This document shows positions 1 through 64,000 of a DNA stretch of 64,000 nucleotides, piece by piece (the first letter of the stretch is position 1; every line of letters begins with the position of its first letter). A program made the translations under genes and the position numbers. Under the pieces are notes generated by a model. That model was not told the origin of the DNA. It worked only from the letters and a program-made list of their open reading frames with translations, and did not search any database. Origin of the DNA: an uncultured SAR86 cluster bacterium (GTDB taxonomy: Bacteria > Pseudomonadota > Gammaproteobacteria > Magnimaribacterales > AG-339-G14); contig CACOBG010000003.1 of assembly GCA_902625415.1 (NCBI GenBank), positions 79,507-143,506 on the forward strand, read 5' to 3'.

Positions 1-102
1 CTTTTCAGGCCTGTTCAAGGTAATAGTTAAAATGTAGTTAGAAACATCTATTTTTGTTGCTTGAAAGGTTAGATTTTCTATTGAAAGTTTTTTACTTGTC
101 AT
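1..102 (-). CDS. Enoyl-CoA hydratase/isomerase (crotonase) family protein, 5' fragment running off the window
   Basis: Manual translation from ATG at 102: MTSKKLSIENLTFQATKIDVSNYILTITLNRPEK. ITLNRPEK is the typical crotonase N-terminal motif. Starts 6 nt after the AtuA-family stop. Confidence 0.75.
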   Translation of the reverse strand, partial: MTSKKLSIENLTFQATKIDVSNYILTITLNRPEK

Positions 103-108
103 TTCTTC

Positions 109-1872
109 TTATTTTAGAATAATTTTAGGCACATTAATTTTTTTAGCTCTTAAATATTCCCCTAACGACTTTGCCTGCCCATCCATCCTTGTTGATGAAG
201 AAACTCCATCTTGCAAAATTCCATGAATATAAAAATTTAAAGATAAAATATTAGGTAATTCAAATCTATCAATTTCAAAAGATTTTAAATCTGGGAGCAA
301 TTCTTTCAATTTATCAACAGTTAAAAAATCAAATAGAAATCCATAAGCTTCCGGATTTTTACTCCACACACCAAGATTAGCGCAACCTCCTTTATCTCCA
401 GATCTGGTACCAAAGATATCTCCAAAAAATATTTCCGTATCAGGATTTTCAGTTATTTGCTTTACCTCAGCAGGTTCCTTTTGGTAATAAACTTCTTCAA
501 AGTCCAGCTGGCTAGTTGGAATAACTTCCATGATCTTGCCATCAAAATGCACTTTTTCCTTAATAAATTTACTATTAACCAGAGCTGGCCAATACTCAAT
601 ATAAGGACCACTAGGGACAACTCCACTTCTTCCTGTCCAGCCTGGAAAGTTTGCTAAAGCTAATTCAATTATTTTAGCGCTGAATAATCGCCCAACTAAA
701 TCAGGATTTTGAGACATTACATCAATTCTAAGAAAGGCTTGTGCTTGTTCGTTGCTTTCTGGATTTTCTTTGTCAGTTCTGTGTAACTGTATATCTACCT
801 TATCAAACTGCTCTTTACCGCCAACCGAATCGAAAATAGTTTCAGTAATTAATTTGGCTTTTTCCTCAATATCTAAACCTGTAAGAAGTAACTCAGTACC
901 ATTTCTGAAACCTCCCGCAAGATTAATACAAACTTTATGATCTTTAGGTGGACTACTTCCTCTACAACCAGAAACAAATACCCTATCTTCGGCCTCTTGT
1001 TCAATTTTTAGAGTATCAAAATGAGAAATAACATCTGGATTTACATAAGCAGGAGAACCTATCTCATAAAGAAGCTGTGCTGTGACGGTACCAACAGAGA
1101 CCAATCCTCCGGTATTTGGGTGTTTGGTAATTATAAAGCTGCCATCTTGGTTTATTTCAGCTATTGGATAACCAATATCTTTAAAAGAAGGAACCTCTTT
1201 AAAAAAAGAATAATTTCCGCCAGTGGCTTGAGCACCACATTCGATTATATGCCCAGCTGCAAGGGCTCCGGCAAGCTGATCATAATCATTTCTTGACCAA
1301 TTAAATTTCCATGCTGCAGGACCTATAACTACAGCAGCATCTGTGACTCTTGGGCAAATGACCACATCAGCACCGTTATCTAGAGCCTCTTTAATACCCC
1401 AAGCTCCTAAGTAAGCGTTTGCAGTAAGTGGTTTTTTCTCATAAGAAAAAAGATCATTGTTCTTATCAATATTTTTTAGCTTTTCACCAGACGAACTTAA
1501 TTCATCAAGTCTAGGCATCAAATCGTCACCATCAATATAAGCGACCTTCAAATCAAGATTCAATTCTTTGATTATATTTTCAACTTCAGTTGCCATTGAA
1601 GCAGGATTCAAACCTCCTGCATTAGATACAATTTTAATTTTTTGATCATTGCAGAGTTTTGCTACATCTCTAAACTGTTTCAGAAAGGTTCCTACATATC
1701 CTTGATTTTCTCCCCTTTTCATTTTCTGGTTATATAAAATAGTCATCGTCAATTCAGCAAGATAATCTCCCGTTAAAACATCTATTGGTCCGCCTTCAAC
1801 CATTTTTTTTGCTATGGATAGATTGTCTCCATAAAATCCGCTGCAATTTGCTATCTTTATTACTTCTGACAT
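109..1872 (-). CDS. Acyclic terpene utilization AtuA family protein (with C-terminal domain)
   Basis: IANCSGFYGD, DYLAELTM, GHIIECGAQATGGN, RSGDKGG and DGQAKSLGE motifs. Confidence 0.85.
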   Translation of the reverse strand: MSEVIKIANCSGFYGDNLSIAKKMVEGGPIDVLTGDYLAELTMTILYNQKMKRGENQGYVGTFLKQFRDVAKLCNDQKIKIVSNAGGLNPASMATEVENIIKELNLDLKVAYIDGDDLMPRLDELSSSGEKLKNIDKNNDLFSYEKKPLTANAYLGAWGIKEALDNGADVVICPRVTDAAVVIGPAAWKFNWSRNDYDQLAGALAAGHIIECGAQATGGNYSFFKEVPSFKDIGYPIAEINQDGSFIITKHPNTGGLVSVGTVTAQLLYEIGSPAYVNPDVISHFDTLKIEQEAEDRVFVSGCRGSSPPKDHKVCINLAGGFRNGTELLLTGLDIEEKAKLITETIFDSVGGKEQFDKVDIQLHRTDKENPESNEQAQAFLRIDVMSQNPDLVGRLFSAKIIELALANFPGWTGRSGVVPSGPYIEYWPALVNSKFIKEKVHFDGKIMEVIPTSQLDFEEVYYQKEPAEVKQITENPDTEIFFGDIFGTRSGDKGGCANLGVWSKNPEAYGFLFDFLTVDKLKELLPDLKSFEIDRFELPNILSLNFYIHGILQDGVSSSTRMDGQAKSLGEYLRAKKINVPKIILK

Positions 1873-2751
1873 TTAATTTTTTATAGTTTTTTGATCGGAA
1901 ATTCCCGCTAAGTAAATCCCAATTAAAAGAATAATAGCACCGAAAATCTGCTGTATTAAGAACATTTCTTGAAATAGTAAAAAAGCCAGAAAAGCTGCTG
2001 TGAGCGGCTGGATTAAAAGTATTAATGAAGAAAATTGCACTCTTATTAGAGAAAGTCCATAAATAATTAAGCCTTGTCCTGCTATTTGAATAAATAAGCC
2101 TTGGAACAAAATATTTGACCACCCCAAGACTGTTTCAGGAAAGGCATGACCAATCTCTAAAAGACTTCCCAAATAAAGTGGAATGCATCCAAATAATGCA
2201 GAAAAAAACATTAAATGAAAAGTTTCATAAGTTTCTGAAAACTTTTTAACTGAAATTAAATATCCTGAATAAAAAACCGCAGCGACTAAAGATAATAAAT
2301 CTCCAGTAAAAGTTTGATATTCATTTTGTTCAAATAAGATTAAAAAGACTCCACCAAGACAACAAAAACCAGCAAAATAAAAAAATAAATCTAATTTATC
2401 TTTAAATAAAAAATAAGAAATTATGGCCACATAAATGGGGGCTGTATTAACAAAAAGAGCAGCGTTAGCTACTGATGTCTGATTTATTGACCAATGCCAT
2501 AAAGTAATGTCACTTCCGAAAAATAATCCTGGTATTGCAAGAATCAGCATATCTTTGTACTTGAGATTGATAAATTTATTTTTTGCAATCCCATAAACAA
2601 ACAAAATGAACGTCGCGCAGAGAAATCTATAAAATCCTGTCAAAGAAGGAGTAATTTCACTTGTTCTTACTAAAATTGGAGCAACACCAATAAGCATGGC
2701 TCCAATAGATGTTGATAATATTCCTATTGTTCTTGAATTTAGATTTGTCAT
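1873..2751 (-). CDS. DMT/EamA family membrane transporter
   Basis: About 10 hydrophobic segments in two repeats; TSVANA...TAPI and GDLLSL..A..Y motifs. Confidence 0.85.
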   Translation of the reverse strand: MTNLNSRTIGILSTSIGAMLIGVAPILVRTSEITPSLTGFYRFLCATFILFVYGIAKNKFINLKYKDMLILAIPGLFFGSDITLWHWSINQTSVANAALFVNTAPIYVAIISYFLFKDKLDLFFYFAGFCCLGGVFLILFEQNEYQTFTGDLLSLVAAVFYSGYLISVKKFSETYETFHLMFFSALFGCIPLYLGSLLEIGHAFPETVLGWSNILFQGLFIQIAGQGLIIYGLSLIRVQFSSLILLIQPLTAAFLAFLLFQEMFLIQQIFGAIILLIGIYLAGISDQKTIKN

Positions 2752-2761
2752 TTTTATGGGA

Positions 2762-2775
2762 AGTATAGATATACT
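2762..2775. promoter_or_regulatory. Back-to-back -10 hexamers (AGTATA-GA-TATACT), putative bidirectional promoter
   Basis: TATACT on + at 2770-2775 (6 nt before the xseA ATG) and TATACT on - at 2762-2767 (10 nt before the EamA ATG), in a 30-bp divergent gap. Confidence 0.5.
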
Positions 2776-2781
2776 GTAACA

Positions 2782-4140
2782 ATGTTAAGTAAAGAACAAA
2801 AAAATTCTCCTGAAATTTTTTCTGTCTCTCAACTCAATAAAAACGCTAAGTTTACTCTTGAAAAAAAATTCAATGATGTTTGGGTAAAAGGAGAAATTTC
2901 TGAATTTACCAATTACCGTCAATCTGGACATTGGTACTTCACCTTAAAGGATGAGAATTCATCCATTAGTTGTGTGATGTTTAAATTTAAAAACTCATAT
3001 CTTAAAAATATTCCTGAAATCGGTGACGTGATAGTCCTCAAAGGAAAATTATCCTTATTTGAGGCTCAAGGTAGATATCAATTTATAGCAGAAAGCTTAG
3101 AGTATTCAGGTGAAGGAGATTTGTTAAAGGCTTTTGAAAATTTAAAAAATAAGCTTTTAAAAGAAGGTCTCTTCGATGAATCTTTTAAAAAAGAAATTCC
3201 TGAATTACCGATGCATATTGGTGTAGTAACTTCGCCATCAGGCGCCGTAATTCAAGATATTAGAAACGTATTGGAAAGAAGAGCGCCCTTATCAAAACTT
3301 ATTTTAGCCCCTTCTTTGGTGCAGGGAGACAAAGCAGAGAACGAAATAATAAATGCATTAAACATGCTTCGAGAATTTAATAAAACAGAAAAATTAGATC
3401 TAATAATAGTTGCTAGAGGCGGTGGCTCCCTAGAAGATCTTTGGTGCTTCAATAGCGAAAATATTGCAAGAGAGATTTATGCTCTTGAAATTCCTGTAAT
3501 AAGCGCGGTTGGTCACGAAACAGATTTTACAATTTGCGATTTAGTTTCTGACTTAAGGGCTCCAACTCCTTCAGCAGCAGCTGAAATAGCAAGCCAAGCT
3601 CACTCACAAATTGTTGATAAAATTAAGATTCTAGAAAAATCAATCTCAATATCAATAAAAAATTATCTCGAAACTAAAAATGAAAATTTTAGTGATACAT
3701 CCAATGTTCTAAAGAAGATTAATTTTAATCTAGATCAAAAGATTTTTAAAATTGATGAAAGCTTCAATAAAATTGTTTTTTTACAAAAGGATGGGTTTTC
3801 ATCTAAAAGGTTAAACCTCATAAAAAAAAGAACTTCTTTAAGAGATAGAAATCCACTCATAAAGCTTTCAAATCAAAAAGCAGATTTAAAGAGTAAAAAA
3901 TTAATTTTTAAAAATGTATTTAATAAAGTTCTTTTCAGCAAAAAAAATTCTTTTGATAGTTCTTCATCAAAATTACAAGCTTTTAGTCCTCTATCAGTTT
4001 TATCGAGGGGCTATACTGTTTCCACCAAAGATGGTGAGCTCTTGGATAACACGAAGTTAACTGAGGGAGATGAAATTCTCACTAGAACTGAACGAAATCT
4101 CATTCTTTCAGAAATAACTAAAATAGATGAAATTAAATAA
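2782..4140 (+). CDS. xseA: Exodeoxyribonuclease VII large subunit
   Basis: SVSQLN, SGHWYFTLKD, ARGGGSLEDLW, SAVGHETD, RAPTPSAAAE, SPLSVLSRGY. Confidence 0.96.
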   Translation: MLSKEQKNSPEIFSVSQLNKNAKFTLEKKFNDVWVKGEISEFTNYRQSGHWYFTLKDENSSISCVMFKFKNSYLKNIPEIGDVIVLKGKLSLFEAQGRYQFIAESLEYSGEGDLLKAFENLKNKLLKEGLFDESFKKEIPELPMHIGVVTSPSGAVIQDIRNVLERRAPLSKLILAPSLVQGDKAENEIINALNMLREFNKTEKLDLIIVARGGGSLEDLWCFNSENIAREIYALEIPVISAVGHETDFTICDLVSDLRAPTPSAAAEIASQAHSQIVDKIKILEKSISISIKNYLETKNENFSDTSNVLKKINFNLDQKIFKIDESFNKIVFLQKDGFSSKRLNLIKKRTSLRDRNPLIKLSNQKADLKSKKLIFKNVFNKVLFSKKNSFDSSSSKLQAFSPLSVLSRGYTVSTKDGELLDNTKLTEGDEILTRTERNLILSEITKIDEIK

Positions 4141-4921
4141 TTTTTTAATATTTTTTTTTCTGACTTTTTTATTTAGTTGTTCAAACTTCAAATTAGCTAA
4201 GGTAACTCCTTGTTCATTTCCAAATGAAACACTTGAAAAAGGAGGCCTGCTAAATAGATTTATTAGCAAAGAAAATCTAGACAATTCTTATAAAAAATAT
4301 ATCTGTAAAGACATTGCTGGTCATCGACTTGTATACCCCATTTCTTATTCTTCAAAAATGAAATTTACAATTATGGGAGAGACCATAATTCTTTCTGAAA
4401 AAGAATTCAGAGAATCTAGAATTATAATTAAAGATAATAAGTTCAATCAAATCTCTAATGAAAATCTAACAAGAATTAAGACCGAAAGAGAAATTTATGG
4501 AAGAAAGATATCTGTAAAATCAGTAAAAAAATATCAGGATACTAAGTTCAATTTCCCTGCTAAAGGGATAATTTCCAGTGAGTATGGAGTGAAACGTTTT
4601 ATAAATGGTTCCCCTAGAAATCCCCACTTAGGACTAGATATAGCGGCGGAAACTGGAACGTCAGTAGTCGCTCCAGAAAATGGCAAAGTTATTTTTGTTG
4701 GTGAATTTTTTTATAGAGGCAACCTAATAATCATTGACCATGGTAATGGCATTATCTCTACCTATTCCCATTTAAATGAAACTTTTGTTTCTGAAGGAGA
4801 TAATGTTCTTAAAAATTCTAAAATTGGAACAGTTGGTTCTTCTGGAAGAGTCACAGGGCCTCATCTCCACTTTGAAATTATTTTATTAGGAACAAAAGTA
4901 AATCCAATGCTATTTCTTTAA
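4127..4921 (+). CDS. M23 family metallopeptidase, probable lipoprotein
   Basis: Lipobox-like FLFSC; HLGLD (HxxxD), YSHL and TGPHLHF (HxH). Confidence 0.88.
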   Translation: MKLNNFLIFFFLTFLFSCSNFKLAKVTPCSFPNETLEKGGLLNRFISKENLDNSYKKYICKDIAGHRLVYPISYSSKMKFTIMGETIILSEKEFRESRIIIKDNKFNQISNENLTRIKTEREIYGRKISVKSVKKYQDTKFNFPAKGIISSEYGVKRFINGSPRNPHLGLDIAAETGTSVVAPENGKVIFVGEFFYRGNLIIIDHGNGIISTYSHLNETFVSEGDNVLKNSKIGTVGSSGRVTGPHLHFEIILLGTKVNPMLFL

Positions 4922-5358
4922 AGAGATAACAATTTAATAATTTCTTCTTCTGTTTGCGGTCCAACTAATGTAAGTTCCAATTCTCCTTTTCTATTAACAA
5001 TAAATGTTACAGGAAGGTTCTCTGGTATGACCCAATCATAAATAATAGAAGGGTCCGTTAATAAAGAGTCTACTTGTACATTAAATTTTTCTAACTGTTG
5101 TTTTAATTCCTCTCCTTCCAACATATCAAAGTTAATTAAAAAAACTTTTAAATCATCAGAGAAATTGGACTGAAGATTATTTAATTCAGGAATTTCTTTT
5201 ATACAAGGAGGACACCAATCTGCCCAATAGTTAAAAACTATCCATTTACCTTTTAAATCATCAAGAAAAACTCCTTTTCCTTCAAAAACATTTAGATCCG
5301 GTTTTGAGCAAGAGAGCAGAAGAAAAATTATCAAAAAATTATTAAAAATAGACTTCAT
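4918..5358 (-). CDS. TlpA/ResA-type thioredoxin-like lipoprotein
   Basis: LLLSC lipobox; NYWADWCPPCIKEIP; cis-Pro loop LPVTF. Confidence 0.88.
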   Translation of the reverse strand: MKSIFNNFLIIFLLLSCSKPDLNVFEGKGVFLDDLKGKWIVFNYWADWCPPCIKEIPELNNLQSNFSDDLKVFLINFDMLEGEELKQQLEKFNVQVDSLLTDPSIIYDWVIPENLPVTFIVNRKGELELTLVGPQTEEEIIKLLSL

Positions 5359-5382
5359 AATCTTTATATAATACTTCTTTAA

Positions 5383-7110
5383 ATGAGCTTCTTAAGAAAA
5401 TTTTTCAACTTCGTTGACCTAACAAGAAAAGTTATTTTGAATCTATTCTTCATTTTGGCTTTATTATTCATTGCAATCACTTTTTTGGTTAGCGACTTCA
5501 AGGAAGACCTTAGTGCTGTAATAACTTTTGCCCCAAAAAAAATAAACGAAACAACAAATTCAAATCTTTCTTTTTTTGAGAGGGAAACCTATGAATTGAA
5601 TTTGTTCGAAATAATTTCGGCTATTGAAACGGCGGGTACAGAAGAAGAAGTAAAGATACTATTTATGGATTTAACCTATTTAGACATTTCATTCACAGGT
5701 ATCTTAGAAATTGGTAAAGCCATAGAGAGTTTCAAAAGTCAGGGCAAAAAAGTAATTGCCTATTCTGATTTTTACGACAAGAAAAACTATCTTTTGGCTT
5801 CTTATGCTGATTCTATTTTATTGAATCAGAATGGTTTAGTTCTTTTAGATGGATTTTCTTCACAGAAACCTTTTATTAAACAATTATTGGAAAAACTTAA
5901 TATTGGCGTATCAACTTTTGTTTCTGGAAGATATAAATCAGCATTGGACACTTTTACTCGAGATAATTTATCCGAAGAAGATAGACTCCAAACATCTTCT
6001 TATCTTTCTGAAGTCTGGGATTCTTGGAAAGAAATAATTACAAAAAATAGAAGTAAAGTTTCAGATTTAGAAATAGATAATTACATAAATAATCTCGGAA
6101 AATTAACTGAAAAATTTGATGGTGACACTGCAAAGCTAGCAAAAAGCGAGGGTTTGATTGACACTTTAATTGTAAGAACGAACTTAAATGACTATCTATC
6201 TTCACTTGTTAAGGAAAAAATAATATCTTTTAAAGATAACCTAGCGCTCTTGGACAATGAAAATTCTTCAGATAATAAATTTGCTGTCTTAGTAGCCTCT
6301 GGAGAAATAATCGATGGTGAATATGCAGAAGGAGCGATCTCCAGTGAAAACTTTTCAAAAACTCTCAATAAAATTGATAAAGATAAGTCAATTAAAGGTT
6401 TATTTCTAAGAGTAAATTCTCCAGGAGGAAGTGGTTTTGCTTCAGAAATAATCAGACAAAGATTAGAGCTTCTCAATAAAAAAATTCCAATAGTAATTTC
6501 AATGGGAGATATTGCTGCATCGGGAGGTTATTGGATTTCTATGAATCAAAATACAATAATTGCAAACCCATTTACTCTTACTGGGTCTATTGGTGTCTGG
6601 GCAGCCTTACCTAATTTTAAAGATTCCTTTGAAAATGTTGGAATACTCTTTGATAAGGTTTCTACCAACGAATTAAATTTTTCGTTATTGGAACCTCCTA
6701 ATGACAACTTATCTTCATTTATGCAAAGTTATGTTGATGGTTCTTACAATAAATTTATCAAGCTTGTGTCAAAGAACCGACAGTTAACTATCGATAAAAC
6801 TGAAAAGATTGCTCAAGGAAGAATTTGGTCTGGCAAATCAGCTCTTCAAAATAATCTTGTCGACTCTCTTGGGGTATTTCAAGATGGTATTAAAATTCTT
6901 GAAGAGAAATCAGGAATTTCAGATTTCAAAATAAAATATATATCTACTTCTCCAGGAATTATTGATGATTTATTTGCATCTTTTAATTCTTTTTTGAATT
7001 CAACTTATAGCCTTTTTGGCTTTATAGAATCAATAGATATTCAAAGACTTGTCAGTAAGAAAAAAATTGAAACGAACTTAATTTGTTTAGTTTGTCCTGA
7101 ATTAAGATAA
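5383..7110 (+). CDS. sppA: Signal peptide peptidase SppA (67K type)
   Basis: RVNSPGGS, AASGGYWI, TGSIGV, AQGRIWSG; N-terminal TM; duplicated S49 architecture. Confidence 0.92.
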   Translation: MSFLRKFFNFVDLTRKVILNLFFILALLFIAITFLVSDFKEDLSAVITFAPKKINETTNSNLSFFERETYELNLFEIISAIETAGTEEEVKILFMDLTYLDISFTGILEIGKAIESFKSQGKKVIAYSDFYDKKNYLLASYADSILLNQNGLVLLDGFSSQKPFIKQLLEKLNIGVSTFVSGRYKSALDTFTRDNLSEEDRLQTSSYLSEVWDSWKEIITKNRSKVSDLEIDNYINNLGKLTEKFDGDTAKLAKSEGLIDTLIVRTNLNDYLSSLVKEKIISFKDNLALLDNENSSDNKFAVLVASGEIIDGEYAEGAISSENFSKTLNKIDKDKSIKGLFLRVNSPGGSGFASEIIRQRLELLNKKIPIVISMGDIAASGGYWISMNQNTIIANPFTLTGSIGVWAALPNFKDSFENVGILFDKVSTNELNFSLLEPPNDNLSSFMQSYVDGSYNKFIKLVSKNRQLTIDKTEKIAQGRIWSGKSALQNNLVDSLGVFQDGIKILEEKSGISDFKIKYISTSPGIIDDLFASFNSFLNSTYSLFGFIESIDIQRLVSKKKIETNLICLVCPELR

Positions 7111-7113
7111 TTT

Positions 7114-7773
7114 TTAAATAATTTTCTTTATTAAATTTATTGAAATAGATTTTTTTTCTTGATGGGAGATTTCATCAAGTTTTTCTGCCAAATTTAATAA
7201 ACTATTTAAATCTCGAGAATGATACGTAAATATGTATTGCATTTCTTTGTCATTGATTTCTAAGCCCCTTTGCTGAAGTTCAAAGTTAATTAAGTTCATT
7301 TTTTCTTCATCAGCAGGATTTAAAATCTCAACAGGTAAAACGGTATTCAATCTTGATTCAAGATCTGCCAATTTAATATCTAAATTTTTAATGAAATCAT
7401 TACTTGAAAATAAGATTTTGGTATTTTGGTTTAAACAATAATTAAAGCCATTAAATAGAAAAATCTCTGATTCTTGATTTAAAGTATCGCTTGATAAGTT
7501 TTTTATAAACACCATTGGACATTTAAATACATCCGGGTTGAAAATCTTTTCATTTAGATCGATTATTTCGGGTTGTGTTTTGTAGGAATTTAAAGAAGCA
7601 TGAAATAAATAATTTCTTATTAAATCTTCTTTGATGTTTAGTAATAAAAAATTTTCTTCATTACTAAAAAATAACTCAATTTCAGAGATCATTTTTTTTA
7701 AAAATGAAAAGTTTTTCAACTGATCCAATGATCTCTCTTTGGGCAAGAAAATATCTAAAACTTTTTGAATCAT
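7114..7773 (-). CDS. hda: DnaA regulatory inactivator Hda-like protein (divergent)
   Basis: LADLESRL (box VII arginine finger), C-terminal RDL..L...L..LD...SI.LIK, and position in the DUF2066-hda unit divergent from purM; Walker A not recognisable. Confidence 0.7.
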   Translation of the reverse strand: MIQKVLDIFLPKERSLDQLKNFSFLKKMISEIELFFSNEENFLLLNIKEDLIRNYLFHASLNSYKTQPEIIDLNEKIFNPDVFKCPMVFIKNLSSDTLNQESEIFLFNGFNYCLNQNTKILFSSNDFIKNLDIKLADLESRLNTVLPVEILNPADEEKMNLINFELQQRGLEINDKEMQYIFTYHSRDLNSLLNLAEKLDEISHQEKKSISINLIKKII

Positions 7774-8324
7774 TAAAAGAATATTTGGGAAATTACTTTT
7801 CTACCTGGATAGTTTAAGTATTCAATTACGCTATAAAGAGAAGTTATTAAGAGCGCTACCATCAGAAAATTTAAGAAAGCTATAGGAACAAGACCAAATG
7901 AGACCTCAATAATTATAAATCCGAGGTAAGTCATCAAAACGAAACTATTAAATTTTCCAGAAAAATAAGGTTTTATTTCGTAATTATCAATTAGAAGAGA
8001 AGACAAAATGACTCCAACAATAATAAAGAGATCTCTACTCAGAAGAAACATTGTTAAATAAATATTTATTTCTCCAACTAAAGAAAGAGATATAAGTGTA
8101 GCAATGACAAGGACTTTGTCTGAAATAGGATCAAATATTTTGCCAAATCTACTTTCCCAAAAGTACTTTCTTGCAAGATATCCATCTAAAAAATCAGATA
8201 TTCCTGCCAGAAAAAAGAAAAAAAGGGTAAGTTGATAATTTTCTTCTAAAATACTTATTACTATCGGGTAAACCAAAAAAAAACGAAAAACGGTCAAGAA
8301 ATTAGGTATTGAGGACGCAATCAT
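7773..8324 (-). CDS. CDP-alcohol phosphatidyltransferase (PgsA-like)
   Basis: PNFLT..R and SDFLDGYLAR...G..FDPISDK signature. Confidence 0.9.
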   Translation of the reverse strand: MIASSIPNFLTVFRFFLVYPIVISILEENYQLTLFFFFLAGISDFLDGYLARKYFWESRFGKIFDPISDKVLVIATLISLSLVGEINIYLTMFLLSRDLFIIVGVILSSLLIDNYEIKPYFSGKFNSFVLMTYLGFIIIEVSFGLVPIAFLNFLMVALLITSLYSVIEYLNYPGRKVISQIFF

Positions 8325-9319
8325 TATTTGCTTAAAGCTAGGAAAAGTTTATCTTTTTCTTGGTTTATTAGGATTAAATTTTCAATTTCATCAAAGTAAT
8401 TCAATAGATTTTCTTCTTCTGACAAAAGATTAAAACTATAAGTAACTGAATTATTTCTTAATGACATTAAATTCAGATTATTAATAAATAAAATATTTTT
8501 TAATATATTTTCAAATGATTTGTGATCTGAAAAATTTTTTAAACCTCCAATTTCTAAATAGTAAGGAAGATTGGATTGTGAGCTTGCTTTGAGTCTTTGG
8601 TTACTAAATAAATTATCAATTAAAATGTTTATTCCGACTGCTGGCTTATATTTAGATTCAACATCTAATTTAGAAAATTTCTTCTCAATATCCTCTGGAA
8701 GAAAACACCATTCACTAGAACTTGAAATTTCACAAAAAAACCATCCGTCGGAAGGATAACGATCATTAAAAATTGTTAAGTTCTCTAAATTAGAATTATT
8801 TTCAAAGCTAAATAAACTAATATCTTGAGAGTCTAATATTGGATAAATAATTGTTATGCCCCTCTCATTTGCAACTCTATCAAATTCTTTTTTCACAAAC
8901 TTACATTTCTGATCTAAGGATTTAGCTGCCTGAATAGATGAATAATCTGGCTTACACAGAACCCAAGCAGCAACTTTTGGATTTTTTAAAAACGAAATTC
9001 CAAGATTTAGTTCCAGTAACTTTTCCTGAAGTGCTTTTAAATCAATCGTTACCTCAAGAGCTTCCTCATCATTAAATTCGATAAATTTGTATTCTCTAAC
9101 GAAATTATTAGGATTTATTTTTTTAAAATTTTGTTGATTAAGATTGAAGTCCCTTTGACTTCCTAAAACTTTCAGTATCGATTGGTTCAAAGCTTTTTGA
9201 AGTAATTCAGAAACATCTTCATCATCACCTTGAACAATTGTCGAATAATCCTCGCTGTATAAATTTAAAACAGAAAAAATAAGAGAGATAAAAAAAATAA
9301 CTTTAATAATTTTTAGCAT
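8324..9319 (-). CDS. DUF2066-like exported protein
   Basis: Signal peptide; AL.Q...KV.GS and RGI....P..D..D patterns; divergent from purM as in many gammaproteobacteria. Confidence 0.55.
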   Translation of the reverse strand: MLKIIKVIFFISLIFSVLNLYSEDYSTIVQGDDEDVSELLQKALNQSILKVLGSQRDFNLNQQNFKKINPNNFVREYKFIEFNDEEALEVTIDLKALQEKLLELNLGISFLKNPKVAAWVLCKPDYSSIQAAKSLDQKCKFVKKEFDRVANERGITIIYPILDSQDISLFSFENNSNLENLTIFNDRYPSDGWFFCEISSSSEWCFLPEDIEKKFSKLDVESKYKPAVGINILIDNLFSNQRLKASSQSNLPYYLEIGGLKNFSDHKSFENILKNILFINNLNLMSLRNNSVTYSFNLLSEEENLLNYFDEIENLILINQEKDKLFLALSK

Positions 9320-9369
9320 TAAAAATGATTATAATATGTTTTTTTAATAGAACTTAAATTCAAAGTCCT

Positions 9370-10407
9370 TTGTCTAGATCAAACAAAACTTCCTATGCTG
9401 ATTCTGGAGTAAGCATAAAAAGGGGCGATAAATTAGTAGACATTATAAAACCTTTAGCCAAGACTACCTTCAGAAAAGAAATAATCGGCTCTATAGGGGG
9501 TTTTGCTGCTGCTTCTGTTCTGCCAAAAAAATACAAAAATCCCGTCTTGATAAGTTGTACCGATGGAGTGGGTACAAAAATTGAAATTGCTGATGCGATG
9601 AAAGTTTATGATTCAATTGGCATAGATTTAGTAGCAATGTGTGTGAATGATCTAATTACTTTACAAGCAGAGCCACTTTTTTTTCTAGATTACCTTGTTA
9701 CAGATAAAATAAATCTTAAAGTTTCAAAAGAAATAATTAAGGGAATTACAAAAGGTTGTAAGGATTCGCGGTGTTCTTTAATCGGTGGAGAGACAGCAGA
9801 ACATCCTAATGCTTTTCCTAAAGGTAAGTTTGACTTGGCAGGCTTTTGTGTTGGAGTTTTAGAGAAAAACTCAAAGAAACTTAAAAACCAAGTAAAAAAA
9901 GATGATGTTTTGATAGGTTTAAAATCTAATGGATTGCATTCCAATGGCTTTTCTTTGGTTAGAAAACTCATTGAAAAAAAGAAGATTAGATTAAATCAAA
10001 AATTCAAAGGATCTACTCTAGGAAAAGCTTTATTAAAGCCCACGAAAATCTATGTAAAAGAAATTTTATTCCTTAAAGATAAGATTCATTTAAATGCCTT
10101 AAGCCATATAACTGGAGGAGGACTTACGGGTAATTTAGAGAGAATAATTCCAAGTAGTCTTTCCGCAAATATTTCTATCGGATCGAAATATCCATTTCAT
10201 GATGACCTTTTTAGTTTAATTGAATCAGAATCGAATCTAACTAAAATGGAGATGCTATCAACATTTAACTGTGGCATTGGCATGATACTTTCGATAAGCA
10301 AAAGCAATTTAAAACAATGCAAGAATCATTTAAAAAAGTTAAAAATCTCATACTTTGAATTAGGTTTTATAGGTCCACGAAAATCAAATAAAAGAATCAT
10401 TTTTTGA
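9370..10407 (+). CDS. purM: Phosphoribosylformylglycinamidine cyclo-ligase
   Basis: SYADSGV, TDGVGTK, DLVAMCVND, GGETAE, HSNGFSL, HITGGG, TFNCGIG; TTG start. Confidence 0.97.
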   Translation: MSRSNKTSYADSGVSIKRGDKLVDIIKPLAKTTFRKEIIGSIGGFAAASVLPKKYKNPVLISCTDGVGTKIEIADAMKVYDSIGIDLVAMCVNDLITLQAEPLFFLDYLVTDKINLKVSKEIIKGITKGCKDSRCSLIGGETAEHPNAFPKGKFDLAGFCVGVLEKNSKKLKNQVKKDDVLIGLKSNGLHSNGFSLVRKLIEKKKIRLNQKFKGSTLGKALLKPTKIYVKEILFLKDKIHLNALSHITGGGLTGNLERIIPSSLSANISIGSKYPFHDDLFSLIESESNLTKMEMLSTFNCGIGMILSISKSNLKQCKNHLKKLKISYFELGFIGPRKSNKRIIF

Positions 10408-11055
10408 ATGAGCAAAAAATTATCCCTAGCAGTTCTCTTATCAGGAAATGGTACAAATTTTCAAGCAATAGTTGATAGTATTGAAAATGGTCGTTTAAAA
10501 GCTGCTATAAAAATTGTTATTTCGAATAATAAGGATGCTTTTGGTCTGCAAAGAGCAAAAAAACACAATATAAAAAATTTGTGTTTAGATCATAAAGATT
10601 TTGAGGACCGTAAGTCGTTTGATCAGAAACTTAAAGAATTAATAAAGCAAGAAAGTGTAGACTTTATAATTCTTGCAGGTTTTATGAGAATATTAGGGTC
10701 GAATTTTGTAAAGAATTTCCCTAACAAAATAATAAATATTCACCCTTCTCTTTTACCAAAATATCCAGGTCTTAATACTCATAGAAAAGTTCTTGAAAAC
10801 AAAGATAAAGAACATGGGGTTACGGTTCACCTCGTAGATGAGGGGCTAGATAGTGGTCCGATAATTGGCTACGTAAAAGTTAAAGTGAATGTTGAAGAAA
10901 AAGAAAACGATCTTATAGATAAAATTCATAAAATAGAACATTTTATTTATCCACAAATATTAACTGAACTTCAGGAAGGTAGAATATCCATAATCGATAA
11001 CAAAATAAAAATAGATGATGTCTATCATAAAGATGGTAAAGAATATTTTATTTAA
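10408..11055 (+). CDS. purN: Phosphoribosylglycinamide formyltransferase
   Basis: SGNGTNFQA, LAGFMRIL, NIHPSLLP, GVTVH...LDSGPI. Confidence 0.97.
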   Translation: MSKKLSLAVLLSGNGTNFQAIVDSIENGRLKAAIKIVISNNKDAFGLQRAKKHNIKNLCLDHKDFEDRKSFDQKLKELIKQESVDFIILAGFMRILGSNFVKNFPNKIINIHPSLLPKYPGLNTHRKVLENKDKEHGVTVHLVDEGLDSGPIIGYVKVKVNVEEKENDLIDKIHKIEHFIYPQILTELQEGRISIIDNKIKIDDVYHKDGKEYFI

Positions 11056-11692
11056 AGTACTATTTTGTTTTTTTTGTAATCAAATATTCTTATTTGATCT
11101 AAATCCTTATGAAAATTATTATTCATCAAAACCAGCTGGATCGGTAAAGGAAACATTAGAGAAAATATCTGAAAATAGTTGGAAAATTTCGTCCTTTGGT
11201 AAACACCCTCTTTTCACCATAAAACAAGAATCTATTTTTAGTATAGTTAATGGAAATGTTGTTTTGGAATCTGGATTAAGAAAGTTAGATGTTTTAGGAG
11301 GACTTAGAAAAGATCATCAGACCTATAAAGTTGAAAAAGAAGGTGATCAAAAAATTATTATCTATTCTTTCGGTAAAAAGAAAGGTTCAATTGAAATTGA
11401 AGAAAATTTTTACGATAACCTCACTCTTCAGATTCAAATTAAAATGAATTATCTTGAAAAGGACAAGTTTAAAATAAATTATTTCGACAAGGGAAAAATT
11501 AAAATAAAGTCTTTTTTCAACAAAAGAGAAGAAATTATTTATAAATCAAAACCTGTTGAAGTATTTGAGTTTACTGAGCAAAGAGAAGATAAAAGATACT
11601 TTAAATTTTTGATTCGAAACGATTCTGATAAAGAAACAATAAAGGTTTTCCAAGGCGGAAGAGGATTTAATGTTGATTGGGAATTAGATTGA
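11015..11692 (+). CDS. Exported beta-rich hypothetical protein (possibly DUF3108-like)
   Basis: Signal-like N-terminus, YD.LTLQ pattern, position downstream of purN; start uncertain (ATG at 11033 likely). Confidence 0.45.
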   Translation: MMSIIKMVKNILFKVLFCFFCNQIFLFDLNPYENYYSSKPAGSVKETLEKISENSWKISSFGKHPLFTIKQESIFSIVNGNVVLESGLRKLDVLGGLRKDHQTYKVEKEGDQKIIIYSFGKKKGSIEIEENFYDNLTLQIQIKMNYLEKDKFKINYFDKGKIKIKSFFNKREEIIYKSKPVEVFEFTEQREDKRYFKFLIRNDSDKETIKVFQGGRGFNVDWELD

Positions 11693-11693
11693 G

Positions 11694-12266
11694 TTAAGCC
11701 TTAGGAAGAGTTACTCCTTTTTGGCCTTGATATTTTCCACCTCTGTCTTTATAACTTACCTCACAAACTTCATCTGATTGAAAAAATAACATTTGAGCTA
11801 CGCCCTCATTTGCATAAATTTTTGCTGGAAGACTGGTTGTATTAGAAAATTCTAAAGTTACGTGCCCTTCCCATTCTGGTTCAAGAGGAGTTACATTTAC
11901 AATGATTCCACATCTTGCGTAGGTTGATTTACCAAGACAAATTGTAAGAACGTCTCTTGGAATTTTGAAATACTCAATCGTTCTTGCTAGAGCAAATGAA
12001 TTTGGAGGAATTATGCACTCATCTTGAATAACGTCAATAAAGCTAGAACTATCAAATTTTTTTGGATCAACTGTTGCTGAATGGATATTTGTGAATACTT
12101 TAAATTCATTTGCACACCTTACGTCATACCCATAACTGGAAAGCCCATAGGAAATTAATTTTTCATTATTTTCTTCATTGGTTTTAACTTGGTTAGTTTG
12201 AAAAGGAGAAATCATGTCATTTTCTAGAGACATTTTTTTTATCCAGTTATCTGATTTGATAGACAT
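11694..12266 (-). CDS. dcd: dCTP deaminase
   Basis: [39 protein letters not shown]. Confidence 0.97.
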
Positions 12267-12270
12267 GGTT

Positions 12271-12870
12271 CTATTTTAATTCAGTTCTAAAGGAAATTGC
12301 TCTTCTAAGAGTATTGTTATCAACATAGTTTAAGTCTCCACCCGCCGGAACTCCCTGTGCGATTCTTGTAACAGTAACATCTTTCTTTTTTAATTTTTCC
12401 AATAAAAAATAAGCAGTGGCCTCACCTTCCAGTGTTGAATTCAATGCAAGAATGACCTCTTCTGAATTGAATTCCTCTATGAGATCTAATAATTTTTCTA
12501 TTCTTAGTTCTTCTGCACCAATATTATCAATTGGAGAAAGAAGACCGTTAAGAACGAAATACCTACCATCAAATTCAGATGTTTCTTCAATTGAGTAAAG
12601 ATCTGAAGTTGATTCTACAACACATATTGAATTGTTATTTCTATTCGCAGAGTTACAAATTTCACAAAGCTCTTGATCATTTAAAACATAGCATTTTTGG
12701 CATAATTGAATATTTAAAATTGCATCCTCGATAGATTTGGAAAGCAATAAACCAATTTCCTTATTTGAACTCAATAATGAAAGAGCCATTCTTTTAGCTG
12801 ATTTTGGACCAATTCCAGGAAGAGATTTTAATGAATCAATTAATTCAGAAATTTTAGGACTAAGTTTCAT
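12271..12870 (-). CDS. recR: Recombination mediator RecR
   Basis: [10 protein letters not shown] HhH, C4 zinc finger (CQKC...CEIC), CVVE, EGEATA TOPRIM. Confidence 0.96.
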
Positions 12871-14341
12871 TTTTTTTATTAAATTTTACAGATTCAACTT
12901 TTAGTCCACCCATGATTTCATTGAAGTTTTTATCTTTTTCCATGGTTTTTTTTATATTTTTTCTAATTCCTTTATCTTTATTTTTTTTCTCATATTCCGG
13001 TGTAAGTTTTGAATCAACATCATCATCGTAGGTGAAAACTAGTTCCTTTTTTAGATAATCTGCAAAGCTTTTTTCAATATCTTTTTTTTGGTCTTCATTA
13101 ATTATAGAAAGAACGTTTTTTGGAAAAGATAGTTTTAAATTATTTTCTTGTTGAATAACACTGGCTTGTTTGAGTAGATTTTTTGATATGCCATTTAGAT
13201 TTAAATCAGAAAATATTCTTGGCCAATGTATTTCAAAGGCATCTTGTTTTTTAATTTTTAAAGAATTTTTTTTTTGATTTTCAGGAGAAAAGGCAATCAT
13301 TTTTAGTAAGGTCATTTTAAGTATTGAAAACGAATCGTAGCCCAAACTAAAGTGCTTTAAATTGGAAAGTCCTAACTGATAAAGAAACTGCAGTTTACCA
13401 GGGTCGGTTTTTAAAAAATGATCGATATCATTTTTGGATCCTTTTTTTTCAAACTGACTAATTGCAATGTCTTGAATTAAATCCATTAAAGACTTTAATA
13501 AAAATTCATGATCTTCATATTCTCCATAATTTTCAAGAATTGATAGAGTCTCCGTTACATCTTCATCTAAAATTGATTTCAAAAGATTAGCAATAATTTC
13601 AGGTTCTGGAATTCCCAAAACATCTCTAACTTCAGTCTCTTTAAGGTTTCTATTGCAAAAGGATATTACTTTTTCAGAAATAGATAGAGCATCTCTAATA
13701 CTTCCTTGTGCAGCTTCGGCAATAAGCTTCAAGGAATTTTCATCGTATTTTATTTTTTCTTTTGAAAAAATTTCTCCCAATTGATCTGAAATTACATTTA
13801 TAGAGACAGAACTTAAATTTACTTGCAGGCATCTAGAAATTATTGTGGGTAGAATCTTTTTATATTCTGTAGTTGCAAACATAAATATGACATGGGGAGG
13901 TGGTTCTTCTAAGTTTTTCAGTAAAGCATTAAAACTCTCAGGGGTTAGCATATGAACTTCATCAATCAAATAGATTTTATATTTTGATGATGAGGGCAAA
14001 TATGAAATAGTTTCTAAAAGATTTTTAGTATCTTCGATACCTCTTCTGGATGCCGCATCAATCTCAATAAAGTCAATCGTAGCTCCTTCATTTATGGATG
14101 TACATGATTCACAAGCATTACAAGGCTCTGAGTTATCAATTAAGTCAGAACAATTAAGTGCTTTTGCTAAGATTCTAGCAATAGATGTTTTTCCGATACC
14201 TCGGGTACCTGTAAATAAATATGCGTGGTGAATGTTTTTTGAAGACACAGAATTTTTTAAAGCTGCAACTGCATGATCTTGGCCAACAACTTCTGAAAAA
14301 TTAGATGGTCTCCATTTTCTTGCCAATACTAAATAACTCAT
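12860..14341 (-). CDS. dnaX: DNA polymerase III subunit tau/gamma
   Basis: LARKWRP, GTRGIGKTS, zinc cysteines, IDEVHML, SRC; short C-terminal domain-V-like region. Confidence 0.96.
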   Translation of the reverse strand: MSYLVLARKWRPSNFSEVVGQDHAVAALKNSVSSKNIHHAYLFTGTRGIGKTSIARILAKALNCSDLIDNSEPCNACESCTSINEGATIDFIEIDAASRRGIEDTKNLLETISYLPSSSKYKIYLIDEVHMLTPESFNALLKNLEEPPPHVIFMFATTEYKKILPTIISRCLQVNLSSVSINVISDQLGEIFSKEKIKYDENSLKLIAEAAQGSIRDALSISEKVISFCNRNLKETEVRDVLGIPEPEIIANLLKSILDEDVTETLSILENYGEYEDHEFLLKSLMDLIQDIAISQFEKKGSKNDIDHFLKTDPGKLQFLYQLGLSNLKHFSLGYDSFSILKMTLLKMIAFSPENQKKNSLKIKKQDAFEIHWPRIFSDLNLNGISKNLLKQASVIQQENNLKLSFPKNVLSIINEDQKKDIEKSFADYLKKELVFTYDDDVDSKLTPEYEKKNKDKGIRKNIKKTMEKDKNFNEIMGGLKVESVKFNKKNET

Positions 14342-14793
14342 TATTTAAATAATTGGTTTATTTGATCAAATTCAAAACCTCTTTGTAAGAGAAATTTTTT
14401 TGCACGAGAAATATCTTCTTCAGCAAAGTTATCAACTGTAAATTTTTTTCTAAACTCTTTTTTAATAATTTCCGTCCAGTTTATTTCATCAGAATACACT
14501 ATCTTGCTTATGAGGTTTTCACTTATTCCTCTAGATTTAAGCTCATGAGAAATCTTTTCAGGGCCAAAACCCTTTACACTTCTTGACCGAGTATAAGATT
14601 CAGCGAATCTCTCATCTGACTGCAGATTTTCTTCTTTTAACTTTGTTAACTCTTCAAAAAGCTTTTCTTCTGAATCTACCCTATCCTTTAATTTATTGAT
14701 TAATTCTTTAAAGGAATGTTCTCTCCTGGATAAAAGATCTAGTATCTTAAATCTAATCTTATCTTCTGTGATAAATGTTTTTTTAAATCCCAA
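14341..14793 (-). CDS. recX: Regulatory protein RecX
   Basis: LLSRREHS..EL, QSDERFAE, GP.KI..EL..RGI, FLLQRGF. Confidence 0.92.
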   Translation of the reverse strand: MGFKKTFITEDKIRFKILDLLSRREHSFKELINKLKDRVDSEEKLFEELTKLKEENLQSDERFAESYTRSRSVKGFGPEKISHELKSRGISENLISKIVYSDEINWTEIIKKEFRKKFTVDNFAEEDISRAKKFLLQRGFEFDQINQLFK

Positions 14794-16066
14794 GAGCCTT
14801 ATAAACCAATTTTTCTACCTTATTATTTATCCTTGGACTTCCCAAAACCTGTGACATGTTCACAAAAACCAAATCATTTTCAGGATCTACCCAAAATAAA
14901 GTTCTAGCTGCGCCTCCCCAAAAATAAGAATTATCTCCTCTTTTCATTCTCATTTTTTTTGAATTTAAAGCAACTCCAACAGTAACTCCAAAACCAAAAG
15001 CATCGAACTTGTATGGTTTAGCTTTTTTCTCAACTTGATTGGAAGTCATTATCTCCACAGTTTCTGGATTTAAAATCCTCTTTCCATTAAAAGAACCTTT
15101 GTTTAAAAGCATTGTTGCAAATTTAAGATAATCTTTAGCAGTAGATACCAATCCAGATCCGCCATCCTCTATAGAAGCACCCTGAAAAAAGAAACTATCT
15201 TCTTTGGGATCTAGAAGTATTAATTTATTTTTTTGGCCTACAATTGAATCTGGAATATCCACACCGTATTCTTTAAAACCTTTCTTGTGGGCATATAGAT
15301 CAATCATTCTAGTTTGCTTTGAACCAGGAACCTCAAAAAATGTATCTTTCATTTCTAAAGGGTCAAAGATATTTTTCTTAAGAAAATCTCCAAAAGATTG
15401 ATTGGATACCCTTTCAATTATGCATCCAAGAATGTCCATGCCAATAGAGTAAGTCCATTTTTCTCCCGGTTGATGAACCAGAGGTAATGTGGCGACCTTC
15501 TCAGAAAAAGTACAAATATCTGGGTAACTTTTTTTGGCAGGTCTTTCTAACGAAACGTTATCCAAGAAGTAATAAGGATAAATTTTTTCTTGGTCATAAA
15601 TTTCTTTTATCTTTCCTTTGTCAACGAATGAATATGTTAAACCAGAAGAATGAGTTGCTAAATCCAACAAAGTTATAGACCTGTCTAGATTTTCTAATTG
15701 TTTGGTTTTTTTATTAAGAACTTTTGTTTTTTTGAACTCAGGGATATATTTTTCTACAGGATCTGAAAGAGATAGTTTTCCTTGTTCAACCAAAACCATC
15801 AATGCAGCGCCTGTAATAGGCTTTGTCATGGAGTAAATTCTAAAAAGAGAGTCCTCTTTCAAAGGAATTTGTTCTTCAATATCAGAAAAACCTCTTGTAT
15901 CAGAAAAAATTATTTCTCCATTTTGATAAATTAAAGTTACAAATCCAGGATAGTTGCCTTTATTTATCTCTTTAGTTAAATATTTGGTGTATCCGGAGAA
16001 GTCATAATCTGCGGAAAAACTAAAAATTGAGAAAGATAAAAGACTTAAGTAAAAATATTTTTTCAA
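14783..16066 (-). CDS. Serine hydrolase, beta-lactamase/esterase family VIII, exported
   Basis: Signal peptide; FRIYSMTK (SxxK), THSSGL, PGEKWTYS, WGGA. Confidence 0.85.
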   Translation of the reverse strand: MKKYFYLSLLSFSIFSFSADYDFSGYTKYLTKEINKGNYPGFVTLIYQNGEIIFSDTRGFSDIEEQIPLKEDSLFRIYSMTKPITGAALMVLVEQGKLSLSDPVEKYIPEFKKTKVLNKKTKQLENLDRSITLLDLATHSSGLTYSFVDKGKIKEIYDQEKIYPYYFLDNVSLERPAKKSYPDICTFSEKVATLPLVHQPGEKWTYSIGMDILGCIIERVSNQSFGDFLKKNIFDPLEMKDTFFEVPGSKQTRMIDLYAHKKGFKEYGVDIPDSIVGQKNKLILLDPKEDSFFFQGASIEDGGSGLVSTAKDYLKFATMLLNKGSFNGKRILNPETVEIMTSNQVEKKAKPYKFDAFGFGVTVGVALNSKKMRMKRGDNSYFWGGAARTLFWVDPENDLVFVNMSQVLGSPRINNKVEKLVYKALGI

Positions 16067-16079
16067 AGTTGAACCTCAG

Positions 16080-16799
16080 TTAATCGATGGTGTAAGTATT
16101 AAATAATAAACTATTTGCAGAGTAATTTTCATATTCTTCACAAGCATTTTGCAGTCCATTTTTTTTTATGAGATTAAGATCATTCATAACAAAATTTGTT
16201 TCTAGATAAATCAAAAAATTAAAATCTATCATGTTGAAATCAGGAGTAAGAACAACTTGGTTATAGGGTTTGTCTACAAAAATAGAATTTCTCTTCATCT
16301 CTGACATTAAGTAATTTAAATTAAATCCGTCTTTTAGTTGGCAAAATCCTACATAAGTCTGATCACCATCTAAAAAAACATGTTTATTCGTAACTTTAGT
16401 TTCATAAAATGTCTGTTTTTGAGAATCACAGATAATTATTTCATCTTTACTACTCAACCAATTTTTGTGAATTTCAGAGTTTTCTGCAAATTCATAAAAC
16501 GCTTTCTTTTCCAATTCATTTTCAAAAATATCTAACCAAGAAAAATCATATTTTTTTTGCTTGAAAGATGGATCCAAGTATTTTGTTTCTTTATAAAGTC
16601 CATGTTGATCCTTAAGATTTTTTAAGAATCCTAAATAAGATATTAATTCATTATTCAAATCTTGAGCTTTAAAACCATCCTTATAACTACACCAGGAAAA
16701 TTCATAAATTTTTTTGTCTTGCATTGAAATATTTTCATTTTGTTGGGAACAGCCAAAAAGGATTAATAAAAACAAGCAAAAAACTACTATCGGCTTCAT
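16080..16799 (-). CDS. Hypothetical lipoprotein with two internal repeats
   Basis: LILFGC lipobox; repeats CSYKDGF...YDFSWL...C and CQLKDGF...FNFLIY...C. Confidence 0.6.
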   Translation of the reverse strand: MKPIVVFCLFLLILFGCSQQNENISMQDKKIYEFSWCSYKDGFKAQDLNNELISYLGFLKNLKDQHGLYKETKYLDPSFKQKKYDFSWLDIFENELEKKAFYEFAENSEIHKNWLSSKDEIIICDSQKQTFYETKVTNKHVFLDGDQTYVGFCQLKDGFNLNYLMSEMKRNSIFVDKPYNQVVLTPDFNMIDFNFLIYLETNFVMNDLNLIKKNGLQNACEEYENYSANSLLFNTYTID

Positions 16800-17629
16800 G
16801 AAATATTAAGAGAAAAATCTATAGATTTAATATTTTTTGTGAGATCTCCTAAGGAAATGTAATGAATAGGAAGGTCTTTATATTTTTTAATGTCTTCAGG
16901 CTTCTTTATTCCGGAAACTTCAATCAGACATTTATTGTTGATTAGAGAAATTGCCTTTTTTATTTCGCTAAGATTTAAGTTATCCAGCAATAAAATATCC
17001 GGTTTGCTTTTCAATGCTGTCTTGATTTGAGAAAGCTTTTCGATTTCAATCTCTAAAAAATCTCCCCTTTTTAAAAATTTAATGTTTTTTATTTTTCTAA
17101 TACCGCCAAATGCTTTTAGGTGATTATCTTTAAGCATAATTGCATCAAAAAGACCAAATCTATGATTTTTAGCTCCTCCAACAAAGGTTGAATACTTCTG
17201 TTCGTATCTGAGTCCGGGAAGAGTTTTTCTGGTATCTAATAATTCGATATTGCTGTTTTTAAGAAGTTTTGAATATTTGTTCGTTTTGCTAGCTATCCCA
17301 GACATCATCTGTAAAAAATTTAAGGCTGTCCTCTCTCCTGAAAGAACTGATTTTGAGCTAGCATTTATTTCAGCAATTATATTATCTTTTTTGAAGGCCT
17401 CCCCTTCTGCTACGTTCCATTTTATTTTTGCTTTCTTATCAATTTGCTTGAAGGATTCTTCAAACCAAAGACTACCACTTAAGATTCCATTTTCCCTGGA
17501 TATAAGGGACGCTTTTAAAATATTCTTATGATTGATGTTTTTTGCCTTCAGAGAAAGATCGTTTTTATAGCCATCTTCAAGTAGAGCTCTCTTTACACTA
17601 GTACTGACTATAGTTTTTTTTAATTTCAA
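16796..17629 (-). CDS. nadC: Quinolinate phosphoribosyltransferase (decarboxylating)
   Basis: ERTALNFLQ.MSGIA, DTRKTLPG.R, NHRFGL.D..MLKDNH, LLDN. Confidence 0.95.
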   Translation of the reverse strand: MKLKKTIVSTSVKRALLEDGYKNDLSLKAKNINHKNILKASLISRENGILSGSLWFEESFKQIDKKAKIKWNVAEGEAFKKDNIIAEINASSKSVLSGERTALNFLQMMSGIASKTNKYSKLLKNSNIELLDTRKTLPGLRYEQKYSTFVGGAKNHRFGLFDAIMLKDNHLKAFGGIRKIKNIKFLKRGDFLEIEIEKLSQIKTALKSKPDILLLDNLNLSEIKKAISLINNKCLIEVSGIKKPEDIKKYKDLPIHYISLGDLTKNIKSIDFSLNIS

Positions 17630-17630
17630 T

Positions 17631-18668
17631 TTATTTGAAGTTGACCATTCTGTCTAAAGAAATCTTTGCTTCTTTCATTATTTTTTCATCCAAAGAAATT
17701 TCATTTGTTTTATTTTTAACAGCATCATATAAATTCATAATCGAATTCATACCCATCCAAGGACACATGGAACAACTATTACAAGTTGCGCCATTTCCAG
17801 CAGTTGGAGCTTCATAAAATTCTTTTTCTGGATTATTTTTTAAAAGCTGGTAAAAAATACCTTTGTCTGTAGCAACAATAAATTTTTTTGCTTTGGATAA
17901 ATTTGCATAATTTATCAATTGGGACGTAGATCCAACACTGTCCGCTAGATCAACTACGGATGATGGTGATTCTGGATGAACTAGGATTTCTGCATCAGGA
18001 TGAAGTTTTATTAGTTTCTTTAATCCTTCGTGTTTAAACTCCTCATGGACAACACATGCTCCGTCCCACATGATCATGTCTGCTTTTGTTTTATTTCTTA
18101 TATAACTACCAAGATGTTTATCTGGAGCCCATAAAATCTTTTTACCTTCTGAATCTAAGTAGTCTACAACTTCAAGAGCAATGCTAGAGGTGACTACCCA
18201 ATCTGCTATAGCTTTAACCTCAGCCGAGGTATTGGCGTAAACAACTATTTCTCTATCAGGATAAGATTCACAGAATTTTTTAAAATCGTCAGCTGGACAG
18301 CCTAAATCTAAGGAGCATGTTGCTTCCAGTGTCGGCATTATGATTTTTTTTTCTGGGCTCAAAATTTTAGCTGTTTCTCCCATAAACTTTACTCCAGAAA
18401 CAATAATTGTTTCCGAATCAGATGAAGATCCTGCTTTTGCCATTTGTAACGAGTCAGAAACACATCCGTTTAATTCTTCTGTAATTTTTTGGATTTTTGG
18501 ATCAGTATAATAGTGAGAAATAAGATAGATGTTTTCTTCTAAAACTATTTTTTTTATTTTTTCAATAATACTTTCTTCAGAAAAAGCTCTTTCTGAATTG
18601 CTTAATATTTTCTGCTTATGTTTCTTAAGCAGACTTTTTGGAACTAGGTTAATATTTGAAGATTCCAT
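17631..18668 (-). CDS. nadA: Quinolinate synthase
   Basis: [38 protein letters not shown]. Confidence 0.96.
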
Positions 18669-18724
18669 ATATTTTTTTATGTAAGAGTGATTTTAATGAA
18701 TATAAGCAATTTATTGAAATAAAA

Positions 18725-19282
18725 ATGATTACTGAACTAGAAAATAGTTTCTTATATTTTTGTCAAACTGATGATGAAGAAAACTACTTTAAAAATGCTT
18801 TAATTTACTTATGTAAGAATGATAAAGAAGGTTCATTTGGAATTATAATAAATAAGAAAGTAAAAATTAATTTAAAAGATTTTGCCTTACAACCCGATAA
18901 AGAACTTGAATCAATTCTTAATGCCGATAAGGTATTTTTAGGAGGTCCTGTTACCCCTTTTTCACCATTTGTTCTTCATAGTTTAGAAAAAAAATACGAT
19001 GAAACTCATGCAATTACCACTGAAATCGGTATTTCTTCAAAGCCAGATATAATCCAATCAATTCTCAATAAAAATTTTCCTGAAAAGTTTTTAGTTTCAT
19101 TTGGATATACTGGATGGAGTTCTGGACAACTTGAAAAAGAAATCCAACAGGGTTCTTGGGTAATAATTCCTGCTAATGAGCAAATAATCTTTTCAACTAA
19201 GAGTGATAATAAAATTGAAGAGGCGAGTAAACTTGCGGGTTTTAATCTTAATTTAGTAAGTAGTAATTATGGCAAGGCTTAG
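18725..19282 (+). CDS. YqgE/AlgH family protein
   Basis: G..IN, LGGPV, GYTGWSSGQLEKEI...W, C-terminal GKA. Start moved to ATG 18725 because the longer TTG frame overlaps nadA. Confidence 0.85.
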   Translation: MITELENSFLYFCQTDDEENYFKNALIYLCKNDKEGSFGIIINKKVKINLKDFALQPDKELESILNADKVFLGGPVTPFSPFVLHSLEKKYDETHAITTEIGISSKPDIIQSILNKNFPEKFLVSFGYTGWSSGQLEKEIQQGSWVIIPANEQIIFSTKSDNKIEEASKLAGFNLNLVSSNYGKA

Positions 19283-21281
19283 AATTCATCTAATCTTATT
19301 ATTTCTATCATTAATTCTTTTAAGCTCTGAAGCTTTCTTAGAAAATAAATACTTCGCCTCAAATTCGTCCTTTGAAGTCATCCCTGAAAAAAATGTAATT
19401 GCTAATGAAAGCGAAATCTTTTTAATTGTAAGATTTAATTTAGATAAGGATTGGCATACCTATTGGATCAATCCTGGAGATTCGGGGGATCCTGCATCTT
19501 TCAATTGGGATCTTCCTGAGGGATTTAATATTTCTAAGCCAATTTGGCCTACTCCTGAGCTCATACCTTACCCACCTCTAACTACTTTTGGCTATACAGA
19601 TGAACTTAAACTTCTCTTTAAACTGTCTCTTCCTGAACAATTTGACGCAATCAATAAATTTTCTGTGATATCAAAATGGTTAGTATGTGCAGATGTTTGT
19701 ATACCCCAAGAAGGGAAAGTTAACTTTGTACTTTCCAAAGGAAACAGTAATGATTTTTCAATTCAAAACATTTTATTTGACGAAGTTAGATCATCTATTC
19801 CGCAATCAATAAAGCAAAAAGTAAGCTCTAAAATTGAAAGTGGAATACTTACCTTAAATTTAGGTGATTTTGGTTCTGATATAAAAGATGCTTATTTCTT
19901 TCCCTTTGAGGAAAACGTAATTGATTACTCGTTAAATCAAAAATTAGAAAAAAAATCTGATGAAATCAAGCTAAATATAAATCTTCTTGAAAGAAATAAA
20001 GCTGAAAGTTTGTCGGGCGGTGTTTTAAAAACAAATATGGGTGATTATAAAATTGAATTAGCTTCTGATTTTATCGCTACTGAATCAACTTTAAATCCTG
20101 AATTCATTTCTCTTTCAGCAGCAATTTTATTTTCCTTGATTGGTGGTCTTTTACTAAATTTAATGCCGTGCGTTTTTCCTGTAATCTCTTTGAAAATTCT
20201 AAATTTTGTCAATCATTCTGAAAATAAAACCCAAACTTCATTACATGGTTTTGCTTTTTCGTCTGGATCAATCTTAATGTTCGTTTTAATTGGCCTTTCC
20301 GTAGTTCTTTTGAAAGGGTTAGGTATGGATATTGGATGGGGATATCAACTCCAGTCACCCTTAGTCGTAAGTTTATTAATTTTCCTCTTTATTTTCTTAG
20401 CCGGATTCTTTTTATTGAATGTTAATTTCTTAAATTCTTTGCTTAGTATAGGTTCCTCTGGAGTTAGTACTCCTAGCTATATGAATTCTTTTGGTACTGG
20501 ATTTTTAGCAGTAATTGTTGCTACCCCTTGTACTGCGCCATTTATGGGCTCTGCATTGGGTTTTGCTATCCTGCAGCCAGGCTTCTCATCATTTTTAATT
20601 TTTCTCTCTTTAGGAATTGGATTTGCTTTGCCTTATATTCTTTTATCAATTTTTCCGAGCATGCTGTCCTTACTTCCAAAACCTGGAACTTGGATGGAAA
20701 CTTTTAAGCAGTTTATGGCCTTTCCAATGATTCTTACTGCTTTATGGTTGGTATGGGTCTTAAGTAGCCAGATTGACTCTTTTCAGCTTGTTTTAGTACT
20801 TTTGGGGATTTCTTTAATCGTATTTTTTTATTGGTTAAACCAACTCAAAATATCTTCTAAGATAGCATTGCAATTTAGAAATGTTATTTACCTATCAGTC
20901 TTAATTTCCTTATTCTTTACGTTACCAATACAAAAAGCTTCTTATCAGGAAGAAAGCAATATTTTTAGCGATGAAGAATTGGCAAAGAGGTTAGCAATTG
21001 GCCCAGTTTTTTTAAATTTCACAGCTGATTGGTGCATTACTTGCAAAGTGAATGAAAGAGTTGCTCTAAAGACTAAAGAAACTCTAAAGTTTTTTGAGAA
21101 AAAAAATATCTTCTATTTAGAAGCAGATTGGACAAATAAAAATGAATTGATTGCAAAAAAACTTGCTAGTTTTGGAAGATCAAGCATCCCGCTTTATATT
21201 TATTATCCAGATGATAAAAGCGTACCAATTATTTTGCCGGAAATTTTAACCGAATCGGTAATTCAAGATTACTTAAATTAA
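19269..21281 (+). CDS. dsbD: Thiol:disulfide interchange protein, DsbD/ScsB family
   Basis: N-domain WHTYW.NPGDSG and C...C (CADVC); TM domain MPCVFP and ATPCTAP; C-terminal Trx ADWCITCK. Confidence 0.9.
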   Translation: MARLRIHLILLFLSLILLSSEAFLENKYFASNSSFEVIPEKNVIANESEIFLIVRFNLDKDWHTYWINPGDSGDPASFNWDLPEGFNISKPIWPTPELIPYPPLTTFGYTDELKLLFKLSLPEQFDAINKFSVISKWLVCADVCIPQEGKVNFVLSKGNSNDFSIQNILFDEVRSSIPQSIKQKVSSKIESGILTLNLGDFGSDIKDAYFFPFEENVIDYSLNQKLEKKSDEIKLNINLLERNKAESLSGGVLKTNMGDYKIELASDFIATESTLNPEFISLSAAILFSLIGGLLLNLMPCVFPVISLKILNFVNHSENKTQTSLHGFAFSSGSILMFVLIGLSVVLLKGLGMDIGWGYQLQSPLVVSLLIFLFIFLAGFFLLNVNFLNSLLSIGSSGVSTPSYMNSFGTGFLAVIVATPCTAPFMGSALGFAILQPGFSSFLIFLSLGIGFALPYILLSIFPSMLSLLPKPGTWMETFKQFMAFPMILTALWLVWVLSSQIDSFQLVLVLLGISLIVFFYWLNQLKISSKIALQFRNVIYLSVLISLFFTLPIQKASYQEESNIFSDEELAKRLAIGPVFLNFTADWCITCKVNERVALKTKETLKFFEKKNIFYLEADWTNKNELIAKKLASFGRSSIPLYIYYPDDKSVPIILPEILTESVIQDYLN

Positions 21282-21282
21282 G

Positions 21283-21798
21283 TTAGGCAACTATATATTC
21301 CTGCCAATCGGTTTCTATTTTTTTTGTTCCTATAGATTCTTGACCTTTTATAAGGTCTCTCAAAGAAGGTGTTTTTACTTCTGGAGAAGGATCAATTATT
21401 TTATCCGCCTTTGATAAATTACAAGATTTACAACAGGTGGTTACATTTAACCAATTGGTTTCTCCACCCTTACTTTTTGGAATTATATGATCAATTGTTA
21501 AGTCTTTTTTTTCAAAAACATTTTTACAGTATTGGCAGGTAAACATATCTCTCAAAAATACATTAGATCTTGAAAACTTAACTTTTTTTGAAAACTTGTA
21601 ATACTTTCTAAGCATGACAATACTCGGTACTTTGAAAGATTGTGATGGTGATCTTACTTCCCAATCATCATGCTCTTTAATAACAATAACATTTCTAGTG
21701 AAAACTAATTTGACAGCAGTTTTCCAATCTACTGCCGATAATGGAAAATAACTTAGAGGTTTTCCGTTTCCATTGAGTATCAAACAATCACTAGACAT
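21283..21798 (-). CDS. HNH endonuclease family protein
   Basis: SRSNVFLRD..CQYC, LTIDHIIPKSKGG..NW.N...C..CN. Confidence 0.9.
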   Translation of the reverse strand: MSSDCLILNGNGKPLSYFPLSAVDWKTAVKLVFTRNVIVIKEHDDWEVRSPSQSFKVPSIVMLRKYYKFSKKVKFSRSNVFLRDMFTCQYCKNVFEKKDLTIDHIIPKSKGGETNWLNVTTCCKSCNLSKADKIIDPSPEVKTPSLRDLIKGQESIGTKKIETDWQEYIVA

Positions 21799-21872
21799 AA
21801 ATTCATCATACTAGAATTTTAAAAAATTATTAATTCCATAAAATAAATAATTTAATGCTAGAATGGCTCGCC

Positions 21873-22880
21873 ATGGAGTTCCTAGGAAGCCACATTCTCT
21901 CCATAGATCAGTTTGAAAGAACTGACATAGAAAAAATATTTACAACCTCTGACGCTCTAGTTCCTTATGCAAATAGGGAAAGAATTACTCGTGTACTTCA
22001 AGGTGCGATTCTTTCAAATATGTTTTTTGAACCAAGTACCAGAACCAGAATAAGTTTTGGGAGTGCTTTTAATATTCTAGGTGGAGAAGTAAGAGAGACT
22101 ACAGGAATAGAAGCAACTTCATTGGCTAAAGGTGAATCTCTTTATGACACTTCAAGAGTTTTAAGTGGCTACAGCGACATAATTGTCATGCGGCATCATG
22201 AGGCGGGATCAGTAAATGAATTTGCAGAAGCTTCTAGGGTTCCTGTTATAAATGGAGGTGATGGTGACAATGAGCATCCGAGTCAGGCTTTGTTGGATCT
22301 CTATACAATAAAAAAAGAGCTAGAATCAAAGAATAAATCCATTGATGGTTTGAGAATTGCTCTGATAGGTGATCTGAAATATGGAAGAGCTGTACATTCT
22401 TTATGTAAGGTTCTTTGCCTATATAAAAATGTAACCATCAACTTAATTTCTCCAAAAAAATTAAAACTTCCTTCCTCTATTAAAGAAACTTTTAAGGAAT
22501 CGTCTGTAAGTTTTTTTGAAACAGATGACATCACAAAAGGAATTTCTGACGTCGATATTATATATATGACTCGAATTCAAGAAGAAAGATTTTCTAGTAA
22601 ATTTGAGTCTGGAAAGTACAAAGGACTCATGTCTTTAAACCAAGAAATTTATACTAAAAACTGTGAACCTAATACCATAATCATGCACCCTCTTCCCCGC
22701 GATTCTCGTCCAGATGCAAACGAATTAGATCCTGATCTCAATCAGAATCCTAATCTTGCTATATACAGACAAACTGATAATGGTCTTTTAATTAGAATGG
22801 CGCTCTTTTCTTTAGTCTTAGGAGTTCAAAACAAAATTGAAGAGTCTACTTCCAATGTAGCTTGGTTCTCTAATAAGTAA
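21873..22880 (+). CDS. pyrB: Aspartate carbamoyltransferase catalytic subunit
   Basis: FFEPSTRT, KGESL.D, HPSQALLD, GDLKYGR.VHS, TRIQ.ER, HPLP. Start placed at ATG 21873, 8 nt after an extended -10 (TGcTAGAAT). Confidence 0.93.
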   Translation: MEFLGSHILSIDQFERTDIEKIFTTSDALVPYANRERITRVLQGAILSNMFFEPSTRTRISFGSAFNILGGEVRETTGIEATSLAKGESLYDTSRVLSGYSDIIVMRHHEAGSVNEFAEASRVPVINGGDGDNEHPSQALLDLYTIKKELESKNKSIDGLRIALIGDLKYGRAVHSLCKVLCLYKNVTINLISPKKLKLPSSIKETFKESSVSFFETDDITKGISDVDIIYMTRIQEERFSSKFESGKYKGLMSLNQEIYTKNCEPNTIIMHPLPRDSRPDANELDPDLNQNPNLAIYRQTDNGLLIRMALFSLVLGVQNKIEESTSNVAWFSNK

Positions 22881-22883
22881 GCT

Positions 22884-24146
22884 TTAATTAACCGCTAAAA
22901 TATCTTGTAAGTTGGTCGTGTATCGAGGAGATTGTAATTCTCTTTTCATTGACCATTCTTTTTTAATTCCTTGTGCAAGAAAACTCACAGGTCCTAAATT
23001 ACTTTGGTTAATTTGATCGACTAAGCTCATCATCTTAAAGTCTCTGGTATTTCTATCTTTTTGTTTGAACAAGTCTAGTTGATATACAGTTTCATCAAAA
23101 AAATCACTCAACATAATGCCAGCTTTATTGTAGTTAAAGTCTTTTCGATATAAGTCCTTTAGTAGAAGCTTTGCAGACTTAATCAAGTCTCTTGTATCGT
23201 TAGTTGGATATAAAAGAGAAGTTGATCTAATTTCCCTATGCTGGACATCTTGTTTTCTAAAAGGATTGGTTCTAATGAAGACAGAAATAATCTTGCAAGC
23301 CTTCCCTTCTTTTCTTAATTTTTCAGCTGCTCGGGCTGCATAATCACTGACTGCTTCCTCTAAAAAATCTAATTCTGTGACACGTTTTCCAAAAGTCCGA
23401 CTGACTACTATTTGTTTTTTTGGTGCAGGTGCATTATCCAAGGGAATACAAGTCTCTCCTCTTAACTCTCTAATGGTGTTAACCAACATAATACTGAATT
23501 GTTTTCGTACTTGTCCTATATCCATTTGACTTAGATTAAATGCAGTTGAAACTCTTTGGGAAAGAAGACGCTTGTTCAATCTCCGCCCTACTCCCCATAT
23601 TTCATTTACCGGCATTAGTTTCATGAGTTTTGTTCGTTTATGTAATGCAGTGACGTCTAGTACTCCTTGAGTAGTTGGATAACGCTTAGCGCCATAACTT
23701 GCAACCTTAGCCAAGGTCTTGGTGGGACCTATGCCAACACGAACTGGCATTCCGGTATACTGCATAATTTTTTTTTGACAGACTCTACCGAACTCTTCTA
23801 AGTCCATGCAATTGGCTATACCGGTTAAATCAAGAAATGCTTCATCAATACTATAAATTTCTACTTTAGGAGCAAGCTCTTCTAAAATACTCATAATTCG
23901 AGATGAAATATCGCCATACAGCTCATAATTAGATGAGAATGCAATTCCACCTTTTTGCTTGAATATTTTTTCGATTTTAAACCAAGGATCACACATCTTG
24001 ATTCCAAGGCCTTTTGCTTCCTTAGTTAAGGCAACGACGCAACCATCATTATTTGATAAAACAACTACTGGTTTTGTTCTAAGATCTGGTCTGAAAACTC
24101 TTTCACATGAAGCATAAAAACTATTGCAGTCTACTAAAGCAAACAT
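22884..24146 (-). CDS. umuC: Y-family DNA polymerase V subunit UmuC
   Basis: LVDCNSFYASCE, VLSNNDGC, YSIDEAF, QLDLF clamp motif, W.MKRE..SPRYTT. Confidence 0.95.
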   Translation of the reverse strand: MFALVDCNSFYASCERVFRPDLRTKPVVVLSNNDGCVVALTKEAKGLGIKMCDPWFKIEKIFKQKGGIAFSSNYELYGDISSRIMSILEELAPKVEIYSIDEAFLDLTGIANCMDLEEFGRVCQKKIMQYTGMPVRVGIGPTKTLAKVASYGAKRYPTTQGVLDVTALHKRTKLMKLMPVNEIWGVGRRLNKRLLSQRVSTAFNLSQMDIGQVRKQFSIMLVNTIRELRGETCIPLDNAPAPKKQIVVSRTFGKRVTELDFLEEAVSDYAARAAEKLRKEGKACKIISVFIRTNPFRKQDVQHREIRSTSLLYPTNDTRDLIKSAKLLLKDLYRKDFNYNKAGIMLSDFFDETVYQLDLFKQKDRNTRDFKMMSLVDQINQSNLGPVSFLAQGIKKEWSMKRELQSPRYTTNLQDILAVN

Positions 24147-24147
24147 C

Positions 24148-24573
24148 TTAAAACTGATTTATTGCTGCAGTAACAACTCCCATTATGTCTAGCTCTTCTC
24201 CGTTCTTTAAAAAAATTGGCGGGTATTTAATGTTCTCCGACAATAAACCCAACTTAGGTGTTAACTGAAGACGCTTACAAGCATAAGCGCCATCGATGGA
24301 AGCGATAACAATATCACCATGTTTGGCTTCTAGACTCCTATCAACTATAAGTATTGCACCATTATTGATTCCTGCATTTAACATGGAATCTCCATTTGCT
24401 CTGACAAGATAAGTAGCAGCTGGAGCTTTTATTAAAAGTTGATGTAAATCAATTGATTTTTCTATGTAGTCATCTGCAGGACTTGGCCAACCTACTTGAA
24501 CGTACTCAGAAAACAAAGGTGTTTCTGAGTTTCTGTCAGAGTCTGCAATCTGCCCTAAATGTTTTAAATTCAT
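24148..24573 (-). CDS. umuD: DNA polymerase V subunit UmuD (S24 peptidase)
   Basis: G.PSPA.DY, catalytic GDSM and CKRL, directly upstream of umuC. Confidence 0.94.
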   Translation of the reverse strand: MNLKHLGQIADSDRNSETPLFSEYVQVGWPSPADDYIEKSIDLHQLLIKAPAATYLVRANGDSMLNAGINNGAILIVDRSLEAKHGDIVIASIDGAYACKRLQLTPKLGLLSENIKYPPIFLKNGEELDIMGVVTAAINQF

Positions 24574-24596
24574 AAATATTAAGGTTAAATAATTAA

Positions 24597-24616
24597 TACT
24601 GTATATATATACAGTA
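24597..24616. promoter_or_regulatory. LexA (SOS) box
   Basis: TACTGTATATATATACAGTA, identical to the gammaproteobacterial consensus CTG-N10-CAG, 23 nt upstream of the umuD ATG. Confidence 0.95.
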
Positions 24617-24651
24617 TATTTACATTAGGAGAAAATGCAACTGGAATTTTA

Positions 24652-25167
24652 TTAGATAATTTTAGCTATCTTGACTGCGAAAGCTGAGCCGCCGCCTACT
24701 ATTTTAGTCCAGATATTAATGAAAATACCTGGAGTTAAATTCTTCTTTTCAGCCGATTCAAGTTTATGATCAATTTCGTCATCCTGACATGACTGCAGAA
24801 GATCTATTAACTCTTGATTGGGATTTGGCTGAGCTCGAAGATATTCGAGTTGTTCTTCGTAGTGCTCTTCCACAAAAGCTTCAACAGCTTCTATAGTAGC
24901 AAAGACAATTTTTGGACCAAATAGCGTAGGAAGAAAACCGAGTAAAAAGCCAGCAACTTTCCACAACCAAACTAATTTGCTTCTATCTTCTTTTGGAAGC
25001 ACTGCCTCAATCTTTTGAAGATGGGATTCTTCAGTTATTAAATGCCTTTTGGAAAAATTGACCAATTCAGGATCCCTGGCAATTTTAAGAATTCCTCTGT
25101 AAATATAAACAGCTCCTACCTCACCAGCGTGATCTGATCTTAAAAAGGCTTTTAATAAATTATCCAT
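24652..25167 (-). CDS. coq7: Demethoxyubiquinone hydroxylase, Coq7 di-iron family
   Basis: RSDHAGEVGAV.IY.G, EESH, E...EEHY..Q, DE.DH. Confidence 0.85.
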   Translation of the reverse strand: MDNLLKAFLRSDHAGEVGAVYIYRGILKIARDPELVNFSKRHLITEESHLQKIEAVLPKEDRSKLVWLWKVAGFLLGFLPTLFGPKIVFATIEAVEAFVEEHYEEQLEYLRAQPNPNQELIDLLQSCQDDEIDHKLESAEKKNLTPGIFINIWTKIVGGGSAFAVKIAKII

Positions 25168-25209
25168 TAGAGAAAAATACCTAGAAACTTAGTTATAAAA
25201 AAATATCTT

Positions 25210-25473
25210 TTAAGCAACTTTAGCTTTTTTATATTCTCTGTAGTTATTAACTATTCCGACATAATTAATATAAGCCCATATTGGCATGAAGGCTAATAAC
25301 CACCAAAGTTGAGTAGCGATTAGTAAGTAAACTCCCGGAATAAAACCAATAGTACCAATAATAAAGCCGTAAAAACGAGTTTTTGCGTTGATACTGGTTA
25401 GCAAATAAACACAAACGAAAGCAAAAATTTGATCAAAAATTTGTGCAGAATTGAAAATATTGATTTCAAACAT
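25210..25473 (-). CDS. Small three-TM membrane protein (half-PnuC-like)
   Basis: Three hydrophobic segments, GAGG-type SD upstream; resemblance to a single PnuC repeat is tentative. Confidence 0.55.
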   Translation of the reverse strand: MFEINIFNSAQIFDQIFAFVCVYLLTSINAKTRFYGFIIGTIGFIPGVYLLIATQLWWLLAFMPIWAYINYVGIVNNYREYKKAKVA

Positions 25474-25489
25474 ATTAACCTCAGAAATT

Positions 25490-25566
25490 TGGTAGACACG
25501 CCCGGATTCGAACCGGGGACCCCTACCATGTCAAGGTAGTACTCTAACCAACTGAGCTACGTGTCT
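25490..25566 (-). tRNA. tRNA-Val(GAC)
   Basis: AGACACG/CGTGTCT acceptor, TAGCTCAGTTGGTTAGAG D-arm, CTACC-TTGACAT-GGTAG anticodon arm, GGTTCGAATCC T-arm, encoded CCA. Confidence 0.97.
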
Positions 25567-26825
25567 AAATTCGGAACGAATTCTAACACAGTCGCATTGA
25601 TACAATACCTTGGTTTGCCATTTGGACCGTCGTTGAATACGTGTCCTAAGTGAATGCCTGATGATTTAGATCTTATCTCAACACGAACCATGCCATAACT
25701 ATAATCCATATGTTCAGTTACAGAATCCTCAATCGCTTCAGTAAAAGAAAGCCACCCTGTTTTAGAATTAAATCTGTGTTTGGTATCAAAAAGCGGAGCT
25801 CCACTTAATTTGTCAACAAATACTCCTTCGGGAGTATTTTTAAATAATTCATATTCTTTGCAATACGTGGGATCTGTACCTTGATTAAACGCTACATTGT
25901 AAGCTTCAGTTTTGCCGAGTTTGAATTTCCCTAGAAGCTCATAAAATTTATCTTTAGCAAGGTATCCCTGGTGAGCAGAAATTTCTTTACCGTTTTCTAA
26001 AAAATAGATTGTTGGTGTAGCCCAGGTAGGAGTTTTTAAATCTAAGCCGTCTAATTCATTTGATGTTCGAAAAAATAACTCAATGGATCCTTTATAGCTA
26101 TTTAAGACTTCTTTTCTTAGTTTGAAGCAGTAAGGACAGCCTTCAGCATCAAGAATAAGTACTTTTTTGCCGGATGCTAAATTTTTATTATCTACAAAAT
26201 CCTCAGTTTCTTTAGAAAAAATAATGCCTGTTGAATTATCTGGACAATACCCATTAGGATTTTTTACTAAATAATCTTGGTGATAATCTTCTGCCAAATA
26301 AAAATTTGTATACTTTTTGATGTCTGTTGAAATTGGTCCGTAACCTTTTTTACTTAATAACTTCTGATAATTATCTCTAACTCCTTCAGAGATACTTATT
26401 TCGTCAATCGTATTAGCGAGAATCAAGGAGCGATATTGAGTCCCTATGTCGTTTCCTTGTCTGTTAATTTGGGTTGGGTCATGCATTTCAAAGAAAATCT
26501 TTACAAGACTTTCGAAGTCAGTTTGATTACTGTTATAAGTTACTCTAACTACTTCAGCAAAATTATTTGGGTTGAACCTATTTTCTCTTTTGATTATTTC
26601 TTTGTAAACAGGCTTAATATTTTTTCCATCAGCATAGCCTGACTCAACATTTACAACTCCGTAACTTTCCTGAAATTTTTTTTCAACACTCCAAAAACAA
26701 CCCGCTCCAAAAATGATTGTTTTCAGGTGATTTGTTGAGTTCTCCGCAAACAAGTTTGTATTTAAAAAAGAGATACAAAATAAACTAAAAATAAATTTAT
26801 AAGAAAATGATGATATTTTGTTCAT
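25557..26825 (-). CDS. msrAB: Exported methionine sulfoxide reductase fusion MsrA-thioredoxin-like-MsrB
   Basis: Signal peptide; GAGCFW, GNDIGTQYRS, AEDYHQ.Y (MsrA); CPYC...TPT (Trx-like); GWLSF, HLGHVF.DGP...RYCIN (MsrB). Confidence 0.92.
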   Translation of the reverse strand: MNKISSFSYKFIFSLFCISFLNTNLFAENSTNHLKTIIFGAGCFWSVEKKFQESYGVVNVESGYADGKNIKPVYKEIIKRENRFNPNNFAEVVRVTYNSNQTDFESLVKIFFEMHDPTQINRQGNDIGTQYRSLILANTIDEISISEGVRDNYQKLLSKKGYGPISTDIKKYTNFYLAEDYHQDYLVKNPNGYCPDNSTGIIFSKETEDFVDNKNLASGKKVLILDAEGCPYCFKLRKEVLNSYKGSIELFFRTSNELDGLDLKTPTWATPTIYFLENGKEISAHQGYLAKDKFYELLGKFKLGKTEAYNVAFNQGTDPTYCKEYELFKNTPEGVFVDKLSGAPLFDTKHRFNSKTGWLSFTEAIEDSVTEHMDYSYGMVRVEIRSKSSGIHLGHVFNDGPNGKPRYCINATVLEFVPNLDT

Positions 26826-26846
26826 ATATAAATATTATCCCATTAG

Positions 26847-27425
26847 ATGAAAATAATTCTTTTTATTGTTATAACCATAATAATTTTTTTTTCTTGGTTT
26901 TTTCTTGATACCACATCATCTTCGAATTCTCTCGAAACAACAAATAGTGCATACATTTCAGAGGAAGAGGCGTCTTCTAAAATAACCGATTTGACTTCTT
27001 TGAGCTCAAGAATATCAAAAAAAAATATCTATCTTAATCTAGAAGTTATTGATAGTAAGGAAAACTTCTCTCCAGTCAAAAATTTATTTGCATTCAAAAA
27101 AGTTACTAATTTTGAAGAATCTTTTATCGACATAATTCCTGGAGATATTCTAAATATAAATTTATTTGGAAATAATTTTCAAAAAGAAATTAAAACGGTT
27201 AATAAATCCAACTCAAATAAAATTATTAGAACAAAGTCGCTCGATAACGAAAATGAGTCTTTTTTGGTTATAGGTAACGAGCTAGCTTTTGGAAAGTTTC
27301 ATATCGATGGAAAAGTTTTTTTGCTTAACAAAAATGAAAACCTTACATATATTACAAATACTTCTGAAGCAGATTTAGAAATCCCTCAATTCAGTGAAGA
27401 AGATTATTCTTTAGAAAAGAAATAG
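26847..27425 (+). CDS. Membrane-anchored hypothetical protein, metalloprotease propeptide/chaperone-like
   Basis: N-terminal TM, Ser-rich linker, beta-rich domain GDILNINLF...FGKFHIDGKVFLL. Confidence 0.55.
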   Translation: MKIILFIVITIIIFFSWFFLDTTSSSNSLETTNSAYISEEEASSKITDLTSLSSRISKKNIYLNLEVIDSKENFSPVKNLFAFKKVTNFEESFIDIIPGDILNINLFGNNFQKEIKTVNKSNSNKIIRTKSLDNENESFLVIGNELAFGKFHIDGKVFLLNKNENLTYITNTSEADLEIPQFSEEDYSLEKK

Positions 27426-27430
27426 TTCGC

Positions 27431-30400
27431 TTAATCAGGTATGCCATCTGAATTGGAATCTACAGATGCAGTTGGATCTAATTTAAATGCATCGGAGTTG
27501 TCTAAAACTCCATCATTATCATCGTCATCGTCCAATTTATTATCTATTCCATCGCCATCGGAGTCTGTACTTTCCAATTTCCATATCCTTCCTAAGTGAT
27601 CGCGATACTGAATGATTCCCATCTCTGAATTTAACCAGAATACGGTATGCATTAAATATGGAGTGTCACTATATGGACTATTATTATTATCCCAGAGAGT
27701 AAAAACATATTTTATGGTGCTGAAACTTCCATAGGGAACGCTTATATTTTCACTTTTTATGAAGTGATTGAAATGAAAAACATCGTTATAAACGGGAGGG
27801 TCTCCATAGTGCGCATTACTGCAATCTCTTGCTAAATAATTTCCTATGCTTTGAAACGAATCGAAGAAAACACACAAATTGTTGTTGTTATAAAGAGTGT
27901 ATTCATCTTGATTGGAAAACTTATAACCTGCCTCGTAATCAGTTCGGTTTATAAAGTATTTATTATCCTTTTCATAAAAATGATAAGCCATCTTAGGATT
28001 TCCGTTAGAAGAATTTTCCCATTTAAAGCTTTTATAAATCTGACCGTTTATGTCGACATCGGAAAACTCAGTAACTTGGAAAATTCGTGTAGAACCAGCA
28101 TTTGAAAAAGTAGAATTGCCTCCTGAAATCTTTGGAAAGAAGTTTTTTATGTTGATTTTATTAGAAGTATTTGAATTGTCTAAGGAGCTAGCTGGCAGAA
28201 TACTAGAAAATCTTGTTCCTAAATTATTGTACCATTTGGTATTGTCGCTAACATTTACCACACCACAAGCTAGGCCGTTTTTACATGACACGTTTGGATT
28301 TGAAAAATAATCGGGTGAGATATTGTTGTAACTCATGACAGTTCCCCAGTCGAAACTATCTGTGAAGTCACCGTCGGTATTTCCATCAACACGATGACCA
28401 TAGGCATAAGACTGTCCAGTTTCTCCTGGCCAATGTCCTGATCCTAAATTGTGTCCTAATTCATGGGCAAAGACTTTATCAGGAAAACATGGATTACATC
28501 CTGGTTCTGACCAATTGGGATCAACGGACCATGCTGATAAGTATCCATGGGCTGCATCCCAATCGGTTAAATTATCTATTGTTAAATCAATTGAAGCTGT
28601 TCCTCCAGTCTGTCCTTTTGCTGAATCCCATCTTGAAACAAGAATAAAATAATCAGCTCCATACATGATTTGATCTTTTTTAATTTTTTCTCTACCAAGA
28701 AGAGAAGAAAAAATTGTATTCCCTGATTGGTTACTTACATCAACATCGTAAGGCAATAGTTTTAGTAAATTAAATTGAACCTCTGACTGACTCCTTTTTA
28801 GAGCATTGTTTGCAGATTCAATAAGATATAAAACTCTGGTCTCAACTCCATTTTCCGAGGTGTGTTCAGATAACATATCAGGAGCGTAATAAACCAGAAG
28901 ATCAACTTCATATAAAACATTGGAAATATTTATGACTAAATCTTTGCTGTCGGATAAAGCTCCATCATTCACTGAGACTGTCACTTCAAAAGAAGACTTG
29001 GTTTCATAATCTGGAGGATTTATAAAAGATAACTTACCTGAATTAGAAATACTAAAATAGGCAGAATCAGTTCCTGACAAACTGTAGCTAAGAGGATCAC
29101 CATCAGCATCACTGGCTACTATATCTACAACATTAATTTGATTTTCTGGAATTGTTATCTCAGTTGATGATATTGAAATGATTGGAGCATCAGGTAATGG
29201 TTGGACCGAGATATTTACAGATGCAGTGGAGCTTAAAGAGCCTTGTTCAAGAGTATATGAAAAGGAATCGTTACCATTGAAATTTGCATTTGGCTGATAA
29301 ACCAAAATATTCAAATTATCCTTGCTTATAGTTCCATTGGCAGGCTGTGTAAATGAAATGTTATAACTTGATTGACTATCATAATCATCGTTTTCCAAAA
29401 CGTTTATATTGAAAGTCTGATCTTCAAAAGAAGAAACCAAGTCAGAATTAGCTGTTATGGAAAAAGCTAAGTTTGATTCTGTTTGTCCAGATATCTCTGA
29501 AATGTAAGTAATTAAATCAAGACTGTATCTGGAATAAATATTTTCTTGATCATTATTGGATGCAACTAAAACAAGATCATTAAAAAAAGTATTGGTAGCA
29601 AAATAAAATAAACCATGTGTAGCTGCTAAGTTAGGCTTAACTTGTATCAAAGGTATGAAAGCTTTATACATATTTTTTACTTTCGTCTTAATTTCATTTT
29701 CCAAAGAAAGAGAAAATTTTAAATTTACATCGTCGACCAATGCATCTATGAAGGCCGAAGATTCTATATTTACCTCATTTTGAGAGCTTTGATAAATTTC
29801 TACCATTCGATCTAGGATTACTTGGAAAATTTCACTGCTATTGATGTCAGAAGTACTTAAATTATTGACTAATTTTGTAAAAGATAATGAAAGAGAGGTC
29901 AGTTGATTGGCTCTTTCATAGACCTCAGCATACATAAATCCATTATTCAAACTAGCTACATGATCAACAGTATTGACGTTTAAGTTTTGATCCAAGCCCA
30001 GAAGGTCATTTATGGTTGGTGTTATTGGGTTGGATAGTTTATTTAGAGATTCTGAAAGAAAAAAATCTGCTGTCGTTAATGGCGAAATAATAAAATTCTG
30101 AGCAGTATTAGAAGATGCAAGTTCATCTATCTTGTAATTAATTAAAATCAAACCTTCTAAACTATTGTTTGTATCTAAATCAATGCCGCCAGAGGACTGA
30201 ACTCTGTAGTCTGTTAGGCTTGTTGTTAAGCTAAATCTTCCTTGTAAGTTAGAAGACGTCTTTGTTTCTCCAATATTTGAAAAATCGTTTGTAGTTTCGA
30301 TCCAAATATCAGCATTTCTGATGTATCCATCTACTACCAGACCATTAATTGATTTTGGTTGACTCACGAAAGAACCTTCACTTGGAGGAGTGGCAGAGCT

Positions 30401-30469
30401 ATTACCTCCCCCACAAGAGGATAGGACTAAAGTAAAAAGAAGTATTTTTAAAAAACTTGAATCTAGCAT
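27431..30469 (-). CDS. Large lipoprotein: Ig-like and cadherin domains, reprolysin-like (M12) zinc metalloprotease, TSP3-like Ca-binding repeats
   Basis: LVLSSC lipobox; YQPNANFNGNDSFSY (Ig/Big_9-like); DADGDPL...PDYE (cadherin); HELGHNLGSGH at 28433-28465 plus Met-turn GTVMSY; DSDGDGIDN...DDDNDGV. Confidence 0.85.
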   Translation of the reverse strand: MLDSSFLKILLFTLVLSSCGGGNSSATPPSEGSFVSQPKSINGLVVDGYIRNADIWIETTNDFSNIGETKTSSNLQGRFSLTTSLTDYRVQSSGGIDLDTNNSLEGLILINYKIDELASSNTAQNFIISPLTTADFFLSESLNKLSNPITPTINDLLGLDQNLNVNTVDHVASLNNGFMYAEVYERANQLTSLSLSFTKLVNNLSTSDINSSEIFQVILDRMVEIYQSSQNEVNIESSAFIDALVDDVNLKFSLSLENEIKTKVKNMYKAFIPLIQVKPNLAATHGLFYFATNTFFNDLVLVASNNDQENIYSRYSLDLITYISEISGQTESNLAFSITANSDLVSSFEDQTFNINVLENDDYDSQSSYNISFTQPANGTISKDNLNILVYQPNANFNGNDSFSYTLEQGSLSSTASVNISVQPLPDAPIISISSTEITIPENQINVVDIVASDADGDPLSYSLSGTDSAYFSISNSGKLSFINPPDYETKSSFEVTVSVNDGALSDSKDLVINISNVLYEVDLLVYYAPDMLSEHTSENGVETRVLYLIESANNALKRSQSEVQFNLLKLLPYDVDVSNQSGNTIFSSLLGREKIKKDQIMYGADYFILVSRWDSAKGQTGGTASIDLTIDNLTDWDAAHGYLSAWSVDPNWSEPGCNPCFPDKVFAHELGHNLGSGHWPGETGQSYAYGHRVDGNTDGDFTDSFDWGTVMSYNNISPDYFSNPNVSCKNGLACGVVNVSDNTKWYNNLGTRFSSILPASSLDNSNTSNKINIKNFFPKISGGNSTFSNAGSTRIFQVTEFSDVDINGQIYKSFKWENSSNGNPKMAYHFYEKDNKYFINRTDYEAGYKFSNQDEYTLYNNNNLCVFFDSFQSIGNYLARDCSNAHYGDPPVYNDVFHFNHFIKSENISVPYGSFSTIKYVFTLWDNNNSPYSDTPYLMHTVFWLNSEMGIIQYRDHLGRIWKLESTDSDGDGIDNKLDDDDDNDGVLDNSDAFKLDPTASVDSNSDGIPD

Positions 30470-30484
30470 GGCGCTAGCTTTTTG

Positions 30485-31948
30485 TTAGGACTTCTTATTT
30501 GAAAACTGCAGATTGCCGTCTTCCATTTTTCCAAATTTAACGTCAAACCAATCTTTTAAATAGTCTTGATAGTTTACCCAGGGTTTTTTATTTCCTTGCT
30601 TGGCAAACTTGTGGATAGACCTTTGAATATATCCGGAGGACCAGTCTTCTAACCAGTCTTTAGACTCTACAACATCGGATGGGATTTCGGGACAACATTT
30701 TTTAAAATTATTCTTGTCCATATGTTTGATCAATCGACAAACATATTCACTGGTAATATCTGCTTTTAAGGTCCATGAAGCATTGATATAGCCAAAAGAA
30801 TTTACAAAATTGGGTATGCCGCTATACATCATGCTTTTGTAGGTCATAGTATCCGAAACCTTAACCATTGAATCATCAACTTTAACTTCTATTCCACCAA
30901 AGTTTTCAAGAACGATTCCAGTTGCAGTAATAATTACATCAGTTTTTAAAACCTCGCCAGACTTAAGCTCAATTCCTTCCTTAGTAAACTTTTCGATATG
31001 ATCGGTAACAATGGAGACATCATCTTGTCTAATAGCTTCAAATAGATCACTATTTGGAACCAAACACATGCGTTGTTCCCAAGGATTATAGGACGGAGTA
31101 AAGTGCTTTTGTATATTGTAGTTGGGGAGCTCTTCTTTGACCCTATCTAGTAAGAATTCCTTAACCTTTTCAGGGCGATTTCTGGCTCTTTTGTAAAGCC
31201 ATTGTTGGAAAAGGACATTCCTAAGTCTTATGATACTGTAGACAAAACGTCTCGGTAAAAACTTGTTCAGAAAAAGAGCTATCGCGTCCTCATCTGGAGC
31301 AGAAGCATAATATGTGGGTGACCTTTGAAGCATTGTCACATGCTTTGCTTTTTTTGACATTGCTGGAACAATCGTCGCTGCGGTTGCGCCACTTCCAATC
31401 ACGACAATATTTTTTCCCTCGTAATCAAAATCTTCTGGCCACTCCTGAGGGTGAATGATGTCGCCTTGAAATTCATCTCTTCCCTTAAATTCTGGCAAGT
31501 GTCCGCCCTTGTAGCTGTAGTAACCTGCACACATATAAAGAAAAGAAGATTTAAAAAGCTTAGATTCTCCAGTATTTTTGTCCTCAACTTTTAAGGTCCA
31601 AAGATTTTCTGAAGAGGACCATTCGGCTTGATGCACGTAATGTCTATATCTTATTTTATCTGTGAGTTCATACTCTTGAATTGTTTCTTCTAGATATTCC
31701 ATTATGGAAGAGCCATCTGCTATGGATTTTTTGTGAAGCCAGGGCTTAAAACTAAAGCCCAGAGTATGCATGTCTGAATCTGATCTTATTCCTGGATATT
31801 TAAATAAATCCCAAGTTCCACCAAAATTATCTCTACCCTCTAAAATCAGGTATTTTTTGTTGGGACACTTCATACTAAGATGAGCGCCAGCACCAATACC
31901 AGAGATACCGGAACCAACAATCAGAACATCTAAAATTTCTTCATTCAT
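30485..31948 (-). CDS. Flavin-binding monooxygenase (EthA/AlmA-like)
   Basis: GSGISG, GGTWDLFKYPGIRSDSD, FQGDIIHPQEWP, GSGATA, LQRSPTY, GYINASWTL. Confidence 0.92.
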   Translation of the reverse strand: MNEEILDVLIVGSGISGIGAGAHLSMKCPNKKYLILEGRDNFGGTWDLFKYPGIRSDSDMHTLGFSFKPWLHKKSIADGSSIMEYLEETIQEYELTDKIRYRHYVHQAEWSSSENLWTLKVEDKNTGESKLFKSSFLYMCAGYYSYKGGHLPEFKGRDEFQGDIIHPQEWPEDFDYEGKNIVVIGSGATAATIVPAMSKKAKHVTMLQRSPTYYASAPDEDAIALFLNKFLPRRFVYSIIRLRNVLFQQWLYKRARNRPEKVKEFLLDRVKEELPNYNIQKHFTPSYNPWEQRMCLVPNSDLFEAIRQDDVSIVTDHIEKFTKEGIELKSGEVLKTDVIITATGIVLENFGGIEVKVDDSMVKVSDTMTYKSMMYSGIPNFVNSFGYINASWTLKADITSEYVCRLIKHMDKNNFKKCCPEIPSDVVESKDWLEDWSSGYIQRSIHKFAKQGNKKPWVNYQDYLKDWFDVKFGKMEDGNLQFSNKKS

Positions 31949-31983
31949 ATTTTTATTATAAATCCTTAATTTTTCTTTTGAAA

Positions 31984-32340
31984 TTATTCTTCAATTTCAA
32001 ATCCCGCAGAAATCCAGTCCGTAATTCCTCCTTTTAAGGAATAAACGTTTTTAAATCCCATTTCATTAAGAGATTTGGAACCCAACACCGACCTGAAACC
32101 ACTGGCACAATACAAAATAATTTCATCATCACTATTGGCAACTTCGAAGATGCCTTTTTCAAGAACGCCTCTGCCAATATGAAATGCTGAAGGAATTCTA
32201 CCAGAAACCCACTCTCGGTCTTCTCTGATATCAATTAGTCTTATTTGTTTATTACTTTCAATTTTTTCCTTAAGTTGATAAATATCAACTTCCGGAACAT
32301 TTTTTAAAGCTTCTTGAACTAGGTCTTGAAAATTTTTCAT
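31984..32340 (-). CDS. Single-domain rhodanese/sulfurtransferase
   Basis: LIDIRE..EW..GRIP, YCASGFRS, LKGGITDW; ATG 32340 overlaps the upstream stop (ATGA). Confidence 0.9.
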   Translation of the reverse strand: MKNFQDLVQEALKNVPEVDIYQLKEKIESNKQIRLIDIREDREWVSGRIPSAFHIGRGVLEKGIFEVANSDDEIILYCASGFRSVLGSKSLNEMGFKNVYSLKGGITDWISAGFEIEE

Positions 32341-32555
32341 TTTAACCAACAAACCTTTGCAGCCTCTAATCCTTCAACCTGAGTAACACAACCATCTTCA
32401 TGGGCAATAATTATTGCACTTAAAATGATTCCTGCTGAAAGAAGAGAAGAGATCGCAATTAATCTTCCAAATTTTTGCACTAAGTAAGTTGTTAAGTAAG
32501 AAAAAATTAAAATGACTCCAATTAAGAAAAGAGAAATAATCAGGATTCTAATCAT
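32337..32555 (-). CDS. Small two-TM membrane protein with C-terminal Cys pair
   Basis: Two hydrophobic helices; stop/start overlaps with both neighbours. Confidence 0.6.
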   Translation of the reverse strand: MIRILIISLFLIGVILIFSYLTTYLVQKFGRLIAISSLLSAGIILSAIIIAHEDGCVTQVEGLEAAKVCWLK

Positions 32556-32761
32556 TAATTAAAGTATTTTTTTTTAAGAACTCTTACAAGAAAATAAATT
32601 GGAGAAATTATTAAAAAACAAATCAATAATTCAGCCCAAATGTTTAGTTGTGTGACGCTTCTTATGTAGCTTGCCGCGTATACGCTACCCAATCCCATAA
32701 AGCCATATATTATCCATAGAGATATGTCTATTTTCGAAATAACATTTTTAAAAAATTTCAT
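32555..32761 (-). CDS. Small two-TM membrane protein
   Basis: Two hydrophobic helices; ATGA and TAATG overlaps with neighbours. Confidence 0.6.
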   Translation of the reverse strand: MKFFKNVISKIDISLWIIYGFMGLGSVYAASYIRSVTQLNIWAELLICFLIISPIYFLVRVLKKKYFN

Positions 32762-33780
32762 TTTTTATAGTTTTTAATCCATGTTTCAATCAGTCTTATT
32801 CCTTCACTGTGTGCAAGTGTTCTCCCAGATTCAGGCATCATGATACCTGGATCTTGAGATTTCATTCGATATAACAATATAGATTTTTCTGGCTTACCTA
32901 GAACAATTGAATACATCAAGTTTCCACTCGCTCGACCAGCGGCTACTGGCGGTTTATTTACTCCGAGTTTTCTAATATCTTTTTCATGGACAGTTAAATA
33001 TAAACCGGTTGTGTCAGCTGAGCCTCCCGGCATATGGCAATGTCCACAATTCACATCTAGATAAGCTCTAGCCCTGTCATTTAATGATTCTTCAGTATTT
33101 TTCCAGTCAGCAACTACTTTTTGGGGATTGTGGTTTTCAACTAGACCATTTTCTATCCAATAATCAATTTGATTAATGCTTTCATTATGCTGAATTACCT
33201 CAAAGTTTAGATTTCTAGATTTTGGTCCTATCGGCATAATTTTGTCACCAGCTAAATGACATTCCTTACATTGGTTCTGATTTGGAACTCGATAATCTAC
33301 TTTTTTTAAGTTGCCCTCGTGAAGAAATTCAATTCCTTCAATAGTTTTTCCAGAGACCTTAAGAATTGCATCCTCCTGATTATCATCCCAAACATAAGTA
33401 TGAGCAGACCAACCTGTTTCCTGTAAAAGAAGTAATCTGGTTTCCAACAAAACTTTATTTTTGTTTGATGCCATCTCATAGGAGAAGGTTTTAACTAATG
33501 CCGACCCAATTGGAAACTCATAAACCCGATCAATAGAATGAATTGCTTTTTTTTCTTCAGGAATATAAACAAATCTGTCTTTTAAAGAGTAATCAGAAAA
33601 TAAGGGAGTTTGAAGAAAATATTTATGAACATTGTCATTGGGAATTTGCTCTTTAGGCGATTTAAAAAAATCATAGTCTGAAAGCTTAGCTTCGGGCTTT
33701 TTTGAGAGAATAGCTTCATCGTTTACGGCAAAAATTAATTGCGATAAGAGTGCAACTATTAAAAGAAGTTTTTTTACCAT
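32758..33780 (-). CDS. Exported diheme c-type cytochrome (SO2930/HNE_0200-like family)
   Basis: Signal peptide; PLFSDY..K.R, FP.G..LVKTF, ETRLL; two CxxCH (CKECH, CGHCH); MP..GR. Confidence 0.85.
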   Translation of the reverse strand: MVKKLLLIVALLSQLIFAVNDEAILSKKPEAKLSDYDFFKSPKEQIPNDNVHKYFLQTPLFSDYSLKDRFVYIPEEKKAIHSIDRVYEFPIGSALVKTFSYEMASNKNKVLLETRLLLLQETGWSAHTYVWDDNQEDAILKVSGKTIEGIEFLHEGNLKKVDYRVPNQNQCKECHLAGDKIMPIGPKSRNLNFEVIQHNESINQIDYWIENGLVENHNPQKVVADWKNTEESLNDRARAYLDVNCGHCHMPGGSADTTGLYLTVHEKDIRKLGVNKPPVAAGRASGNLMYSIVLGKPEKSILLYRMKSQDPGIMMPESGRTLAHSEGIRLIETWIKNYKK

Positions 33781-35000
33781 TCAGTAATTGGATCAAGGTT
33801 TTTTACTTCTGAGAAATAATCTTTTCCATTAAATTCTGGACTGTGAAAAAAAGACATCACAAAATACCAAAATAAATCAAGATTTAAGAACTTAGCATCA
33901 TTATTTGTATCAAGAACAAGTCTTTCTCCTTTTTTTTGACCGAAGACGTTTTGCCAAAATGGTAAAATACCATCCCACATAATATCTGGTTGAAAGCCAT
34001 TGGAGATTTCTACCAACAAAGGAGAAAGCTCTCCTCGGTTAAAATCTGGATCGTAACCTGAATTTTTAAAATAATTATCATAAATTTGAATATTTCTCGG
34101 ATAAGGATCGTAAGAATCGTCTCCAGACTCCAAATCTCCAGCAACTAAGGCAACACCGATTGTGGAATTATTTTCAAAAGTATTCTTAAAAACTTCTACA
34201 TGACGATTGGCTCTAATGACTAATCCAGTTCCTTTTGGTACTTGTCCGACAATGTTTCCTTCTGGAGCAAAATTTTCTGTATTGTTGTTGGATGAAATAT
34301 TTTTAAAAACTCTGACAAATTTTCCTCCTTGTTTAGGTAAATCTGGTAAATCAAAAACTAAAATTCCTGCAGTATTATTTTCAGCAACATTGTCATAAAC
34401 ATCGGCATAGTAAGAATTTTCAATTTCAATTCCAGCAACATTGAAATAAGCTTCAGTATTTCTAACTATAATATTTTCAGATTGTCCAACATATACCCCA
34501 GCATCAGATGCTCCAATAGCAATGCAACCATCAATTAGCACGTTCTTAGATTCGACAGGATAGAGACCATAAGCACCGTTTTTAGTATCTGGTCCATTTG
34601 TCCATTCGGTTCTAAGGTTTAAAAATTTGATGTTTTTTGAACCTTTGGATTTTATAGCATCTCCCTTAGCATTTTCCACGGCAAAATCTTTTAGAGTTAT
34701 ATTATTGGAAGTTACAAGAAGTCCTTGTGCACCAGTTTTTTGCTCTGAAAAGTTTAAGACAGTTTTTTTGTGGCCTTCACCTTTTAAAGTAATGTTATCG
34801 ACATCGAGAGATAAACCGTGGTTCAAATTATAGATTCCTGCCGCTAAAGAAATAGTGTCTCCTTCTTGAGCTAAAATCATTGCTGATTGGATGTCATCTT
34901 GTGCTGTATCACTCGGAGATATTTTCCATTCCTCTAAAAAAATAAATGAGGAAATAAATAAACAAGAAAGAATTGAAAACTTTTTAATTAAAAAACCCAT
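33774..35000 (-). CDS. Exported parallel beta-helix repeat protein (partner of the diheme cytochrome)
   Basis: NGAYGLYPV, GASDAGVYVGQS, NVAGIEIENS, NTAGILVFDLP, NFAP.GNIV. Confidence 0.85.
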   Translation of the reverse strand: MGFLIKKFSILSCLFISSFIFLEEWKISPSDTAQDDIQSAMILAQEGDTISLAAGIYNLNHGLSLDVDNITLKGEGHKKTVLNFSEQKTGAQGLLVTSNNITLKDFAVENAKGDAIKSKGSKNIKFLNLRTEWTNGPDTKNGAYGLYPVESKNVLIDGCIAIGASDAGVYVGQSENIIVRNTEAYFNVAGIEIENSYYADVYDNVAENNTAGILVFDLPDLPKQGGKFVRVFKNISSNNNTENFAPEGNIVGQVPKGTGLVIRANRHVEVFKNTFENNSTIGVALVAGDLESGDDSYDPYPRNIQIYDNYFKNSGYDPDFNRGELSPLLVEISNGFQPDIMWDGILPFWQNVFGQKKGERLVLDTNNDAKFLNLDLFWYFVMSFFHSPEFNGKDYFSEVKNLDPITEW

Positions 35001-35045
35001 CTGTTTATTTTACTTTAAATTCTTCATGATAGACTTATTTTCACT

Positions 35046-35813
35046 ATGAGTAATAAAGACTTAAAAACCAAATTAGAAAATCATATTGGTTATGTTTCAA
35101 TCAATAGACCGCCCAACAACCATTTTGATGCCGAACTTATTGGTCAAATTGCAGATTTCCTTGAGGAAATGGATAACGAAAGTGAATGCAGGAGTATTAT
35201 TTTATCTTCAGAAGGAAAACATTTTTGTGCTGGAGCTGACTTTACGAGATCCTCCTATAAGGAAGAATCAGATCCTTATGAAAGATTGTATCAAGAGGCA
35301 GTCAGGCTTTTTAAAACTAAAAAACCTGTCATAGCAACCATTCAGGGAGCAGCGGTAGGAGGTGGATTAGGTGTAGCCCTTTCTGCTGACTTTAGAATAG
35401 CTTGTGAAGAATCTAGGTTCAGTGCAAATTTTTCTAAATTAGCTTTTCATCAAGGATTTGGTACCACGGTAACTCTTCCGCGAGTCGTTGGAAATCAAAA
35501 AGCAAAATGGATGCTGCTCACTAGCGCTAGAGTAAAAGGTAAGGAAGCTTTTGAAATAGGTCTTGCTGATTTTCTTGTACCTCAAAATGAATTAATGTCA
35601 AAAGCAGAAGAACTTGCAAAAGAAATTAATGCTGCAGGTCCTTTGGGAGTGCAAGCTATAAGAGAGACAATAAAAGGCGACTCAGTTAAAAAAATTGAAG
35701 AGATAGTCAAATGGGAACTTTCTGAACAAAATAGATTAAGAGAAACGACTGATTTCCAAGAGGGTATCAAAGCTTCCCTAGAAAGAAGAAATCCTGACTT
35801 TACAGGTAATTAA
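35046..35813 (+). CDS. Enoyl-CoA hydratase/isomerase family protein
   Basis: FCAGAD, GAAVGGG, DFQEG..A..ERR.P.F. Confidence 0.9.
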   Translation: MSNKDLKTKLENHIGYVSINRPPNNHFDAELIGQIADFLEEMDNESECRSIILSSEGKHFCAGADFTRSSYKEESDPYERLYQEAVRLFKTKKPVIATIQGAAVGGGLGVALSADFRIACEESRFSANFSKLAFHQGFGTTVTLPRVVGNQKAKWMLLTSARVKGKEAFEIGLADFLVPQNELMSKAEELAKEINAAGPLGVQAIRETIKGDSVKKIEEIVKWELSEQNRLRETTDFQEGIKASLERRNPDFTGN

Positions 35814-36280
35814 GTTTTAATCTTGAACCTTAAATCAAAATCCAATTCACCGAGAGTATCGTTTTCTTCTTTCATCTGAAGAACTTTATTAAAAGAGTCA
35901 TCTGGCATAGGGCACGACTTTCTTTTTTTCATGTCGATGTGAATAAGAAGAATTTCTTCTATGGCACTAAGTTCTTTATCATTATTAAGAAGAATCCCAA
36001 CATGATGGATCAATTTTCTATTCACATTAACAATTCTGTAATGAGTGGAAATCTTATCTCCCAATAGATTTTCTTTTACGTATCTAAGATTTTGTTCAAG
36101 AGTGAAAGTGCTAAAACCAGAGTTTATATAATCGAATCCCATTCCGAGTTGATTGAACATTTCATAGGAACCCTCTTCAAAAATTTTGGTATAAAAGGTC
36201 ACATTCATATGACCGTTTAGGTCACACATTTCTTCAGTGACCTCTTTTGCAATACCTGGATAAGGAAATTTATTTTTCAT
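35810..36280 (-). CDS. Hotdog-fold thioesterase family protein
   Basis: CDLNGHMNV.FY, FTLE...RY..E, LHIDM..R. Confidence 0.85.
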   Translation of the reverse strand: MKNKFPYPGIAKEVTEEMCDLNGHMNVTFYTKIFEEGSYEMFNQLGMGFDYINSGFSTFTLEQNLRYVKENLLGDKISTHYRIVNVNRKLIHHVGILLNNDKELSAIEEILLIHIDMKKRKSCPMPDDSFNKVLQMKEENDTLGELDFDLRFKIKT

Positions 36281-36345
36281 AGCTATTTAAATAATGAATA
36301 GTTATTAATTGAATAAAAAAGTTTTAAATAAAGTAAATTAAAAGA

Positions 36346-37836
36346 ATGAGTGATGATACTTTATTAATAATTCTTGGCAATCAACTTTTCGAAAAAAAAT
36401 ATCTTTCACAGGCAAAGACCAAAAATATTTTTATGGCAGAAGACTTTGGACTGTGCACAGAAGAAAAATATCACAAACAAAAAATATTTTTCTTTTTAAG
36501 TGCTATGCGTTGTTTCAAGGATGAAGTATCTGACCTTGGTTACGAAGTTTTTTACAACAAACTTGATGAAAAGAACAAAAATAAGGATTTTCTAACCCTC
36601 CTAAGCAATTTTTTAGATAAAAATAAATTTAAAACTCTTAAATTTTTTGAAATAGAAGATAAATTCTTTGAAAAAAAAATATTTGATTTTTTAAAACAAA
36701 AAGAAATTGATTTTGAAATCATACAATCTCCCATGTTTCTCTGTTCAAGAGATAAATTTACTAAATTTGCGCAAAGCAAAAAAAATCTCAGGATGGTAAG
36801 TTTTTATCAGCTGATGCGAAAAGATTTAGATATCTTAGTTTCAGATGGTAAACCAATAGGAGGTAAATGGTCTTACGATGAAGAAAACAGAAAAAAAATT
36901 CCCAAAGATTTAGAACTTCCTAAATTAGAAATGTTTTCAAATAACGCTCATGGAGATAATGTAAAACAAGACGTTCAAAAGTATTTTGATAATCATCCTG
37001 GAGAGTTAAATTCTTGGCTGCCAGATAATAGAAAAGACGCCAGACAAAGTTTAAAAAAATTTTTAGAACATAGATTTAAGTTTTTTGGCACTTATGAAGA
37101 TGCCATGCAAGAACAACAAAATTTTTTATTTCATAGCATGCTATCGCCTCTTTTGAATGTTGGACTTTTAACGCCCAAGGAAGTTATAGATTCAGCTCTA
37201 ACCCATGCTGAATCAAATGATGTTCCCTTGAACTCTCTAGAGGGTTTCGTCAGACAAATTATTGGATGGCGAGAATTTATAAGAGGTGTCTATCAAGAAA
37301 AAAGTGAGATTGAGTTTAAAAGTAACTATTGGGATCATAAAAATAAAATAAATTCAAATTGGTACGATGGCTCTACAGGACTTGACCCTTTGGATGATGT
37401 AATAAGAATGGTGAATGAGTATGGTTATACTCATCACATCCCCCGATTGATGATACTTTCAAATATTTTTACTCTTTGTGAAATTGACCCTAAAGATATC
37501 TACAGATGGTTTATGGAGATGTTTGTCGACTCTTCTGAATGGGTAATGGTGCCTAATGTCTTTGGCATGGGTACTTTTGCCGATGGAGGGATAATGTCCA
37601 CTAAGCCTTATACATGCGGTTCAAATTATGTCTTAAAAATGAGTAATTATAAAAAAGGACCTTGGTGTGAGGTTTTAGATGGTCTTTATTGGAGATTTAC
37701 GGAAAAACATCGTGATTTCTATGAATCAAACCCTAGATTATCAATTTTGACACGCTCTCTAGATAAGATGAATCCAGAACGAAAGGAAAGAATTTTTGGT
37801 CTCGCTGATGAATTTATCAAAAAAAATTCGCTATGA
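36346..37836 (+). CDS. Bacterial (6-4) photolyase, PhrB/CryPro family, apparently without FeS cluster
   Basis: [54 protein letters not shown]...KPY. Confidence 0.88.
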
Positions 37837-37967
37837 AAAACAAAGAGGAAAAAATTTGTAAGGTATGTAGAAAACCTTTTTCATGGCGAAAAAAATGGGA
37901 AAGAGATTGGGAAAATGTTTTGTACTGTAGTGAACGTTGTAAAAGAAACAAGTCTAAGACATTGTAA
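37833..37967 (+). CDS. DUF2256-like 44-aa four-cysteine peptide (not in the ORF track)
   Basis: [44 protein letters not shown]; ATGA overlap with the photolyase stop. Confidence 0.85.
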
Positions 37968-38961
37968 CTGTAACTTTTCCCACTAATTTTCTATCTCTTA
38001 AATATTCCAGGCCTTCCTTTGAATTTTTTAAAGGAAATTCTTTACAAATATGGGGTTTGAGTTTTCCCGATTCGGCTAATTCCATAATGATTTCATTATT
38101 CTCTCTTCCTTTTTCAGGATCTCTTCTACCAAATTCACCTGCCCTTACGCCAATAACTGAAAATCCTTTAATGAGAGGATAATTGACTGGAACTGTTGGA
38201 ATTCTGCCACTAGTAAAACCAATTATTAATAACCTGCCTCCCCAATTTATACATCGAATAGATTCATCAAATACATCGCCACCGACTGGGTCGTAAATTA
38301 CATCTGCACCTTTTCCATTCGTTAGATTTTTTACCTCTTCTCTGAAAGAAACAGAACCCTCTAATCCTGTATTGATGATTTCATCTGCGCCCCAAGTTTT
38401 TACAACTTTTAATTTTTCATCCGAAGTACCGCTTGCAATTACTTTTGCGCCATAAAGTTTGCCCATTTGCACCGCAGCCATTCCTACGCCGCCTGAAGCA
38501 CCATGAACAAGAAGTGTCTCGTCCTGCTTTAATTCGCCTCTTCTGATCAAGCCAACATAAGCAGTCAAATAAGCTGTTTTAAAAGAGGCTGCTTCAGAAA
38601 AGTTTAATGATTTAGGTTTCAAAGAGACCAATCCTTCTGGGAGAATGATTGATTCGGCAATTGCACCATGTCCCCAACCGCCAAACATAACTTCATCACC
38701 TTCTTTTAAAGAAGAAACTCCAGGTCCAACCTTTTCAACTATTCCTGCTCCTTCCATACCAAGAGCAAATGGAAGATTAGGTCTATTTTGATATTTACCC
38801 TGAGTCATGAGTAAATCAGGGAAATTAAGTGAAGCGGCCTTAATTTTAATTTTGACCGAATTATCCTGAAAGGAATCTAATTTGAGTTCTCCTAAATTTG
38901 TCTTAGACAAATCTTCGGAGAGCTCAGAGCAGACTAATCCATACGTTGTATGATCAGTCAT
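37954..38961 (-). CDS. NADPH:quinone oxidoreductase family (MDR)
   Basis: LNFPD.L...[28 protein letters not shown]. Confidence 0.9.
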
Positions 38962-38967
38962 TAAAGA

Positions 38968-40224
38968 TTAGCTTGGTCTGCCGATATATTCTTCTGCTTT
39001 TGCTTCTTCAGCTTGATGTTTACCAAGTTCCAATCTCGCAACTGTTCTTCTGTGAACTTCATCAGGCCCATCAGCTAAACGAAGAGTTCTCATTCCAGCA
39101 TAAAGCCTTGCAAGAGGAGTATCTTGAGAAACTCCTGCGCCACCATGAATTTGAATCGCTTTATCAATTACACGAAGTGCCATATTAGGAACAGCAACTT
39201 TGATTTGTGCAATTTCACTTTTAGCAATTTTGTTACCAACTGTATCCATCATATAGGCAGCTTTTAAAGTAAGAAGCCTGCACATATCAATTTCTATTCT
39301 GCAATCAGCAATGACGTCATAGTTTCCACCCAATTCGGAAAGCGTTTTTCCAAACGCCGTTCTATTTAGAGATCTTTTACATAACAAGTCTAAAGCTCTT
39401 TCGGCAGCTCCAATTGTTCTCATACAGTGATGGATTCTTCCTGGGCCTAAACGACCTTGGGCTATTTCAAAACCTCTGCCTTCTCCTAAAAGAAGATTTT
39501 CTTTAGGTACTTCAACATCTGTAAATTTCATATGAGCATGTCCGTGAGGAGCATCGTCGTTTCCAAACACAGTCATCATTCTTAAAACTTCCACTCCAGG
39601 AGTATCCATTGGGACAAGAATCTGAGATTGTCTTTGGTGTTTAGGGTTATCAGGATTTGTTACTCCCATGAATATAATGATTTTACAACGAGGATCGCCA
39701 GCGCCAGAAGTCCACCATTTCTCACCATTGATGACATATCTATCCCCCTTATCCTCAATTCTGCTACCGATATTTGTTGCATCCGATGAAGCAACATTCG
39801 GTTCAGTCATCCCAAAAGCTGATCTGATTTCACCATCAAGCAGAGGCTTTAACCATTGTTCTTGTTGCTCAGGGTTTCCATATTTATCTATTACTTCCAT
39901 ATTTCCAGTGTCTGGTGCTGAACAATTGAATACTTCTGATGCGATTCCACATCTTCCCATTTGCTCAGACAAAGGAGCATATTCTAAGTTTGTCAGTCCA
40001 GGTCCCCATTGAGAGTCAGGCAAAAATAAGTTCCACAAGCCTTCAGCCTTTGCTTTTGCTTTAAGCTCATCTAATACTGGAGGAACTTGCCAGGGGTTTC
40101 CTTGATTTCTAAATTCTGCCATTTGATCCGCGTACACTTTTTCACCTTCATAAACGTGATCGTCCATAAACTTTGTTACGCGTTCTAATAAATCTTTTAC
40201 TTTATCCGTATGTTGAAATTCCAT
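38968..40224 (-). CDS. Acyl-CoA dehydrogenase (ACAD10/11-like)
   Basis: [50 protein letters not shown]. Confidence 0.93.
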
Positions 40225-40273
40225 ATATATCCTCTTGATTTAAGAAAAAAAATATTAACAAGTTTTTAAAAAA

Positions 40274-40294
40274 TTTGACACCCTATATGTCAAA
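40274..40294. promoter_or_regulatory. Perfect inverted repeat TTTGACA-N7-TGTCAAA in a divergent gap
   Basis: 7-bp arms, each containing TTGACA on its own strand. Confidence 0.45.
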
Positions 40295-40308
40295 ATAATA
40301 CATCTCAT

Positions 40309-41148
40309 ATGATTAAATCCATCGATCACATATTAGTTGCTGTAGAAGATTTAGATAAAGCTGTAGAAGACTATTCACTTGTTTTTGGCTTTGGTCCTAC
40401 TTGGCAAGGAAATCATCCATCTCTGGGAACTAAAAACGCCCTATTTCCCCTAGACAATCTGTATTTTGAATTGATTGCTGTAAATGATGACGGGCTCCTT
40501 GCAGAAACTGTTAAAGAACATTTAGAAAAAAATGGAGAGAGTGTTTTTGGCTTAGCCTTGGAGACAGATGATATTGAAAAAGCCAAAAATGAACTTTCGG
40601 CAAGCTTTGATACAGATTTAGAAATATCAGATGGAAAAGGTGTAAATAATATTTCAAATGAGGAAAGACATTGGAGAAACATTTTTATCCCTAGAAAGTT
40701 TTCAAGAGGAATATTTACTCTTTTCATTCAACACACAAAAGGCAACCTTCCAAAAAACGAAATATCTGACGAATCATCTATTTCAAGAATGGATCATGTA
40801 GTTATTAATTCAAACGATCCTGATGGTTTGGTCGATCTTTATAAGGAGAAGTATGGAATTAGGCTCGCTTTAGACCAATTTGTAGAAAAATGGGGAGGTC
40901 GAATGCTCTTTTTTAGGACCAACCACACTACTATTGAAGCTATTGGAATTAAAAAAGATGGACCGCCAGAGGATTCACTGTGGGGCCTAGCCTGGACAAC
41001 AAAAAATATAAAAAAAACGCACAAGAGATTGCTTGATGCGGGTATAAATATTACTGATATTAAAGATGGTAGAAAACCTAATACTCTTGTTGCAACAATC
41101 AAATCTCACTGTTCGAATGTTCCAACTTTACTGATTGAGCATCTTTAG
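40309..41148 (+). CDS. VOC/glyoxalase-like protein (two domains)
   Basis: IDHILVAV.DL, H...GTKN, YFELI, second DHVVI repeat. Confidence 0.8.
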   Translation: MIKSIDHILVAVEDLDKAVEDYSLVFGFGPTWQGNHPSLGTKNALFPLDNLYFELIAVNDDGLLAETVKEHLEKNGESVFGLALETDDIEKAKNELSASFDTDLEISDGKGVNNISNEERHWRNIFIPRKFSRGIFTLFIQHTKGNLPKNEISDESSISRMDHVVINSNDPDGLVDLYKEKYGIRLALDQFVEKWGGRMLFFRTNHTTIEAIGIKKDGPPEDSLWGLAWTTKNIKKTHKRLLDAGINITDIKDGRKPNTLVATIKSHCSNVPTLLIEHL

Positions 41149-41160
41149 TTGCTAATTTTT

Positions 41161-41245
41161 TGGTGCGGATAGAGGGAGTCGAACCCCCACACCTTTCGGC
41201 ACTAGAACCTAAATCTAGCGTGTCTACCAGTTCCACCATATCCGC
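41161..41245 (-). tRNA. tRNA-Leu(TAG)
   Basis: GCGGATA/TATCCGC acceptor, CTAGA-TTTAGGT-TCTAG anticodon arm, long variable arm, GGTTCGACTCC, CCA. Confidence 0.97.
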
Positions 41246-41264
41246 GTGAAAATAAGTATATTGA

Positions 41265-41897
41265 TTAGTTTTCTATTGGCAAGGAATTACTTTCTGAGTT
41301 CTCCTTATTGGAAATAGATCTTGAAAGCTCATCTTTTAATTTGAGGATAGATTGATTGGTTTGCCTTCTAAAAGAATCCATAGAGTTCACCGCCTCCTCT
41401 AAATCTTTTATACGCAGCTCATAATCAGGAGTGCTCAAAGAGGATGTATCTATTTTAGCGACTCTGGTTTTTATATCGGAAATAGACTTTGAAAATTCTT
41501 TTGAAATCAATCTTATTTCTTGAGATTGAGTGAAAATTTCTTTAATAGAGCTATCAATTGAATTGAGCTGATCTTCAAGAGTAGCAATTCTTTGTTTATT
41601 TCTTTTATTACTTAAATCCCATAACTTCCTTATCTCTCTATTAACTTCCTTAAGGTCATCTGAAAGAGTTTCAACAGTAACTTCTGACGACTGAACAGAT
41701 TGTTGAACTTGTTGTTCCAAATCAATCAATCTGGAATTCATGTTTATGAGATTTTCTTGCTGAGATGAAGTTCTAAATAACATAAAGGAAATCAATATGA
41801 TGAAAACCAAAAGAAAGACTCCATATGATATTACTGAGCTTGGCGGTACCTGACTGGAAGGAAATATTCTTCTAGTAGAGATTGGATTTTTTTTCAT
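41265..41897 (-). CDS. Single-pass membrane coiled-coil hypothetical protein
   Basis: One TM then heptad-rich region; EIRKLWD.S.KRN and D.FR.Q.N segments. Confidence 0.65.
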   Translation of the reverse strand: MKKNPISTRRIFPSSQVPPSSVISYGVFLLVFIILISFMLFRTSSQQENLINMNSRLIDLEQQVQQSVQSSEVTVETLSDDLKEVNREIRKLWDLSNKRNKQRIATLEDQLNSIDSSIKEIFTQSQEIRLISKEFSKSISDIKTRVAKIDTSSLSTPDYELRIKDLEEAVNSMDSFRRQTNQSILKLKDELSRSISNKENSESNSLPIEN

Positions 41898-41970
41898 TTA
41901 CTTTAGATTGGTTATTTTGTTTATTTTAATTCATGGTTAGAATAGAAAGCTATTATTTAAAGGAGAACAA

Positions 41971-43083
41971 ATGAATTTTAATTTTTCTGAAGATCAATTG
42001 TTGATGAAAGAAGAGGTGAAAAAACTTCTTGATAAAGAGAATTCTGTAAAAAGAAATAGAAATGTTTTAGAGGGAGAAGAAAAGTTTGATAAAGAACTTT
42101 GGAACCAGCTAGTTCAAATGGGCTTAACGGCTACTACCATTCCTGAAGAATATGGTGGAATAGGTATGGGCTTTTTAGAATTGTGTGTCATTGCTGAAGA
42201 ACTTGGTAGAGGAATAGCTCCAGTTCCCTTCTCTTCAAGTGTTTATCTTGCTACTACAGCAATTCTAAATTCCTCAAATGAAGATATTAAAAAGGAATTT
42301 CTCCCAAAATTAGCTAGCGGCGAAATTATAGGTACTTTTGCGCATTCAGAAAAAACAACATTTCCTAGCGAGTCTGGAATAAGTGTTGCTGCTAAATCTG
42401 GAAAAATCACTGGAAAAAAAGTTGCTGTGCCTGATGGAGATATAGCAAATTTTGCTCTGGTATCCGCAACTTCAGGTAAAAATAAAATTGGCCTTTATCT
42501 AGTTGATTTATCTGCCGATGGGGTGGAAATTGATTCTTTAGAGACTTTTGATCCTTCTAGATCTCATGCTGATATATCTTTTAAAAATACACCTGCTCAA
42601 GAGCTAAGCGCAGATGCTTGGGAAGACATAGAAAAACTTCTAGATCAATCTGCGGTTTTATTTGCTTTTGAACAAGTAGGTGGTGCTGAAGCTGCAATGA
42701 ATCAAGCTAAAGATTATGCTATGGGTAGATATGCCTTCGGAAGAGCTATTGCTTCCTTTCAAGCTATCAAACACAAAGTAGCTGACATGTATATTTCACT
42801 TCAATTGGCTCGTTCCAATTGTTATTACGGTGCCTGGGCTTTGAGTAATGATGCCCCTGAACTTCCAACTGCTGCAGCTACTGCCCGAGTAAGTGCTACA
42901 AAAGCATTTTATGAATGCTCAAAAGAAAATATTCAAACTCATGGAGGAATGGGCGCTACTTGGGAATTTGATTGTCATCTTTTCTACAGAAGAGCAAGAT
43001 TGCTTTCCAGCAACATAGGCAGTCAAGGAATATGGAAAGATAAATTAATTACATCACTAGAAAAAAGTAATTCACCAACATAA
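41971..43083 (+). CDS. Acyl-CoA dehydrogenase family, probable non-catalytic partner subunit
   Basis: IPEEYGG.G, EELGR...P.P, R.AFGR.IASFQAIKH, Q.HGGMG.TWE; SD AAGGAG. Confidence 0.9.
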   Translation: MNFNFSEDQLLMKEEVKKLLDKENSVKRNRNVLEGEEKFDKELWNQLVQMGLTATTIPEEYGGIGMGFLELCVIAEELGRGIAPVPFSSSVYLATTAILNSSNEDIKKEFLPKLASGEIIGTFAHSEKTTFPSESGISVAAKSGKITGKKVAVPDGDIANFALVSATSGKNKIGLYLVDLSADGVEIDSLETFDPSRSHADISFKNTPAQELSADAWEDIEKLLDQSAVLFAFEQVGGAEAAMNQAKDYAMGRYAFGRAIASFQAIKHKVADMYISLQLARSNCYYGAWALSNDAPELPTAAATARVSATKAFYECSKENIQTHGGMGATWEFDCHLFYRRARLLSSNIGSQGIWKDKLITSLEKSNSPT

Positions 43084-43107
43084 AATTATACAAATCGGAG
43101 GATAAAC

Positions 43108-44348
43108 ATGGATTTTAATGATACTAAAGACGAAGCAAAATTTAGAGATGAGGTAAATTCTTGGTTATCTGCTAATGCAGATAAAAAAGAACATGCCAAA
43201 GACATTTACCGTCCTGCAGAAATGAGTGGTGAGGGCGAATCTGGAGAATCAAGCGCGCTTAAAGATGCTAAAGCTTGGCAAGCAAAAAAATACGATGCTG
43301 GCTGGGCATGTCTTCATTGGCCTAAAGATTATGGTGGACGTGATGCGACTCCAATGGAAAGAGTAATTTGGGGACAAGAAGAATCCAAATTTAAAGTGCC
43401 AGGTGGTTTTTTTGAGATTGGCCAAGGCATGGCAGGTCCAGTATTAATGCTTTATGCAACAGAAGAACAGAAAAAAAGATATCTCCCTCCAATGGCTAAA
43501 GGTGAGGAAATTTGGTGTCAGTTATTTAGTGAGCCTGGAGCTGGTTCTGATTTAGCGGGTATTAAAACTAAAGCTGAACTAGATGGTGATACTTGGACTA
43601 TTAATGGTCAAAAAGTATGGACTTCAGGAGCCCACTACAGTGATTATGGAATCATTGTCACTAGAAGTGATTTCTCAGCTCCTAAACATAAAGGCCTTAC
43701 CTACTTCTTTCTGGATATGAAGTCTCCCGGAGTTGAAGTTAGACCAATCAAACAAATCACAGGTGGAGCAAACTTTAATGAAGTTTATTTTACCGATGTA
43801 AAAATTCCTGATTCACAACGTCTTGGTGAAATTGGAGACGGATGGAAGGTTTCTTTAACTACTCTTATGAATGAGAGACTCGCTGTCGGTGATGCATCTG
43901 GAGTAGATTTCCAAGAAATTTTTGAACTTGCTAAAGATCAAGATTTCAATGGTGATTCTGCCATTTCAAATGGTGCTGTTAGAGAAAAACTTGCTGATTG
44001 GTATTGTGAGCAATCCGGCTTGAAGTACACAAAAATGAGAAACATCTCAGCTTTATCGCAAGGAAGTACTCCTGGTCCTGAAGCTTCTATAACTAAGATA
44101 GTTAGTGCAAACAAACTTCAAGATATTGCAAACTATGGCATGGATCTAATGGATAATGCCTCCATTGCAAGAGATGAAGAAACTGCAATTTTTCAAGGAA
44201 GCTTACTTGGAGCTCCTCTTATAAGAATTGCTGGTGGAACTGACGAAGTACTTAAGAATATTATTGCTGAGCAAGTCCTTGGAATGCCGCAAGATATTAG
44301 GGTAGATAAAAACGTTCCGTTTAACGAAATACCTACAGGTTCAAAGAA

Positions 44349-44352
<4 letters not shown>
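43108..44352 (+). CDS. Acyl-CoA dehydrogenase family
   Basis: WCQLFSEPGAGSDLA, NGQKVWTS, FNEVYF, TTLMNER, IAGGTDE; SD GGAGG. Confidence 0.93.
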
Positions 44353-47647
<3,295 letters not shown>

Positions 47648-47648
<1 letters not shown>

Positions 47649-50080
47649 TAACTTGCGGCCATTTTAAGAGCTTCATCAACATCTACAGAAACCAATCTTG
47701 ATACACCAGGTTCCTGCATGGTAACACCCATAAGGTGTTTACTTTTTTCCATTGAAATTTTATTGTGCGTTACAAAAATAAATTGAACCTTTTCGGACAT
47801 TTCTTCAACCATATTGATAAATCTTGAAGTATTAAAGTCATCCAGTGGAGCATCTATCTCATCAAGAATACAAAAAGGCGCTGGATTTAGAGAAAAAAAG
47901 CTAAATACCAATGCTATAGAGGATAAAGCTTTTTCTCCGCCCGACAACTGAGAAACATTTACATTCTTTTTTCCTGGAGGCATAGCCTTAAAAAGCACTC
48001 CGGATTCTAATAAATCTCTTTCAGTTAATTCTAATTTTGCGAAACCGCCGCCAAATAGTTTTGGAAAAAGCTCACCTAATTTAATATTTAGCTTGTCCAA
48101 TGTATCCTTAAATTTTGTTCTTGATTCCAAATCAATTTTCTTAATCGCCCCTTGCAAGGTTTCCAGCGCACTATTCAATTCGGACATTTGAGTATCAATT
48201 TCAGAGTTTCTTTCTTCTTCTAATTTGTACTCTTCTGCAGCAGCTAAATTTATCGGACCAATTCTTTCTATTGAAGTTTCAATTTTTGAAATTTCTTCTA
48301 CCAATGACTCCTCAGTCATATTTTCGGTAATTTCATCAAGTAATCCTTGAATCTCATAATTGTCGTTTTTAAGTTGTTCTTCAAAAATTGCTGATTCAGA
48401 AATAAACCCTTGTCTTTCTAATTTATATTTTTGAATATCCCTATTAAAGTCTTCAAGACTGAGATCGGTTTCATGAATTCTTCGTTCGTTGGCTCTTATG
48501 TTTTCATTTAAATCATTAAAATGTTCTCTAAGTTTTGACAGGTTTCCCTCTACGTCTATTCTAGAGTCTAATAAGGGCTTAATATCTGCTTCAATTTTCT
48601 CTATCGGGCCTTCAATCTCATGAAGCTTTTCTTCAAGAGAGTTTTTTGCAGTAATAGTATTGAGCTTGGAACTTTCGATTGCAGATAATTTACTCTTAAT
48701 TTCAGCTACTTTTACTTTGAAAGACGTAATTTCTGAACTCAAAGAAAGGAGTTCAGTTTTTTGAGCCTTAAACTTTTCTTCTTGATATTGAGATTGATGT
48801 TTAATTGATTCCTTTAGTTTTTCTAGCTTGTTCTTAATCTCAAGAGCAAAAGAATGAATTTCTTGGATATCGCTCACTGTTTTTGTTGAGAAATCCCTTG
48901 TAGTCTCTTCTAAAGAAACTGTTAGATTAGACACATCAAGAAAGATTTTTTCTACCAGAAAATCTGGAGACATTGCTCCCTCAAGTTTAGAAAAGCTTTC
49001 GTCTAGGGCTTGAAGTTCTGGTTCTTTTTTTGAAAGTTCTAATTCAGCGTCAGACAACTCTTTTGATAAATTATCTTTATCGGAAGAAAAACTATTTAAA
49101 GACTCTTCCATTTGGTCCTTTTCTAAAAGCAGATCCTTTCTCTTTTCTTTTAACAAAGATAATTCTTGCTCGGAACTACTAAGGTCCGCGCCACTAGAAT
49201 AGTAATCCTGTTGAACTTTATCTATTTTTTGTTGAATTTCAGATTGAGTTACCTTGGATTTATCTATTTCGGAGTTGAGTGAGATTTTAAGAGTTCTTTC
49301 TTTTTCAAGGCTTGATTCAAGTTCTTTGATTGATAAATCTATATTTGAAATTTTTTCTTTTCTTGTTTGCCATGATATTGCTTTCAAAAGGCCTTTTTTT
49401 GATTTTTCTTCAGCTTTTAATGCTTCGTATCTTTCAGCTGACTTTACCTGTCTTTTAAGTTTTAAAAGCTGTCTTTCAATCTCATCTTTAAGATCTTTAA
49501 CTCGACTGAGATTCTCTTTAGTTTTCTTAATTCTTGATTCAGTTTCTTTTTTTCTTTCGCGATAAACAGAAATGCCTGCAACTTCTTCAATGTACATTCT
49601 TAGTTCTTCAGGTTTAGAACTTATTAGCTTAGTCGCCATTTCTTGTTCAATGACTGCATAACTTCTAGGTCCGAGACCAGTACCAAGAAATATATCTGTA
49701 ATGTCTTTTCTTCTGCATTCTGAGCCGTTTAAAAAGTAGATAGATCTCCCATCAATTTCTAAAACTCGTTTGACAGAGATTTCTGAATAGCTTGAATATT
49801 CTCCTCCTAATTTTCCTAAAGAATTATCAAATAAAAGTTCCACAGAAGCACGACTCGATGGCGCTCTGGATGATGATCCGCTAAAAATAACATCGGCCAT
49901 ATTTTCGCCTCTTAAATTTTTAGCAGATATTTCTCCCATAACCCATCTAACAGCGTCAATAATATTAGATTTACCGCAGCCGTTAGGCCCGACTACTCCG
50001 CTCATGCTGCTGGGGAAGGAAATTTTCGTGGGGTCCACGAAAGATTTAAAACCAGATAGGCTGATGTTTTTTAATCTCAT
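47648..50080 (-). CDS. smc: Chromosome segregation protein SMC, short form without recognisable hinge
   Basis: GFKSF, GPNGCGKSN, YAVIEQ, GPINLAA.EE, LSGGEK, LDEIDAPLD, FVTH, GVTMQEPGVS. Confidence 0.92.
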
Positions 50081-50129
50081 CCTTGGATGTTTATTTTAAC
50101 CGATTTAGGCTTTTAAAACCCTATTTTTT

Positions 50130-50678
50130 CTAATTTTTAAGCTCTTTTAATGCAAGATTCATTGCAATAATCAAGGATTCTTTTTCTTTATTATTAGTAG
50201 AATTTTCAAGGGCTATTGACCAGCTTTTGAGGGCTTCCTCAAAGTTATTTTGTTGAAAATAATTTAAACCTTGAAGTGATAGAGCTCTTGTATCGGACGG
50301 ATTTAAATATAAAGATTTTTCTAAATGGTTGACGACGTCGCTACTAAATTTACCTTGTAATTCATAATATGACTCTGCAAGAAAAGAATGTACGCTAGAG
50401 TCAATCAAATCTGGATATTCATCTACCAAAAAATTAAAACTTTTAATTGCTAATTTAAATTTTTCGTCATAAAAAAACCTCTTACCAGAGAGCATTACTT
50501 CTGAAGCATTCAAGTATTTAAAATCTATCTGAATATCATGCGGCTTATCTGAAGTAAGAAACGTAAAGTAATCGTCCTGAAATGCAAATTTTTTTAAAGA
50601 GCCATAACCTTGGACCAGAAAAAAAAGAAAAAAAGAAAAAATGATTATTGTGAAGTAGCTAATAACTCTAAAATTCAT
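50130..50678 (-). CDS. CcmI/CycH-like TPR protein
   Basis: N-terminal TM, TPR (L..NP.D..AL.L.G..YFQ.NNF.EA...W); last gene of the ccm operon. Confidence 0.65.
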   Translation of the reverse strand: MNFRVISYFTIIIFSFFLFFLVQGYGSLKKFAFQDDYFTFLTSDKPHDIQIDFKYLNASEVMLSGKRFFYDEKFKLAIKSFNFLVDEYPDLIDSSVHSFLAESYYELQGKFSSDVVNHLEKSLYLNPSDTRALSLQGLNYFQQNNFEEALKSWSIALENSTNNKEKESLIIAMNLALKELKN

Positions 50679-51043
50679 TTTTTTAAAAAATTGAAAAGAA
50701 AGAATATTCCAATAACGATCAGCAATAAAGGAAATCCATATAAAATTGAAATTGATATTTTATTTTCTGGCATAAATAAAATTCCCTCACCATAAAGTTT
50801 GATTAAATTACTTTTAATTTCTCTAGGAGTTTTGCCATTTTCAAGCTCAGTAAAAATGGCGTTTTTCAAATCATTTGCTATGTCTGAATCAGATTCTGCA
50901 ATGGAGGATCCTGCACAAAGAGGACAACTTATTTCCTGTGATAACTCAATAAAATCCTTTTCTAAATTTTCATTCGAAAAGTCATAAATATTCTTCGCTT
51001 CTAAAGAAAAAGATAGAAAAAAAACTGGTATCAAGAACAACAT
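50675..51043 (-). CDS. ccmH: Cytochrome c maturation CcmH
   Basis: ISCPLCAGSSIAESD, YGE.IL..P; start approximate. Confidence 0.9.
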   Translation of the reverse strand: MLFLIPVFFLSFSLEAKNIYDFSNENLEKDFIELSQEISCPLCAGSSIAESDSDIANDLKNAIFTELENGKTPREIKSNLIKLYGEGILFMPENKISISILYGFPLLLIVIGIFFLFNFLKK

Positions 51044-51045
51044 TT

Positions 51046-51555
51046 TTATTTATCGATTAAGGGAATAAATTTATCTTTCCAAACTTTTTCAGACATGATG
51101 CCGATATGTTTTTGTAAAATTTTATCCTCTCTAAGAAGATAAGTTTCCGGTGCTCCAGATACTCCAAGATTAAAACCATATGCACCTTCTTGATCATAAA
51201 GATTTACGGAATAAGGATTTCCATATTGATCTAACCATTTAAGCGCTTTTTCTAAATCATCTTTATAGTTCAAACCAACAATGTTCCAACCTTCGGTTTT
51301 TTTTGCCATCAGAAATCCATGTTCTAACTTACAATTAATACACCACGTAGCCCAAACGTTTAATAAAGAAAATTCATTCCTTTTTAATAAACTTACATCC
51401 AGAAGATTTCCATCAAAAGTTTTTATCTCTCCTGAGGGTAGATTTTTTTCTGGAAAATTAAACTCGCCCTCTTCAAAAAGATTTGCAAAAAAAATAGAGA
51501 AGATAAATAAAGTCAAAATTAGAGAAAAATAACCTATATATCGTGTGATTTTCAT
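51046..51555 (-). CDS. ccmG: CcmG/DsbE thiol:disulfide oxidoreductase
   Basis: NVWATWCINCKLEH, GLNYKD, GNPY, GV.GAPET. Confidence 0.92.
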   Translation of the reverse strand: MKITRYIGYFSLILTLFIFSIFFANLFEEGEFNFPEKNLPSGEIKTFDGNLLDVSLLKRNEFSLLNVWATWCINCKLEHGFLMAKKTEGWNIVGLNYKDDLEKALKWLDQYGNPYSVNLYDQEGAYGFNLGVSGAPETYLLREDKILQKHIGIMSEKVWKDKFIPLIDK

Positions 51556-53411
51556 AAGCTTTTGAATCTAAACAAACTTAAAAATCCTCCTAAAGCCATT
51601 ATCAAAGCTCCCAGCCAAATGAGTCTAACAAAAGGCTTCAATTGAGCCTTTACCACCCAACCCTCTTCAACCTGGTCTCCAATAGAAATATACAAATCTT
51701 CTTTGATAGAAGGATATATTGCCGCTTCAGTCATTACTGATTTTGAAACAGGATAATACCTTTTCTCAGCAATCAAATTAAACTCCTGATTTAAATTTTC
51801 CACTCTAAAACTTACTTCATCTGAAGAGAAATTTTTAGCAATATTTTTTTCTTCTCCAAGATAAGTGATTTTATAATTTTCCAATTCAAAAGGCTTTTCC
51901 TTGAAAGCGATTAATTCTTTTTGAGATTCTAAAGATGAAACAAGTCCTATTCCTAAAATCATTATTGCTATTCCAAAATGTGAAAATCCCATTGATAAAT
52001 TCACTTTTCTAGAATTTTTTATTTGTAAAAAAGCGTAATAAATTAGACCTGCCAAAATACTAGAGATCATTAAGTTCGTTACTGTGATTGATACTGAAAT
52101 ATTATTTAAAAAGAGAGCACTCAAACTAACAGTCAATAAAATCAAGATTACAAAATAAAAGTACAAAGTTTTAGGCTTGGTTGTTCTTGACGACCAGTTG
52201 CTTAGAATTCCAAATCCTTGAAAAAAAGCCAAAAAGAATGCAATGGGCACGGTTACTGAATCAAAATAAGGCTTGCCCACAGAAATATCTTTTCCTCCAG
52301 AAAAGATTTCATAGATTATTGGATAGATAGTCCCAAAAAGAATAGCAACCGCCAAAATAATTAAAAAAACGTTATTGATTAAAAAGAAAAATTCTCTAGA
52401 AAGAATAGATCCATATGTATAACTTAAATCGGTTAGTTTTGAGCTTGAGTAGATAATCAAAGAAAAAATCAATACAAATAAAATTATAAAAAGAAGAATT
52501 AAACCTCTTTCAGGATCTAGGGCAAAGGTGTGAACTGAGGTAACAACCCCAGACCTAACTAGAAATAAGCCAATGTAGCTAGATAAAATTGCACCTAAAG
52601 ATAAAAGCACCGTCCACTTAGAAAAAATATTTCTCTTTGAAGTGGCTATTGCAGAATGAATTAAAGCTGTTGCAATAAGCCAAGGTATTAAAGAGGAATT
52701 TTCAACTGGATCCCAAAACCACCAACCTCCCCAACCAAGTTCATAGTAAGCCCACCAACTTCCCAGTGCGATACCCAAAGTTAAAAATGACCAAGAAATT
52801 ACTGACCAATTTTTTAAATCGCTTGCCCAATTTTTATAACTTGGGTCTATGCAACGCGCCATAGCAATAGCAAACGGTAAAGTTAGAGCGGTATAGCCAA
52901 GATAAAGAGTTGGCGGATGAATGGTAAAAGCAAAATCTTGCAGCAAAGGATTTAAGTCCAAACCTCCTTCGGGAGAGAAAGGAAGTAATCTTTCGAAAGG
53001 ATTTGAAGTAAAGATTACAAAACCTGAAAAAAGGGAAAATATGACGAATAGAAAAAATATGCCAAAACTAGATTGAGATTTTAAGTAGAAAATCAAAGTC
53101 CAAAGACTAAGAAATAAAAGATACAAAAGCATAGAACCTTCATGACCACCCCATAGTGCAGCAAATTTATAATAATCAGGCAGATTTTCATTAGAGTTAT
53201 TTGCCACATACAAAACACTAAAATCGTCAGTTAAAAAACTTATTTCAAGACATATAAAACTCAATAGAACACTGAAAAAGAATAGATAAACTATTTTAGG
53301 AGAAATAATGAAATTGTTATTTCTATAAAATGAGAAAGAGTTGCCGAAGACATAAAAACTAGAAATGGTAAAAGCTAACACTAAAAATAATAAACCTATT
53401 TCTGGAATCAT
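51552..53411 (-). CDS. ccmF: Heme lyase CcmF
   Basis: WGGHEGS, LNPLLQ, HPP.LY.GY, WAYYELGWGGWWFWDPVEN, SVHTFA. Confidence 0.97.
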   Translation of the reverse strand: MIPEIGLLFLVLAFTISSFYVFGNSFSFYRNNNFIISPKIVYLFFFSVLLSFICLEISFLTDDFSVLYVANNSNENLPDYYKFAALWGGHEGSMLLYLLFLSLWTLIFYLKSQSSFGIFFLFVIFSLFSGFVIFTSNPFERLLPFSPEGGLDLNPLLQDFAFTIHPPTLYLGYTALTLPFAIAMARCIDPSYKNWASDLKNWSVISWSFLTLGIALGSWWAYYELGWGGWWFWDPVENSSLIPWLIATALIHSAIATSKRNIFSKWTVLLSLGAILSSYIGLFLVRSGVVTSVHTFALDPERGLILLFIILFVLIFSLIIYSSSKLTDLSYTYGSILSREFFFLINNVFLIILAVAILFGTIYPIIYEIFSGGKDISVGKPYFDSVTVPIAFFLAFFQGFGILSNWSSRTTKPKTLYFYFVILILLTVSLSALFLNNISVSITVTNLMISSILAGLIYYAFLQIKNSRKVNLSMGFSHFGIAIMILGIGLVSSLESQKELIAFKEKPFELENYKITYLGEEKNIAKNFSSDEVSFRVENLNQEFNLIAEKRYYPVSKSVMTEAAIYPSIKEDLYISIGDQVEEGWVVKAQLKPFVRLIWLGALIMALGGFLSLFRFKSL

Positions 53412-53830
53412 TTTTCAAGAGCCTTTTTTACTTCTTTGGGAACATAGTTTTCATCATGCTTAGCTAAAATTTGATAAGCATCAAGACTCATCTTGCTTTT
53501 ATCAAAGTAGCCTGTAGCAACTACTCCAGCGTTTTCTTTAAATAAATCTGGAAGAATGCCTGTGTAATTTACTGCAATAGATTTTTTTAAGTCAGTAATT
53601 ATGAATTCAATTTCTAAAGAGTCTGTTGCTCTCCTTACACTTCCAATTTCAACCAAACCTCCTGCTCTGATTGCATTTCTTCCTTGAGGTGGATTCTCAA
53701 ACAAATCTGATGGTGAGTAGAATAAATTTACATTGTCTCTGATGGCAAGATAAACCAAAACAAAAGCAAGGGCTGAACAAAAAACTATGAACAGAACTCC
53801 ATAAAGTCTTTTTAATCTATGTTGTTTCAT
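53408..53830 (-). CDS. ccmE: Heme chaperone CcmE
   Basis: GILPDLF.E, LAKHDENY. Confidence 0.96.
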   Translation of the reverse strand: MKQHRLKRLYGVLFIVFCSALAFVLVYLAIRDNVNLFYSPSDLFENPPQGRNAIRAGGLVEIGSVRRATDSLEIEFIITDLKKSIAVNYTGILPDLFKENAGVVATGYFDKSKMSLDAYQILAKHDENYVPKEVKKALEK

Positions 53831-53954
53831 TATTTTTTATCTTGGATTCGTTCTTTTTTATTTTTACTAGAGGCAAATAAATTAAAAGCAAGCAAATAAA
53901 TCCCGTTATTGAAACAACCGACCAGATATGAATATTAAATTCTCCAAAATCCAT
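53817..53954 (-). CDS. ccmD: Heme exporter protein CcmD (45 aa, not in the ORF track)
   Basis: MDFGEFNIHIWSVVSITGFICLLLIYLPLVKIKKNESKIKNNETT: single TM with IW and a basic tail, located between ccmC and ccmE. Confidence 0.75.
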   Translation of the reverse strand: MDFGEFNIHIWSVVSITGFICLLLIYLPLVKIKKNESKIKNNETT

Positions 53955-53956
53955 AG

Positions 53957-54706
53957 TTAATTATTGCTTGAAAGTTTTTTGAACCATTCCTTGTTTTGCT
54001 CTCTGGAAGATATTTCTGCTCTCATAAAAAGGAGTCCAGTAAAAAAAACAAACAAATAAACTCCTAAAATTGAGAGTAGTAATGGGATAAGCATTTCACT
54101 GGAAATAGAGGACCCACCGGAAATAGATATTGATGCAGGTTGATGAAGGGTATTCCACCAATCAACTGATTTTTTTACTATCGGAAGATTTACAACCCCA
54201 ACCAGGGTTATTATAGAAACTGCAGTGTCAGCAGACTTTCTAGAGGTAAAAGTCGATTGCATGCCAATGATTGCCAAATAAAATAAAAAAAGTACTAAAG
54301 TAGAGGTCAGGCGAGCATCCCATACCCACCAAGTTCCCCAAGTTGGCTGTCCCCAGATAGCTCCGCTTAGCAATCCAATAAAGGTAAAAGCTGCACCTAT
54401 TGGAGCAAGGCTTTTAATATAGACTCCTGCCATTTTCATTCGCCAAATTAAAAAAACTGCTGCCGCAACAGACATTGAATAATAGATGACTTGAGATACA
54501 GATACCGCTGGAACATGAAAATATATTATTCGATAAACATCTCCTTGAACCGCATCAGTAGGAGAGAAAAATAAGCCCCAAATAGAAGAAATGACTATTA
54601 ATGAAATACTGAAAAATCCCACAATTGGAATTACTTTGCCAGAGATTTTGTAAAACCAAGGAAAAGATCCAAGTTTATGATAAAAATTCTTTAATACCTG
54701 AAACAT
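53957..54706 (-). CDS. ccmC: Heme exporter CcmC
   Basis: YFHVP, WGQPTWGTWWVWDARLT (WWD domain), WWNTLHQ. Confidence 0.97.
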   Translation of the reverse strand: MFQVLKNFYHKLGSFPWFYKISGKVIPIVGFFSISLIVISSIWGLFFSPTDAVQGDVYRIIYFHVPAVSVSQVIYYSMSVAAAVFLIWRMKMAGVYIKSLAPIGAAFTFIGLLSGAIWGQPTWGTWWVWDARLTSTLVLFLFYLAIIGMQSTFTSRKSADTAVSIITLVGVVNLPIVKKSVDWWNTLHQPASISISGGSSISSEMLIPLLLSILGVYLFVFFTGLLFMRAEISSREQNKEWFKKLSSNN

Positions 54707-54708
54707 AT

Positions 54709-55368
54709 CTAATTAAAATGAAGTTTCAATGCCCCTACCGAAGCAAACAAAATAATTGGCAACAAAAAAATAAGTATTGCTGTAAGTAACAAAATATTTG
54801 AAGAAAAGTTAATGCCGTTCAATGAGTAATTAATCGCCTGAGTTCCTAATATTAAGACTGGCAAACTCAAAGGCAACATTAGTGCGGGTCCAGTGATGCT
54901 GTTTTTTCCAAGAGAAAGTGCTCCAGCTAGCGCCCCAAACAAACAAATGGTGGGAGTTCCAATTAACAAACTTATGATTAAAGGTTTTAAGCCTTCCTGA
55001 GGAAAATAAAGTAAAAAAACAGACAAAACAGAAAGGATGATGATTGGTAAACAACTAAAAATCCAATTCACAAAAATTTTTATCAAAACAATCAATGAAA
55101 GATTTTGTCCAGAAGCCAATAAAAGCTCAATGCTTCCATCTTCATAGTCTTCGGAAAATATATTTTGAAAAGATATTAAAGTGGATAACAGGACAGTAAT
55201 CCAAATTAAACCAGGGGCTAAATTTTTTAATATATCTGGATCGTTGGAAATTCCAATTGGATACAAAGAAATAGAAATCAAAAAAAAGACTACTGGGCTA
55301 ATGAAAGACGAAGACTTTCTTGAATAGATAAGAAATTCCTTTTTAAGTATTTTTATAGGATAGATCAT
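54709..55368 (-). CDS. ccmB: Heme exporter CcmB
   Basis: PG..W...LLS, F.EDYEDGS.E, LPL..P.LI. Confidence 0.92.
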   Translation of the reverse strand: MIYPIKILKKEFLIYSRKSSSFISPVVFFLISISLYPIGISNDPDILKNLAPGLIWITVLLSTLISFQNIFSEDYEDGSIELLLASGQNLSLIVLIKIFVNWIFSCLPIIILSVLSVFLLYFPQEGLKPLIISLLIGTPTICLFGALAGALSLGKNSITGPALMLPLSLPVLILGTQAINYSLNGINFSSNILLLTAILIFLLPIILFASVGALKLHFN

Positions 55369-55946
55369 CAGTTAAAAAGATTCATATCAATTAAAGGAAA
55401 ATCATCACTAGATCTATCATGAGATGAAAAAATAATTTTTGCTCCAGCATTTATTTTCAAATCAAAGATTTCTAGAAGAAGATCAGTCGTTTTGCGATCT
55501 AAATTATTGAAAGGCTCATCAAGAAGATAGAGATTAGCTGCTGAAAGAATAAAACTTGCAAGATTTATTTTTCGTTTTTGCCCTTCTGAAAGATATGCTG
55601 ACTGAATATCAGCATGATCAATAAGGTCTAGTTTATCGAGAACAGAATTAATCTGGGAATGAGAAATTTCAGGCAATCTGATATCAAAATAAATGTTCTC
55701 TCTAGGTGATAAATTATTTTTTAATCCGGTTTTATGACCCGAATAAAATACTAAATTATCATCTGGAAAAGATAATTCTCCTTCATAATTTTTATAGATG
55801 CCTGAAAGAATTTTCAGCAAAGTTGATTTGCCAGAACCATTGTCTCCTACGAGCTTAAAAACACTGTCGTTTGCGAATTCAAAGCTCAGATTTGAAAAAA
55901 TATATTTATCATCAAACTTGTATGATAAATTTGCTGTTTTTAGCAT
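55368..55946 (-). CDS. ccmA: Heme exporter ATP-binding CcmA
   Basis: GDNGSGKST, GH..GLK..L...EN, LSEGQKR, LLDEP, SSH. Confidence 0.9.
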   Translation of the reverse strand: MLKTANLSYKFDDKYIFSNLSFEFANDSVFKLVGDNGSGKSTLLKILSGIYKNYEGELSFPDDNLVFYSGHKTGLKNNLSPRENIYFDIRLPEISHSQINSVLDKLDLIDHADIQSAYLSEGQKRKINLASFILSAANLYLLDEPFNNLDRKTTDLLLEIFDLKINAGAKIIFSSHDRSSDDFPLIDMNLFN

Positions 55947-56029
55947 CTAAATATGCGGTTATTACTAAAATTAATTAAATTCGGTCGTTATTATAACTAT
56001 AATATCTATTCAAAATTTGAGTATTAAAT

Positions 56030-56482
56030 ATGGACTTTGGAAAGAGAATAAGTATAGAAGCCGTAGAAGAAGGTAATGAATTCATGCCTAAGTTCGATGG
56101 TCAGGGTCTTATTCCTGTAATAACTTTGGAAGAAAGCTCAAATCTGGTCTTGATGCACGGTTATCTCAACAAGGAGGCTTTAAAACTCTCTATTGAGACT
56201 AAACAAGCCCATTATTGGAGTAGAAGCAGAGAGCAGTTGTGGAAAAAAGGCGAAACAAGCGGTCTTTATCAAAATATCAAAGAAATTCTTGTTGATGACG
56301 ATCAAGATTGTGTGATTTTTAAAGTAGAAGTAGAAGGCTCAGGAGCGAGTTGTCACGTAGGTTATAAATCCTGTTTCTACAGATCAGTAGAAAACCTTAA
56401 AGACTTAGAGTTTGTAGAAGAAGAGAAACTATTTGATCCTGAGGAAGTCTACGAAGGACTAGAAAATCCTACCAAACTTTAA
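56030..56482 (+). CDS. hisI: Phosphoribosyl-AMP cyclohydrolase
   Basis: YWSRSR..LW.KGETSG, DDDQD, SCHVGYKSCFYR. Confidence 0.94.
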   Translation: MDFGKRISIEAVEEGNEFMPKFDGQGLIPVITLEESSNLVLMHGYLNKEALKLSIETKQAHYWSRSREQLWKKGETSGLYQNIKEILVDDDQDCVIFKVEVEGSGASCHVGYKSCFYRSVENLKDLEFVEEEKLFDPEEVYEGLENPTKL

Positions 56483-56487
56483 ATTTA

Positions 56488-56563
56488 GCCCTTGTAGTTT
56501 AATCGGATAAAACGGCCGCCTCCTAAGTGGCAGCTCCAGGTTCGATTCCTGGCAGGGGCACCA
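56488..56563 (+). tRNA. tRNA-Arg(CCT)
   Basis: GCCCTTG/CAGGGGC acceptor, GCCGC-CTCCTAA-GTGGC anticodon arm, CCAGG-TTCGATT-CCTGG T-arm, CCA. Confidence 0.95.
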
Positions 56564-56575
56564 AACAGTGAGTTA

Positions 56576-56815
56576 TTAAGTTCTAGGTTTAGCTTCGTTA
56601 ACTGTTAGTTTTCTACCTTCAAGATCAGAGTCATTCATGGCTTCAATCGCTTCTGGACCTCCAGATTCTAGTTCAACAAAGCCAAAGCCTCTTGATCTTT
56701 TAGTATCTCTGTCCGTAATGACATTTGCTGATATGACACTACCAAATTCAGAAAATAATTCTTCTAATTGAGAGTTGTCGACACTCCATGGGAGATTTCC
56801 TACATATAATTTCAT
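56576..56815 (-). CDS. Single-RRM RNA-binding protein
   Basis: RNP2 LYVGNL, RNP1 RGFGFVEL, GR.L.VNEA.PR. Confidence 0.93.
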   Translation of the reverse strand: MKLYVGNLPWSVDNSQLEELFSEFGSVISANVITDRDTKRSRGFGFVELESGGPEAIEAMNDSDLEGRKLTVNEAKPRT

Positions 56816-56907
56816 ATTTACCTTTAAGTTAAAGCATTAAATACTATATAAAAATTATTAACAGGTTTATTTAGAAAATTCTCTGAAAAAATTAAGTATA
56901 TAACTAG

Positions 56908-56941
56908 AAAAAATTATCCCTCCTGTTTCCAAGAGGGATAA
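56908..56941 (-). terminator. Intrinsic terminator downstream of metY
   Basis: 9-bp stem TTATCCCTC/GAGGGATAA followed by a U-tract on the minus strand. Confidence 0.75.
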
Positions 56942-56950
56942 ATATTTTTT

Positions 56951-58258
56951 TTATTTTGAAGCTTTGTCTATAGCTTGTGAAATATCTGCAATGATATCTT
57001 CAGCATTTTCAATACCGATTGATAATCTTACATATCCAGGTGTCACCCCAGCAGATTCTTGTTCTTCAGGAGCAAGCTGGCTGTGAGTTGTAGTTGCTGG
57101 ATGGATAGCAAGAGATCTTGAGTCTCCAATATTTGCAACATGATATAGAAGCTCTAGGGAGTCAATAAATTTACTTCCAGCTTCTTTTCCACCTGGTAAC
57201 TCAAATCCAACAAGTGCACCATAACCACCGGTCATGTATTTATCAGCCTTTTCTTTTTCAGCACCTTCGAAAAGGCCTGGATAAGTGACTGATTGAACTT
57301 TTTTGTTGGAGGCTAAAAATTCAGCAACTTGTTGTGCATTGTTGGCATGTTCACGCATTCTCAAAGGCAGTGTCTCTAATCCTTGAATAAACATCCAAGC
57401 ATTAAAGGGACTCATAGCTCCGCCTAAGTCTCTAAGAAGTGTAGTTCTTAATTTAAGTAAGTAAGCAAACGGTAAGCCCATGTTTTTGGTCACTTGCTCA
57501 TCCCAGACAACTCCGCCATAACAAGGATCAGGAGTATTTAAGGCAGGCTGTCTATCTGCTCCAGCTTTACCCCAATCAAAATTACCGCCATCAAGGATAA
57601 GTCCTCCGATAGTTGTTCCATGTCCGCCAATGTATTTCGTAGTTGAATAAGTGGTTACCGCAGCACCGTGGTCAAACGGACGACAGAGAACTGGTGCAGC
57701 AGTATTGTCTACGATCAAAGGTATGCCATGATTTCTTCCTATTTCTGCAACTTCACCAATTGGAAATACTTGAAGTTTTGGATTGGGCAGAGTTTCTGCA
57801 AAATAAGCTCTGGTTTTATCGTCAGTAGCTTTTTCAAAATTAGCTGGATCTGTTGGATCAACAAATCTAACTTCTATTCCCATTTCTTTAAGGTTGTTTT
57901 TAAACTGGTTGTATGTTCCGCCATACAAGTGTGAAGAAGAGACAATGTTATCCCCTGCTCTAGCAACATTTTGAATTGAGTATGCCGATGCGGTTTGTCC
58001 TGAAGAAACAGCTAATCCTGCTGCTGCTCCATCTAAAGCAGCCATTCTTTGCTCAAGAACATCACAAGTTGGATTCATGATTCGGGTGTAAATATTTCCG
58101 AATTCTTGCAACCCGAATAAGCTTGCTGCATGAGCTGTATCGTTAAACTGGTAACTTGTAGTTTGGTGAATGGGAACGGCTACTGAACCAGTAGTTTCAT
58201 CATTACGCCACCCTGCGTGCAGAGCAATCGTTTCTAAATTTTTTCCTTCATATGCCAT
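56951..58258 (-). CDS. metY: O-acetylhomoserine sulfhydrylase
   Basis: GNIYTRIMNPT, LYGGT, VDNT, STTKYIGGHG (PLP Lys), HVANIGD, HPATTTHSQL; SAM riboswitch upstream. Confidence 0.94.
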   Translation of the reverse strand: MAYEGKNLETIALHAGWRNDETTGSVAVPIHQTTSYQFNDTAHAASLFGLQEFGNIYTRIMNPTCDVLEQRMAALDGAAAGLAVSSGQTASAYSIQNVARAGDNIVSSSHLYGGTYNQFKNNLKEMGIEVRFVDPTDPANFEKATDDKTRAYFAETLPNPKLQVFPIGEVAEIGRNHGIPLIVDNTAAPVLCRPFDHGAAVTTYSTTKYIGGHGTTIGGLILDGGNFDWGKAGADRQPALNTPDPCYGGVVWDEQVTKNMGLPFAYLLKLRTTLLRDLGGAMSPFNAWMFIQGLETLPLRMREHANNAQQVAEFLASNKKVQSVTYPGLFEGAEKEKADKYMTGGYGALVGFELPGGKEAGSKFIDSLELLYHVANIGDSRSLAIHPATTTHSQLAPEEQESAGVTPGYVRLSIGIENAEDIIADISQAIDKASK

Positions 58259-58279
58259 GGTTTATCTCCATAAATTATT

Positions 58280-58312
58280 AAAAAAAAACCTGTTTGCTTT
58301 CGCTAAACAGGT
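58280..58312 (-). terminator. Riboswitch-controlled intrinsic terminator
   Basis: ACCTGTTT(A)GC-GAAA-GCAAACAGGT hairpin followed by a U-run on the minus strand. Confidence 0.88.
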
Positions 58313-58322
58313 CAAAAAAAAT

Positions 58323-58373
58323 CCTGTTTAGCAAATTTTATAAAGCGTTTGCAAGTCGGTTAAATCAACGCTA
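58323..58373 (-). ncRNA. SAM-II riboswitch aptamer
   Basis: AGCGTTGATTTAACCGACTTGCAAACGCTTTATAAAATTTGCTAAACAGG closely follows the SAM-II pattern (P1 AGCGTT/AACGCT, GATTT...TTGC, GCTAAA pseudoknot strand); lies upstream of metY. Confidence 0.88.
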
Positions 58374-58415
58374 TAAATGCAATATACACAAAAATATCAA
58401 AAAAGAGAAAAAAAA

Positions 58416-59276
58416 ATGAAAGATTTTGAAAGTTTGAAAACTTCTATAAAAAATAAAGTTTTGACGGTTGTCTTTAATAGGCCTGAAAAAATGAATACCT
58501 TTTCTGGACAAATGTTAAAAGATATCTTGGAGCTTCTTGATGAGGCTGAAAAGGATGATGACATTCGAGCAGTTATTTTTACTGGTTCTGGAAAAGCTTT
58601 TTGTGCAGGAGCTGACCTATCTTCAGGTGAGGATACGTTTGATATGTCCGACAAAGGCAAGGCTAAGACTGAAGTTAAAAGAGATACTGGTGGAATACTT
58701 ACTTTAAGATTGTTTGATTTTAAAAAACCATTAATTGCAGCAATAAATGGAGCGGCTGTAGGAGTAGGTGTGACTATGACACTTCCTATGGATGTCAGAA
58801 TATGTTCTGAGAAGGCTAAATTTGGATTCGTGTTTGCTAAAAGAGGCATCGTTCCTGAAGCTTGTTCAAGCTGGTTTCTGCCTAAAATTGTCGGTATTTC
58901 TAATGCTCTGCAGTGGTGCCTGTCTGGAAAAATTTTTATGCCTCAAGAAGCTCTAGACAAGGGATTGGTTACGGAAGTTACTCCAGAAGATAAATTACTA
59001 GAAAAAGCCGAAGAAATAGCAACCGATTTTGTAGAAGCTACTTCTAGCCTTTCAGTAACTCTTATCAGGCAAATGCTATGGAAAATGTTAGGCGCTGATC
59101 ATCCTATGGAAGCTCATAAAATTGACTCTAGAGGAGTATATTCACTTGGTAAAACCGGTGAAGCCAGTGAAGGCGTTATGTCTTTTTTAGAAAAGAGAGA
59201 GCCAAACTTTCCTGGAAAAGTTAGCAAAGATTTGCCTGAATTTTACCCATGGTGGGATGACAAAGAATTCAAATAA
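58416..59276 (+). CDS. Crotonase/enoyl-CoA hydratase family protein
   Basis: NRPEKMN, FCAGADL, AINGAAVGVG, GIVPEACSSWFLP, EGV.SFLEKR; start placed at ATG 58416. Confidence 0.92.
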   Translation: MKDFESLKTSIKNKVLTVVFNRPEKMNTFSGQMLKDILELLDEAEKDDDIRAVIFTGSGKAFCAGADLSSGEDTFDMSDKGKAKTEVKRDTGGILTLRLFDFKKPLIAAINGAAVGVGVTMTLPMDVRICSEKAKFGFVFAKRGIVPEACSSWFLPKIVGISNALQWCLSGKIFMPQEALDKGLVTEVTPEDKLLEKAEEIATDFVEATSSLSVTLIRQMLWKMLGADHPMEAHKIDSRGVYSLGKTGEASEGVMSFLEKREPNFPGKVSKDLPEFYPWWDDKEFK

Positions 59277-60814
59277 TGTCCTGGAAAAAAGAAATTTCTC
59301 AAATTAAGCTTAGGGAAAAGCTAGCTAAGCAACAAGGTGGTCCTGAAGCGGTTAAATTACAGCACAATAAAGGACGTCTTACTTTACGCGAGAGAATAGA
59401 CCTTTTGCTTGATAAAGAATCTTTTGAAGAGATTGGAAAAGTTGCTGGAGGAGCTGAATACGATGATGAAGGAAATCTAACCTCCCTCACCCCGGCAAAT
59501 TTTATTTTAGGCTTTGGAAAAATTGATGGACAAGATGTAATAGTTGGCGGTGAAGATTTTACAGTTAAAGGTGGTTCTCCTAACGCTGCAGGTTTAAGAA
59601 AAAGTGTTTATACGGAAGATCTAGCAGTTAAACATAAATTTCCATTGGTGAGACTTCATGAAGGTGGCGGAGGCTCAGTTGCAGGACCAAGTAAAGAAAA
59701 AAAAGGTTATGGCGGAGATCCAGTTTTTGCTAGATCGAGATTTAAGTCCGTTGCGCAAACTCTTAAAGAAGTTCCAGTTGTTTCTGCCGCCCTAGGCCCT
59801 GTCGCAGGACTGCCAGCCTCTCGTTTTGTAGGCTCTCACTTCAGATTAATGGTCAAAGACAACGCTCAAATTTTAGTTGCAGGTCCAGCTGTGGTCTCTA
59901 GAGCTTTTGGTAAAGATTTTACAAAAGAGGAGTTGGGAGGCTCTGACGTTCACAAGAAAAATGGTGTTACAGATAACATTGCTGAATCTGAAGAGGACGC
60001 TTTTAATCAAATTAAAAAATTTCTATCTTTCTTTCCACCCAATATTTATGAACTTCCGCCAAAAAAAGAATCAAAAGATGACATAAATAGATCGGAAAAA
60101 ATTCTTGAAGAAATCATTCCTAAGGACAGAAAAAAAACTTATGAGATGAGAGAGATAATCAAAATGGTAGTTGATGACAAAAATTTTTTTGAAATATCTA
60201 ATTTTTTTGGTAGAGGAATCATTACAGGATTTGCTCGACTTAATGGTTTTTCAGTTGGTATTTTTGCAAATGATAGTAACTTTTATGCTGGTTCAATGAC
60301 TGCTGATAATGCAAAAAAAACTACTCGTTTTATTAAACTGTGCGATCAATTTAATATTCCAATTTTAACAATTGTTGACGAACCTGGTTTCTTAATTGGC
60401 AAAAAAGCTGAAGAAGATGCAACCATACTTCATGGAACGGAGGCAGTTTTGGCTGCTGCAGATTCCACTATTCCATGGTGCACTCTCTTGGTAAGAAAAT
60501 CTTTTGGTGTTGCTGCTGCAGCTCACTTTGGAGAAGATCCTTATGTTTTAGCTTGGCCCTCTTCTGAAGCAGGCGCGCTACCTTTAGAGGGAGGAGTTGC
60601 TGTTGCTTTCGGAAAAGAAATTGCCAAAGCAAAGGATCCCGAAAAAAAGAGGAAGGAAATAGAGGAAAAATTAGCAAAGTCTCAAAGTCCCTTCCCCAGA
60701 GCAGAGGCTTTTTCGGTGCATGAAATTATTGACCCGAAAGACACAAGGCAGTATCTTTGCTCATGGATTACTAGAGTCCAAAAAAGTTTAGAAGTAAAAT
60801 TACTAGATAAATAA
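59276..60814 (+). CDS. Acyl-CoA carboxylase carboxyltransferase (beta) subunit
   Basis: GRLT.RERI..LLD..SF.E, EDFTVKGGS, GP.VV...EELGG..VH, TGFARL.G, VDEPGF. Confidence 0.88.
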   Translation: MSWKKEISQIKLREKLAKQQGGPEAVKLQHNKGRLTLRERIDLLLDKESFEEIGKVAGGAEYDDEGNLTSLTPANFILGFGKIDGQDVIVGGEDFTVKGGSPNAAGLRKSVYTEDLAVKHKFPLVRLHEGGGGSVAGPSKEKKGYGGDPVFARSRFKSVAQTLKEVPVVSAALGPVAGLPASRFVGSHFRLMVKDNAQILVAGPAVVSRAFGKDFTKEELGGSDVHKKNGVTDNIAESEEDAFNQIKKFLSFFPPNIYELPPKKESKDDINRSEKILEEIIPKDRKKTYEMREIIKMVVDDKNFFEISNFFGRGIITGFARLNGFSVGIFANDSNFYAGSMTADNAKKTTRFIKLCDQFNIPILTIVDEPGFLIGKKAEEDATILHGTEAVLAAADSTIPWCTLLVRKSFGVAAAAHFGEDPYVLAWPSSEAGALPLEGGVAVAFGKEIAKAKDPEKKRKEIEEKLAKSQSPFPRAEAFSVHEIIDPKDTRQYLCSWITRVQKSLEVKLLDK

Positions 60815-60829
60815 TTAAAGAGGATAAAT

Positions 60830-62263
60830 ATGAAAGTTTGTGAAGAGTTTTATATAAATGGCGAATGGGTAAAACCCGTTAATGACTTAAAAACTTTAGA
60901 TGTTATTAACCCTGCTACAGAGGAAGTCTTCGGAAGAATTGCTTTGGGAGATAAAGACGATGTTGATGCAGCAGTAGAAGCAGCATATACAGCTTTTGAA
61001 AGCTTTGGTTATAGTTCGGTTGACGAACGAGTGAGTTTACTTGAAAAAATATTAGAAATTTATCAGGGTAAATATGACGAAATTGCAGAAACTATTTCTT
61101 CAGAAATGGGTGCTCCGATAGGTTTATCTAAAGCTGCTCAAGCAGCTACCGGTCTTGGTCACTTTAGTACGGCTTTAGAAACTCTAAAAAATTATAAATT
61201 TGAAGAAGTTAAAGGTTCTGCTCTCATAAGAAAAGAGCCAATTGGTGTAGTTGGAATGATCACTCCTTGGAATTGGCCAATAAACCAAATTTCTTGCAAA
61301 GTCGGCCCTGCTCTTGCAGCTGGATGTACTATGGTTCTAAAACCGACTGAAATTGCTCCATTCAATGCAATTCTTTTAGCTGATGTTCTTCATGAAGCAG
61401 GAGTTCCAAAGGGGGTGTTTAATTTAGTAAACGGTGATGGACCTTCTGTTGGTGAAGCAATGTCTGCTCACCCTAAGATTGATATGATGTCTTTCACAGG
61501 ATCTACCAGAGCTGGAGTTGCAGTTGCCAAAGGTTCAGCAGATACTGTTAAAAGAGTTCATCAAGAATTAGGTGGAAAATCAGCAAATATTATTTTAGAC
61601 GATGCTGATTTTGGTAAGGCTGTTACAAAAGGTACAGCTCATATGTTCAACAATACTGGGCAGTCATGTAATGCACCTTCAAGAATGCTTGTTCCTGCCT
61701 CCAGACAAGATGAAGCTAAAGAAGCAGCAAAAGCAGTTGCCGAAGGAATAGTTATCGGAGATCCCTCTGACGAGTCAACTAATATGGGACCTGTTGTTAG
61801 TGATGTCCAATTTAATAAAATTCAAGGTCTTATTGAGAAAGGTATTGAAGAAGGCGCTGAGGTAGTAGTTGGAGGACCTGGAAAGCCTGAAGGCCTAAAT
61901 CAAGGTTATTTTGTCAAACCAACTGTCTTTGCAAACGTTTCCAACGATATGACCATAGCTAGAGAAGAAATTTTCGGGCCTGTTTTATGTATCATTCCTT
62001 ACAAAGATGAAGATGATGCTATAAAGATTGCAAACGATACTCCTTATGGGCTATCGGGTTACGTATCTTCTGAAGATCCTGAACATGCTTTAAGCGTAGC
62101 TAGGAAAATTAGAAGCGGAAATGTTCATATCAATAATAAACCTACAGGAATTGATGCCCCTTTTGGTGGATTTAAGCAATCTGGAAATGGAAGAGAATGG
62201 GGAGAATTTGGCTTTGAAGAGTTTTTAGAAATAAAAGCTGTAATGGGCTACGCCTCAAAATAA
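60830..62263 (+). CDS. Aldehyde dehydrogenase
   Basis: ITPWNWP, FTGS, QELGGKS, GQSCNA (catalytic Cys), EEIFGP, PFGGFKQSG.GRE. Confidence 0.95.
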   Translation: MKVCEEFYINGEWVKPVNDLKTLDVINPATEEVFGRIALGDKDDVDAAVEAAYTAFESFGYSSVDERVSLLEKILEIYQGKYDEIAETISSEMGAPIGLSKAAQAATGLGHFSTALETLKNYKFEEVKGSALIRKEPIGVVGMITPWNWPINQISCKVGPALAAGCTMVLKPTEIAPFNAILLADVLHEAGVPKGVFNLVNGDGPSVGEAMSAHPKIDMMSFTGSTRAGVAVAKGSADTVKRVHQELGGKSANIILDDADFGKAVTKGTAHMFNNTGQSCNAPSRMLVPASRQDEAKEAAKAVAEGIVIGDPSDESTNMGPVVSDVQFNKIQGLIEKGIEEGAEVVVGGPGKPEGLNQGYFVKPTVFANVSNDMTIAREEIFGPVLCIIPYKDEDDAIKIANDTPYGLSGYVSSEDPEHALSVARKIRSGNVHINNKPTGIDAPFGGFKQSGNGREWGEFGFEEFLEIKAVMGYASK

Positions 62264-62278
62264 TAAACTAAAAATAAA

Positions 62279-63247
62279 ATGACTATCTTGGTAACCGGTG
62301 GAGCTGGTTACATAGGTAGTCATTTTGTAAGGCACTTAGAAAGAAGAAAAATTGAATATGTCATAGTAGACAATTTTTCAACAGGGCATAAAAAATTTGT
62401 AAAAAATAAAAAGTTTTTTGAACTCGATCTTAAAGACCCTGAAGAGATTAGAGTAAATCTTCAAGATCAAGAAATCACATCTATAGTTCATTTTGCAGGA
62501 TTATCGATTGTTTCAGACTCTCAAAAAAAGGAAAAAGAGTATTATGAAAATAATGTTCTAGCTTCAATGAACTTAGCAAAGTTTGCTTTAGAAAAAAAAA
62601 TAAGAAAATTTATTTTTTCCTCTTCTGCTGCAGTCTATGGTATCCCTGAAGAAGTTCCTATAAAAGAAAATCATCCAACAAAACCTATAAATAATTATGG
62701 TAAAAACAAGTTGGAGATTGAAAATATCTTAAAAAAATTATCTATGGAATATCCTCTTGATGTTGTTTGCTTAAGATACTTTAATGCTGCTGGTGCAGAT
62801 GAAGACGGAGATATAGGAGAAGAACGAAATCCTGAGACACACCTTATACCCAATATTATCAAATCAGTTTTACAATCAAACGAATTTTTTATTCATGGTG
62901 ATACTTACGATACCAAAGACGGAACTTGTATTAGAGACTATATCCATGTAAATGATTTAGCGAGCGCTCATTTATCATCTCTTAAATTTTTGGATTCTAA
63001 TAAAGGATTTCATATTTTTAATTTAGGTTCTGAACAAGGTTTTTCTGTCATGGAAGTAATCGATGAGTGTCAAAAACTTATGAAGACAGCCATAAAATTT
63101 AAAATTGGTTCAAAAAGAGACGGAGATCCAAACATCTTAGTTGCAGACAATAAAAAATCGATAAGTAAATTAGGTTGGAAATTAGAAAATAACTCTCTTA
63201 AGTCTATAATTTCATCTGCAATTAATTTTCATAAAAATGCCCTTTAA
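62279..63247 (+). CDS. galE: UDP-glucose 4-epimerase
   Basis: TGGAGYIGSH, HFAG, FSSSAAVYG, YGKNK, LRYFNAAGA, RDYIHV.DLA. Confidence 0.94.
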   Translation: MTILVTGGAGYIGSHFVRHLERRKIEYVIVDNFSTGHKKFVKNKKFFELDLKDPEEIRVNLQDQEITSIVHFAGLSIVSDSQKKEKEYYENNVLASMNLAKFALEKKIRKFIFSSSAAVYGIPEEVPIKENHPTKPINNYGKNKLEIENILKKLSMEYPLDVVCLRYFNAAGADEDGDIGEERNPETHLIPNIIKSVLQSNEFFIHGDTYDTKDGTCIRDYIHVNDLASAHLSSLKFLDSNKGFHIFNLGSEQGFSVMEVIDECQKLMKTAIKFKIGSKRDGDPNILVADNKKSISKLGWKLENNSLKSIISSAINFHKNAL

Positions 63248-64000
63248 CTTACTCGTAAAAGTTTTCGTGATTGGAACATTATCGTTATCAGCTTTTGCAG
63301 ATCCATGGCTTAGTGGAAAAGACGAATTTGAAGTAAAAAAATTGGAATATTTTTCAATTAAAAATCAATTTTCTATCGATTCATCTGCCTACCCCATTCC
63401 CTTGGCGCTTGTGAGAAATCCCAATGAAGATATGTTCAATAACATGTCATTAATGAATGAGTATATTGAAGTTGCAGATAAAATTATTCAAAGAGAATCA
63501 AAAAAATTTATCAATGAGATTGGATTCTCATCAAACTCCGAGTTCAATCCATTTAGGTTTATAGATAGTAAATTTAAAGACAAAAATTCTTTATTCTTTT
63601 CTACTTCTTATCTAGGAGAAAGGTTTGCATCAAAAGTTTCAATCACAACTTTTGAAAACCCTTATCAAGAAAAAAAATATGATTTTAGTGATTCTTATCT
63701 TGCCTTAGTTTCAGGAAATTTTATTTTAGGTGTTGGAAACTATGATAGGTGGTGGGGTCCTTCTCACCATGCAAGTTTGATTCTCTCAAATTATTCCAAA
63801 TCTTCTCCTGGATTATTTATTAGATCGCTTGAGGGTTTTACTTCCCCCCTCCCCTTGATTAGAAGTTTTGGAAAGTTGAATTTCTCCTTTTTTGCAAATC
63901 AATTAGAAAGTAAAAGAGCAATAAAAAATCCTTTTTTAATTTCTGGAAGATTATCGTTTAATCCAATAAGTGGCCTAACTATAGGCCTGACAAGATCAAT
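63237..64000 (+). CDS. wzi: Capsule assembly Wzi-like outer-membrane protein, partial (runs off the window)
   Basis: Manual translation MPFNLLVKVFVIGTLSLSAFADPW...; contains DSYLA...G.GNYDRWWGPSHHASLILSN, matching the Wzi RWWGP..SLILSN motif. Confidence 0.72.
   Translation, partial: MPFNLLVKVFVIGTLSLSAFADPWLSGKDEFEVKKLEYFSIKNQFSIDSSAYPIPLALVRNPNEDMFNNMSLMNEYIEVADKIIQRESKKFINEIGFSSNSEFNPFRFIDSKFKDKNSLFFSTSYLGERFASKVSITTFENPYQEKKYDFSDSYLALVSGNFILGVGNYDRWWGPSHHASLILSNYSKSSPGLFIRSLEGFTSPLPLIRSFGKLNFSFFANQLESKRAIKNPFLISGRLSFNPISGLTIGLTRS

Follow-up and report, generated by a model that had tools for sequence, protein, structure and literature searches.

Our results suggest that an uncultured SAR86 cluster bacterium (AG-339-G14, assembly GCA_902625415.1) encodes a predicted stand-alone prodomain next to a metzincin that has none. 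In the window, the whole 64,000-nt stretch of contig CACOBG010000003.1 that was analysed, the gene for a 192-aa protein of CpaB/BamI-like, M12B-prodomain type (26847..27425, + strand; ORF list, profile and fold) faces the gene for a 1012-aa lipoprotein metzincin without a prodomain (27431..30469, - strand; ORF list, Pfam and NCBIfam). Five bp separate the convergent stop codons (27426..27430), and no terminator-like site was found in this gap. Both ORFs, their exact coordinates and their convergent layout agree with an earlier, sequence-only reading of this DNA.

The 192-aa protein is predicted to fold like a reprolysin prodomain. Because this fold lies beside a protease lacking the domain, the small protein likely both folds and temporarily blocks the enzyme in trans: we consider it probable that it is a chaperone, tethered to the membrane, that helps the protease fold and would keep the enzyme's active site closed until export.

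The metzincin lacks a prodomain

The protease starts with a lipoprotein signal peptide, whose lipobox LSSC contains Cys19 and is followed by GGGNSS (30413..30469; all protease features are on the - strand). Residues 30-335 (29465..30382) have no Pfam family and, by structure comparison, consist of a transthyretin-like beta-sandwich and a helical part. We considered this region as a hidden prodomain and rejected it, since its fold differs and a fused-prodomain profile run over 1495 ORFs of the genome does not match the protease. Pfam places a bacterial Ig domain, Big_9, at residues 340-420 (29210..29452) and a cadherin-like domain at residues 437-511 (28937..29161). The reprolysin/M12B-like catalytic domain, assigned by Pfam, NCBIfam and alignment, extends from residue 521 to about 760 (28190..28909) and opens with EVDLLVYY (residues 521-528). 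Since the Reprolysin match begins at residue 521/522, about 10 residues past the cadherin domain, there is no room for a propeptide. The sequence-only reading had also described the propeptide as missing, and both the domain borders and the profile search support this.

The catalytic domain carries an HExxHxxGxxH zinc motif (HELGHNLGSGH, residues 669-679, 28433-28465) that is retained in 14/14 loci of the genus, and its four catalytic positions and both glycines are invariant in 57 rows. A Met-turn is present by sequence, with Met712 of GTVMSY (28334-28336) kept in at least 90% of the 57 rows. Pfam Reprolysin_3, _4 and _5 score 34, 34.8 and 30.9 bits, all above their cut-offs of 22.4, 22 and 27. 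These marks identify a reprolysin/M12B-like metzincin for which proteolysis is predicted. The best PDB match of the catalytic-family profile is CpaA (E 4.8e-11); the catalytic domain alone, without a profile, matched no PDB sequence.

Behind the catalytic domain, residues 775-965 (27575..28147) form a domain without a Pfam match that also occurs in the sister-genus protease, and residues 775-1012 are conserved (dN/dS 0.07). The protein ends in an Asp-rich tail (DSDGDG...DDDDND..., 27434..27574) with a weak NCBIfam match at 965-997 (E 0.27), which we take to be thrombospondin type-3-like and probably calcium-binding.

The small protein resembles CpaB and reprolysin prodomains

The AlphaFold model of the 192-aa protein shows a helix, a linker of low confidence (23-44) and a domain rich in strands. 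The N-terminal helix (residues 2-23, 26850..26915, +) is hydrophobic, with a mean hydropathy of 2.7 over 19 residues, and has no lipobox; by analogy with CpaB, it is a predicted inner-membrane anchor. A Ser/Thr/Glu-rich linker (residues 24-44, 26916..26978, +) leads to the domain to which the model and structure searches assign the prodomain fold (residues about 45-180, 26979..27386, +). Residues 1-42 are poorly conserved (dN/dS 0.86), and residues 43-192 are under purifying selection (dN/dS 0.19). The TM anchor, linker and beta-rich domain proposed from sequence are thus recovered, and the motifs quoted with that proposal lie at residues 99-108, 137-160 and 167-169.

In a structure search of 48,161 chains, the top match of the model was 6o38_G (Z 10.3, rmsd 4.2, 119 aligned). 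This chain of 128 residues comes from the CpaA-CpaB complex, and we read it as CpaB. Rows two to six, at Z 6.0-6.5, were N-terminal portions of MPII, of ADAM17 (three rows) and of profragilysin-3, and unrelated rows began at Z 4.7. The top six Foldseek rows were all 6o38 chains, with every E-value above 0.001 (best 1.4e-3). Sequence identity to CpaB is 8-12%.

For a prodomain profile, we selected 79 proteases solely by their catalytic domain and used their N-terminal regions. This profile matches 16/19 rows of the small-protein family at E <= 0.05 (Z=1000), and over the 1495 genome ORFs it ranks the 192-aa protein first (E 0.011). Profile-profile alignment (hhalign) between fused prodomains and the small-protein family gave P 89.5% and E 2e-6 over 96 columns. 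The resemblance is above chance, as 0/1900 shuffles reached the small-protein score and the reversed alignment gave P 0.2%. The two sister-genus rows match the profile weakly (E 0.85 and 3.7; P 2.7% for their own profile), and a sequence search of the PDB with the profile did not recover CpaB. The prodomain signal needs a deep profile, since a single plasmid-borne fused prodomain from Xanthomonas did not match the small-protein profile (P 0.2%), which includes rows from both genera. Together, the fold match with CpaB on top and M12B-type prodomains next, the profile and the shuffle control uphold the prodomain resemblance claimed earlier and speak against an unrelated fold.

In an Atlas search, 18 of 30 matches were clusters with PF27177 (BamI_lipocalin), at scores of 0.92-0.95; these are language-model look-alikes with the family in 15-68% of cluster members. 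PF27177 is not listed in local Pfam scans of the 192-aa protein and of two other split partners. No fused form of the small protein's own family appeared among 7994 longer candidates, and all 28 family representatives have at most 193 aa, both being weak evidence against fused forms as the profile is narrow.

The C-terminal tail, PQFSEEDYSLEKK (27384..27422, +), contains Asp186 (codon 27402-27404), and the two are the best-kept part of the small protein. Asp186 is retained in 120/121 close homologues and 12/12 family rows; it aligns with the acidic residue that closes fused prodomains, and 21 of 35 other prodomain rows have Asp in this column. Cysteines occur near the tail position in other split or fused prodomains (PRCGSC at locus L081, PECA/APCG in other rows), and the sister-genus small protein ends in DHPPHIHNH. 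Asp, Cys and His are all possible zinc ligands, and the tail with Asp186 is a candidate for plugging the active site and binding the zinc. Divergence is faster in the small protein than in the catalytic domain, e.g. 65% versus 97% identity in one genome (G004), which appears loose for a tight interface and counts against our preferred explanation.

The two genes occur together

The small gene is present in 19/266 genomes of the order, and the same 19 genomes carry the catalytic domain, always adjacent, so the co-occurrence suggested for checking by the sequence-only reading is found. These genomes are kin from two genera of one family and amount to about two independent observations. The pair is adjacent in 14/14 loci of the host genus, convergent in each and hence in separate transcription units, with 3-5 bp between the tail-to-tail genes. 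In the sister genus, the pair is also adjacent (5/5), abutting and co-directional, at a different locus. Thus, the system does not depend on the genes being convergent.

A further candidate carrier (G023, E 0.003) had no protease nearby and was lost with an alignment search, and we regard it as a chance match. Another (G145) was dropped because its 24-residue match belongs to a different protein without a prodomain-like neighbour in 3 kb. In a third genome (G005) the protease is cut at a contig edge to its first 541 residues and is uninformative for pairing. Split pairs recur elsewhere (L081, L164); two ORFs at a contig end (L172) are probably a broken fused gene and were not counted. Nitrospira loci have an extra stand-alone prodomain copy beside a protease with its own prodomain.

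The sequence-only reading proposed a trans-acting chaperone or inhibitor with its own promoter for independent tuning. The first part is supported by the prodomain/CpaB fold, the CpaB-like anatomy and the co-occurrence with the protease. As for the second, convergent orientation does force the small gene into a separate transcription unit, but independent tuning is unsupported: a promoter scan was at chance level (28 sites versus 28.3 +/- 5.8 expected). The ATG of the divergent msrAB gene is only 21 bp away from that of the small gene, so that any small-gene promoter must extend into the beginning of msrAB. Contigs from RNA runs (4/24 listed) cover parts of both genes; strand, start and level are not visible in them, and DNA carry-over is uncontrolled.

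Comparison with known pairs and with fused prodomains

The principle is already known from CpaA-CpaB and Mep72-BamI. According to PMC7542363, CpaB consists of an N-terminal TM anchor, a periplasmic domain and a C-terminal tail, binds CpaA 1:1 and blocks its active site with the tail. CpaA secretion requires CpaB, and cpaB lies 22 bp downstream of cpaA, an order resembling the co-directional, close sister-genus layout. In the SAR86 pair, too, a reprolysin-like catalytic domain without a prodomain stands behind other domains, the adjacent gene encodes an N-terminally anchored (here predicted) partner of the same fold (Z 10.3), and the genome has a type II secretin: gspD is above its cut-off, and the gspE-like gene beside it scores below (563 versus 630 bits). 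The CpaAB analogy drawn from sequence is thus the closest one, in fold, catalytic profile and anchor/domain/tail anatomy. By its domains, the protease does not appear to be CpaA proper: NF033511 (CpaA) gave no row at E <= 1, and whereas CpaA has four glycan-binding domains N-terminally, the SAR86 protein is a lipoprotein with transthyretin-like, helical, Big_9 and cadherin domains before the catalytic domain and an unknown domain after it. The genes are convergent in the host genus, and the host is a small-genome marine bacterium (assembly 1.22 Mb) of a streamlined lineage.

A second precedent, absent from the earlier reading, is Mep72-BamI of Pseudomonas aeruginosa (PA2783-PA2782), in which BamI binds Mep72 and relieves its toxicity. 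BamI has a TM helix at 5-24 (PMC4713064, Table 1). The SAR86 partner resembles the BamI_lipocalin clusters, and the Mep72 model NF052434 aligns through its N-terminal half with the catalytic domain (E 9e-18), with 64 bits against a cut-off of 645 and over model positions 2-245 of 573 only. Below this cut-off, and with no carbohydrate-binding modules found and residues 775-965 lacking a Pfam match, the protease does not seem to be Mep72 proper. The bamI and mep72 genes form one transcript, whereas the SAR86 genes face each other; the co-directional two-gene operon of both precedents was found neither in the window nor in any of the 14 genus loci.

The fold is also common to cis prodomains (profragilysin-3, MPII of Bacteroides fragilis, ADAM17 and fused bacterial reprolysin-like zymogens; Z 6.0-6.5), and fused bacterial reprolysin-like prodomains share a profile with the small protein. 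Asp194 serves as the switch in fragilysin, and the small protein likewise has an acidic residue past its globular part. Unlike these prodomains, that of SAR86 is a separate chain, predicted to be membrane-tethered, and so its release would need no cleavage.

Proposed mechanism and alternatives

In the mechanism that we propose, the small protein would remain anchored in the inner membrane by its N-terminal helix and bind the catalytic domain of the lipidated protease made in the periplasm. The tail segment PQFSEEDY would lie in the cleft, where Asp186 probably ligates the zinc, an aspartate switch supplied in trans. The type II system would then carry the protease to the cell surface and leave the tethered partner behind, such that separation, rather than propeptide cleavage, activates the enzyme. 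Once at the surface, the enzyme would digest protein in the seawater or on particles, and its Ig and cadherin domains would serve as a stalk. We are less sure of inhibition than of chaperoning, because a review (PMC9952577) denies that CpaB binding blocks CpaA activity.

That statement would suit a pure secretion chaperone that binds and folds the protease for export without inhibiting it, as would the dependence of CpaA secretion on CpaB and the extent of change tolerated in the small protein beside a near-constant catalytic domain. We find this unlikely, given that conservation is best in the tail and Asp186, that Cys or His as possible zinc ligands recur near the tail position (PRCGSC, PECA/APCG, DHPPHIHNH) and that the CpaB tail sits in the CpaA site (PMC7542363). 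Quite improbable is a role in self-protection only, in which the protease folds alone, the partner intercepts enzyme that is active in the periplasm or close to the membrane, and separate transcription sets the activity. The fold is that of prodomains and of CpaB, the latter needed for secretion, the sister genus couples both genes, and the promoter scan shows no regulatory signal above chance; against this stand the description of BamI as an inhibitor relieving Mep72 toxicity and the separate transcription units in 14/14 genus loci.

Alternatively, the small gene could be a relic, or encode an unrelated membrane protein, and linkage alone would keep it beside the protease. The loci are common to kin, the sequence signals are weak (the Xanthomonas prodomain tested singly gave no match), and the Nitrospira copies indicate that genes of this kind can also occur without apparent need. 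Purifying selection on the small gene (dN/dS 0.19), an adjacency that survives changes of locus and orientation, and the distance of 5 bp between the genome's single best prodomain-like ORF and the only reprolysin domain found in it make this very improbable. We favor the tethered chaperone that also blocks the active site.

It is tempting to go further, although we hold the following as doubtful. CpaB, BamI and the small protein may be one thing, an ADAM/fragilysin-type prodomain that has become detached and is held at the inner membrane, and whose Asp/Cys/His tail ligates zinc in trans. The enzyme would become active when export strips it from this prodomain, which could then be used again. 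An inversion in the host genus would have left the genes tail to tail, and transcripts that overlap, or promoters of their own, could govern how much plug is made per enzyme. If true, this would be a control that is impossible for a one-chain zymogen.

Our literature search, with most subscription papers outside its scope, found no paper joining CpaB or BamI with prodomains and no report of a SAR86 protease of this kind. By fold and profile, CpaB and BamI-like proteins are linked to the prodomains that are fused to bacterial reprolysins, to fragilysin and to ADAM17. What differs here is the lipid-anchored protease, the streamlined marine lineage and the separate, tail-to-tail transcription units. 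Asp186 as a zinc switch in trans is a precise testable point, and the two natural layouts, coupled and convergent, allow asking whether co-transcription matters. A pairing of chaperone and protease that has been studied in two opportunistic pathogens is thereby extended to a streamlined ocean bacterium, in which the sole reprolysin-type domain found, together with purifying selection, points to surface proteolysis in the feeding of this lineage.

Architecture of the protease and its partner

Both open reading frames described by the sequence-only reading (26847..30469) are present. The long protein, a 1012-aa lipoprotein metzincin (27431-30469, minus strand), has a lipobox Cys19 and, in Pfam, a Big_9 domain (residues 340-420) and a cadherin domain (residues 437-511). 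The Reprolysin match starts at residue 521, with the zinc motif HELGHNLGSGH at residues 669-679 and Met712. The best NCBIfam match of the protease is Mep72 (residues 522-771, E 9e-18), which scores 64 bits where the cut-off is 645. A C-terminal domain (residues 775-965; 27575-28147) lacks a Pfam match but is conserved (dN/dS 0.07 over residues 775-1012) and also occurs in the sister-genus protease. The convergent small gene (26847-27425, plus strand) encodes a predicted membrane-anchored protein of 192 aa with no notable match in Pfam and NCBIfam scans. By tblastn, the 1.22 Mb assembly (34% GC) contains one copy of each gene, and the stretch is present in marine sequencing runs. The small size, the GC content, these marine runs and a rhodopsin gene in relatives may point to the SAR86 group.

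For the profile analyses, 78 loci were collected by catalytic domain alone, and a prodomain profile was built from the 200 residues preceding the catalytic start in 79 proteins. The profile does not match the protease, whose Reprolysin domain begins at residue 521, in agreement with the proposal that its catalytic domain lacks a propeptide. Residues 30-340 have a confidently predicted fold (pLDDT 90) that combines a transthyretin-like sandwich with a helical part (best Z 8.2; the comparison barely covered the helices). This region was rejected as a prodomain, its alignment scoring only P 0.3% against the profile.

Judged by profile matches, a fused prodomain is the rule among relatives: it is found in 79/85 catalytic ORFs, a circular count because the profile derives from these same proteins, and in 9/13 from an independent class sample. 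In one locus (L067), the same profile matches no prodomain, whether fused or neighbouring. Two loci are distant split pairs. In L081 (Puniceicoccales), an anchored stand-alone prodomain (4021-4785) lies upstream of a prodomain-less protease of roughly 1900 aa and ends in PRCGSC, likely a cysteine switch; in L164, the partner lies downstream of a Mep72-like protease. Two Nitrospira loci carry an extra stand-alone prodomain-like gene ending in TLPPD (L077:5734-6243 and L132:5765-6262), directly 3' of a protease already with a fused prodomain.

The small protein resembles a prodomain

Four lines of evidence from sequence and modelling favour the small protein being a prodomain: language-model look-alikes, fold, profile and a C-terminal Asp. 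Among its Atlas look-alike matches, 18 of 30 are clusters with PF27177 BamI_lipocalin (scores 0.92-0.95), which we treat as a lead only. The AlphaFold model (19-sequence alignment, pLDDT 77) matches 6O38 chain G best (Z 10.3, rmsd 4.2, 119 residues), followed at ranks 2-6 by N-terminal parts of MPII, ADAM17 and profragilysin-3 (Z 6.0-6.5); unrelated folds appear from Z 4.7 down. Since Z under 8 may reflect a common arrangement, the weight lies on the top match and on all six leading rows being metzincin entries. We take the 128-residue chains of 6O38 to be CpaB, judging by the title of the entry and the length of the chains; chain A is named CpaA. The proposed likeness to CpaB stood in the fold comparison, but Foldseek, while giving the same ranking, returned no match at E <= 0.001.

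The prodomain profile matches 16 of the 19 rows of the small-protein alignment (E <= 0.05 at Z=1000, best 4.6e-5), missing two sister-genus rows and P0108. Comparison of the two profiles gives P 89.5% and E 2e-6 over 96 columns, and the small protein ranks first of 1495 genome ORFs (E 0.011; runner-up 0.52). In the controls, none of 1900 shuffled sequences reached its 12.1 bits (best 11.3), and the reversed alignment scored P 0.2%.

The C-terminal DY of the small protein aligns with D at the end of fused prodomains. Of 121 close homologues, 120 have Asp186, which lies in this tail; in 21/35 other prodomain rows the aligned residue is also Asp, and several of the remaining rows have a Cys nearby.

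Co-occurrence and gene layout

Among 266 genomes of the order, many of them incomplete, the small gene occurs in 19, and the catalytic profile matches the same 19 plus G145, whose match was rejected as a further protease, being a different protein. Sister-genus proteases, absent from the catalytic profile, were still recovered in the same five genomes (E 5e-4 to 1e-3). The convergent pair lies between msrAB and a flavin monooxygenase in 14/14 loci of 13 other genomes of this genus (many genes of G007 carry frameshifts, and a contig end truncates G002), with stops 3-5 bp apart or overlapping by 4 bp. In 5/5 sister-genus loci, at another genomic position, the gene for a lipoprotein metzincin of 1154 aa is followed directly (TAAATG) by that of a 216-aa homologue with 24% identity; in G066 the small gene is split in two. 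Since the carriers are kin, this co-occurrence, which the sequence-only reading had called for, counts as about two independent observations.

One sister-genus protease (P0123, L035:10064-13525, minus strand) has an altered zinc motif, HEIGHTMCAAH, with Cys for the usual Gly, and a long acidic helical stalk where the window protease has Ig and cadherin domains. The C-terminal DHPPHIHNH of its partner may be a His or Asp switch. The pair lies ~2 kb from a rhodopsin gene (L035:6503-7201) and adjoins a LysR regulator and a TonB-dependent receptor.

Transcription and selection

Because the small gene is opposite in strand to both neighbours, it must be transcribed separately. This much of the suggested own promoter stood, but its use for independent tuning is possible but unsupported: a promoter scan gave chance level only, and RNA contigs give neither strand nor level. 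Independent tuning is also dispensable, as the sister genus has the two genes coupled. The protease, which starts 15 bp after the monooxygenase, closes a co-directional run of genes. In the window, the start codons of the small gene and the divergent msrAB are only 21 bp apart (26825-26847). Across the 14 loci, a group 1/GT4 glycosyltransferase-like gene (family checked on one locus) is intact between them in seven, in pieces in two, absent in four and not judgeable in one; the window also lacks it. A TTACAAT motif ~20 bases 5' of the small-gene ATG in 8/10 aligned relatives, absent from the window, may be a -10 element.

Summed over 11 sequences (10 for msrAB), with dS near saturation and saturated pairs omitted, dN/dS is 0.19 for residues 43-192 of the small protein, 0.86 for residues 1-42 and 0.08 for the protease catalytic domain. 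In G004, the partner is 65% identical while the catalytic domain is 97% identical, and some database proteins look recombinant (P0119); both observations argue against a tight interface. Relative to most congeners, msrAB is 74-78% and the small gene 45-79% identical, the flanking genes mostly 85-99%, which suggests a recombining, faster-changing block (25557-27425). Elsewhere (32758-35000), a beta-helix gene and a cytochrome c-like gene differ in presence from one congener to another (for example L021, L022, L029, L030, L031, L034).

A proposed tethered chaperone

CpaB has an N-terminal helix anchor, forms a 1:1 complex with CpaA in the periplasm and blocks the CpaA catalytic site with a C-terminal tail (PMC7542363). 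CpaA secretion requires CpaB, encoded 22 bp downstream; BamI is named in the same paper as a candidate chaperone with a TM segment (PMC4713064). BamI is co-transcribed with mep72, binds Mep72 and relieves its toxicity (PMC4334185). In fragilysin, an aspartate of the linker that follows the prodomain, Asp194, keeps the enzyme silent (PMC9514063); type II systems carry lipoproteins to the surface (PMC12802150); and according to a review, CpaA activity is not blocked when CpaB is bound (PMC9952577). The pair here would work like CpaA-CpaB and Mep72-BamI, but is orthologous to neither by cut-off or architecture. In a search that covered literature other than the two primary CpaA-CpaB papers, we found no paper calling CpaB or BamI a detached prodomain.

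The genome has a gspD above cut-off and a neighbouring gspE-like gene below it (G000:C4:16634-17971); in the latter, a single frame covers model positions 3-388 and 423-485, with an internal stretch apparently missing.

Together, fold and co-occurrence provide good support for a real pair, of a kind of system already known. From the CpaB, BamI, fragilysin and type II precedents and the genome's gspD, we infer that the small protein would act in the periplasm as a tethered chaperone, folding the lipoprotein protease. By analogy, Asp186 would probably plug the protease, and the small protein would be left behind when the protease is exported.

Follow-up and report, generated by a model that had tools for sequence, protein, structure and literature searches.

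What joins the two arms of an Smc protein that has no hinge? The question is raised by a gene of an uncultured SAR86 cluster bacterium (contig CACOBG010000003.1), an abundant marine organism with a tiny genome; the gene was found in a stretch of 64,000 nucleotides that was analysed as a whole and is called the window here. To our knowledge, every well-studied SMC complex links its two ATPase arms by a hinge, or by a zinc hook in the case of Rad50, and models of how DNA is entrapped and loops are extruded give roles to the closure of this apex. The laboratory work known to us indicates that a different dimeriser can stand in for the hinge fold, while we know of no demonstration that the hinge can be dropped altogether.

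An initial annotation, made from the nucleotide sequence, placed an unbroken 810-aa ORF with all head motifs at 47648–50080, within a canonical smc-zipA-ligA locus. The coordinates stand, and the strand, which had not been given, is minus according to the ORF list; read on the plus strand, 47648–50080 holds many stops, whereas translation shows the intact frame on the minus strand. The ORF list, the translation and the alignments also bear out the completeness of the frame and of its head motifs. The features discussed below are as follows.

47648..50080, minus strand: smc (hinge-less Smc), 810 codons and a stop (ORF list, translation, TIGR02168, PF02463)
49586..50080, minus strand: N-terminal half of the ATPase head, about residues 1–165 (invariant columns; alpha/beta in the AF2 model at 1–170)
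49967..49990, minus strand: Walker A, G31–S38 (invariant columns), in the head half that also holds the Q-loop Q146
48977..49585, minus strand: N-terminal arm helix, about residues 166–368, with a single helix at 171–367 (AF2, full length and fragment)
48878..48976, minus strand: apex replacing the hinge, with a break at A369-M-S-P372, a hydrophobic tip helix at 373–395 and a loop at 396–401 (AF2)
48161..48877, minus strand: C-terminal arm helix and joint, about residues 402–640, with a helix at 402–572 and short elements at 577–605 (AF2)
47651..48160, minus strand: C-terminal half of the ATPase head, about residues 641–810, including the H-loop H772 (invariant columns)
47933..47947, minus strand: signature LSGGE, residues 712–716 (invariant columns)
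47840..47875, minus strand: Walker B and D-loop, residues 736–747 (invariant columns)
47004..47648, minus strand: zipA, 214 aa (ORF list; ZipA_C, E 1.4e-16)
44950..46998, minus strand: ligA, 682 aa, NAD-dependent DNA ligase (Pfam: DNA_ligase_aden, E 5.8e-96, with OB, HHH and BRCT)

Downstream of smc and on the same strand lie zipA, whose start shares one base with the smc stop, and then ligA. ZipA is also the next same-strand ORF after a full-length smc in 6 of 10 genomes sampled from the class, in line with the locus order first proposed. The head itself is that of a bacterial Smc. Read off the translation, it carries the Walker A (G31-S38), the Q-loop (Q146) and the signature (L712-SGGE716), followed in its C-terminal half by Walker B (L739-D740-E741), the D-loop (D743-D747) and the H-loop (H772), and these motifs are invariant across alignments of 20 and of 70 sequences. 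Pfam SMC_N (PF02463) spans residues 3–794 (E 5.7e-56), and the NCBIfam model of bacterial Smc, TIGR02168, scores 792.6 bits, above its cut-off of 567.35. The latter match falls into two stretches that skip the centre of the model, the first aligning residues 2–368 with model positions 1–365 of 1181. Solved Smc heads are matched with E 1.8e-97; the N-terminal half of the head finds 5xg3_A, 3zgx_A and 5h68_A, and residues 629–804 find 5h66_B. Models of related families stay below their cut-offs: 38–50 bits against 700–1087 for Rad50, 24.5 against 407.85 for RecN (TIGR00634), 55.8 against 300 for an archaea-specific SMC-related protein (NF045487) and 26.1 against 860 for arcadin-4 (NF053563), and the MukB N-terminal domain (PF04310) has no match on the protein. 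As judged from sequence, the gene is by descent and position an orthologue of the bacterial Smc of the Smc-ScpAB condensin.

The centre of the protein departs from this family. No SMC_hinge (PF06470) match was obtained on the protein even at E<=1, as the initial annotation had expected of a Pfam scan, nor anywhere in the source genome; across the order, 0 of 151 genomes contain the hinge family, versus 250 of 300 in the class, a comparison to be read with the knowledge that the Pfam model misses true hinges, given that 7 of the 17 hinge-negative class genomes carry a full-length SMC (1156–1230 aa). None of these 17 has a short SMC. Since the Pfam hinge model is unreliable alone, the weight of the case for absence is carried by the alignment gap and the structure models. 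The entire hinge block is missing from the alignment, and hhalign of the central region against the hinge profile gives a probability of 0.05%, with all four control hinge segments matching PF06470. The full-length AF2 model (mean pLDDT 79.4) contains nothing but helix between residues 171 and 676. A cryptic hinge was rejected on the combined results of Pfam at E<=1, the hhalign comparison with the hinge profile and AF2 of both the fragment and the full length; the divergent central hinge fold that would have counted against the first reading was thus looked for by hhalign and AF2 and not found. The only cysteines in the translation are C35, C122 and C737, and the central CxxC zinc hook, also noted as lacking at the outset, is absent.

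The loss extends beyond the hinge, as roughly 90–100 residues of each adjoining arm are missing as well (alignment, AF2). The arms measure about 230–240 residues versus about 320–330 in the class references, and the protein falls short of its full-length relatives by about 360 aa, close to the original estimate of about 350 aa; the length of about 1150–1200 aa then assumed for bacterial SMC is consistent with the class sample. An antiparallel intramolecular coiled-coil arm is present in the AF2 model, formed by helices 171–367 and 402–572 and closed by a hairpin at 368–401. The central peptide singled out at the outset, GAMSPDF...ALEIK, corresponds to residues 368–416 (nt 48833–48979) and maps inside nt 48790–48990, where only a short helical segment had been seen; AF2 agrees that it is helical. 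At the centre stands a simple hairpin of the form helix-break-helix-loop-helix (pLDDT 88.9 in the AF2 fragment; 56–65 at the tip in the full-length model). Hydrophobicity peaks at the tip helix, with a fraction of 0.52 versus an arm mean of 0.28, and in 7 of 9 sequences from families f1 and f2 of the order no other 21-residue window of the arm is as hydrophobic as this helix (0.43–0.62 versus 0.28), the peak being weak or absent in families f3 and f4. A motif conserved at the family level, QEEKF..QK..LL.LS.EIT at 433–452, faces KEP..GAMSP at 352–372.

Structure searches place the apex among coiled coils in general. Foldseek of the apex fragment against the PDB yielded nothing at E<=0.001, with Smc coiled-coil fragments ranking first. 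The wide VIA-align search returned generic antiparallel coiled coils with Z<=13.4, inside the background for helical models, including the Rad50 rod 6zff (Z 11.7) and the Smc arm 5xg2 (Z 12.8). Foldseek and VIA-align speak neither for nor against a specific likeness to the Rad50 hook, the MukB hinge or RecN. The ESM Atlas matches for residues 340–470 are unnamed clusters at 0.89–0.90 and add no information.

The short form is a trait of the whole order. A match was found in 58 of 61 related genomes, and all complete genes, including those from single-contig assemblies, are short; among the best 120 matches of a protein search, 112 have exactly 810 aa. The open frames measure 809–843 aa in f1 and f2 and 728–734 aa in f3 and f4, with 995 aa in one genus; that genus apart, the SMC proteins of all relatives surveyed in the order measure 728–830 aa. 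Three arm lengths occur, of about 200, 240 and 330 residues, and the longest arose when both strands of the arm underwent matching internal duplications. A tree from which the trait columns had been left out groups the 24 hinge-less rows on one side of a branch (SH-aLRT 100), in agreement with one loss in the order's ancestor. Two named single-cell genomes put the order within SAR86. The gene is under purifying selection and is not decaying: its overall dN/dS is 0.034–0.051, with 0.03–0.13 in the apex and 0.04–0.08 in the arms, and the apex dN is the highest of all regions at greater distances.

Contigs from 10 studies contain the smc stretch, with no insertions or deletions reported in the metagenome contigs over the gene, and one independent metagenome contig of 2237 nt covers 47806–50042 with 0 gaps, spanning the centre. 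Contigs from RNA libraries also cover smc; as DNA can occur in such libraries, this cover is no proof of transcription, and the parts of the stretch that they leave uncovered carry no meaning. One metagenome run contains a joint of 48261 to 49472, with 32 letters on the shorter side, which we regard as a cross-match. That odd joint is all that speaks for an artefact, be it a deletion introduced in assembly, a pseudogene or a wrongly binned piece of a full-length smc. The relatives and their single-contig assemblies, the uniform database lengths, the independent contigs and a dN/dS of about 0.04 all speak against it, and we give an artefact practically no credence. An assembly deletion, which had been named as a possible refutation, is contradicted by the same short gene in relatives and independent contigs.

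The partners of Smc have been kept. In the source genome scpA and scpB are adjacent, and ParB is present. Across the order, ScpA occurs in 41 of 41 genomes examined and ScpB in 77 of 81 (53 of 53 among those of high quality), and both matches cover their Pfam domains over the full length. The initial annotation had asked for scpA and scpB in the genome and had reckoned that their absence together with relaxed selection would undermine its reading; both genes are present as neighbours, and dN/dS lies at 0.03–0.05. In the source genome, which is 90.6% complete, neither MukB (PF04310) nor a second SMC (SMC_N profile) was found, the only other protein over the SMC_N cut-off being of RecF size (341 aa). 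The hinge-less Smc is the only SMC-type condensin found there. RecN (TIGR00634) was likewise not found in the source genome and exceeds its cut-off in 0 of 41 high-quality genomes of the order.

The hydrophobic tip is the candidate for a joining element. Two copies of residues 310–490 were predicted together in three runs, alongside three unrelated-protein controls. The tip pair scored 0.62 (0.62, 0.64 and 0.60 in the runs) and the best control 0.00, figures to be read against the readiness of predictors to pack isolated helical hairpins into four-helix bundles and the fact that the controls are not coiled-coil hairpins. The score lies over a mark that 20 of 30 proteins with a same-chain pair structure attain, as does 1 of the 23 whose structure is a single chain. 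At least 78% of contacts are common to the runs, and the pLDDT of the partner is at least 68. In the prediction, helix 373–397 contacts helix 405–427 of the other chain with i+j of about 799, which is the register of the intramolecular hairpin; residue 383 contacts its own counterpart, and the apex 369–401 forms the core of the interface. The contacts fit a four-helix tip in which the chains lie parallel and side by side, their arms co-aligned, and a domain swap would explain them equally well. The two-copy prediction thus supports tip-to-tip binding at the level of a model. Of the earlier proposal, a different apex in place of the hinge stands; the dimer prediction favours the parallel arrangement over the RecN-like antiparallel one that had been suggested. 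The tip is unrelated in sequence and length among families f1, f2, f3 and f4, and it is no more conserved than the arms (column entropy of 2.1–2.3 bits versus about 2.05). Within f1, the predicted interface residues are barely more conserved than their neighbours (0.59 versus 0.55).

We consider it probable, with reservations, that the protein is an Smc orthologue without a hinge that works with ScpAB and uses its hydrophobic tip as a minimal dimerisation element replacing the hinge. The ancestor of the order would have lost the globular hinge together with roughly 90–100 residues of each adjoining arm, leaving a normal ABC head on an antiparallel arm of about 230–240 residues that ends in a plain hairpin. 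Judging from co-retention, the hinge-less Smc would still load on and organise the chromosome with ScpAB. By homology, two protomers would be held via ATP-dependent head engagement and the ScpA bridge; the hydrophobic tips may associate laterally as a four-helix bundle, with the arms zipped into a rod, as the prediction has it. Such a tip would stand in for the hinge much as the Rad50 zinc hook can in engineered B. subtilis Smc.

The apex might instead not dimerise at all, which we hold to be possible but on the unlikely side. The Smc pair would then be joined only by the heads, in the ATP sandwich, and by the ScpA-ScpB bridge, with DNA held only in the head/kleisin compartment and arm closure by a hinge dispensable in this lineage. 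Such a free hairpin would agree with the lack of any tip sequence or length common to the families, with a tip conservation no higher than that of the arms, with arm lengths that vary among about 200, 240 and 330 residues, as they could more easily without a fixed apex geometry, and with the retention of ScpA and ScpB at full Pfam coverage. It sits badly with a tip helix that is unusually hydrophobic for an exposed hairpin end and with the two-copy score over the mark (0.62 versus 0.00 for controls). The functional B. subtilis constructs described in the available part of PMC5344682 keep some dimerisation module, another point against it. As a more speculative and rather doubtful view of the apex, the arms may never be permanently joined and the ring would stay unclosed, an option that the initial annotation had also named, the head/kleisin compartment and transient zipping of the arms organising the DNA; if so, the variation in arm length (about 200, 240 and 330) would record exploration once the constraint of the hinge was gone.

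A change of job, in which the protein would chiefly tether DNA for repair, in the manner of RecN or otherwise, instead of acting as a loop-extruding condensin, seems to us quite improbable. The failure to find RecN in the source genome, or over its cut-off in the 41 high-quality genomes of the order, would favour it, as would the layout of a head with a shortened coiled coil, which we take to resemble that of RecN. Against it stand the 792.6 bits as Smc compared with 24.5 on the RecN model, the position of the gene at the smc locus beside zipA, the retained condensin partners ScpA and ScpB and loader ParB, and the invariant head motifs.

Compared with bacterial Smc (TIGR02168; heads 5xg3, 3zgx, 5h68 and 1e69), the SAR86 protein has in common the head sequence, the ATPase motifs and the head-proximal part of the arm, and its genome shares ScpA, ScpB, ParB and, as in other Gammaproteobacteria, the zipA neighbour. 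Identity to full-length relatives is about 41–49%. It differs in the absence of the hinge (about 180 aa), in arms shorter by roughly 90–100 residues each, in its length (810 aa versus 1130–1190 aa) and in arms that join through a helix-loop-helix hairpin. With Rad50/SbcC and RecN it shares the ABC head, plus an antiparallel coiled coil that has a small apex and no hinge, and it is set apart from Rad50/SbcC by the missing CxxC zinc hook and scores of 38–50 bits (cut-offs 700–1087), and from RecN by 24.5 bits against a cut-off of 407.85.

The closest experimental parallels are the engineered B. subtilis Mini-Smc and Smc(Zh), which likewise combine short arms with a small unrelated apex and which, in the part of PMC5344682 available, can support growth. 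According to that part of the paper (Burmann et al. 2017), cells whose Smc carries the Pyrococcus Rad50 zinc hook instead of the hinge grow normally, and the fold of the dimerisation domain was concluded to be irrelevant to B. subtilis chromosome segregation. The same source gives arm-length modes of 163, 238 and 341 aa and a functional class of 253–267 aa; the SAR86 arm of about 230–240 aa lies near the natural 238-aa mode and that functional class, and the arms of about 200 aa in other families of the order fall outside the three modes. The engineered forms, as described there, retain a hinge or a zinc hook, both proven dimerisers, whereas the SAR86 tip is cysteine-free and its dimerisation is predicted.

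Our literature searches on SAR86 SMC or chromosome segregation and on 'hingeless SMC' found no relevant report, and a search on bacterial SMCs lacking a hinge found, apart from a RecF report, only PMC12153180 (Environ Microbiome 2025;20:65). Its accessible part describes an oceanic hinge-less SMC clade, attributed to Actinobacteria (class Actinomycetes), which like the SAR86 Smc consists of abundant marine homologues annotated as COG1196 that lack hinge and CxxC and have hairpin arms in AlphaFold models. The comparison is by description, the supplements of that report giving OM-RGC identifiers. In the accessible part the clade comes without genome context, partner genes or a resolved lineage, all three of which are in hand for the SAR86 Smc; it may be the SAR86 clade mis-assigned, or an independent loss. 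Hinge-less oceanic SMCs had thus already been reported in 2025, and, as far as the accessible part of that report goes, the placement in the SAR86 order, the partners and the selection are new here.

A protein kind known only as an unplaced metagenomic cluster is now assigned a lineage, partners and a selection regime. Throughout an order whose members are highly abundant in the ocean, Smc has been retained under strong selection alongside ScpA and ScpB, with ParB present in the source genome, although the apex is nothing but a helical hairpin. The three arm-length classes of the order provide a natural data set on the constraints acting on arm length, and its sequences lend themselves to biochemistry as they stand. 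The SAR86 Smc offers a natural experiment on the purpose of the hinge: either a minimal dimeriser tip may suffice in its place, or closure of the apex may be dispensable.

The smc ORF (47648–50080, minus strand) encodes the 810-aa protein P0001. The initial annotation was right about an uninterrupted frame of this length; the strand is minus, and the plus-strand reading of the interval contains many stops. The head motifs it had claimed are all present and show no variation in either a 20- or a 70-sequence SMC alignment:

Residues G31–S38, Walker A
Residue Q146, Q-loop
Residues 712–716, signature LSGGE
Residues 739–747, Walker B/D-loop
Residue H772, H-loop

Pfam SMC_N covers residues 3–794, and TIGR02168, the NCBIfam equivalog for bacterial Smc, scores 792.6 bits (cut-off 567.35) in two matching stretches that skip the centre of the 1181-position model. 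ZipA and then LigA follow on the same strand. Since ZipA is also the next same-strand ORF after the full-length SMC in 6 of 10 gammaproteobacterial genomes, the gene occupies the ordinary smc position, in agreement with the canonical smc-zipA-ligA locus proposed initially. The neighbouring features are:

25490–25566, 41161–41245 and 56488–56563, three tRNA genes
47004–47648, minus, ZipA (214 aa), its start overlapping the smc stop by one base
50130–50678, minus, TPR CcmH-like protein, part of the cytochrome c maturation (ccm) row
50130–55946, minus, ccm gene row directly upstream of smc, recognised by ORF lengths and partial Pfam matches

ZipA measures 230–325 aa in gammaproteobacterial genomes with a full-length SMC versus 214 aa here. 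The genome is streamlined, and trimming seems to extend to the ZipA linker. The order of the window's genome comprises four families, f1 (that of P0001) to f4. A LigA-size ORF (>600 aa) lies downstream of smc in f1, f2 and f4; the next large same-strand ORF in f3 (loci L029, L031, L035, L027 and L028) is 427–428 aa.

The window's genome (1.22 Mb, 25 contigs) is 90.6% complete. An smc match was present in 58 of 61 genomes, own and relatives (36 of 37 of high quality), and all complete copies are short; a comparison of ortholog lengths had been suggested by the initial annotation:

f1, open frames of 809–817 aa, genes of 810 aa
f2, genes of 821–830 aa
f3 and f4, 728–734 aa
one f3 genus, 995 aa

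Among the best 120 matches in a collection of 5.8 billion proteins, 112 are exactly 810 aa, and the remaining 8 are fragments of lesser length; precomputed Pfam annotation assigns the hinge family to none of the 120. Of the best 150 cluster representatives from 1.84 billion proteins, only four combine a short length with the lack of a hinge (810, 827, 732 and 995 aa); another two, shortish at 990 and 1071 aa, visibly retain hinge sequence, and all others measure 1132–1188 aa. The window stretch is present in runs of 10 studies. An independent seawater metagenome DNA contig of 2237 nt spans 47806–50042 with 14 substitutions and no gaps, which together with the short relatives speaks against the assembly deletion that had been considered. 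A 499-nt contig from another study spans the apex with one difference, and no insertions or deletions were reported in metagenome contigs over smc. Contigs from two RNA libraries span the smc centre and are compatible with transcription. In metagenome run X4, one contig joins 48261 to 49472, skipping 1210 bases (shorter side 32 letters, depth 118); the likely cause is cross-matching, either with another organism or through coiled-coil low complexity.

P0001 has no Pfam SMC_hinge match even at E<=1, as expected, and the family is absent from all 151 genomes of the order scored (4 families, 21 genera; 55 of high quality). In the Gammaproteobacteria it is found in 250 of 300 genomes, four genomes flagged unpublished being counted in and one further genome being unscorable. 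A missing match is by itself no evidence of hinge loss: of 17 gammaproteobacterial genomes without one at E<=0.01, none has a short SMC, and seven (G171, G173, G181, G182, G207, G215 and G234) carry full-length SMCs of 1156–1230 aa whose hinge the model overlooks. Given this limited sensitivity of the Pfam model, the decisive evidence is the alignment gap and the hinge profile comparison. The hinge segment of four gammaproteobacterial references (about residues 489–675, PF06470 matched by all four) and the adjoining arm segments are entirely a gap in all members of the order, and the centre of the short proteins shows no relation to the gammaproteobacterial hinge profile (hhalign probability 0.05%, E 0.8). 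Nor did the search for a divergent central hinge find a strand between residues 171 and 676 in the full-length AlphaFold2 model. With the trait region excluded, a maximum-likelihood tree places the 24 hinge-less rows together on one side of a branch (SH-aLRT 100), which is compatible with a single loss of the hinge, with the caveat that the composition of many rows is deviant and AT-rich.

The AlphaFold2 model of P0001 (70-sequence alignment, mean pLDDT 79.4, pTM 0.49) comprises:

1–170 and about 677–810, alpha/beta heads
171–367, single helix
368–372, break, sequence AMSP
373–395, tip helix
396–401, short loop
402–572, helix
577–605, short joint elements

Fragment 300–500 folded alone (11 sequences) gave the same elements at pLDDT 88.9. 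Structure searches with it returned only generic antiparallel coiled coils, the Smc arm fragments 5xg2 and 5nnv among the best; Foldseek gave no match at E<=0.001, and VIA-align reached Z <=13.4, inside the stated helical background. Placing the loop centre near 399 and the head limits near 170 and 630–640 gives about 230–240 residues per arm, versus about 320–330 in the gammaproteobacterial references; about 90–100 residues per arm are lost along with the hinge. Burmann et al. 2017 (PMC5344682) report that natural prokaryotic arm lengths have modes at 163, 238, 341, 423 and 515 aa and that function recurs with a period of about 91 aa, which places f1 and f2 near the 238 mode, one period under canonical length, approximately so since head boundaries differ from theirs.

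One f3 genus encodes a 995-aa hinge-less SMC (P0151; L027:2501–5485 and L028:2501–5485, both plus strand), its sister genera having 728–732 aa. In windowed self-BLAST, residues 218–328 resemble 338–448 (29% identity, E 2e-16) and residues 571–688 resemble 714–827 (35%, E 2e-24); P0001 has no such internal repeat. The duplications are matched on both arm strands, so the arms were re-lengthened to about 330 residues, near canonical length. The SAR86 single-cell genomes SCGC AAA076-P13 and AAA168-P09 have records of this type and are also among the public records with close relatives; since PMC9771814 names AAA076-P13 among the genera of SAR86, we call the order SAR86-type. Arm shortening with the hinge kept also occurs, as indicated by P0162 (990 aa) and P0253 (1071 aa), shortened SMCs of other lineages with recognisable hinge sequence, and by smc matches only about 2772 nt long in Treponema and other spirochaete records.

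In 7 of 9 f1 and f2 sequences, hydrophobicity over 21-residue windows of the whole arm peaks at the tip helix (DFLVEKIFLDVSNLTVSL...), with a hydrophobic fraction of 0.43–0.62 versus an arm mean of 0.28 (s.d. 0.06), which suggests burial beyond the two-stranded coil. A two-copy prediction for residues 310–490 (35-row alignment) scored 0.62 (runs 0.62, 0.64 and 0.60), the best of three controls, all without coiled coils, scoring 0.00; among proteins of solved structure, 20 of 30 pairs of one chain and 1 of 23 single chains attain the score mark. At least 78% of contacts are shared between runs, with partner pLDDT of at least 68, and as a prediction this supports binding between the two copies. 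Confident inter-chain pairs connect helix 373–397 of one copy with helix 405–427 of the other at i+j ~799, which is the hairpin's own intramolecular register; residue 383 touches residue 383, and contacts repeat every 3–4 residues along the C-arm to residue 474. We read the predicted tip as a parallel, side-by-side four-helix bundle with co-aligned arms (a rod), rather than the tip-to-tip antiparallel overlap of the RecN-like apex first envisaged. A domain swap would produce identical contacts.

A serious rival is an open apex, in which the arms are not joined at the tip. Tip sequence and length are unrelated among the four families: f1 carries the motifs KEP..SKLEGAMSP and QEEKF..QK..LL.LS.EIT opposite each other just under the tip, the f2 loop is larger by 12–17 residues, f3 has a shorter tip with ELSPxEK, and f4 differs again. 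Moreover, tip entropy equals that of the arm, and predicted interface positions in f1 hardly exceed adjacent positions in conservation (0.59 versus 0.55). Against an open apex stand the two-copy score relative to its controls and the hydrophobic tip helix. Predictors readily bundle isolated hairpins, and given this bias and the points on conservation, tip dimerisation of P0001 is assigned only moderate odds.

Selection on the gene is not relaxed, a possibility the initial annotation had raised: dN/dS (Nei-Gojobori) against genus mates is 0.034–0.051 overall and, in unsaturated pairs, <=0.013 in the heads, 0.04–0.08 in the arms and 0.03–0.13 in residues 366–430. The partner genes were also to be checked; scpA and scpB adjoin each other on another contig of the window's genome, and within the order all 41 high-quality genomes examined encode ScpA, while ScpB is encoded in 77 of 81 genomes (53 of 53 of high quality). 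ParB is encoded in the window's genome, and MukB was not found there. An SMC_N search of this genome returned over the family cut-off only the P0001 gene and a 341-aa RecF-size protein; a 925-aa frame, probably UvrA or another ABC-type ATPase, reaches it only by summing its matches, and the remaining matches fall below. P0001 is apparently the sole condensin of the SMC class in this cell. RecN (TIGR00634) has no match in the window's genome and none over cut-off in 41 high-quality genomes (this one and 40 others), the weak matches in the order being SMC itself and RecF-size proteins.

By descent, position, head sequence and partners, P0001 is the Smc of Smc-ScpAB. The canonical Smc has a hinge, whereas P0001 lacks this defining architectural feature and is therefore a variant rather than a canonical member. 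Rad50/SbcC, RecN, MukB and the archaeal SMC-related protein were ruled out by cysteines, Pfam, NCBIfam scores and genome search. A zinc hook is absent, as had been noted for CxxC: the cysteines of P0001 are limited to C35, C122 and C737. An engineering precedent comes from B. subtilis Smc, which, according to PMC5344682, supports normal growth with a Pyrococcus Rad50 zinc hook in place of the hinge and is functional with shortened arms in defined length classes; the title of PMC6969161 likewise states that the 'Rad50 zinc hook functions as a constitutive dimerization module interchangeable with SMC hinge'. Among published natural cases the nearest is an abundant oceanic cluster, hinge-less and without CxxC like P0001, from a 2025 metagenomic study (PMC12153180), which assigns it to Actinobacteria without genome context. 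We found no hinge-less SMC in SAR86 in the literature.

The hinge-less, short-armed Smc is real, under selection and conserved across the order, and most likely still works with ScpAB. Such natural hinge-less sequences make the role of the hinge directly testable.
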